From assembly GCA_041662745.1 (NCBI GenBank), contig JBAZRV010000006.1, forward strand, positions 11,215 to 43,214: a DNA stretch of 32,000 bases, read 5' to 3'. This document shows, in pieces, positions 1-32,000 of the stretch (its first letter is position 1; the number at the start of each line of letters is the position of its first letter). Position numbers and translations under genes: made by a program. The notes beneath the pieces are model-generated. The model saw only the letters and a list, made by a program, of their open reading frames with translations. It had not been told where the DNA came from and did no database searches. Origin of the DNA: Patescibacteria group bacterium (lineage in GTDB: Bacteria > Patescibacteriota > Patescibacteriia > 2-01-FULL-39-33).

Positions 1-155
1 CTGTTTCGGCTAGGCACGACAAGCATGGGAATTCTTTATCAGTTTCGTTTGGGTTTCGACTCGAACGATGCTAATAAAAATTTTCTTGCCTAGCCAAATC
101 AGCCCGAGTGGCGCAACTTTTTGGCCCGTGGAACCACGTTTATTGCCAATTAAAA

Positions 156-182
156 AACATCCGATATTACCGGGTGTTTTTT
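156..182 (+). terminator. Hairpin + T-run, terminator-like
   Basis: AACATCCG (156-163) pairs with CGGGTGTT (171-178) and is followed by a T-run. It would end a + strand transcript that starts left of the window. Confidence 0.45.
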
Positions 183-197
183 CGTATCTTATTATTT

Positions 198-270
198 GTC
201 ATTCCTGGCTTGACCAGGAATCCAGGTTATCTTGTCATCCCGGAAATTTATAACCAAATTATCCGGGATC
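198..270 (+). repeat. Palindromic hairpin repeat element, two tandem modules
   Basis: GTCATTCC-TGGCTTGACCA-GGAATCCAGGTT (198-228) is 31/31 identical to 26613-26643. A second hairpin follows, GTCATCCCGG..N19..CCGGGATC (234-270). Confidence 0.85.
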
Positions 271-322
271 TCTGACTTAAAAAATAAAATTAATTTTTTA
301 ATACAAATCAAATGCAAATCTC

Positions 323-1105
323 TCAATGTTTTCTCTTATAAGAAAACGAGATTAACCCAATAATAATCAATGCAACACTAAACACCTGCGGGAAGCGAAA
401 ACCAAAGATCATGGCTGTCGCGTCAAACCGTAAAAACTCCATTATAAATCTGATCAGTCCGTAGCCAGCGAGATATAACGCCAAATATTGCCCCGACCGG
501 AACAGCCTTTTTTTGAAAGAAAAAAACAATAATAAAAATAAACATAAACTCAACAACGATTCATACAAAAACAGCGGTTGGAAATATTGGCTGGATGAAT
601 ACTGTTCCGGCCGCAAGCTGGCCGGTATGGGTATGCCCCAAGGCAGGCCAGTGGGCCGGCCGAACAATTCCTGATTAAAATAATTGCCCCAACGCCCCAA
701 CGCCTGACCCAAGGGCAAGACCACGGCGGATAGATCCAGCCATGGCCAAACTGAACGTTTCTTCCGCCAACACCAGAAGAGCAAAAATAAAATCCCGCCG
801 ATGATCGCGCCGTGGATCGCCATTCCTCCCTGCCAAACGGCGATAATCGCCTGCGGATGCCGGGAAAAATAAGCCCAGTCAACTACCAGCACGTCATACA
901 AACGCGCCCCGATAACCGCCCCGATAACCGCCCAGAAAGCCAACTCATAAATGTCATCGCTCTTATCGCCCTGGCGGCGCAACAAATAAACCGCCACAGC
1001 TAAGCAAAGCAGGATAGCTGAAGCGATAATCAGGCCGTACCAATAAATATTAATGGGGCCAAAGGAAAAAACGATTCTGCCGGGGGTAAAATAATGGATG
1101 AACAT
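323..1105 (-). CDS. lgt: Prolipoprotein diacylglyceryl transferase
   Basis: 260-aa polytopic membrane ORF. Blocks 'GPINIYWYGLIIA', 'GGMAIHGAIIGG' and 'GRWGNYFNQELFGRPT..PWGI' match conserved Lgt signatures. Confidence 0.9.
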   Translation of the reverse strand: MFIHYFTPGRIVFSFGPINIYWYGLIIASAILLCLAVAVYLLRRQGDKSDDIYELAFWAVIGAVIGARLYDVLVVDWAYFSRHPQAIIAVWQGGMAIHGAIIGGILFLLFWCWRKKRSVWPWLDLSAVVLPLGQALGRWGNYFNQELFGRPTGLPWGIPIPASLRPEQYSSSQYFQPLFLYESLLSLCLFLLLFFSFKKRLFRSGQYLALYLAGYGLIRFIMEFLRFDATAMIFGFRFPQVFSVALIIIGLISFSYKRKH

Positions 1106-1134
1106 GTCTTCATTATACTATCCACACCCCCCTC

Positions 1135-1163
1135 TTGACAAAAAAATTAAAGTGTGCTATAAT
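1135..1163 (+). promoter_or_regulatory. Sigma70-type promoter (TTGACA-17-TATAAT with TG extension)
   Basis: TTGACA at 1135-1140, a 17-nt spacer ending in TGC, and TATAAT at 1158-1163. It lies about 100 nt upstream of the 1262 ORF. Confidence 0.6.
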
Positions 1164-1261
1164 GGTATATTGATGATTCTAGGGGAAGTTCCTTAAATCA
1201 CTATAACTAATGATGTCATGGATCCGCGGATAATGATTTAACAAACGAAGGAGAATACCCG

Positions 1262-1411
1262 ATGCCAAAAGACGAATGCCCGTTTTGTCAAAATAATCCC
1301 GAAAATATTACCGACGACGATTTTTGCCCCATGTGCGGGATCCCATCGCTACAGTACACCAAGTTTATTGAGGAAGAAATGGAAGAAAACGGTGAACTTG
1401 ATCCGTACTGA
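1262..1411 (+). CDS. Small zinc-ribbon protein (49 aa, two CxxC pairs)
   Basis: The ORF is below the track's length cutoff; I translated it by eye as MPKDECPFCQNNPENITDDDFCPMCGIPSLQYTKFIEEEMEENGELDPY*. A strong GAAGGAGA Shine-Dalgarno sits 6-7 nt upstream. Confidence 0.5.
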   Translation: MPKDECPFCQNNPENITDDDFCPMCGIPSLQYTKFIEEEMEENGELDPY

Positions 1412-1452
1412 CAACCAGTCCGAAATTATAGCTCAAAGCCGGGAGAGATTGA

Positions 1453-1758
1453 ATGCCAAGAAAAAAACAATTGCGTCTTACTAGGCGTCCCGGGAAGTCG
1501 GCCTTCTGGATTTACGAGAAGGATTGGGAAGCCAGGCAGGGCCGGAGGATTCACTACAAGAGAAAACCCCTGGTCATCCAAGCGTACAGTGAGAAACAGG
1601 CGGTGAGTTTCTATGTGCGGACTTTTCTGCGCCAGCGCGGGAAGAAAGCCATAGATACCGCCGAGAATTACTTCGCCCGTCTCGTGAAGGGCGGAGCAGT
1701 CGGATCGCAAACAGAGTTGCCGCATGAGTTGCCGCCTAAGCATAAGGCGACGCAATAG
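1453..1758 (+). CDS. Hypothetical basic protein (101 aa)
   Basis: Same strand as the zinc-ribbon ORF and 41 nt downstream of it. A GGGAGAG RBS-like motif lies upstream, and a strong terminator follows directly. No family recognised. Confidence 0.5.
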   Translation: MPRKKQLRLTRRPGKSAFWIYEKDWEARQGRRIHYKRKPLVIQAYSEKQAVSFYVRTFLRQRGKKAIDTAENYFARLVKGGAVGSQTELPHELPPKHKATQ

Positions 1759-1774
1759 AATGTTTTTTCCTCAT

Positions 1775-1806
1775 CCCCCGCGAACGCGTTTCGCGGGGGA
1801 ATTTAT
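1775..1806 (+). terminator. Rho-independent terminator
   Basis: 10-bp stem CCCCCGCGAA (1775-1784) / TTCGCGGGGG (1790-1799) with a 5-nt loop, then a T-rich tail. Confidence 0.8.
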
Positions 1807-1998
1807 TTTCCTTATATTGTATTTGCATTATATTTACATTTAAAAAATGCGGCCATTGAAAATATTGCGCCAATTTTCAGTGTCCGTCACAGACGGACCG
1901 TGCGGACACGAAAAATTTTCGCAAGCGCAGCGTCAGAAAATTTAAGTGGGCGCAACTGAAAATTTGGCCATGATTTTTAGCGGCCGCGACTCTTTGGT

Positions 1999-2024
1999 GA
2001 TACTTTTCTCTAGAGAAAAGTATC
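1999..2024. repeat. Perfect 26-bp palindrome
   Basis: GATACTTTTCTCT|AGAGAAAAGTATC, 13+13 nt with no mismatch, in a noncoding stretch. Confidence 0.9.
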
Positions 2025-2072
2025 GTGAAAATTAAACCCCTCATAATCTCCTCTTCCATAAGGGGTAGAAAT

Positions 2073-2123
2073 AACCTGGATTCCCGCCCTTGCCTGCCGG
2101 CAGGCAAGGTACATGGGAATGAC
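2073..2123 (-). repeat. Palindromic hairpin repeat element, nested variant, inverted orientation
   Basis: AACCTGGATTCCC...GGGAATGAC encloses a perfect 22-bp inner palindrome, CCTTGCCTGCCGGCAGGCAAGG. Confidence 0.8.
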
Positions 2124-2133
2124 AACTCTGATA

Positions 2134-2162
2134 TTGACATTTCTCTTTAAATGCTATATAAT
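2134..2162 (+). promoter_or_regulatory. Sigma70-type promoter for rpsO
   Basis: TTGACA at 2134-2139, an exact 17-nt spacer, and TATAAT at 2157-2162. Confidence 0.65.
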
Positions 2163-2275
2163 AAAACCACTAATTATTAAGGCGAATTTCCGGTGCCGGA
2201 GGGCCGGCAACCCCGGTTTCTGCTATTCTGCAGAACTACACAAGTACTGGGAATTACGCGACACAAGTCATCACT

Positions 2276-2638
2276 ATGATAGACAAAAAAAAGAAACAGC
2301 AAATCATCAAAAAATTTGCTGTCCATGAGAACGACACCGGATCATCGGAAGTGCAAATCGCGCTCTTGACCGAAGAAATCAAAAGCCTGACCGAACACTT
2401 AAAAGCCCACAAAAAAGATTTTTCTTCCCGCCGCGGCTTATTGCGCAAGGTGGCCGAAAGACGCAGATTGTTGCGTTATTTGGAGAGAGAAAATTCCGCC
2501 GGCTTTGACGAGCTGGTCAAGTGCCTGAAGCTGAAGATCGCCAAACGCAAAGAGCTCTCCTCCAAATTACTGGAAGACGAGATCAAAGAAGAATTGGGTG
2601 AAGAAATCAAACCTGAAACCGAAACCACTGAAATATAA
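2276..2638 (+). CDS. rpsO: 30S ribosomal protein S15 with a C-terminal acidic/Lys-rich extension of about 30 aa
   Basis: 'FAVHENDTGSSEVQIALLTEEIKSLTEHLKAHKKDFSSRRGLLRKVAERRRLLRYL' is the canonical S15 core. It is followed by pnp, the conserved gene order. Confidence 0.9.
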   Translation: MIDKKKKQQIIKKFAVHENDTGSSEVQIALLTEEIKSLTEHLKAHKKDFSSRRGLLRKVAERRRLLRYLERENSAGFDELVKCLKLKIAKRKELSSKLLEDEIKEELGEEIKPETETTEI

Positions 2639-2645
2639 TATGGTG

Positions 2646-2679
2646 CGCGGGACGCCGGCTTTTCGGCGCCCCGCGTTTT
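2646..2679 (+). terminator. GC-rich hairpin + TTTT after rpsO (terminator/attenuator)
   Basis: CGCGGGACGCCG ... CGGCGCCCCGCG forms a stem with small bulges, followed by TTTT. Confidence 0.55.
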
Positions 2680-2712
2680 GCGCCAAGCTCGCTTTTTAAA
2701 AATTAACCTAAC

Positions 2713-2796
2713 GGACCGAGACAGGAGATTATTTATTTGAAAGAAAAGCTGACTCAGGCAGCCGGCTTTCCCTTCAAATAAATCCCGCTCGGTTCC
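2713..2796 (+). promoter_or_regulatory. Long imperfect hairpin in the pnp 5' leader
   Basis: GGACCGAG..ATTATTTATTTGAAAG (2713-2743) pairs with CCCTTCAAATAAATCCCGCTCGGTTCC (2770-2796). It ends 22 nt before the pnp ATG. Confidence 0.5.
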
Positions 2797-2818
2797 TAAA
2801 CAAGAAAGGACCGAAACT

Positions 2819-5104
2819 ATGTTTGCAAACAAAAAATTCCAAACCGAATTCGGCGGCAGAACTTTAACCGTAGAACTCGGCAAACTGGCTCACCAATGCA
2901 ATGGCGCAGCCCTGGTTTCTTATGGCGAAACCGTTATCTTGGCCACCGCCGTTATGGGCAAAGAACCCAGAATGGGTATTGACTTCTTTCCGTTGCAAAT
3001 AGAAATGGTGGAAAAGATGTACGCCGCCGGCAAAATCAAAGGTTCCAAGTTCGTCAAACGCGACGGCCGCCCGACCGATAACGCCATTTTAGACGGCCGC
3101 ATGATTGACCGCGGCATTCGCCCGCTCTTCAATCAAGAAATGCGCCACGAGGTGCAAGTCGCCACTACCGTCTTGTCTTATGACGAGGAGAACTCTGTTG
3201 ATGTCTTGGCGATTACCGCCGGCTCATTGGCCCTGCATATTTCCGATATCCCTTGGCGCGGCCCCTTGGTCGGCGTCTGCGTCGGCCGTGTTAACGGCGA
3301 ACTCATTCTTAACCCAACCGAAAGCCAATTGAAAGAATCTGATTTTAAATTGATTTTCTCGGCCGGTTATGACAAAGTTTTGATGATTGACGCTGAAGGC
3401 AAAGAAATCACCGAGGCGGATATGGCTCAAGCCATTGGCTTCGGACTCAAAGCTATCAAACCGCTGTTAGATTTCATTGAAAGCATCAGAAAAGAAATCG
3501 GACTGGGGAAAAAAGACGAGGCCAAATTAGTTGAAGCCGCTTGGGCCAACATGGAAATCACCTTGGCCGAGAAAAAAGCGACTTTTGAGGAAGCCAAGAA
3601 ATTCTTTGCGCCCCAACTGGACAAATACCTGTTCAACCAGCCCAAAGGCACCAAACGCGAACGCAAGGCCGTGGCTGAAAAACTCTTGGATTTGTTCATT
3701 GAACAACTGAAAGCCAAAAATACTCACGAAGAGATTATTGCTTATATCAAAGAAAACTTTGATTTGTATTTGGAAGACGAAGTAACCAAGGCCATCTTAG
3801 ATAAAGACTTAAGAATTGACGGCCGCGGCGTTACTGACATTAGACCCTTATCGGCTAACGTCGGCATCCTGCCCCGCACCCATGGCACCGGCTTGTTCCA
3901 GCGCGGTGAAACCCAAATCCTGTCCGTTGTTACTTTGGGCGCGCCCGGCGATGCTCAAATTTTGGATGAAATGACCCAGGATGACACCAAAAAAACTTAC
4001 ATCCACCATTATAGTTCCGCCCCCTTCGCTTATGGCGAACCGGGACGTTTTGGCTCACCCGGACGCCGCGAGATCGGCCACGGCGCTTTGGCGGAAAAAG
4101 CTTTGATTCCGGTTTTGCCGGACAAAGAGAAATTCCCTTACACCATCTTAGTCGTCTCCGAAGTCATGGGCTCTAACGGCTCATCTTCCATGGCCTCTAC
4201 TTGCGGTTCCACTTTGGCCTTAATGGATGCCGGCGTACCCATCAAAAAACCGGTGGCCGGAATCGCCATGGGCCTCGCTTCTGATGGCCAGCGCAACAAG
4301 GTCATTACTGATTTGCAGGATTTTGAAGACGGTCCCGGCGGCATGGATTTCAAAGTTACCGGTACTGCCGATGGCATTACTGCCATCCAAATGGACACCA
4401 AAACAGACGGATTATCCATAGACTTATGCGTTGAATCCCTGGCTCGCGCCAAAGAAGCGCGCCTGAAAATTTTAGACGTAATTACCAACGCTATTCCTGA
4501 ACCGCGTTCCGATTTATCGCCATACGCTCCTCGCATCATCTGCTTACGCATTGATCCGGAAAAAATCGGCGCGGTTATCGGCGCCGGCGGCAAGGTTATC
4601 AACAAAATTATTGAAGAATGCGGCGTTCAGATTGATATTGATGATGACGGCATTGTCGCTATTACCGGCGTCGGCCAAGAAAGCATGGACAAGGCCGTGG
4701 CTTGGATTGAAGGCTTAGTCAAAGAAGTGGAACCGGGTGAGATTTACACCGGCAAAGTGGTCCGCCTGATGGACTTTGGCGCTTTCGTAGAAATCCTGCC
4801 GGGCCAGGACGGCTTAGTGCATATTTCCGAATTCTCCAACAACCGCGTAGACAAAATAACCGATGTAGCCAACATCGGCGACGAACTGACTGTTAAAGTC
4901 ATTGAAATAGACGACAAGGGTCGCATCAATTTATCAGTCAAGCAGGCTGATCCGAATTATAATCCGGCCGAAGACATGCGTCGCCCGCGCAGCGATAGCG
5001 GCGATCGTCCCGGCGGACGGGGCGGTTTCAATCGCGACCGCGATCGCGGCGGGTTCGGCGGACAAAGACGGCGCGATAATGATCGCGGCGGGTTCCGACG
5101 CTAA
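2819..5104 (+). CDS. pnp: Polynucleotide phosphorylase with a C-terminal Arg/Gly-rich tail
   Basis: Two RNase PH-like halves ('GRREIGHGALAEKAL'), a KH domain ('GKVINKIIEECG') and an S1 domain ('GKVVRLMDFGAFVEILPGQDGLVHISE'). Confidence 0.95.
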   Translation: MFANKKFQTEFGGRTLTVELGKLAHQCNGAALVSYGETVILATAVMGKEPRMGIDFFPLQIEMVEKMYAAGKIKGSKFVKRDGRPTDNAILDGRMIDRGIRPLFNQEMRHEVQVATTVLSYDEENSVDVLAITAGSLALHISDIPWRGPLVGVCVGRVNGELILNPTESQLKESDFKLIFSAGYDKVLMIDAEGKEITEADMAQAIGFGLKAIKPLLDFIESIRKEIGLGKKDEAKLVEAAWANMEITLAEKKATFEEAKKFFAPQLDKYLFNQPKGTKRERKAVAEKLLDLFIEQLKAKNTHEEIIAYIKENFDLYLEDEVTKAILDKDLRIDGRGVTDIRPLSANVGILPRTHGTGLFQRGETQILSVVTLGAPGDAQILDEMTQDDTKKTYIHHYSSAPFAYGEPGRFGSPGRREIGHGALAEKALIPVLPDKEKFPYTILVVSEVMGSNGSSSMASTCGSTLALMDAGVPIKKPVAGIAMGLASDGQRNKVITDLQDFEDGPGGMDFKVTGTADGITAIQMDTKTDGLSIDLCVESLARAKEARLKILDVITNAIPEPRSDLSPYAPRIICLRIDPEKIGAVIGAGGKVINKIIEECGVQIDIDDDGIVAITGVGQESMDKAVAWIEGLVKEVEPGEIYTGKVVRLMDFGAFVEILPGQDGLVHISEFSNNRVDKITDVANIGDELTVKVIEIDDKGRINLSVKQADPNYNPAEDMRRPRSDSGDRPGGRGGFNRDRDRGGFGGQRRRDNDRGGFRR

Positions 5105-5131
5105 TATCAAACCGATTAAACATACCCAAGA

Positions 5132-6490
5132 ATGATTGCTCTGCTTATTATCAAGCTGAAACAAATCTCTCACCGATCCCGGCTTCTGGCCGGGATTTCG
5201 GTAGGAGTTGTTTTTTTTCTTATCTTAATCAATCTGTTAAACGGTTTAAACAGCAATGATAAACTGGTTAGATTCGTCCGACCCAACACCACCTTTTACT
5301 TATCGCTTAATCTCAGTTCAGCGGAAAAGTCCCTGGCCGGCCTAAAAATAATTGACCGCCTCTTGGCCGGCTATCAATTAACCGATCTTAACCGCCATTG
5401 GCTCAAATCAAACCTGGGCCAAATTTGTTTGGCTGATAATAACAATCAATCTTGTTTTTTGCTGTTTGATGCCAGAAAAACCCAGGAAATTCAAAATTAT
5501 CTGGCAAAAAAAAATATTCCCTATCGACGCTTCGGTAAAACCTTCGCCATTGCCGACAGCCGAGAAAAATTAAAGTCGCTTAGGACCAATCTGTTGATCT
5601 CCCCCCTAAAGCCTCATGATAAGATTAATCGTCCGCGGGATATTACGGTTTATCTGCGTCCGCAAACCGGCAATAGCCCCAAAATGCTAAAAATAATTTC
5701 CTTAACTACTGCTGACCGAGGCGGCTTGTCTTGGCACGGCAAACTTTCCGGCCCCGCCATCAGTTTAATCGGCGATCAATCTTCGTTTCCTTTGTTGTCC
5801 TGGCCCATTATTTCCACCGAACAGTTGCCTAAAAATAGAAAAGACGCCGATTTAACCCTGGTTCTATCCGAACCGATCAAATTCTGGCAACAATGGCACA
5901 AAATAATTTCTTCCTCTCTGCCCAAAGACTACCAACTTCAAGAAAAAATTACCGCTCAACTGAAAAAATCGTACGGCTTTGATCCGACTGATCGCCTTTG
6001 GAGCCAATTAGCCTCCCAACCGCTGACGATTATAGCCAAATCTCGTTCGGCTTCCGGCGAAGATCTGCTAAGTGGTTATGATTGGTCGTTATTTTTATCC
6101 GCCGGCCGAGTTCTGTCTGCCACAGATATGGAAAAAATAGAAACTATGATGAAAAAGCTGGTTTCTCGCCGTCAACCTCAAGTTCAAACGATTTATTTAA
6201 GCGATGGTACGCCGGTTGCCGAGTTGTTAAGCGGCGGCGAACCGCAAGAATCAAGCACTGATGACGGCCAACGCTTCTTTTCCAACTCCGATCAGTCATT
6301 TATTCTGTTTTATTCAACCGAAAACGACAAATTAGAAATGGGGAACAGCCTTTCCTGGCAACCATCCCGAATATTGGATGATAAAAATTACCTAAAAATC
6401 AATCTGCAAGCCTTCAAAACATACACCAATCCGGTTTTGGCTGATTTCAACTGGCTGGAATCCAGGGGCAATAAAGTGATAATCTATTAA
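5132..6490 (+). CDS. Hypothetical membrane-anchored protein (452 aa)
   Basis: Single N-terminal hydrophobic helix (LLAGISVGVVFFLILINLL) followed by a large soluble region. No family recognised. It abuts pnp on the same strand. Confidence 0.6.
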   Translation: MIALLIIKLKQISHRSRLLAGISVGVVFFLILINLLNGLNSNDKLVRFVRPNTTFYLSLNLSSAEKSLAGLKIIDRLLAGYQLTDLNRHWLKSNLGQICLADNNNQSCFLLFDARKTQEIQNYLAKKNIPYRRFGKTFAIADSREKLKSLRTNLLISPLKPHDKINRPRDITVYLRPQTGNSPKMLKIISLTTADRGGLSWHGKLSGPAISLIGDQSSFPLLSWPIISTEQLPKNRKDADLTLVLSEPIKFWQQWHKIISSSLPKDYQLQEKITAQLKKSYGFDPTDRLWSQLASQPLTIIAKSRSASGEDLLSGYDWSLFLSAGRVLSATDMEKIETMMKKLVSRRQPQVQTIYLSDGTPVAELLSGGEPQESSTDDGQRFFSNSDQSFILFYSTENDKLEMGNSLSWQPSRILDDKNYLKINLQAFKTYTNPVLADFNWLESRGNKVIIY

Positions 6491-6631
6491 ACCACAAAGA
6501 ATAACAGCTGTTGATAAGATGTGTATAACTTTACTAAAAACTGCCATTTATAATAAAAAATATTTTGTATTTTTCTACACTATATTATTTTTTAGCTAAA
6601 TTAAAACATTTTATTTATACTTGCCAAAGTT

Positions 6632-6660
6632 TTGACCGTGTTGTCAAAAACTGATATAAT
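6632..6660 (+). promoter_or_regulatory. Sigma70-type promoter (TTGACC-17-TATAAT)
   Basis: TTGACC at 6632-6637, a 17-nt spacer, and TATAAT at 6655-6660. It would start a transcript about 555 nt upstream of mgtA. Confidence 0.6.
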
Positions 6661-6839
6661 ATCAACAGGAGGCAAAGATAACGCTTCCAACGCACATTAG
6701 GGTCATAACAATGACCGCAGATATAGAAACCTGGCAATAAAGATACGTTAGCCCCAATAAGCCAAATATAAGTCTCTCTTGGCTCTCACGGCTAAACATC
6801 TCCATAGATTCATATCTTAGACCCAGCTTTCTGCTTTTT

Positions 6840-7040
6840 ATCTGTTAGGCGCATGATGAAGGGACATAAGTCTCACCTTCGCGTCAGCGAACCTTACAAC
6901 GCAACAACCCGCTCCCCAATCCGTTTCTCATGACAATTCGCACTGTCCAGGCGTCCAACAATTCCAAAAAGAGCAATTGTGCTCGCCGCTTCGCGGGTAA
7001 AAAGCATAGCCATCTGACTTACGGCTAAAACTCCGATATT
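6840..7040 (+). promoter_or_regulatory. Candidate Mg2+-responsive leader, divergent M-box (ykoK)-like aptamer
   Basis: 5' GUUAGGCG, internal GUCCAGGCGUCCAACAA, and 3' AUAGCCAUCUG..ACGGCUAAAACUCCGAU resemble, by eye, M-box blocks GUUAGGUGAGGC, GGGUCAACAG and AUGCCAUACAGUGCUAAAGCUCUACGAU. It sits upstream of an MgtA-type ATPase and is followed by a terminator. Confidence 0.4.
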
Positions 7041-7105
7041 CGGATTATTTATTCTCGCCTACTCATCAAGCAGGCGAAAATGAGTACTGAGCACCGGATC
7101 TCAGT

Positions 7106-7164
7106 GGGCGCAAGCCAACCATAAGTAATAATTTAAGGTTGCGAATCTTGCGCCCCTTTTTTTA
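7106..7164 (+). terminator. Intrinsic terminator in the mgtA leader (possible expression platform)
   Basis: GGGCGCAAG-CCAACC (7106-7120) pairs with GGTTG..CTTGCGCCC (7137-7155), then T7. It ends 60 nt before the mgtA ATG. Confidence 0.75.
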
Positions 7165-7223
7165 TTCAAAAAATTTAGGGTAAAAAACGATTTTTGTGAT
7201 AAAATATAATTATACACAACACT

Positions 7224-9788
7224 ATGGCTGGAAAAATCATCACCGATAAAAACTTAAACAGGCTGGATTCCTTGACGGCAGAAAAAATCGCCGCCGAATT
7301 GGGCTGCTCCCTTTCCGGTTTGACGCGGATAGAAGCGTCAAAACGCCGTTTAACTTACGGTTTAAACACCATTACCAGCGAGGGCAAGGGCAAGTTAATC
7401 TGGGAATTAAGCAAAAAAATACTAAGCCCGCTGGTAATCACGCTTTTAATCGTGGCCGCTTTTTCTTATTTTCTGGGCGAAAAAATTTCTGCCATTATCA
7501 TTATAACAATGGCGCTTATCGGCGTAGTCCTGTCATTTATTCAGGAGTATAGAGCGAAAAAAAACGCCGCCAAACTCAAGGCCATGGTCCGATTGCATGT
7601 TGAAGTTGTTCGTAACAGCAAAACAGCTAAAATCCCGCTGAAAGACTTGGTGCCGGGAGACATAGTTAATCTTTCCGCCGGCAATATGATACCGGCAGAC
7701 ATTAAAATCATCTCAGCCAATAACCTTTTCCTTAATCAATCAACCTTAAACGGCGAATCATTCCCTATGGAGAAATGGGCTGTCCCGCCCAGTCCGGTTA
7801 AAACCAACACCCCGATTTATGACCTGCCGACCATTACCTTAATGGGCGCCAGCGTGGCATCGGGTACGGGTAGCGGCTTAGTAATGGCTACGGGCGCCAA
7901 CACTGAATTCGGCAAGTTGGCCATTGATGTGGCCGCCAGCGAACCGGAAACCGCTTTTGACAGGGGCATCAGGGACTTCACCTGGATGATGATCAAGCTG
8001 ATCTTCATCTTGATGACTTTCGTTTTTGTCATTAATACCTTATTCAAAGGCAACTTCGTTGATTCTCTGTTATTCTCCTTGGCCGTTGCCGTCGGTTTGA
8101 CTCCGGAAATGCTGCCGATGATAGTTACTGTCAATCTTTCGCGAGGCGCCAGGGCTATGGCCCAAAAAATGGTCATCATCAAGCGTTTAGACTCCATTCA
8201 GAATTTCGGCGCCATGGATGTCTTATGCACCGACAAAACCGGCACCTTGACTATGGATGAAATTATCCTGATTAAGCACTCGGACATTGAGGGCAAAGAA
8301 AAAGAAGAGATTCTGCGCGATGCCTGGATTAACAGCACTTTCCAATCAGGTATGAACAATCTGTTGGATCGAGCGATCATCAAGCACCACAAATTTAAAA
8401 AATCAGGCTTGAAAAAAATTGACGAAGTGCCCTTTGATTTTGATCGGCGCATTGTCTCGGTAATCATTCAAGACGAAAAAACCGACAGATTAATCGCCAA
8501 GGGCGCGCCCGAAGAAATCATTAAACGCTGTAACAGCTACGATTTGAACGGGCGCAGATACGCCCTGGATAAAGGAAGAATAAAACAGCTGGGACGGCAA
8601 TATGACAAACTAAGCCGGGACGGCTTTCGTGTTCTGGCCATTGGCTACAAGGAAGTTGACCGCCAACAGAAAAAATTCAGCCAACAAGATGAAACTAAGC
8701 TTGTCTTCCACGGCTTTACTTCCTTCCTGGATCCGCCCAAAGCCAGCACCAAGGAAGCGATCAATAAAATAGAGGGGCTTGGCGTCAAACTAAAAATTCT
8801 CTCCGGCGACAACGAGCATGTAACCCAAAGAATCTGCGAAGAAGTGGGGCTGGACGGCACCGGCGTTATTACCGGCGGCAAAATTGAACGTTTAAACGAT
8901 GATGATCTGCGTAAAATAGTAGAAGAAAAAAACATCTTCGCCCGCCTCTTACCGCTTCAAAAAGAACGGGTCATCAAAGCTCTTCAGGATAACGGCCACG
9001 TCGTGGGTTTTTTGGGCGACGGCATCAACGACGCTCCGGCCTTAAAGGCCGCAGATGTGGGAATCTCCGTCAATAACGCCGCGGATATCGCCAAAGAAAC
9101 GGCGGATATGATCCTGTTGCGTAAAAGCTTATTAGTCTTAGCCGACGGCGTCAAAGAGGGAAGAAGGACTTTCGCCAACACCTTGAAATACATCAAGATG
9201 GGCGCCTCCTCCAATTTCGGCAATATGCTCTCCATCACCGGTGCTTCAATCATTTTGCCCTTTCTGCCGATGTTGCCGCCGCAAATCCTGCTGAACAACT
9301 TCATGTATGATCTCTCGCAAATCTTTTTGCCGACCGACAATGTGGACGAAGACTATCTGCTCAAGCCTCGTCCTTGGCATATCGCTTTCATTAAAAAATT
9401 CATTCTGATTATCGGGCCGGTTTCTTCTTTGTTTGATTTTATGACTTACGGCCTGATGTGGTTTATATTCAACGGCGCGGCCAACCCCGCCCTTTTCCGC
9501 ACCGGCTGGTTCGTAGAATCGCTTTTTACCCAAACCCTGATTATTTACGTCATCCGCACCAACAAAATCCCCTTCCTGCAAAGCCGTCCCAGCCGCGCCA
9601 TAGTTTTTGCCACCTTAAGCATTGTCGGTTTAGGCTGTATCCTGCCCTTCACTTCAATCGGCAGATTGTTCCAATTCCAACCGTTGCCGAGCCTGTACTT
9701 CGTCTTATTATTCGGCCTGGGCCTTTTATACTTATCCTTAACCCAATTAGTTAAAATGCTATTTATTAAAAAATACGGCTATGAATAA
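7224..9788 (+). CDS. mgtA: Magnesium-translocating P-type ATPase
   Basis: Phosphorylation motif 'CTDKTGTLT', 'LNGESFP' (the TGES-equivalent), hinge 'GDGINDAPALKAADVGISV', an N-terminal 'RRLTYGLN' cation-ATPase N motif, and 10-TM style architecture. Confidence 0.9.
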   Translation: MAGKIITDKNLNRLDSLTAEKIAAELGCSLSGLTRIEASKRRLTYGLNTITSEGKGKLIWELSKKILSPLVITLLIVAAFSYFLGEKISAIIIITMALIGVVLSFIQEYRAKKNAAKLKAMVRLHVEVVRNSKTAKIPLKDLVPGDIVNLSAGNMIPADIKIISANNLFLNQSTLNGESFPMEKWAVPPSPVKTNTPIYDLPTITLMGASVASGTGSGLVMATGANTEFGKLAIDVAASEPETAFDRGIRDFTWMMIKLIFILMTFVFVINTLFKGNFVDSLLFSLAVAVGLTPEMLPMIVTVNLSRGARAMAQKMVIIKRLDSIQNFGAMDVLCTDKTGTLTMDEIILIKHSDIEGKEKEEILRDAWINSTFQSGMNNLLDRAIIKHHKFKKSGLKKIDEVPFDFDRRIVSVIIQDEKTDRLIAKGAPEEIIKRCNSYDLNGRRYALDKGRIKQLGRQYDKLSRDGFRVLAIGYKEVDRQQKKFSQQDETKLVFHGFTSFLDPPKASTKEAINKIEGLGVKLKILSGDNEHVTQRICEEVGLDGTGVITGGKIERLNDDDLRKIVEEKNIFARLLPLQKERVIKALQDNGHVVGFLGDGINDAPALKAADVGISVNNAADIAKETADMILLRKSLLVLADGVKEGRRTFANTLKYIKMGASSNFGNMLSITGASIILPFLPMLPPQILLNNFMYDLSQIFLPTDNVDEDYLLKPRPWHIAFIKKFILIIGPVSSLFDFMTYGLMWFIFNGAANPALFRTGWFVESLFTQTLIIYVIRTNKIPFLQSRPSRAIVFATLSIVGLGCILPFTSIGRLFQFQPLPSLYFVLLFGLGLLYLSLTQLVKMLFIKKYGYE

Positions 9789-9863
9789 ACCGTAAAAACC
9801 AAGCTGCCAAGGTGCGAGCTGATTTGCTCGTACCATTAGAATAAATATAGAACACAAATAAAA

Positions 9864-9901
9864 TCCGTCTGACGAACTGCGCGTCGGACGGACTTTTTTT
9901 A
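9864..9901. terminator. Bidirectional terminator between mgtA and smc
   Basis: TCCGTCTGACG / CGTCGGACGGA hairpin flanked by an A-run upstream and a T8 run downstream. Confidence 0.7.
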
Positions 9902-9915
9902 TTATATTTGTTGTA

Positions 9916-12900
9916 TTATTTGCCCAAGTGTTCCGCCTCGGATAATTTTAGCGACAATAATCGGCTGACACCGTCGCCCTGCATAGTCACGCCGTAAAGC
10001 ACATCGGATTCGGACATGATGGCGCGATTATGGGTAATGATAACAAACTGCGTCTTATGCGCCAGCTCCTTAACGATACCGGAAAACTTAGCTGAATTGC
10101 TTTCATCCAACGCCGCGTCTACCTCGTCAAAAAGGATAAACGGCGACGGATTATTATTGATAATGGCGCAAATTAAAGCCAAAGCCGTCATGGTCTTCTC
10201 ACCGCCCGAAAGCATGTTAATCGCCCTGATTTTCTTACCGGGCGGACAGGCCTCAATTTCAATACCCATATTAGACAAAAACGATTTGTCTTCCGGATAA
10301 ACCGGTTTTCTAACTTCCGGGGCGGCTTCTTCCAACGCTTCAGGCCCGCTCTCTTCCGTCAAAGATCCTGCCAGCGCCGGCTCTTGCGCCAACTGTTCTC
10401 TGATTTTTTCCGCTTCGGTCTTTTCTTCTTCTTTCTGCACTAAAGCCAGCTTAGCGCTGCCACCCTCAAATAGCTGTTTAAAATAACGGGAGAAATCTTT
10501 ATTGATCCTTTCAAACTCTTCTTCAAATTGGATTTTTATCAACTTGTCCAGTTCTTCCACCACTTTCACCAAATCCGTAATAGCCTGATCCAAATCCAGC
10601 GATTGCTCGGATAAAAATTCAAAGCGGGTTTTTACTTCCTCATACTCTTTTTCTATCTCCGGATCAATGCCGCCAATAAGCTCTAATTGGCGCTTCAGGC
10701 GGTCAATTTTATCCCTGTCTTCGGTTAAATCAACTTCCGAATAATCCTCCTTGCTCTTGAATTGCCAATCCGCTCCCAAACTTTCCCGGATAGCCGACAA
10801 TGCATCTTCTCGCCGCGTCTCTATTTTGGCCAACTCCACTTTTACCAGAGACAGCCTCTCATTAATGCCATTTAAATCGGTTTGCAAGGCGTATGATTCC
10901 TGCTGTAAAGAAAAAACTTCCTGTTTTTTGCGTTCTTCATGCAAATTAAAGCCGTCAATTTTTTCACGCAGTCCGGAAATTATTTCCTCCACCTCCTTTA
11001 ACTCTTTTTCTTTGGTTTCTCTGCCAAGCAAGATTTCAGATTGAAAATGTTCACGTTCCTGAGGAGTTAACTGCGCTTCTTCAATATCTCCCTTAATCTT
11101 AACCAATTCCTTTTCCTGGTCATCAATTTCCGCAGTCAGCGATCGGACCTTATCCGAGTCCACCCGGACTTGAACCTTTAAATCGCCGATTTGCAAAAAC
11201 AAATTTTCCCGTTCCCGGCGCTGATCTTCCACCTTGGCTTTCAAACTGGCAATCTCTTTGATTTTGGTTTCGGAAGAATATTTCTCATCCGGCGCGCGCC
11301 ACTGCAAACTATCGGTTTTCTTAAAACCGCCGCGCATCATGCCGGACTTTTCCAATACATCGCCGTCTAAAGTCACCATGCGTTCGCGATTAACGCCGAC
11401 CGCCTTGGCGCTTGCCAAATCATTAACCACAACAGTGCTGCCGAACACCTGCTCAAAGACTCGCTGATATTTACGCTCATAAGACAGCAAGTCGCTCGCC
11501 AGGCCGAGTACTCCGTTTTCAGTCAGAACATCGGTCGTATCTTGGGAGAGATAAAACTCCTTCAGGCGATTTAAGGGAAAGAAAGTTACCGGCGGCAGAC
11601 GGTTGCTTTTTAGCCAATTAATGCACTCAATGGCGTCAGATTCGCTCTCCACCACTACTGCCGACAGCCGATTGCCGGCCGCCGCCACCAAAGCGGCCTC
11701 GTGTTTGCTGTTCTTGACCCTGCCCAATTCACTGACCGTACCGCAAATGCCGCTAATCCTGTCTTTTAATCCTAAAACCGCCCGAACCGCCTCTTGATTA
11801 TGGTTGAGGCGTCCGCCGGAACGGACGCGGTAAAATTCATCCTGTATGATATCCAGATTATTTTGCCAGACCAGCAACTCATCGGACAGCACCTTAACCT
11901 GATTTTCCTTTTCACTTAATTTGCCGCTGCTGCCTTCCTGCCGCAATTTGGCGCTCCTGATTTCGGATTGCAAATTTTTTACCCGGCTCTCCAACTCGGT
12001 ACGGCGATTCTCCAGCCATGACAGATTCTGTTTGCCGGCTTTGGCATATTCCACTTCCAGCTTGCCGCGCAAGACCGCCAATTCGCGCATGGTTTCATTC
12101 TGCTTGGTCAAAGCTGAATTATACTCCTCCTGCAACTTGTCATATTCTTCGGCGCGGCTGCCTTGCTTGGACAATTCTTCCAATTTATTGCGCAACTCGT
12201 CTAATTTGCTATCCAAACGCAGACGCTGTTTATCTAAAGTGTTATATTGCAGGGCCAGCTCATCGTAATGTTTCATCAAATCCTGCCACAACCGGCCGTA
12301 ATACCTGCTTTGCAAAGTCTTCAACTCTGATTCCAATTCTTGGCGTTGACGCAACTTATTGACTTGGCGAGTCAATGATTTCAAATGCGGTTCCAATTCC
12401 ACTATTAACACCTTGGCTTGTTCCAAATTGTCCCGGGATCGCCTGAGCTTGGACACGGAACGCTCGCGCTTGATTTGATACTGTTTCACGCCGGTGGCTT
12501 CGTCAAAAAAATCCTTGCGTTCCTCATTGCTGTAATTGACAATCTTATCCACCATGCCTTGGCCGATAATGGAATAGGTGTTATGGCCGAAGTTGGCTTT
12601 GGCTAGCAGCATGACGATATCAAATAAGCGCACCTCCGCCTTATTGAGCAGATATTCGGAAGTGCCGTCGCGGTATAATTTTCTGGTAATGGCCACTTCG
12701 GCATAGTCAATCGGCGCCGAGCCGTCCTCGTTATTCAAAAACAAAGACACCTCAGCCAAAGACAACTGCGCCTTCTTGGCTGAGCCGGAGAAAATCACAT
12801 CAGTGGCTTTCTTACCGCGCAAAAGCTTGAGCGACTGCTCGCCCAACACCCAGCGCACCGCATCCACCACATTGGACTTGCCCGAACCATTGGGGCCGAC

Positions 12901-13011
12901 AATGGCCGTAATGCCGCAGGTATTGTCCCGCTTGTCCGGGCTGGGGAATTCCAAAATAGTCTTATTGGCGAATGACTTAAAACCATGCAGTTCAATGCGC
13001 TGTAAATACAT
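9916..13011 (-). CDS. smc: Chromosome segregation protein SMC
   Basis: N-terminal Walker A 'GPNGSGKSNVVDA', long coiled-coil regions and a hinge, and C-terminal 'LSGGEKTMTALAL..LFDEVDAALD'. Confidence 0.95.
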   Translation of the reverse strand: MYLQRIELHGFKSFANKTILEFPSPDKRDNTCGITAIVGPNGSGKSNVVDAVRWVLGEQSLKLLRGKKATDVIFSGSAKKAQLSLAEVSLFLNNEDGSAPIDYAEVAITRKLYRDGTSEYLLNKAEVRLFDIVMLLAKANFGHNTYSIIGQGMVDKIVNYSNEERKDFFDEATGVKQYQIKRERSVSKLRRSRDNLEQAKVLIVELEPHLKSLTRQVNKLRQRQELESELKTLQSRYYGRLWQDLMKHYDELALQYNTLDKQRLRLDSKLDELRNKLEELSKQGSRAEEYDKLQEEYNSALTKQNETMRELAVLRGKLEVEYAKAGKQNLSWLENRRTELESRVKNLQSEIRSAKLRQEGSSGKLSEKENQVKVLSDELLVWQNNLDIIQDEFYRVRSGGRLNHNQEAVRAVLGLKDRISGICGTVSELGRVKNSKHEAALVAAAGNRLSAVVVESESDAIECINWLKSNRLPPVTFFPLNRLKEFYLSQDTTDVLTENGVLGLASDLLSYERKYQRVFEQVFGSTVVVNDLASAKAVGVNRERMVTLDGDVLEKSGMMRGGFKKTDSLQWRAPDEKYSSETKIKEIASLKAKVEDQRRERENLFLQIGDLKVQVRVDSDKVRSLTAEIDDQEKELVKIKGDIEEAQLTPQEREHFQSEILLGRETKEKELKEVEEIISGLREKIDGFNLHEERKKQEVFSLQQESYALQTDLNGINERLSLVKVELAKIETRREDALSAIRESLGADWQFKSKEDYSEVDLTEDRDKIDRLKRQLELIGGIDPEIEKEYEEVKTRFEFLSEQSLDLDQAITDLVKVVEELDKLIKIQFEEEFERINKDFSRYFKQLFEGGSAKLALVQKEEEKTEAEKIREQLAQEPALAGSLTEESGPEALEEAAPEVRKPVYPEDKSFLSNMGIEIEACPPGKKIRAINMLSGGEKTMTALALICAIINNNPSPFILFDEVDAALDESNSAKFSGIVKELAHKTQFVIITHNRAIMSESDVLYGVTMQGDGVSRLLSLKLSEAEHLGK

Positions 13012-13107
13012 AAGTAATAATAATCAATAATCAAGATACGATGACCAAAAACATTGATGGTCAATATACGCAATTACATATATTTTATCAAAAAATCAGG
13101 AAATCGG

Positions 13108-13139
13108 CAAAATTAAAACCCGATTCCTGGGGAATCGGG
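13108..13139 (-). terminator. Rho-independent terminator downstream of the phosphoesterase gene
   Basis: On the minus strand, CCCGATTCC-CCA-GGAATCGGG is followed by TTTTAATTTT. Confidence 0.7.
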
Positions 13140-13149
13140 CAAGGTGCGC

Positions 13150-14307
13150 TTAAAACGCCAGCGGCGGCAGAGGATCAACCGGCACATGACCGAAAGTGAT
13201 CTCATGCCGTGGCAGACAGACGGTAGCGAAATTCCGATCATGATTGACATCGCCCGGATTAATAATCCGAATCTGCTGGCCTTCATAATACAATGCTTCG
13301 TTGGTAAAGCCGCAAAGCACGTAATTAGTCATGGGAAATTTCTGACGGATTTTCATCGCCAAAACATCCATGCCCATTTCGCTTAAATCCATGAACTCCA
13401 GAGCCAAATCCAATTTGACATAAAAACGCTGGCCTTTAATGCTCACGATGGGCGTTTCCGGGTCAATCCGGTGCCAATTGGCGGGAATATCGCCCCAAGT
13501 ATCGGCTATATTCAGATCCTCAATCTGTTCCGGTAGTAAGTTATAATAAACATCAAAACCGGCTAACTCGGGACGCCCGATATCGCTTAAGTCAATATTG
13601 CCGATATGAATCACGTAATTGACTCCGCGCGCGGCGAATTCCTGACGCAAACGATCCCAAAAACCGACATCCAACTTGGAAACATTCAAACTGTCGGAAA
13701 TGATGCCGACGGTAAACGGCTCTTCCTGTGGCGGGCAAGGCATTACCCGGCCAAACACCACCTGATTATCCTCGGTATAAACGACGGCGAATTCATAACC
13801 CCAATTGACTGATTCTTCAGCCGCGCCCGGGTTAACCATGGAAACCAAGTGGCCTTGCCGATAGGTTTGGGCATGGGTATGTCCGCCGAAAATCCAACGC
13901 AAGCCGTCATTCTCTAACCGAAGGCGTTGCAGGCGTTCGTCAAACTTAGCCTCGTTCATATTAAGATAAAAATCAAATGGCAACTTATGGCCGAGATAGT
14001 ACAATTCCCCGTTGCGTTTGATGATGCGATGGCCGGGCATGGTGTAGCGCCAATGGCCGACGGGAGGAAAAAACTTTCCTCGAGGGCTCAAGCAACTGCC
14101 CTTGTCATCCCGTTCGCACTGATTCTCAACTAAGGCATAGTAAACGGGAAAATCGCCATAAAGCCGAGAATTAAAATGCTCGGGCTCGGTCAAGTCGCCG
14201 GCGTGAAAAACCACTTCCACGCCGCGACGCTTGAACTCAGAAATAATATGGGGCGTAGCGCCGTTTTTATCCTTATGCGTATCAGCAATGACACCGATAA
14301 CTGGCAT
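13150..14307 (-). CDS. Tandem-domain metallophosphoesterase (YfcE-like active N-half, degenerate C-half)
   Basis: The N-half carries 'IADTH', 'HAGD' and 'GGHTH'. The C-half repeats the fold pattern but reads 'ISDSLN', 'HIGNI' and 'CGFTNE'. Confidence 0.8.
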   Translation of the reverse strand: MPVIGVIADTHKDKNGATPHIISEFKRRGVEVVFHAGDLTEPEHFNSRLYGDFPVYYALVENQCERDDKGSCLSPRGKFFPPVGHWRYTMPGHRIIKRNGELYYLGHKLPFDFYLNMNEAKFDERLQRLRLENDGLRWIFGGHTHAQTYRQGHLVSMVNPGAAEESVNWGYEFAVVYTEDNQVVFGRVMPCPPQEEPFTVGIISDSLNVSKLDVGFWDRLRQEFAARGVNYVIHIGNIDLSDIGRPELAGFDVYYNLLPEQIEDLNIADTWGDIPANWHRIDPETPIVSIKGQRFYVKLDLALEFMDLSEMGMDVLAMKIRQKFPMTNYVLCGFTNEALYYEGQQIRIINPGDVNHDRNFATVCLPRHEITFGHVPVDPLPPLAF

Positions 14308-14446
14308 GGCAAAAACTCCTTTTGGTTTTTAAAGTACTGCATTTCACCCATCAATCTTCTTCAAAACATACCACCGGAAATGTTTTTAGTCAAGAAAAAC
14401 CAATAATAACGTTTTTATCTAAAGGTTAAGCAGCGAGGTTTTTTAA

Positions 14447-14475
14447 TTGAATTAAAGCCGAAAAAATACTATAAT
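14447..14475 (+). promoter_or_regulatory. Sigma70-type promoter for polA
   Basis: TTGAAT at 14447-14452, a 17-nt spacer, and TATAAT at 14470-14475. Confidence 0.55.
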
Positions 14476-14499
14476 TAACTCAACTTTCAACCATGATTT

Positions 14500-17334
14500 A
14501 TGACAGCTAAAAAACAAAAACTCCTGATTATTGATTCTAATGCTCTGGTGCATCGCGCTTTCCACGCCCTGCCGCCGACCCTAACCGACGAGAAGGGCCG
14601 GCCGACCAACGCGGTTTACGGCTTCACCTCCATTTTCCTTAAGGCGATAAAAGACATTAAGCCCGACTACATCGCGGCCACTTTTGACCGCAAAGAGAAA
14701 ACCTTCCGCCACGAGCAGTATGAGGCGTACAAGGCCACGCGCGTCAAAGCGCCGGATGAGCTGTATGAACAAATCCCTCTGGTCAAACAAGTGTTAGAAG
14801 CATTTAGCATACCGATTTTTGAACTGGCCGGCTATGAAGCCGATGATTTGATCGGCACTATTGCCAATCTGAAAACCATTGACCGGCCCGATATTGAAAC
14901 TATTATTCTAACCGGCGATCAGGATTGTTTGCAATTGGTAGACTACAACACTAAGGTTTTTTCGCCTCATAAGGGGCTGTCAGAAACAATCCTCTACGGC
15001 GAAGCCGAAGTCAAGGAAAAATTCGGCGGCTTGATGCCCGGTCAACTGATTGATTACAAAGGACTGCGCGGCGACACTTCTGACAACATCCCCGGCGTCC
15101 GGGGTATCGGCGAGAAAGGCGCGATTGATTTGTTGAATAATTTCAAGACCATTGAAGGAATCTACGAGCACATTGATTCTGATTTGATCAAAGACCGCAC
15201 GCGGGAACTGCTTAAGGAACAAAAGAAGCAAGCGCTGATGTCGCGGGAACTGGCGACAATTAAAAAGGATGCGCCCATAAAATTCAAATTGGCCGATTGC
15301 CGTTTCACCGGCTTTGATCAAAACAAAGTCGTTGATTTATTTCAAGAGTTGGGATTTAAACGGCTGATGAACCAAGTGGCCACGCTGGCTAAAAGCGGCC
15401 TGATCGCGCCGACCGGCCAAGGCAGTTTGTTCTCTGCCGCGGTTAGCGATCAAGAAGAAAAAGAATCAACCGCCTTCTCTGTCATTCCCGCGAAGGCGGG
15501 AATCCAGGTTAATAATCATCCTGCCAATAGCCGCTTGGGCAAACAGGACTACCGGCTGGTAACAGCCGGCGACTTGAAAAAATTTTTAGCCGAACTGAAA
15601 AAACAAGAAGAATTTTGCTTTGATACGGAAACAACCGGGCTTAACCCCTTTGCTGACAATTTAATCGGCATCGCTTTCTGCTGGCAAGCCGGCGCAGCCC
15701 GGTATCTGCCGGTTGATTTAGCCGATCAGATTAAGCCGGAACTGTCGAAAATTTTCGACAGTAAAAAAATCAAAAAAATCGGACACAATCTTAAATTCGA
15801 CGCCGAAGTGTTGGAAAAATATTTCGGCCAAGCGATCAACGGGCTGTCTTTTGATACCATGATTGCTTCCTACATCTTGAACCCCGGCCATCGCCAGCAC
15901 AACCTGGACACTTTGGCGTTTATTGAATTCGGTTACCAGATGCAGCCGATCAGCGATTTGATCGGCAACGGCAAAAACCAAATTTCCCTGGCCGAAGCGC
16001 CGCTGGAAAAAGTCAGCTGGTATTCCAGCGAGGACGCTGACTTGACCTTCCGCCTGTATCAGAAGCTTCGGCCGGAGCTGGATAAATCCGCCCTGCTGCC
16101 ACTATTTGAAAAATTGGAAATGCCCTTGGTTGAAGTATTGGTGGCCATGGAGACTAACGGCATCAGAATAAACAGCAAAGCCTTAAAAAACTTAAGCGCC
16201 GTTTTTGCCAAGAGAATCAAAGAGCTGGAAAAAAAAGCCTGGAAAATGGCGGGCGAAGAATTCAATCTGGCCAGCCCCAAGCAGTTAAAGGAAATCTTGT
16301 TTGACAAAATGGGCATCTCCACTGCCGGCATCGGCAAAACCAAAACCGGCTTGTCTACCGCCGCCGGCGAACTGGAAAAGCTTCAGGGTCAACATAAGAT
16401 AATTGACTTAATCATAGAATTCCGCGAACTATCTAAGCTGAAGAACACCTATCTGGACGCCCTGCCGGCTTTGGCTGATTCCTCCGGCCGTGTCCATACC
16501 AGTTACAACCAAACCGTCACCGCCACCGGGCGCCTATCGTCTTCCGAGCCCAACCTGCAGAATATTCCCATTCGCACCGAAACGGGCGGACCCATTCGCA
16601 AGGCGTTTATCGCCGACAAGGGTTTTCAAATTCTTAAAGCCGATTACTCGCAGATTGAATTGCGCATCATCGCATCGCTCGCCAACGACAAGCAAATGCT
16701 GAAGATTTTCCAGTCTGGCGGTGATATTCATACTATGACCGCGGCCATTATTCACAGCATTAAGCCGGAAGAAGTGACTAAGGCTCTGCGCCGCACGGCC
16801 AAAGAAATCAATTTCGGCGTAATCTACGGCATGGGCGCCTGGGGGCTGTCCTCTCGTACCGGTCTATCCAACACGGAAGCGCAGAAATTCATCTACAAAT
16901 ACTTTGAAACCTTTTCCGGCGTCAAGAAATGGCTGGAGGAAACCGTGGAGATCGCCAAAGACAAGGGTTATGTGGAGACCTTTTACGGCCGCAAGCGCTA
17001 CTTGCCGGAAATCAATTCCAGCATTTCCCAGGTTCGTAACAGCGCCGAACGCATGGCCGTCAATATGCCGATTCAAGGAACGGCTGCCGATTTGATCAAG
17101 CTGGCTATGATAGAAATCCACGCCGGCCTGCCCAAAGTATCGGAACGCTCCCGCCTGTTGTTGCAAGTCCACGACGAATTAGTTCTGGAAGTGCCGGAAC
17201 ATGAGGTCCGCAAAGTCGGCAAATACGTCCATGACACCATGTGCTCGGTCATGAAACTGCGCGCGCCCATTGACGCCGACGTTTCCGCCGGCGATAATTG
17301 GGGAGAGACCTCCCCGCTGTCATTCCGGCCGTAG
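14500..17334 (+). CDS. polA: DNA polymerase I (5' nuclease + 3'-5' exonuclease + polymerase)
   Basis: Exo motifs 'FDTETTG', 'HNLKFD' and 'YSSEDAD'. Pol motifs 'DYSQIELRI', 'RRTAKEINFGVIYG' and 'QVHDELV'. Confidence 0.95.
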   Translation: MTAKKQKLLIIDSNALVHRAFHALPPTLTDEKGRPTNAVYGFTSIFLKAIKDIKPDYIAATFDRKEKTFRHEQYEAYKATRVKAPDELYEQIPLVKQVLEAFSIPIFELAGYEADDLIGTIANLKTIDRPDIETIILTGDQDCLQLVDYNTKVFSPHKGLSETILYGEAEVKEKFGGLMPGQLIDYKGLRGDTSDNIPGVRGIGEKGAIDLLNNFKTIEGIYEHIDSDLIKDRTRELLKEQKKQALMSRELATIKKDAPIKFKLADCRFTGFDQNKVVDLFQELGFKRLMNQVATLAKSGLIAPTGQGSLFSAAVSDQEEKESTAFSVIPAKAGIQVNNHPANSRLGKQDYRLVTAGDLKKFLAELKKQEEFCFDTETTGLNPFADNLIGIAFCWQAGAARYLPVDLADQIKPELSKIFDSKKIKKIGHNLKFDAEVLEKYFGQAINGLSFDTMIASYILNPGHRQHNLDTLAFIEFGYQMQPISDLIGNGKNQISLAEAPLEKVSWYSSEDADLTFRLYQKLRPELDKSALLPLFEKLEMPLVEVLVAMETNGIRINSKALKNLSAVFAKRIKELEKKAWKMAGEEFNLASPKQLKEILFDKMGISTAGIGKTKTGLSTAAGELEKLQGQHKIIDLIIEFRELSKLKNTYLDALPALADSSGRVHTSYNQTVTATGRLSSSEPNLQNIPIRTETGGPIRKAFIADKGFQILKADYSQIELRIIASLANDKQMLKIFQSGGDIHTMTAAIIHSIKPEEVTKALRRTAKEINFGVIYGMGAWGLSSRTGLSNTEAQKFIYKYFETFSGVKKWLEETVEIAKDKGYVETFYGRKRYLPEINSSISQVRNSAERMAVNMPIQGTAADLIKLAMIEIHAGLPKVSERSRLLLQVHDELVLEVPEHEVRKVGKYVHDTMCSVMKLRAPIDADVSAGDNWGETSPLSFRP
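15481..15510 (+). repeat. Palindromic hairpin repeat element inserted in frame in polA
   Basis: GTCATTCCCGCGAAGGCGGGAATCCAGGTT is 30 bp and is translated as VIPAKAGIQV within the inter-domain linker. Confidence 0.85.
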
Positions 17335-17410
17335 TATTAACGAAGAGCCGGAATTCAGGTAATAACTTGAGATCCCCTGCCGGCAGGCAGGTTCACTTTG
17401 TTCAGTGATG
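17319..17410 (+). repeat. Composite palindromic elements overlapping the polA 3' end
   Basis: Module 1 is GTCATTCCGGC..GCCGGAATTCAGGT (17319-17361) and contains the polA stop codon. Module 2 is CCCCTGCCGGCAGGCAGG..GTGATGAC, related to the 2073-2123 variant. Confidence 0.75.
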
Positions 17411-17414
17411 ACAT

Positions 17415-17447
17415 AAAAACCACCTTGAGCAACTGGGCGGTTTTTTA
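17415..17447 (+). terminator. Terminator-like hairpin after polA
   Basis: AAAAACCACC..GGCGGTTTTTT, with one A/C mismatch in the stem, followed by a T-run. Confidence 0.5.
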
Positions 17448-17471
17448 TAATTAGGATTCAAGGAGTAGATA

Positions 17472-17500
17472 TTGACAAAGCATAATTAGTATGGTAATCT
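17472..17500 (+). promoter_or_regulatory. Putative promoter (TTGACA-17-TAATCT)
   Basis: TTGACA at 17472-17477, a 17-nt spacer, and TAATCT at 17495-17500. Confidence 0.45.
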
Positions 17501-17555
17501 GAAAAAGAATTATTGAACATTTAAATTAAGACCTAAAACAAAGGAGGATCAAATA

Positions 17556-18131
17556 ATGGCTAACATATTGAAAAAAGAACCGCAAACAGAAATGGAATAC
17601 TGGGAGGCGATTGATGGTATCGGGGGGATAATCTGGAACACAAATCACGATATCGGCCATGGACGGTACGAAAATTCTTCAGAGATAGAACAATACCTGA
17701 CCGATGCCCAAGAAACCATTGAACGCTTAGTCAATGAATTAGCTGATAAATTCGGAGTAATCCCTCCCCGGGATTGCCCCAAGTCAAAACCAGGCGAAAA
17801 AGTTCCACCGGCGTCGGAAGGAAAAACCTATTACTGGGATTGGTATTATGCGAAAAAAGCAGAAGCCAAAAAACAATATTATGAAAGCATTATTTGTTCC
17901 GCCTGCCCCTATAGTGAAGGATTAGAGAGTATGACAGGTTTTAATGTCCCATGCGAACTTTGGAAAGGCGTCCTTTACCGGCTTACTTTTCCATATCTGT
18001 GTGCAATGCTAGGGGATTACGGCCAGGAAAAACTTCACCAAATAATTCAACAAAGGGGCGGCGAACAGGCGCTCAAAGTTTTTAAAGAAAAACTGGAGAC
18101 TCTGAAAAAAGACTTTGGAAAAAAGAAGTAG
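17556..18131 (+). CDS. Hypothetical protein (191 aa), no recognised family
   Basis: A strong AAAGGAGGA RBS lies 6 nt upstream, and the gene has its own promoter-like site and terminator. The sequence is Trp/Tyr-rich and contains several Cys. Confidence 0.6.
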   Translation: MANILKKEPQTEMEYWEAIDGIGGIIWNTNHDIGHGRYENSSEIEQYLTDAQETIERLVNELADKFGVIPPRDCPKSKPGEKVPPASEGKTYYWDWYYAKKAEAKKQYYESIICSACPYSEGLESMTGFNVPCELWKGVLYRLTFPYLCAMLGDYGQEKLHQIIQQRGGEQALKVFKEKLETLKKDFGKKK

Positions 18132-18198
18132 CCGACAGATAATAATGCTCATTTGACACCACTCAAGCATCTGCTGCGAGTGGCGTTTTTTATTAACC

Positions 18199-18232
18199 AA
18201 AAAACCGCCAAGGCCAAGTCTAGGCGGTTTTA
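18199..18232. terminator. Bidirectional terminator
   Basis: AAAACCGCC..GGCGGTTTT lies between convergent genes ending at 18131 (+) and 18248 (-). Confidence 0.6.
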
Positions 18233-18247
18233 TAAATGTGCAAAATA

Positions 18248-19312
18248 TTAAGCGCAATAGACGGCTAAGGCCTTATCTATCGCTACCTTAAACTGCTCTT
18301 GATGATGGCTCATAACCTTATAGCGTAAAAACGACTTGCGAGCGCGAAGCAAGCTGGCGCCATTATCATATTTGAATACGGGATCGCCGCTTATGTAATC
18401 AGTCAGGTATCTGATACCCAGCTCCAAAGAAATAATTCTTCCGGCCAACGCAAAATGCTCAATCTCCTCCGGCAACAGCAGTCTGCCCGTACCGGCCAAA
18501 TAGCCGTTAAGCAAAGCGCTGAAACATTCGGTCGGAGAGGGGCGCTCGTCAAACTCCACGCCCAAAGCCGAACGGAACATATCGCCGAAATCAAATAAGC
18601 TATAGCCCGCCATAGTGGTATCCAAATCAATCACTGCCACCGCCGCGCCCGTGCTTTTATCCAATAAAACATTATCTATCCCCGTATCATTGTGCGTTAA
18701 CCGCAAAGGAATATTACCGCCGTTAATCAGCGCGGAGAATTCCATGATCTCCTCCAGCCGGCTTTTAACAAACTCAATTTCTTTCAGACAGTCGGCAACT
18801 CGGCCGAATTGATCTTGCTGTCGCGCCAAGACTAGCTGTTCATAACGCCATAGGGTATTATGAAAATCGGACACGACCACATTAAGCGCATTAAGCGGCA
18901 ACTTGACTAGCAAAGCTAAGTATTGGCCGTAGGCTTTGGCGATTTCATACGCCTGATAGATATTTTCAATCCTCTGACAGCTGTAAGAATGATCAAAAAA
19001 ATCATATAAGCGCCAATAAGCTCCCGCCTCATCGCGATGCCACAAAGCGCTGCCGTCTTTCAAGCCGACAGCGGACAAACCCAGCGCCTGGCCGCGGCCA
19101 GACACGATGGCAGAAAAATTCTCTAACAGTTTCAGCGGTTCAGGAAAATACTGGTCATTAACTCGCTGTAATAAGTATGACTTGCCGGCCAGAGTAACGC
19201 AAAAACTGTCATTAATCGCGCCTTTACCGTAACGCTCAATGCTGTCCGGCCGCGCGTCCAGAAACTTATGGGCGACCTCTGCCAAATATTCAAAATCGAA
19301 TTGTTGTTTCAT
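18248..19312 (-). CDS. N-acetylhexosamine 1-kinase-like phosphotransferase (APH/NahK family)
   Basis: 'IPLRLTHNDTGIDNVLLD' (HxDxxxxN catalytic loop) and 'VIDLDTTMAGYSLFDFGD' resemble Bifidobacterium NahK as I recall it. Start chosen at the internal Met (MKQQF) with a GGGAGG RBS, which avoids overlap with the upstream gene. Confidence 0.7.
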   Translation of the reverse strand: MKQQFDFEYLAEVAHKFLDARPDSIERYGKGAINDSFCVTLAGKSYLLQRVNDQYFPEPLKLLENFSAIVSGRGQALGLSAVGLKDGSALWHRDEAGAYWRLYDFFDHSYSCQRIENIYQAYEIAKAYGQYLALLVKLPLNALNVVVSDFHNTLWRYEQLVLARQQDQFGRVADCLKEIEFVKSRLEEIMEFSALINGGNIPLRLTHNDTGIDNVLLDKSTGAAVAVIDLDTTMAGYSLFDFGDMFRSALGVEFDERPSPTECFSALLNGYLAGTGRLLLPEEIEHFALAGRIISLELGIRYLTDYISGDPVFKYDNGASLLRARKSFLRYKVMSHHQEQFKVAIDKALAVYCA

Positions 19313-19329
19313 AATATGCCTCCCATCGA

Positions 19330-19986
19330 TTAAAGCGCGATTATATTTTCTCCGATACCACTGAATATGGATATGTGACAATTGCCAAAAGGCATAAGCT
19401 GCAATCGTTCTTTGGCCTTGTCAATTGTGACGTCCATAATCAGCCGCCAGAACAAGATACCCCATTTGCCATGACCAACAACCAGGATCGTCTTAAAACC
19501 ACTGTAACAACCATAGAAAAAATCATTTAAAAAAGAGCGAATCTGCAATTCTACATCAGGTCCGGACTGGCCGCCCGGTGCGCGGTAATGATACCAGCCT
19601 TCGCGCTTTTGGATTTGTTCCTCAAGCGGATACAGCCGAACAATATCCGCCTTGCTCATTGTGTGCCAGATGCCGCGCCACCATTCGTCCAAACGAGAAT
19701 CCATAATCGGTTTCAAACCGCAAGGGTTATAAACTTCTGTAATTCCCTGCAGGGTTTGTTCGGTTCGCAGATAGCTGGAAAAAAATGCTTGCTCCCAAGA
19801 AAGTCCCACAATCTTTAAAGCCCGACCGGCATGATGCGCTTGGTTTTGACCGTTTAATGTCAGGGGAAACCGATGATTCGGCAATTCAACCAATGACTCA
19901 TCGTCCAAACCCTTGGCATTACCGATTGATTCACCATGGCGCACAAAAATAATTTTTTTACCACTATCTTTAAGCTGCTGCAACAT
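19330..19986 (-). CDS. Histidine phosphatase family protein (phosphoglycerate-mutase-like)
   Basis: N-terminal 'FVRHGES' RHG motif and a C-terminal 'VVGHG' second catalytic His. Confidence 0.8.
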   Translation of the reverse strand: MLQQLKDSGKKIIFVRHGESIGNAKGLDDESLVELPNHRFPLTLNGQNQAHHAGRALKIVGLSWEQAFFSSYLRTEQTLQGITEVYNPCGLKPIMDSRLDEWWRGIWHTMSKADIVRLYPLEEQIQKREGWYHYRAPGGQSGPDVELQIRSFLNDFFYGCYSGFKTILVVGHGKWGILFWRLIMDVTIDKAKERLQLMPFGNCHISIFSGIGENIIAL

Positions 19987-20056
19987 ATTCTTTTCTCCTT
20001 TTTGCCCTCCGAAACATTAGTGTAGGAGGGTGGTTGTAAAGTGCGGTTTACTTTCT

Positions 20057-20815
20057 TTATTTCTTAATCGCTTGCCAATTAAATTCAAAAATCTGTTTTT
20101 GCATCTGATAAATTGACTCATTCTCCACTACCACGCCGAGGGAATTGCCGGAATCATCCAATCCGATGTGGGCGATCTTGCCGCCGTAGATCAATTCATG
20201 CGTCATTCTCAGGTTATCGCCGGCCACGGGAATCTGCCGTCTTTCATCCAGGCCGAAAATTCCGCCCGCTTCGCCCAGAGAAACCACGCGTACGATTATC
20301 TTTTTATCGGTTCGCTTTTTATTGAAATCGGGCATAGCCGTATAAAGATGCTTGCGATCCTCAGCGGCGCCGGAAGAATAAACAAAATAAACCTTATCCT
20401 CACGATTTCTCATGGTTTCCAACACGTCCTGCAGAATCTGCTTCATGCCTTGGTCGCCCTCATAAAATTTAACGGCCGGCCGATTGCCACTGCGTTCAAA
20501 AATCGCTTGCAAACGAGGCAAATTCTCTTTGATGTCCTCTTTAACCAGGGCCAGTTTCTCTTCGCGGTCTTCCAGGGCGTTTAAGAGCTTTTCCGGCGGT
20601 TCGGCCACAAAGAACTGTTTGGTTTGCTTGTGGTAATAAGTAACCAGCCCGACGGCAATAAGCGCTTTCAAAATATCATAGGTTGTTCCCCGATTAATCC
20701 CGGCTTTATCGGCCACGACGCGAACGGAAGACGGCCCCAATTCAATCAAAGCCAAGTAAACCGAGGTTTCCTTGTCGCTCAAGCCGAAATTTCTTAATAA
20801 CGATTGTATTTCCAT
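20057..20815 (-). CDS. TrmB-family transcriptional regulator
   Basis: N-terminal wHTH 'GLSDKETSVYLALIELGPSSVRVVADKAGINRGTTYDILKAL' is typical of TrmB, with a C-terminal effector-like domain. Confidence 0.8.
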   Translation of the reverse strand: MEIQSLLRNFGLSDKETSVYLALIELGPSSVRVVADKAGINRGTTYDILKALIAVGLVTYYHKQTKQFFVAEPPEKLLNALEDREEKLALVKEDIKENLPRLQAIFERSGNRPAVKFYEGDQGMKQILQDVLETMRNREDKVYFVYSSGAAEDRKHLYTAMPDFNKKRTDKKIIVRVVSLGEAGGIFGLDERRQIPVAGDNLRMTHELIYGGKIAHIGLDDSGNSLGVVVENESIYQMQKQIFEFNWQAIKK

Positions 20816-21127
20816 ATTTACCCCGAGTGAATTTAATTACATTACTATCTTACCTTGCCTGTTTTTATTTGTCAAGACTTTTTCTACATTTTTTATTATT
20901 TTATAATATTTTATCTAAATTTAGAATATTTTATAGCTTATTTTATTAACTTTTTTTCTACATTTTTATAGTTATCCACAGGAAGAAAAATTACTGGCAC
21001 AAATCCTGCAACTGAATCAAAAAATTCCGGCGATTGTCATTTATCCTAAAATCAGCTAAAATTATCTCGTGTTCCGGCATTTGCTGTGTATGCTATTTGC
21101 TATGCGCCATATGCAATAAGCCATTTT

Positions 21128-22105
21128 ATGATATTTTTCGTTTACGGCACGGAATCGCATTTATGCCGCCAAAAAGTCGCAGAACTGCAGGCTGGCTTTA
21201 TCCAAAAACGGGATAAGGGCAGTCTTAACATCGTCCGATTGAAAGGCGAGGACTTGGATTTTGACCGCCTGTCGCAAGAAGCTCTCACCACTCCCTTTCT
21301 GGGAGAACGCAAGCTGATTATCATTGAACAGCTTTTGGCTGACATGTCCGCCGGCAAAAAAAAGCTGCGCGACCAAGTTTTGGATTTCCTCAAAGCCAAG
21401 GAGTCGGTGATTGATAATAACCTAATGTTTGTTGATCTGTTTGAAGAAGAGAAAAAGATGCCGGAGAAGGACGCGCTTTTTAATTTCTTAGCCAAACAAA
21501 AATTCGCTTACAAGTTGCTTCGCCTTAAAGATCGCGAGTTAAGCGGCTGGATCAAGAAATACTGCGAGGGCAAAAAAATAAAAATCGCTCCGGCGGCTGT
21601 CAGCGAATTGTTGCTCTTGGTCGGCAATGACTTGACCCAATTGACCAATGAACTGAACAAGTTAGGGGCGTACAAAGCTGAAGAACTGATTGTTGCTGGC
21701 GATGTCAAACTTTTAGTCAAGGCCAAGATTGACGATGATGCTTTTATTTTGACTGACGCTCTGGGCGACAAGAATCGCGAACACGCGCTGGAACTGCTGA
21801 GCCGGCAATTTCTCTCCGGCGCCGAACCGCTGGCGCTGCTGGGATCAATCAATTGGCAATTCAAACTGATTCTTAAAGCCAAAACCCTGCTGGAAAACAA
21901 CCCTCGCCTGACGCCGGAAGGCGCAGCCAAGGAAATCGGCGTTCACGCTTATCCGGCCCGTAAAAGCTTAGGCTTTGCCAAAAGTTTCACTCTCAAGCAG
22001 CTGATTAACATTCAAAATGACTTATTGGACATAGAGCGCCAGCTCAAATCCGGCGCCAAAAATCCGGAATTATTGTTTGATTTGTTTGTGATAAAATATT
22101 GTTGA
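21128..22105 (+). CDS. holA: DNA polymerase III delta subunit
   Basis: 'FFVYGTESHLCRQKV..', 'PFLGERKLIII' and overall delta-like helical repeats. Start moved to the internal Met at 21128 (MIFFVYG). Confidence 0.75.
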   Translation: MIFFVYGTESHLCRQKVAELQAGFIQKRDKGSLNIVRLKGEDLDFDRLSQEALTTPFLGERKLIIIEQLLADMSAGKKKLRDQVLDFLKAKESVIDNNLMFVDLFEEEKKMPEKDALFNFLAKQKFAYKLLRLKDRELSGWIKKYCEGKKIKIAPAAVSELLLLVGNDLTQLTNELNKLGAYKAEELIVAGDVKLLVKAKIDDDAFILTDALGDKNREHALELLSRQFLSGAEPLALLGSINWQFKLILKAKTLLENNPRLTPEGAAKEIGVHAYPARKSLGFAKSFTLKQLINIQNDLLDIERQLKSGAKNPELLFDLFVIKYC

Positions 22106-22189
22106 CAAACAAGGCAGTTTGATCTAAGCTGGAATGGGTTTTAATCGCACCTTAGCAACAAGCAAACCAACTGAAAGGAAGGAGAAACC

Positions 22190-22444
22190 ATGAGCGAACA
22201 GCCGACGGATATCGTCACTTTTTGCGATGATAGCAACCCCTTTACCCGCAATCCGCGCCAACAGGTTGATGGCAATGCCAAATATTTAAGGATCGTTGCC
22301 AGGACCCACAACAAAGACGGAACCATTAGCGATGAAATTCTTTTTACCGGCGACAAGTTTCGCGAGGGATCGGAACACAATGGAAGATTGGCCGTTTGCC
22401 ATTGCGCAGCTTGCGCCAGCAAGACCGTAAAAGCTCCTTCGTAA
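22190..22444 (+). CDS. Hypothetical small protein (84 aa)
   Basis: Strong GGAAGGAGA RBS and a terminator directly downstream. C-terminal CHCAAC cluster. No family recognised. Confidence 0.5.
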   Translation: MSEQPTDIVTFCDDSNPFTRNPRQQVDGNAKYLRIVARTHNKDGTISDEILFTGDKFREGSEHNGRLAVCHCAACASKTVKAPS

Positions 22445-22462
22445 ATACGCTTCATAAGTACG

Positions 22463-22490
22463 AAAAAACCGCTCGCTTGAGCGGCTTTTA
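22463..22490. terminator. Bidirectional terminator
   Basis: A6-CCGCTC-GCTT-GAGCGG-CTTTT lies between the convergent 22190 ORF and rlmN. Confidence 0.75.
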
Positions 22491-22492
22491 TT

Positions 22493-23524
22493 TTATTGTT
22501 TTTTTCTCTTGCCAGCCAATTGTCCGCAAGCGCCGGCGATATCTCCGCCCAAGGACCTGCGAATCGTCGTTTCTATGCCGGAACGGTTTAAAATTATTTT
22601 AAAACGCTTAATCTGCTCCAAAGGCGAAGCCCTGAAACGGCGGCTGACCGCGCCGGAACGGGAGATGACGGGATTATAGGGAATCAAGTTTACCATAACT
22701 AATTTCTTAGGCAACTGCTCCAAAAGCTTAACCAGTTCGTTCGCCTGCTCATTGCCGTCATTGACACCATCAATCATCACATATTCAAACATCAGCTTTC
22801 GTCCCTTCGCCTTCAAATACAATTTAAGCTGATTAAACAACTCCGCCAAGCTATAGCTGGAAGCAATCGGCATCAACTCCCGCCGCAATTCGTCATTGGG
22901 CGCATGCAAAGAAATCGCCAAATTGATCTGCAAGGGATAGCGGGTTAGGTGTTTAAGGCCTTCCAGCAAACCGCAAGTGGAAACGGAAATTGATCGGGCC
23001 GCCAGTCCGAAACCGTCCTGACTATTGATCAAATCAATCGCTTCAGCGACATTGCGCCAATTCAAAAGCGGTTCGCCCATACCCATAAACACTACGTTGT
23101 CTATTCTTTCGCCTTCGGTTTTGAGTCGGCGAGCAAAATAAACCGCCTGCTCAATGATTTCTTCGGTCATCAGATTGCGTTCAAAGCCATTTTGGCCGGT
23201 AGCGCAGAATAAACAACCCAAGGGACAGCCGACCTGCGAAGAAACGCAGACCGTAAAGCGGCCATCGGCATTTTCTATCAGTACCGCTTCAATCAAAGCC
23301 CCGTCGGCCAATTTAATCAATGCCTTGCGGCTTGAACCGCTTGCCGTTTCTGTGGCGTTGATCTCTAAGGGGCAATTGTCTTTAAGTTTTTGTTTAAGCT
23401 CAGCGGGCAGGGTGGTGGCTTCATCCCAATTGCCGATTAATTTCAAATACACCGCCTGCTTGATTTGTTTCAAACGGTAAGCGGGCTGGCCGGCTAATAT
23501 TTTATTTAAGGCTGATAAATCCAT
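22493..23524 (-). CDS. rlmN: 23S rRNA/tRNA adenine-C2 methyltransferase, radical SAM
   Basis: 'CVSSQVGCPLGCLFCATG' radical-SAM cluster, 'FMGMGEPLLN', and a C-terminal 'GGDIAGACGQL' with the conserved Cys. Confidence 0.9.
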   Translation of the reverse strand: MDLSALNKILAGQPAYRLKQIKQAVYLKLIGNWDEATTLPAELKQKLKDNCPLEINATETASGSSRKALIKLADGALIEAVLIENADGRFTVCVSSQVGCPLGCLFCATGQNGFERNLMTEEIIEQAVYFARRLKTEGERIDNVVFMGMGEPLLNWRNVAEAIDLINSQDGFGLAARSISVSTCGLLEGLKHLTRYPLQINLAISLHAPNDELRRELMPIASSYSLAELFNQLKLYLKAKGRKLMFEYVMIDGVNDGNEQANELVKLLEQLPKKLVMVNLIPYNPVISRSGAVSRRFRASPLEQIKRFKIILNRSGIETTIRRSLGGDIAGACGQLAGKRKKQ

Positions 23525-23532
23525 AGCGATGC

Positions 23533-23562
23533 AAAAAGTCCCGCACCAGGCGGGAACTTTTT
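23533..23562 (-). terminator. Hairpin with flanking A/T runs between rpsT and rlmN
   Basis: AAAAAGTCCCG..CGGGAACTTTTT. On the minus strand it follows the rpsT stop. Confidence 0.55.
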
Positions 23563-23825
23563 TATTTCATCAAAGAGTTAAGTTTCTTCATCAGTCTTGA
23601 TTTCTTCCGAGCGGCGGCGTTTTTGGCGATAATCTTTTTGCCGGCGGCTTTGTCAATAACTTTGATAGCGGCTTTGACTTTTTCCGCGGCCTGTTTTTCC
23701 TTGGCGGCGATCATCTTCTGTGAATCCTTAACCAGCTCCTTAATGGCGTGCTTGACCTTGTAATTTCTTAAGGCGCGTTTGGCGCTTTGGCGCAAAGCCT
23801 TGGCGGCGCTTTTTTTATTAGGCAT
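23562..23825 (-). CDS. rpsT: 30S ribosomal protein S20
   Basis: 'MPNKKSAAKALRQSAKRALRN' is the canonical S20 N-terminus. Start taken at the internal Met (23825) rather than the track's 23909. Confidence 0.9.
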   Translation of the reverse strand: MPNKKSAAKALRQSAKRALRNYKVKHAIKELVKDSQKMIAAKEKQAAEKVKAAIKVIDKAAGKKIIAKNAAARKKSRLMKKLNSLMK

Positions 23826-23914
23826 AAATTTAGTTCGTAGGTAGTGATTTGTAGTTAATAATATGTGAGAGCTTGTTAAAATAATAACAAATACTTTGGC
23901 CTTTGTCAATCAAA

Positions 23915-23997
23915 TGCCGAAGGGGAGACTCGAACTCCCACGGGACAAGCCCACATGCTCCTAAGGCATGCGTGTATACCAATTTCACCACTTCGGC
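23915..23997 (-). tRNA. tRNA-Leu (anticodon UAG), class II with long variable arm
   Basis: Folded by hand: acceptor GCCGAAG/CUUCGGC, anticodon stem CAUGC/GCAUG with loop CUUAGGA, variable arm GGGCUUGUCCC, and T arm GGGAG-UUCGAGU-CUCCC. No encoded CCA. Confidence 0.9.
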
Positions 23998-24010
23998 ATA
24001 AATTAACTAA

Positions 24011-24039
24011 ATTATAGCATTTAAAATAAGAAAAATCAA
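24011..24039 (-). promoter_or_regulatory. Putative promoter for tRNA-Leu/rpsT (TTGATT-17-TATAAT on the minus strand)
   Basis: The reverse complement of 24034-24039 is TTGATT and that of 24011-24016 is TATAAT, with 17-nt spacing. The predicted TSS is a few nt before the tRNA 5' end. Confidence 0.5.
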
Positions 24040-24228
24040 CCCTCCGACAATAACGGTTTGACAAAAAACAACAAAGGAGTAAGATAGTAAATCAACTTAA
24101 AACAACGAACCGGCCTTATTAGGCTTACCTCCTTAATCATCCTTAAAACATTGACTCAAGCCTCTCTTTCGGTTAAACTTCAATTGTTATTAATCCCCTT
24201 AGAGTCCTAATAAAAAACATCTAAAAAT

Positions 24229-25320
24229 ATGAAAAAAATCATTCTCGCGCTCATCTGTGGCGCCGGCCTGCTCGCCGTTTCCCAGCCCGCCTGGGCTTAC
24301 GTCGCCAGCGAAGGCAATCTAATCAAAACCGGCAATAACCCGGCCGTCTATTATATTGATGGCGGCGGTTATCGGCATCTTTTCCCCAATCAAGCGGTTT
24401 TCTTCAGTTGGTATAAAGGCTCATGGAGCGACCAGTACATCATTACCGTAACCGATTATGAACTCTTGCAAATCCCGACGGGTAAAAACGTCACGGTCAA
24501 ACCGGGCTATGCCTTGATTCATTTTGACAACAGCTTAAGGATGTACGCCGTCTTGCCCGGCGGAAAGTTATGCCGCGCTCCGGCCCATTACAATAATTAT
24601 CAATACAATCGTTCTCTGATTATTCCGGCCGGCTTTGAAAGCGACTACTATAATGACGGGGCCTGCGATATTACCGAAGGCCAAAAACTGCCTGACGGCA
24701 CGCTCTTAAGGTACGCGGGATCTAATGATGTTTACTATATTCAAAACAGCCAAAAAAGGCACGTGACCGGATCCGGCTTCAACGCTAATAACTTCCGTTG
24801 GGACTCGGTGATTGAGAATGTTGATTCTTCCATGTACTACCCTGATGGCGGGGACATTTCCGCCCGCGAAGACAACATTTACAGCGTCAGCTACAGTTTT
24901 GGCAACAACTATTATAGCGGTTACAATTATAGTTGCAGTGAAAATTGGACTTGTTATGCTTGGAGCGCTTGCGCTAACGGTTCGCAATCCCGCACTTGCT
25001 GGGACAATAACAATTGCGGCACGACTTACAACAAGCCGATTACCGCCCAGGCTTGCTACAGTTGCAGCGAGAGCTGGACCTGCGGTTCTTGGTCGGCCTG
25101 TTCTTACGGCAGGCAATACCGCACTTGCTGGGACAATAACAGCTGCGGCACGACCGCTAATAAGCCGATCACCTCTCAAACTTGCTACAGTTGCAATGAA
25201 AGCTGGAGTTGCACCTCTTGGAGCGTCTGTTCCAAGGGGACAAAATACAGGGAATGCCTGGATATCAACCGTTGCAGCACTGCGACCGGCAAACCGTCCG
25301 TAACGCAATCCTGCAATTAA
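24229..25320 (+). CDS. Secreted protein with N-terminal beta-rich repeats and three C-terminal Cys-rich WxxWSxC (thrombospondin-type-1-like) repeats
   Basis: Signal peptide MKKIILALICGAGLLAVSQPAWA. Three copies of a 43-aa unit, YSC(S/N)E(N/S)W(T/S)CxxWSxCxxGxxxRxCxDxNxC(G/S)T..KPxxxQxC. Confidence 0.8.
   Translation: MKKIILALICGAGLLAVSQPAWAYVASEGNLIKTGNNPAVYYIDGGGYRHLFPNQAVFFSWYKGSWSDQYIITVTDYELLQIPTGKNVTVKPGYALIHFDNSLRMYAVLPGGKLCRAPAHYNNYQYNRSLIIPAGFESDYYNDGACDITEGQKLPDGTLLRYAGSNDVYYIQNSQKRHVTGSGFNANNFRWDSVIENVDSSMYYPDGGDISAREDNIYSVSYSFGNNYYSGYNYSCSENWTCYAWSACANGSQSRTCWDNNNCGTTYNKPITAQACYSCSESWTCGSWSACSYGRQYRTCWDNNSCGTTANKPITSQTCYSCNESWSCTSWSVCSKGTKYRECLDINRCSTATGKPSVTQSCN
24928..25314 (+). 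repeat. 3 x 129-bp in-frame tandem coding repeat
   Basis: Units start at 24928, 25057 and 25186, each 43 codons, with conserved Cys/Trp positions. Confidence 0.9.
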
Positions 25321-25358
25321 TCCGCTGTCCACCGACTATCGCCAAAAATAAAGATCAG

Positions 25359-25396
25359 AAAAAGCCCGGCAACCAGTCGGAGCTTTTTCTTTTTGT
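25359..25396 (+). terminator. Terminator-like hairpin + T-run
   Basis: AAAAAGCCCGG..TCGGAGCTTTTTCTTTTT. Confidence 0.5.
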
Positions 25397-25425
25397 TATT
25401 TTAATGCTAAAATGAAATCACTAAT

Positions 25426-26514
25426 ATGAAATATCTATTTATTTTGGGCAACAATCCGGAATTATCCGTAGCCGAAATCACGGCTATTCTGCCCCAAGCG
25501 AAAATCCTCAAAAAAACCCAGCTCTACTTAGCGGTTGATAGCCCCAAAATTGATTGCCAACGACTGATGGACCGTTTGGGCGGGACCATCAAAATCGGCC
25601 TGGTATTGGGCGCGCATCCGGATGTTGGACCGATTACCGGTTCAGCCATGTCCAAAAGCGGTGGCCGTTTTAATTTCGGCCTTAGCTTCTATGGCCAAAA
25701 ACCCAGCAACTGGGGCTTAGGCATCAAAAAACAATTGAAAGGGCAAGGCATCAGTTCCCGTTTGGTCACCAGTCGCGAGCCAGCTTTATCGTCGGTTATC
25801 ATCACCAAAGAAAAATGCCAGGATTATATTATCACTCCGGAATTTTTCGCCCAAACTTGCGCCGTACAGGATTTTAAGGAATTCGGCAAACGGGATTTCG
25901 GCCGGCCGGCCGCCGACGCTTATTCGGGCATGCTGCCGCCTAAAGCCGCCAAAATGATGATTAATCTTAGCGGCGCTCAGACGACCGCCACGGTTTTAGA
26001 CCCCTTCTGCGGTTCCGGCACTATCTTATCCGAAGCCCTGGCCCTGGGCTACACTGACTTAATCGGCACCGACTTGTCGGATAAAGCCGTGGCTGACAGC
26101 CAAAAGAATCTCCAATGGCTGGCCGAAGAATTAAAAATCAAAGACTATAAACTGAAAATTGAAAAACTTGACGTTAGGGAACTGTCGAAAAATTTCGACA
26201 GTGTTGACGCCATTATCACTGAGCCGTACCTGGGCAAACCCATCAGAGGCAATGAGAATGCCGAGCAGATAAAATCAATCATCGCCGAGTTATCCGATTT
26301 ATACCTAAGCGCCTTCCGACAATTCAAAAAAGTCTTGGCTGAAAACGGAAAAATCGTCATGATTTTTCCCGAATGGCATTTGCACGGCAAGATCTACCGT
26401 TTAAATATCAGCGAGCGCGTCTCTCAACTCGGCTTTAAGCGCTTAGACAGCGGGGATTTATATTATAAACGCGAAGATCAAAAAGTTTGGCGCAACATCA
26501 CTATCTGGCAATAG
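25426..26514 (+). CDS. Class I SAM-dependent RNA methyltransferase (UPF0020/Trm11-like, probable guanine-N2)
   Basis: Motif I 'VLDPFCGSGTILSEA' and motif IV-like 'IITEPYLGKP', with an N-terminal non-catalytic domain of about 170 aa. The stop codon lies inside the first 23-bp tandem repeat unit. Confidence 0.65.
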   Translation: MKYLFILGNNPELSVAEITAILPQAKILKKTQLYLAVDSPKIDCQRLMDRLGGTIKIGLVLGAHPDVGPITGSAMSKSGGRFNFGLSFYGQKPSNWGLGIKKQLKGQGISSRLVTSREPALSSVIITKEKCQDYIITPEFFAQTCAVQDFKEFGKRDFGRPAADAYSGMLPPKAAKMMINLSGAQTTATVLDPFCGSGTILSEALALGYTDLIGTDLSDKAVADSQKNLQWLAEELKIKDYKLKIEKLDVRELSKNFDSVDAIITEPYLGKPIRGNENAEQIKSIIAELSDLYLSAFRQFKKVLAENGKIVMIFPEWHLHGKIYRLNISERVSQLGFKRLDSGDLYYKREDQKVWRNITIWQ

Positions 26515-26612
26515 TTTACTGTATTATCTATCAATAGTTTACTGTACTATCTATCAATAGTTTACTGTATTATCTATCAATAGTTTACTGTACTATCTGG
26601 CAATAGTTTACT
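26498..26612 (+). repeat. 5 x 23-bp tandem direct repeat
   Basis: Units are (T/G)(C/T)AYTATC-T(A/G)(T/G)CAATAGTTTACT, starting at 26498, 26521, 26544, 26567 and 26590. Unit 1 is the methyltransferase 3' end and unit 5 abuts the hairpin element. Confidence 0.9.
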
Positions 26613-26643
26613 GTCATTCCTGGCTTGACCAGGAATCCAGGTT
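26613..26643 (+). repeat. Palindromic hairpin repeat element (left end of the GIY-YIG cassette)
   Basis: GTCATTCCTGGCTTGACCAGGAATCCAGGTT is identical to 198-228 and ends 6 nt before the GIY-YIG ATG. Confidence 0.9.
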
Positions 26644-26649
26644 AAATTT

Positions 26650-26943
26650 ATGGCTAAGTATTATTATCTTTACATTTTAGCCAGCGAGAGAAACGGTACG
26701 CTATATATCGGCGTAACTAACAATCTTCTTAAAAGAGTTTGGGAACATAAAAACAAATTTGTTCAGGGATTTACTAACAAATATACAGTTGATAAATTAG
26801 TATATTACGAGATCTTTGAAGATATAAATGAAGCGATACTAAGAGAAACGCAAATGAAAAGATGGAAAAGAGAATGGAAAATAGAATTAATAGAAAAAGA
26901 TAATACGGAATGGATTGATTTATACGAAGAAATGTCAAAATAA
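26650..26943 (+). CDS. GIY-YIG nuclease family protein (small URI-domain, COG2827/YhbQ-like)
   Basis: 'YYLYILASERNGTLYIGVTNNLLKRVWEHK' (GIY..YIG..R..H/E) and 'EAILRETQMKRWKREWKIELIE'. Confidence 0.9.
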   Translation: MAKYYYLYILASERNGTLYIGVTNNLLKRVWEHKNKFVQGFTNKYTVDKLVYYEIFEDINEAILRETQMKRWKREWKIELIEKDNTEWIDLYEEMSK

Positions 26944-26960
26944 AAATAAATCTAATTATT

Positions 26961-26990
26961 AACCTGGATTCCTGCTTTCGCAGGAATGAC
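26961..26990 (-). repeat. Palindromic hairpin repeat element (right end, inverted orientation)
   Basis: AACCTGGATTCC-TGCTTTCGCA-GGAATGAC. Confidence 0.9.
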
Positions 26991-27086
26991 AAAAGGAGGG
27001 TAGGAATGACAAAAGGAGGGTAGGAATGACAAAAGGAGGACAGGAATGACAAAAGGAGGGTAGGAATGACAAGGGGGTGCGGGAAT
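26981..27086 (+). repeat. About 5 x 20-bp tandem direct repeat
   Basis: (C/T)AGGAATGACAAAAGGAGG(G/A) at 26981, 27001, 27021 and 27041, with a degenerate copy at 27061. The first unit is the outer arm of the hairpin element. Confidence 0.9.
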
Positions 27087-27110
27087 AAAAAATATACAAT
27101 AGAATAAATA

Positions 27111-27590
27111 ATGATTACCGTATTCAATAAACTTAATTATTTGCGCAGCAACAGAATCACGCAGGTGAAGCTGCCGATTTCCGCCGTGGCTCAGGAGCTG
27201 TCCGCGGCGCTTTTGATTGCCGCTGATTGTAATAAACGCCAAGAGTTAGGCGAATTACTGCTGGATGAACTCTGCGACTTGGCGCAAATAACTATTGTCA
27301 GCTTAACGGTCAACGACAGCAATCAGCAGCACCGTCGCCGCAACGGGCGCATCATCATGAAACGTTTCGGCTTGTACAAAGTGCGGGAAAAAATCATCCG
27401 CATTGAAAACCGTACGGCGGCGCGCGGGCAAATAATCTCTCCTAAAAGTTTCTTGGATACTTTGTTGCATGAGTGGTTGCACCACTATGATTTCCAGAAA
27501 CTGAAACTTAATTCCATCCACTCCAGAGGTTTTTACAACCGCTTTAATGACTTAAAAGAAAAACTGCAGATACCAAAAATGAGCCGATAA
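27111..27590 (+). CDS. Putative zinc metallopeptidase-fold protein (HExxH; SprT/YgjP-DUF45-like)
   Basis: 'DTLLHEWLHHYDF..NSIHSRGFYNRF' fits the HExxH..H..F pattern of SprT/YgjP-like proteins. The rest is not recognised. Confidence 0.55.
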   Translation: MITVFNKLNYLRSNRITQVKLPISAVAQELSAALLIAADCNKRQELGELLLDELCDLAQITIVSLTVNDSNQQHRRRNGRIIMKRFGLYKVREKIIRIENRTAARGQIISPKSFLDTLLHEWLHHYDFQKLKLNSIHSRGFYNRFNDLKEKLQIPKMSR

Positions 27591-27601
27591 CGGCTCTTTT
27601 T
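27581..27601 (+). terminator. Rho-independent terminator overlapping the stop codon
   Basis: GAGCCG-ATAA-CGGCTC followed by TTTTT. Confidence 0.7.
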
Positions 27602-27668
27602 GTTTAATTTTAAACATTTTTCAGTTACCGATAACCGCCCTTATTTTCCCAAATAATAAACATAAAAT

Positions 27669-27696
27669 AAAAAAACCGGCTTAATGCCGGAATTTT
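27669..27696 (-). terminator. Terminator downstream of tyrS (hairpin with A/T runs on both sides)
   Basis: AAAAAAACCGGC-TTAAT-GCCGGAATTTTTT. Confidence 0.7.
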
Positions 27697-28935
27697 TTAT
27701 TTGCTTTTTACCTTTACAAACTGTCTTCGGCCCCGTTGCAACAATAATCCGTCAGCGGGAATAATCGTCTCAAATTCATGATGCGCCACCAGTTGGTCGT
27801 CTATCTTTAACGCTTTCTCCTTAATCAGACGTCTGGCCTCGCTGGACGAAGCAACCAGTCCCGCCCGCAGAAACAAATCAGTCACGCCGATTTTACCCTT
27901 CACGGCCACTGCAATCTCCGGCACCTCTGCCGGTTTTTCTTTTTCCTGCACCACCCGCTTAAAATATTCCCGGCCTTTCTCGGCCGCCTGTTTCCCTAAA
28001 TATATCTCTACTATGTCATAAGCCAAATCCATCTTGGCGTCGCGGGGGTTAATGGCTCCAGACTTCAGTTTAGCCGCCGCCGCCTTAACCAGCTCCATGG
28101 GCGCATCAGTCAGAATCTCCAGGGCCGGCACGATCATTTCATCGGTCCAGCTCATCACTTTACCGAACATATCTTCAGGTTTATCGGTTAAAGCGATCAT
28201 ATTGCCCTCGGTCTTGCCCATCTTTTTCCCCGTCGGATCAGCCAACAGTTTCAACGTCAAAACGCATTTCTCCTTATTTTTCATCTTTTTCATCAGCGCG
28301 CGTCCGGCTAACATATTGAACATCTGATCATTGCCGCCGATTTCCAAATCCACATCCAGGGCCACCGAATCATACGCTTGCATCAAAGGATACATGAATT
28401 CGTTCAAATACAAATCCTTGCCTTCGGCCAATCTTTTCTGGAACATGTCGCGCGCCAGCATCTGTTGAGCGGTAAAATAAGAAGTCAACTGAAGGATATG
28501 GGAAAAATTCAGCCGTGACAGCCAGGAGTAATTATTCTTAAACAGAGTCTTTCTGGTATCAATCAGGTTGGCGATCTGCTTCTTCCACCCCTTCATATTG
28601 GCCCGAACCTGCATCGCGGTCAGCGCCTTGCGCGCCTGCGCCTTATCCGTCGGATCGCCGATCATGGCCGTAAAGCCGCCAAACAAAAAAATCACTTCAT
28701 GACCCAAGCGCTGGAATTGCGCCAGCTTGCGGATGGTCATGCCATGGCCCAAATGCAAAGAAGTGGCCGTCGGATCAAAACCGCAATACAAACGGATTTT
28801 TTTACCGGATAAAAGCAATTTTTGCAAAGTTTCTTTGTCAGGAAAAATCTGTTCTACTCCGCGAGTCAAAACATCATCAATTATTTTTTTATCAATAATA
28901 ACTTTGTTGCTCCGATATTTGATTAAGTGCCTCAT
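27697..28935 (-). CDS. tyrS: Tyrosine--tRNA ligase
   Basis: 'GFDPTATSLHLGHG' (HIGH), 'KMGKT' (KMSKS), and a C-terminal S4-like domain 'SSSEARRLIKEKALKIDD'. Confidence 0.95.
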   Translation of the reverse strand: MRHLIKYRSNKVIIDKKIIDDVLTRGVEQIFPDKETLQKLLLSGKKIRLYCGFDPTATSLHLGHGMTIRKLAQFQRLGHEVIFLFGGFTAMIGDPTDKAQARKALTAMQVRANMKGWKKQIANLIDTRKTLFKNNYSWLSRLNFSHILQLTSYFTAQQMLARDMFQKRLAEGKDLYLNEFMYPLMQAYDSVALDVDLEIGGNDQMFNMLAGRALMKKMKNKEKCVLTLKLLADPTGKKMGKTEGNMIALTDKPEDMFGKVMSWTDEMIVPALEILTDAPMELVKAAAAKLKSGAINPRDAKMDLAYDIVEIYLGKQAAEKGREYFKRVVQEKEKPAEVPEIAVAVKGKIGVTDLFLRAGLVASSSEARRLIKEKALKIDDQLVAHHEFETIIPADGLLLQRGRRQFVKVKSK

Positions 28936-28936
28936 A

Positions 28937-29887
28937 TTATTTTTTTTCTCCCCAATCGGGAGTCGCCACTTTGCCTTTTTTGGCAGCTAAGTATTTATAA
29001 GCGGACAAGGCGGCCTTGGCGCCCTCACCGGCGGCGATCGTCATTTGTTTGAATCCTACATCCGTGCAATCGCCGGCGGCAAATATTCCGAGCTGACTAG
29101 TAGTTCCGACTTTATCGGTAATAATTTCTTTACGTTCATTTAGTTTGACCGTATCCTTAATCCAATCGGTCTTGGGACTAAAACCGATTTCCACAAAAAT
29201 ACCGTCCACCGCCAATTCTTTCTCTTTATTGGTTTGCAAATCATTATATTTAAGGCCGGTAACTTTGTCAGAACCGACGACTGCCGTTACTTTCAGGCCA
29301 CAAATCACCTGCACGTTCTGGAGCGCCTTGACCCCTGCCACCAAAGCCGCATCAGCCACCGCATTACAAGAATCGGATAACAAATAAACCTGCTTAACCA
29401 CGCGAGACAGATACTCGGCGGCTTCCGATGCCGAATTGCCGCCGCCTATTACCGCTACGGTTTTATTCCTAAACAACGGGCCGTCGCAAGTGGCGCAATA
29501 GGACACGCCGCGGCCGGTCAATTCTTTTTCCTGCGGTACGCCCAGATCGCGCGGCGTTAAGCCGAAAGCCAAAATCACCGCCTCGGCCTGATATTCGGTT
29601 TGCGCGGTCTTTACGGCAAAAGTACCGGTATTTTCCTTGACGCTCTGCGCCTCGTCAGAGACAAACTCAACGCCCCACTTATCGGCTTGAACTTTCATCC
29701 TTTGCGTCAGTTCCAAACCGGTCGTGGATTCGGTGCCCGGCCAATTCTGCACTTCGTGCGCCAGAGCGGCTTGGCCGCCGACGGCTTTGGCAATCACCAA
29801 AACCTTTAACTCGCGCCGGCGAGCATAAATTGACGCGGTCAATCCGGCCGGACCACCGCCGATTATGATAACATCATAGTTAGACAT
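28937..29887 (-). CDS. trxB: Thioredoxin-disulfide reductase
   Basis: 'VIIIGGGPAGLTA', redox-active 'CATCDG', 'VIGGGNSASEEA'-like NADPH motif, and 'GIFAAGD'. Confidence 0.95.
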   Translation of the reverse strand: MSNYDVIIIGGGPAGLTASIYARRRELKVLVIAKAVGGQAALAHEVQNWPGTESTTGLELTQRMKVQADKWGVEFVSDEAQSVKENTGTFAVKTAQTEYQAEAVILAFGLTPRDLGVPQEKELTGRGVSYCATCDGPLFRNKTVAVIGGGNSASEAAEYLSRVVKQVYLLSDSCNAVADAALVAGVKALQNVQVICGLKVTAVVGSDKVTGLKYNDLQTNKEKELAVDGIFVEIGFSPKTDWIKDTVKLNERKEIITDKVGTTSQLGIFAAGDCTDVGFKQMTIAAGEGAKAALSAYKYLAAKKGKVATPDWGEKK

Positions 29888-30200
29888 ATTTTTCTATTTC
29901 CGCCTTTAACTGTTCTTTGCCCTGCAAACCCATCATGGTATTTCTCACTTCCCCGTTCTTAAAAACGATCAAAGTCGGTATGGACATTACGTTATATTTG
30001 CCGGCGGTCGCGGGATTAGCGTCAACATCCATGGCGCCCACTTTGGCCTTGTCGCCGATTTCCTTGGCCAACTCCTCAATAATCGGCCCCTGCATCTTAC
30101 ATGGACCGCACCAAGCGGCAAAAAAATCAACTAATACGACTTTATCGCTTTTTAATACCTCAACCTCAAAATTAGCATCGGTAAAAATAATTTCTGACAT
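29880..30200 (-). CDS. trxA: Thioredoxin
   Basis: 'FFAAWCGPCKM' active site and 106 aa length. The 8-nt overlap with the trxB start (ATGTCTAA) suggests translational coupling. Confidence 0.95.
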   Translation of the reverse strand: MSEIIFTDANFEVEVLKSDKVVLVDFFAAWCGPCKMQGPIIEELAKEIGDKAKVGAMDVDANPATAGKYNVMSIPTLIVFKNGEVRNTMMGLQGKEQLKAEIEKYV

Positions 30201-30287
30201 AAAATTATAATTAATAATGAATAAACCCCGTTAAATAACGCCGGCGCTTAACTGTTCCTTGCCCCGCATTTAACAAGCTGAATCTTA

Positions 30288-32000
30288 TCATTCTCCGTTT
30301 CCCAGGTCAACCGGAGGGGCAGCCGTAACTTCTGGAACACTGTCCGCCTGAACCGGATCCAAAATAGTCAATTCATCAACCGCCGGAGCGGCCTCAGGAT
30401 TGGACGACTCGCCAGTGCTTGTATCTGCCGGCTGAATTGTTTCCGTGACCTCGGAATCGGTTGTCCCGTCCGCTCCCAAAACGACCGGCGATCCGATAAC
30501 ATTAGTGACTAACGGCGAGGTGGAACTGGCAAAAAACGGATTACTGCTGGAAGACTCTGATAGCGTTGAAGAGGCATTTTGCAATAAAATCGGCGAACTG
30601 CTGCTTAGAACAACATTTATTTGATCGGTGATGCTTAAATCATTAACAGCTTCTTCCTGATCGGCAACCACGCCATCATCCTTAACCGCCATGGCATGCC
30701 AATTAAACCTCAGCTCTTCCGTAAACGGCAAATCAACCGCCATAATAAAGCCGGTAGAACTCTGCGCTTCTACCCAATAGCTGTGCCCGGAAATATTGAG
30801 CAGGGGAGTTAAAGTGATTATCGGATCCACATCATAGGGCTTGGCAAAATAAACTGTGGTGGAAGTTGCCCCTGCCGGTAACTTAACCGTACCGGCCGCA
30901 TCCTTATCCAGATAAATATGATCCTTAAATACGACTTTTGATTCAAATCCCGCCTCGCCGATAACCGTGATGGTGCCGTAGAAAGCGGCGGCGGAATTGA
31001 CCGCTAATGAATCCAACACTTCTAAACCATCAAGCGGGGAGTCGTCAACGATCAGATTGAAACTCGTACTGGAAGCGATGGCTTCTGACAATTGAGCGGA
31101 TAAAACCCCGAGTTCCTGTTCCTGGCGCTGAGCCAGTTGCAATAAATAAAAGGGCAAATGATCGGCGCGGTAACCCTTGGTTAGGCCATCATCAATATAT
31201 AACTCCGGCAAGGCGTCCCTGATTTCTTCGGCAATCAAACCGAAATCTGTTTGCCCGGTCTGCTTCCAAACAAATGATTTTACTTGCAGTCCCAGCAGAG
31301 CATCAATATTCAAACTGGTATCAATAATATCGTCTTTATATTCTCCGGATGAGGGATTGACGTTGGTCAGGGTCCCATTATTGGAATAAACGGCGCCGTT
31401 AGTATTCAAAGTGGCGATAGTTACGCTTTTATTCTCCGCATTGAAAGTTACAAACGGGCTTTCTGAATTATAATCCAACCAATTATAACTTTGAGCGCCC
31501 TGAAAATAAAAGGGGGCGGTATTAATCATTCCGTTTCCATTAAGCGCCAACACTTCATCAGCCTCCTTATCCAGAATGACTAAACCGCTATAGTCCTTGC
31601 CCAGCTTCTCGGCTTCAGTAATCCGCCAATTATTGGCGAAGACCAAATCGCCGGAGTAGACGGTTGTGCCATGGATAGTCCCCGTCACATCCAGATTCCC
31701 GGCCATTGTTGAGGTGCCGGTGCCGGAAAACACGTAGTCACCACTGACTGAAAGGGTTAAATCGTTCCCATTGACATTATAGATGTTTAAAGCATTAGTG
31801 GAAGTAGAAAATGAAAGCGCGAGCATATTCAGAGTATCGGCGAAGTCAGCGGCGGCGAAATTAATTGCCGGGTCTCCGCTTTCTTCAAGCAAGGTGAGAT
31901 TGTCATAAAATCCGCCGATATTGCTTGCCCAAGCATTGGGACTGGAAAAGCGAATCATCGGTATGGGACCGTTAAGTGTCCCTCCGCTGACATTTAATTG
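30288..32000 (-). CDS. Tail-fibre-like surface protein with an internal endosialidase-chaperone (peptidase S74-type) domain and a C-terminal H-type-lectin-like domain (5'-truncated by the window edge)
   Basis: The reading frame stays open upstream of the track's Met, to position 32000. 'SSGEYKDDIIDTSLNIDALLGLQVKSFVWK..DFGLIAEEIRDALPELY' fits the intramolecular chaperone auto-processing domain. 'VYFAKPYDVDPIITLTP..STGFIMAV..FNWHAMAV' fits H-type lectin topology. The tail is Ser/Pro/acidic. Confidence 0.65.
   Translation of the reverse strand, partial: QLNVSGGTLNGPIPMIRFSSPNAWASNIGGFYDNLTLLEESGDPAINFAAADFADTLNMLALSFSTSTNALNIYNVNGNDLTLSVSGDYVFSGTGTSTMAGNLDVTGTIHGTTVYSGDLVFANNWRITEAEKLGKDYSGLVILDKEADEVLALNGNGMINTAPFYFQGAQSYNWLDYNSESPFVTFNAENKSVTIATLNTNGAVYSNNGTLTNVNPSSGEYKDDIIDTSLNIDALLGLQVKSFVWKQTGQTDFGLIAEEIRDALPELYIDDGLTKGYRADHLPFYLLQLAQRQEQELGVLSAQLSEAIASSTSFNLIVDDSPLDGLEVLDSLAVNSAAAFYGTITVIGEAGFESKVVFKDHIYLDKDAAGTVKLPAGATSTTVYFAKPYDVDPIITLTPLLNISGHSYWVEAQSSTGFIMAVDLPFTEELRFNWHAMAVKDDGVVADQEEAVNDLSITDQINVVLSSSSPILLQNASSTLSESSSSNPFFASSTSPLVTNVIGSPVVLGADGTTDSEVTETIQPADTSTGESSNPEAAPAVDELTILDPVQADSVPEVTAAPPVDLGNGE

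Follow-up and report, generated by a model that had tools for sequence, protein, structure and literature searches.

A predicted Ssn-family GIY-YIG nuclease gene between inverted hairpins and tandem arrays in a Patescibacteria genome

Introduction

In a Patescibacteria (Buchananbacteria-like) MAG, a small nuclease gene lies between two inverted hairpins, and each hairpin is bordered on its outer side by a tandem array. This arrangement raises the questions of which enzyme family the gene belongs to, whether the hairpins are its cognate sites and how the arrays arose. An initial annotation of the window (the whole 32-kb stretch of DNA analysed) proposed a nuclease-associated palindromic repeat system that follows the logic of REP/RAYT with a GIY-YIG enzyme.

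The Ssn family comprises site-specific ssDNA endonucleases (Chenal et al. 2025, Nat Commun 16:2388, PMC11893778), and its definition includes a top conserved-domain assignment to cd10448 (GIY-YIG_unchar_3). Four characterised homologues bound their cognate hairpin, the Ssn-related motif (SRM), only as ssDNA and cut it a few nt to the 5′ side of its GTC head. SsnA from Neisseria meningitidis showed no activity on dsDNA or RNA, and residues Y6, Y17 and E64 are the catalytic residues that were mutated. The authors compared the Ssn/SRM system with IS200/IS605 and REP, reported that 42% of Ssn homologues are SRM-flanked and left open whether NTS–ssnA–NTS behaves as a mobile element (PMC11893778). 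Patescibacteria are not named in that study.

Hairpins of this kind have also been described as CGTC-tagged REPs (Di Nocera et al. 2013, BMC Genomics 14:522, PMC3733652), a group that includes Neisseria dRS3 and Rickettsia RPE-4/RPE-6. Their anatomy consists of a C/TGTC tag, an 8–9-bp stem starting with AT, a 4–5-nt loop and a CCA tail. They were found in five phyla, Patescibacteria not among them, and with no associated enzyme.

The ssn gene and its flanking hairpins

The open reading frame between the hairpins (Table 1) encodes a protein that matches the Pfam GIY-YIG family (PF01541, E=3e-15) over residues 4–77 with no second domain, and a hairpin was located on either side, as the initial annotation had described. 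Searched by tblastn against N. gonorrhoeae, the protein gave E=8e-25 at 94% coverage, well within the homology threshold for the family (E<1e-10, coverage ≥75%). By BLASTP, 43 of 86 residues (50%) were identical, without gaps, to the 94-aa SsnA orthologue of N. gonorrhoeae (E=3e-35); this orthologue (L095 416-700), and not the N. meningitidis protein CAX49033.1, was the reference for the comparison. Residues Y8, Y19 and E66 align with SsnA Y6, Y17 and E64 at identical spacing and are invariant among 25 homologues. At 97 aa, the protein lies within the size range of the family (about 94 aa, under 150 aa, a single GIY-YIG domain), and at least one SRM is present within 500 bp on both the 5′ and the 3′ side of its gene. 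An NCBIfam search with the protein returned only a sub-threshold match, and a PDB sequence search found no relative. From sequence comparison, the protein is very probably an Ssn-family GIY-YIG enzyme and the locus an SRM–ssn–SRM cassette. By analogy with the four characterised homologues, the enzyme would be expected to cleave its hairpin only as ssDNA.

Table 1. Coordinates of the cassette, its flanking genes and further hairpins in the window.
Feature	Position	Strand	Description
Methyltransferase gene	25426..26514	+	UPF0020/RMKL-like RNA methyltransferase; 3′ end is the insertion site
Left tandem array	26500..26614	+	5 x 23 bp (ACTATCTGGCAATAGTTTACTGT and variants); Tandem Repeats Finder
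Inserted block	26515..27110	.	596 bp, absent in relatives; in order: left array remainder, SRM, ssn, SRM, right array, AT-rich tail
Left SRM hairpin	26612..26645	+	T-GTC head, 8-bp stem ATTCCTGG/CCAGGAAT, loop CTTGA, tail CCAGGTTAA
ssn gene	26650..26943	+	97-aa single-domain GIY-YIG protein, Ssn family; predicted site-specific ssDNA endonuclease
Right SRM hairpin, inverted	26959..26991	-	Minus strand: T-GTC, stem ATTCCTGC/GCAGGAAT, loop GAAA, tail CCAGGTTAA
Right 5′-half-SRM array	26982..27088	-	Minus strand: (GTCATTCCT + ACCCTCCTTTT) x4, diverged unit, degenerate TTATTCC remnant
159-aa protein gene	27111..27590	+	Conserved, without family match
Solo SRM	198..229	+	Identical to left ssn-flanking SRM; no ssn nearby
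Second hairpin	234-270		Related family (GTCATCCCGGA..TCCGGGATC), follows solo SRM
SRM-like element	2078..2123	-	Long nested loop (GTCATTCCC..GGGAATCCAGGTT, minus strand); direct sequence reading
Canonical SRM	15480..15510	+	TGTCATTCCCGCGAAGGCGGGAATCCAGGTTAA; in frame inside DNA polymerase I gene (..SVIPAKAGIQVNN..)
SRM variant	17319..17362	+	GTCATTCCGGCC..GGCCGGAATTCAGGTAA; overlaps polA stop codon

Both flanking hairpins combine the GTC head with a stem of 8 bp and a C-CAG tail, and they are paired head-to-head. The left hairpin ends 4 nt ahead of the ssn ATG and the right one starts 15 nt past the stop codon; as ssDNA they fold with −8.8 kcal/mol (z=−4.0) and −7.8 kcal/mol (z about −4), respectively. 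Between them, the two hairpins form perfect inverted-repeat arms of 11 and 16 nt, with unlike loops (CTTGA vs GAAA). In L002, a double change, with CCAGATTAA on the left matched by TTAATCTGG on the right, keeps the tails of the two SRMs complementary. When left and right SRMs were compared across loci, the arm was common to both in 15 of 39 pairs and the loop in 9 of 39, with no general identity beyond the CCAG tail. As most pairs differ beyond CCAG, the 16-nt perfect inner repeat at ssn is unusual and does not reflect a rule of the family.

These features are shared with the SsnA/NTS system of N. meningitidis, which likewise combines a single-domain GIY-YIG protein of about 95 aa and the same catalytic residue spacing with oriented hairpins on both sides of the gene (GTC head, AT-initiated 8-bp stem, short loop, C-CAG tail) and many more hairpin copies dispersed in the genome. 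The hairpins also have the hallmarks of CGTC-tagged REPs: a TGTC tag, the stem ATTCCTGG/CCAGGAAT, loops of 5 and 4 nt, a CCAGG tail, multiple copies and a head-to-head pair. Judged from their sequence, the two hairpins are the predicted cognate SRMs, alias CGTC-tagged REPs or dRS3/NTS. However, their stem (ATTCCTGG/ATTCCTGC) lies outside the published search motif HGTCWYN(0-2)YYVSBRHN(0-5)WNVSBRGN(0-2)RNCYNB, having a T at the V position and a compensating A on the other arm; the sole match to this motif in the window is the SRM inside polA (15480–15507). This failure is a limit of the search string and not of hairpin anatomy. The polA-internal SRM fits the dRS3 pattern ATTCCC-N8-GGGAAT exactly (ATTCCC GCGAAGGC GGGAAT), and the ssn-flanking SRMs, which read ATTCCT..AGGAAT, do not.

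Among 79 ssn homologues drawn from many phyla, an SRM(+) lay no more than 100 nt upstream in 46 and an SRM(−) no more than 150 nt downstream in 52; both were present in 38 (48%). Together with the match to the Ssn family, this census bears out the proposed nuclease-associated palindromic repeat system; as the Ssn system was characterised in 2025 by Chenal et al., that headline finding is not new. The logic is that of REP/REPIN–RAYT systems, in which a single-copy nuclease gene also lies between inverted copies of a dispersed short hairpin recognised as ssDNA. The enzymes, in contrast, are unrelated in fold and chemistry (IS200/IS605-type Y1 HUH vs GIY-YIG), and the tag is GTAG there and GTC here. 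A profile search of the flanked gene gave no Y1 family match, and the locus does not show the HUH/Y1 enzyme and GTAG tag combination. Strand transfer by Ssn is not expected, because GIY-YIG cleavage is hydrolytic and lacks a covalent tyrosine intermediate.

Tandem arrays on the outer side of the hairpins

Tandem Repeats Finder recovered both annotated arrays, the left with period 23, 5.0 copies and 91% matches, and the right (26982-27072) with period 20, 4.6 copies and 94% matches. Each abuts the outer side of a hairpin, and they are by far the top-scoring tandem arrays in the window, bar one 129-nt coding repeat. The sequence GGAATGAC occurs 10 times in the window (0.93 expected), and five of these occurrences lie inside the right array.

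The initial annotation regarded the arrays as mirror images of one another, both built from a copy of the hairpin's outer arm plus the adjacent flank. The mirror holds in position, with an array outside each hairpin; in composition it is limited to the right side, because the arm likeness of the left unit is near chance. Right array units have GTC plus 6–7 nt of 5′ arm in common with the SRM and constitute a genuine array of outer arm and spacer. On the left, the supposed degenerate arm copy GTAYTATC agrees with GTCATTCC at 4 of 8 positions (binomial P(≥4/8) about 0.11), and the resemblance of the native sequence TCACTATCTGGC to the arm plus loop start GTCATTCCTGGC amounts to 6 of 12 positions, mostly CTGGC of units 1 and 5 only. 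The first left unit is indeed the methyltransferase 3′ end with its TAG stop, and the unit is more accurately seen as the final 15 nt of that gene with 8 further nt. On this side, then, native flank is duplicated; the array on the right is of the typical '5′ half-SRM plus about 11-nt spacer' type.

The copy number of the arrays, which the initial annotation had proposed to check, is not the same in all assemblies: the left and right arrays have 5/5 copies in the window vs 3/2 in L001 and L002. Three left units are present in L001, L002 and L003; those of L002 comprise two identical units (2 and 3) and a unit 1 that differs from them at five positions. On the right, L001 and L002 have only one extra half-site.

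Comparable half-site arrays occur well beyond this locus. A survey of 1.21 Mb yielded 293 SRMs, compared with one in shuffled sequence, and about half of them lay within 150 nt of an ssn gene. Half-sites of the 5′ arm were found 14–30 nt upstream of 49 of 502 SRMs, and the mirror configuration (downstream 3′-arm half-sites) at 4 of 502; counted by loci, the difference was 25 vs 4 (p=1e-4). Direct upstream half-sites numbered 80, as against 17, 22 and 32 in controls, with a spacing peak at 16–23 nt. Unit length was about equal to hairpin length; for 14 of 18 units the difference was 0 to +1 nt (from only 7 loci). Such arrays accompany SRMs in many phyla at a frequency of about 10%, regardless of the proximity of an ssn gene, and in N. 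gonorrhoeae a similar array adjoins ssnA on its upstream side, at L095 296-350. This one-sided 'half-hairpin' pattern appears to be widespread and undescribed in the literature; PMC11893778 contains no one-sided half-SRM tandem arrays, and the word 'tandem' is absent from it. Membership of the flanking arrays in this pattern is the only new element at the locus.

The enzyme encoded here would be expected to bind its cognate hairpin as ssDNA and to cleave the bound strand a few nt to the 5′ side of GTC. As the two hairpins are oriented head-outward and tail-inward, the predicted cut sites would fall outside the cassette, on opposite strands and within the two tandem arrays. The arrays are tandem duplications of unstable copy number that lie on the GTC (cleavage) side of each SRM. 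They might have been initiated by a break or stall on the cleavage side of an extruded hairpin, followed by misaligned resynthesis, with later expansion and contraction by ordinary slippage. This origin is put forward tentatively, and its probability is rather low. The location of the arrays on the published cleavage side would fit the earlier suggestion that they are scars of cleavage and repair. A more specific scheme was set aside: a nick at −5 (the Neisseria cut position) with strand displacement and ligation of a hairpin-protected flap predicts 13–18-nt units, whereas units of 20–23 nt with 8–15-nt spacers are observed, so that it survives as a loose idea only.

Alternatively, the arrays could represent ordinary minisatellite slippage, in which a stable hairpin stalls replication and promotes local duplication and the nuclease plays no part. 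The whole-unit shifts in copy number between assemblies are VNTR-like, the left array is made of native flank and not of arm sequence, and the unit length misfits simple nick-plus-displacement. Furthermore, arrays are not enriched at ssn-adjacent SRMs (9% near vs 12% far, Fisher p=0.39) and, being no commoner near ssn than far from it, give no sign of cis-preferential action. However, symmetrical stalling should duplicate either arm, and this is at odds with the strong bias towards upstream 5′-arm half-sites; moreover, the favoured side is the one that Ssn homologues cut. Slippage in which the nuclease has no role is thus a possible explanation, but not a probable one.

Dispersed hairpins in the window

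At least seven SRM copies lie within the 32 kb, and at least five of them, beyond the cassette, have no ssn gene (Table 1); one is in frame within polA and folds as DNA with −10.2 kcal/mol. The notion that the elements are tied to the nuclease gene alone is thereby contradicted. Dispersal of this type is familiar from CGTC-tagged REPs, which resemble the present hairpins in anatomy, head-to-head dimers and in-frame intragenic copies and which count DNA polymerase I among their recurrent targets; they differ in that the hairpins here bracket ssn.

SRMs occur in intergenic regions and at the ends of genes, as at the polA stop, and CGTC-tagged REPs have been proposed to be RNA elements (PMC3733652). 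Both observations would suit hairpins that act as transcription terminators or RNA-level regulatory stem–loops and neighbour the GIY-YIG gene by coincidence. Against such a role, a promoter/terminator scan found no terminator-like sites, the stems are not followed by a T-run, an Rfam search gave no match for the hairpins and the polA-internal SRM is translated. The oriented hairpin(+)–gene–hairpin(−) layout is kept across phyla with about 50-fold local enrichment, and SsnA does not act on RNA (PMC11893778). A purely transcriptional or RNA-level function is therefore very unlikely, and the hairpins are better read as SRMs.

Insertion at the methyltransferase junction

The 596-bp block fills the interval from the methyltransferase stop codon to the start of the 159-aa gene. 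In L084, the closest relative, the methyltransferase and 159-aa genes overlap (ATGA, ..TCTGGCAATGATAAAAATG..) and the block is absent; since these genes overlap there, sequence comparison identifies the block as an insertion at the methyltransferase gene 3′ end. The junction is likewise empty in L086 and L087, and in empty-site relatives the methyltransferase and 159-aa genes either share an ATGA overlap or adjoin with no gap. An empty site had been predicted and was found; what is missing is the whole 596 nt, and the predicted joint ..TTTACT/AAAAGGAGG.. was not the one observed. CAATAG is present at both block edges (26509–26514 and about 27097–27102), which weakly suggests a possible 6-bp target duplication.

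In other relatives, the junction is occupied by a solo SRM, a dimer of SRMs or a further ssn gene; contig P0128 (JGI 3300075153) has a second ssn there. Given this range of states, from empty through solo and dimer SRMs to a cassette, SRMs and ssn cassettes are probably gained and lost in the manner of REP/REPIN-type elements. The states could reflect either recurrent insertion or a single old insertion with later losses. No such series at one junction is described in PMC11893778.

A free-standing GIY-YIG homing endonuclease that cuts dsDNA at the methyltransferase/159-aa junction and is copied into it during repair, with the inverted repeats and arrays as by-products of homing, might also account for an occupied junction in several relatives and for CAATAG at either edge of the insert. 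Homing endonucleases of the I-TevI type share the GIY-YIG catalytic domain and insertion of the gene between host genes, and the protein has a weak, sub-threshold match to a group I intron endonuclease model (TIGR01453, 17.8 bits vs a cutoff of 56). Yet it is only 97 aa long and lacks the C-terminal DNA-binding domain of that class, its gene has no intron or phage context (a phage collection search returned no matches), and it is 50% identical to SsnA, which is inactive on dsDNA; its characterised relatives cut ssDNA only. Hairpins are also dispersed without the gene, and at this very junction solo and dimer SRMs occur with no nuclease gene. Homing is, in consequence, extremely improbable, and insertion of an SRM–ssn–SRM cassette is the preferred reading. 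That the arrays or their copy numbers are assembly artefacts is scarcely credible: although every sequence derives from a short-read metagenome assembly and copy numbers vary between assemblies, arrays with consistent unit sequences occur in four independent assemblies, their length (69–115 nt) is below that of the k-mers or reads used, one related strain shows a unit variant of its own, and comparable arrays exist at 25 unrelated loci, including one in the finished N. gonorrhoeae genome.

Implications for the Ssn family

The locus extends the Ssn/SRM system to a Patescibacteria genome, in which the cognate hairpin was missed by the published search motif; for this reason, the published count of flanked homologues is probably an underestimate. 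The finding of one junction as empty, solo, dimer and cassette bears on whether NTS–ssnA–NTS is a mobile element. It is conceivable, if somewhat doubtful, that the 5′ half-SRM arrays (16–23-nt units of GTC, part of the 5′ arm and an about 11-nt spacer) are in vivo footprints of Ssn on chromosomal hairpins and a new, cleavage-side-specific duplication signature, and that, taken with the junction states, SRMs and SRM–ssn–SRM cassettes are actively mobile or recombinogenic in Patescibacteria. Half-hairpins confined to the Ssn cut side offer a testable handle on the effect of the nuclease on the chromosome in vivo.

The nuclease and its predicted target

Chenal et al. (2025, PMC11893778) defined Ssn proteins as single-domain GIY-YIG enzymes of ~94 aa (cd10448) that bind a hairpin repeat, the NTS of Neisseria (CGTCATTCCCGCGMAVGCGGGAATCYRG) or Ssn-related motif (SRM), solely as ssDNA. 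The bound strand is cleaved a few nucleotides to the 5′ side of the motif; this requires the motif's GTC, while binding requires the C after the palindrome. The 97-aa product of the window's ssn gene matches Pfam GIY-YIG (PF01541, E=3e-15). The annotation of a Patescibacteria MAG includes an identical protein, and thousands of homologues (55–73% identity) are spread over very different phyla. In a plasmid collection, tblastn matched N. gonorrhoeae chromosomes labelled as plasmids, including NZ_CP119140.1 (locus L095), where the 94-aa SsnA orthologue has the Y6, Y17 and E64 of the Ssn paper. The window protein is 50% identical to this orthologue over 86 residues with zero gaps (E=3e-35), and its Y8, Y19 and E66 align with the catalytic residues mutated in that paper. 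On the strength of this ungapped identity and these residues, sequence comparison places the protein in the Ssn family, and it is predicted to cleave ssDNA 5′ of its own SRMs.

Hairpins flanking ssn and elsewhere

The initial annotation described a GIY-YIG ORF between inverted hairpins, with a tandem array outside each, and the region reads so on re-examination. The two hairpins are perfectly complementary over their outer 11 nt and inner 16 nt, differing only in the loops and last stem pair, and fold as ssDNA at -8.8 (left) and -7.8 (right) kcal/mol (z ~ -4). Both have SRM anatomy (C/TGTC tag, AT-initiated 8-bp stem, 4–5-nt loop, CCA tail), in common with the CGTC-tagged REPs of Di Nocera (2013, PMC3733652). 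Of the SRMs in the window, the copy inside polA alone fits the published degenerate motif; a single compensated change in the stem excludes the ssn-flanking pair (stems ATTCCTGG and ATTCCTGC). In a strain with 96% identity (L002), the inner tails are CCAGATTAA on the left (480–500) and TTAATCTGG on the right (815–830), versus CCAGGTTAA and TTAACCTGG, a matched double substitution that therefore keeps the two SRM tails complementary and suggests either gene conversion or selection favouring pairing across the gene.

Features of the window
Feature	Coordinates	Strand	Details
ssn ORF	26650-26943		97-aa product
Left SRM	26612-26645	+	TGTCATTCCTGG-CTTGA-CCAGGAATCCAGGTTAA; 5′ of ORF
Right SRM, inverted	26959-26991	-	TTAACCTGGATTCCTGC-TTTC-GCAGGAATGACA; 3′ of ORF
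Left tandem array	26500-26614		Period 23, 5.0 copies (Tandem Repeats Finder)
Right tandem array	26982-27072		Period 20, 4.6 copies (Tandem Repeats Finder)
SRM identical to left SRM	198-229		
Related-family hairpin	234-270		Follows 198-229 copy
Long-loop SRM variant	2078-2123		
Canonical SRM	15480-15510		Translated in frame in DNA polymerase I linker, ..SVIPAKAGIQVNN..; adds ..VIPAKAGIQV..
SRM over polA stop codon	17319-17362		Encodes final polA residues ..SPLSFRP*
Coding tandem repeat, 129 nt	24984-25248		~2 copies, 76–80% identical

SRMs are not limited to the nuclease gene, and further copies lie elsewhere in the window; polA had already been noted as a recurrent site of in-frame REP insertions (Di Nocera 2013, PMC3733652). 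The exact 26-nt left SRM is present in >120 metagenome contigs, with an adjoining ssn gene at just 2 of 82 copies inspected (L096-L175). More than 40 of these 82 lie at the centre of a MITE-like ~150-nt composite (e.g. L117 1795–1925, L134, L140), in which an outer imperfect inverted repeat (..GTCCATAATTGTATAGACA.. / ..TGTCTTGTCAATTATGGA..) surrounds a head-to-head SRM pair. Separately, the 129-nt repeat sits in the Cys-rich C-terminal part of a 363-aa secreted-looking protein (24229–25320), which has no Pfam match.

Layout across phyla

Eighty homologous loci, taken from one-genome-per-species contigs, were scanned under strict structural criteria (GTCAT followed by a perfect stem of ≥7 bp and a C), which returned 293 SRMs in 1.21 Mb versus 1 in shuffled sequence. 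Among the 79 homologues having both flanks, 46 had an SRM(+) ≤100 nt upstream, mostly 5–20 nt before the ATG, and 52 an SRM(-) ≤150 nt downstream; SRMs lay on both sides in 38 and on neither in 19. Approximately half of all detected SRMs were within 150 nt of ssn. These counts reproduce the published association (one or more SRMs in 71% of Ssn homologues, SRMs on each side in 42%; PMC11893778), and show that the window layout is the family norm.

Insertion at a gene junction

Loci orthologous to the junction between the RNA methyltransferase gene (25426–26514) and the gene for a 159-aa protein (27111–27590) were found through homologues of the latter. The SRM-ssn-SRM cassette occupies the window and L001-L003 (159-aa identity 100% for L001). 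The junction is empty in L084 (958-kb contig, 81%), where the two genes overlap (..TCTGGCAATGATAAAAATG..), and in L086/L087 (62%). Other relatives carry an SRM(+)/SRM(-) dimer without the gene (L088/L089, 63%), a solo SRM (L093/L094, 63%), an unrelated AT-rich spacer (L090-L092, 60%) or another GIY-YIG gene (the contig of protein-level relative P0128, 62%). From these states, window positions 26515–27110 (596 nt) are an insertion. The SRM head begins 2–7 nt past the methyltransferase stop in each occupied allele read as DNA. CAATAG is present at both edges of the insert and hints at a 6-bp target duplication. Recurrent insertion would be more parsimonious than repeated precise loss.

Half-site arrays

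The right-array unit contains an exact GGAATGAC and shares GTCATTCCT, made up of GTC and 6 nt from the 5′ arm, with the hairpin. The left unit consists of the final 15 nt of the methyltransferase gene, including TAG, plus TTTACTGT. It had initially been taken for a degenerate arm copy, but only 4/8 positions match, which is near chance; of the mirror symmetry proposed for the two sides, the positional part is therefore real and the compositional part is limited to the right. Copy number is variable: in another assembly encoding an identical protein (L001), the left array counts 3 units and GGAATGAC occurs twice (once as the outer arm of the SRM itself, once as an additional half-site), versus 5 and 5 in the window, while L002 has 3 left units, of its own homogenised variant, and 2 right copies. 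The arrays at this locus are thus unstable. The 20-nt right unit (26983–27062) can also be read as a Shine-Dalgarno sequence with a 5-codon mini-ORF (AAAGGAGGgtaggaATGACAAAAGGAGGGTAG, MTKGG*), probably by coincidence, since spacers at other loci lack it.

The pattern is a general one. Half-sites were scanned more widely using each SRM's own GTC+6 9-mer (≤1 mismatch, positions inside any SRM excluded). Direct-orientation half-sites ≤120 nt upstream numbered 80, against 17, 22 and 32 in three control configurations, with spacings peaking sharply at 16–23 nt, too short for a full hairpin. In a mirror-controlled test of 502 SRMs in 207 sequences, 5′-arm copies lay 14–30 nt upstream of 49 SRMs (25 loci) and 3′-arm copies 14–30 nt downstream of 4 (4 loci; p=1e-4 by loci). 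Units comprise 8–14 nt in common with the SRM (GTC + 5–11 nt) and an 8–15-nt spacer, often ending in a T-run. Examples include loci L022, L036, L063, L068, L111 and L138, and N. gonorrhoeae, where a 19-nt-period half-NTS array (L095 296–350; NZ_CP119140.1, 2.17 Mb, labelled plasmid) lies outside the inverted NTS beside the ssnA orthologue (GGGAATGACGAAGAGTTGC/GGGAATGATGGAAAGCTAT/..; units GGGAATGAC.., GGGAATGAT.., GGGGATAAC..). Array frequency is alike at SRMs beside ssn and far from it. At seven loci with clean arrays (window, L022, L027, L063, L068, L074, L080), unit length equalled that of the adjacent hairpin (2 × stem + loop), 0 to +1 nt, in 14 of a small sample of 18 units. Neither Chenal et al. 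(PMC11893778) nor Di Nocera (PMC3733652) mentions half-site arrays.

Ssn homologues cleave on the side that the arrays favour (PMC11893778), and both predicted cut sites of the window cassette consequently lie inside arrays, on opposite strands. The arrays may arise from events on the cleavage side. Nicking, then displacement synthesis and flap ligation, would account for the one-sidedness; with the Neisseria cut position, the predicted units are too short. Plain slippage accounts for arrays growing and shrinking, but leaves the one-sidedness unexplained. Because of these respective shortfalls, arrays seeded by cleavage-side misrepair and maintained by slippage are proposed only tentatively, and slippage alone is a similarly doubtful source.

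The initial proposal of a nuclease with its palindromes correctly rediscovered the Ssn/SRM system. The window cassette is a new member of this already described system rather than a novel type; its host group is new to the system and its hairpin is a variant. What merits follow-up is the half-SRM arrays and the succession of states at the junction.
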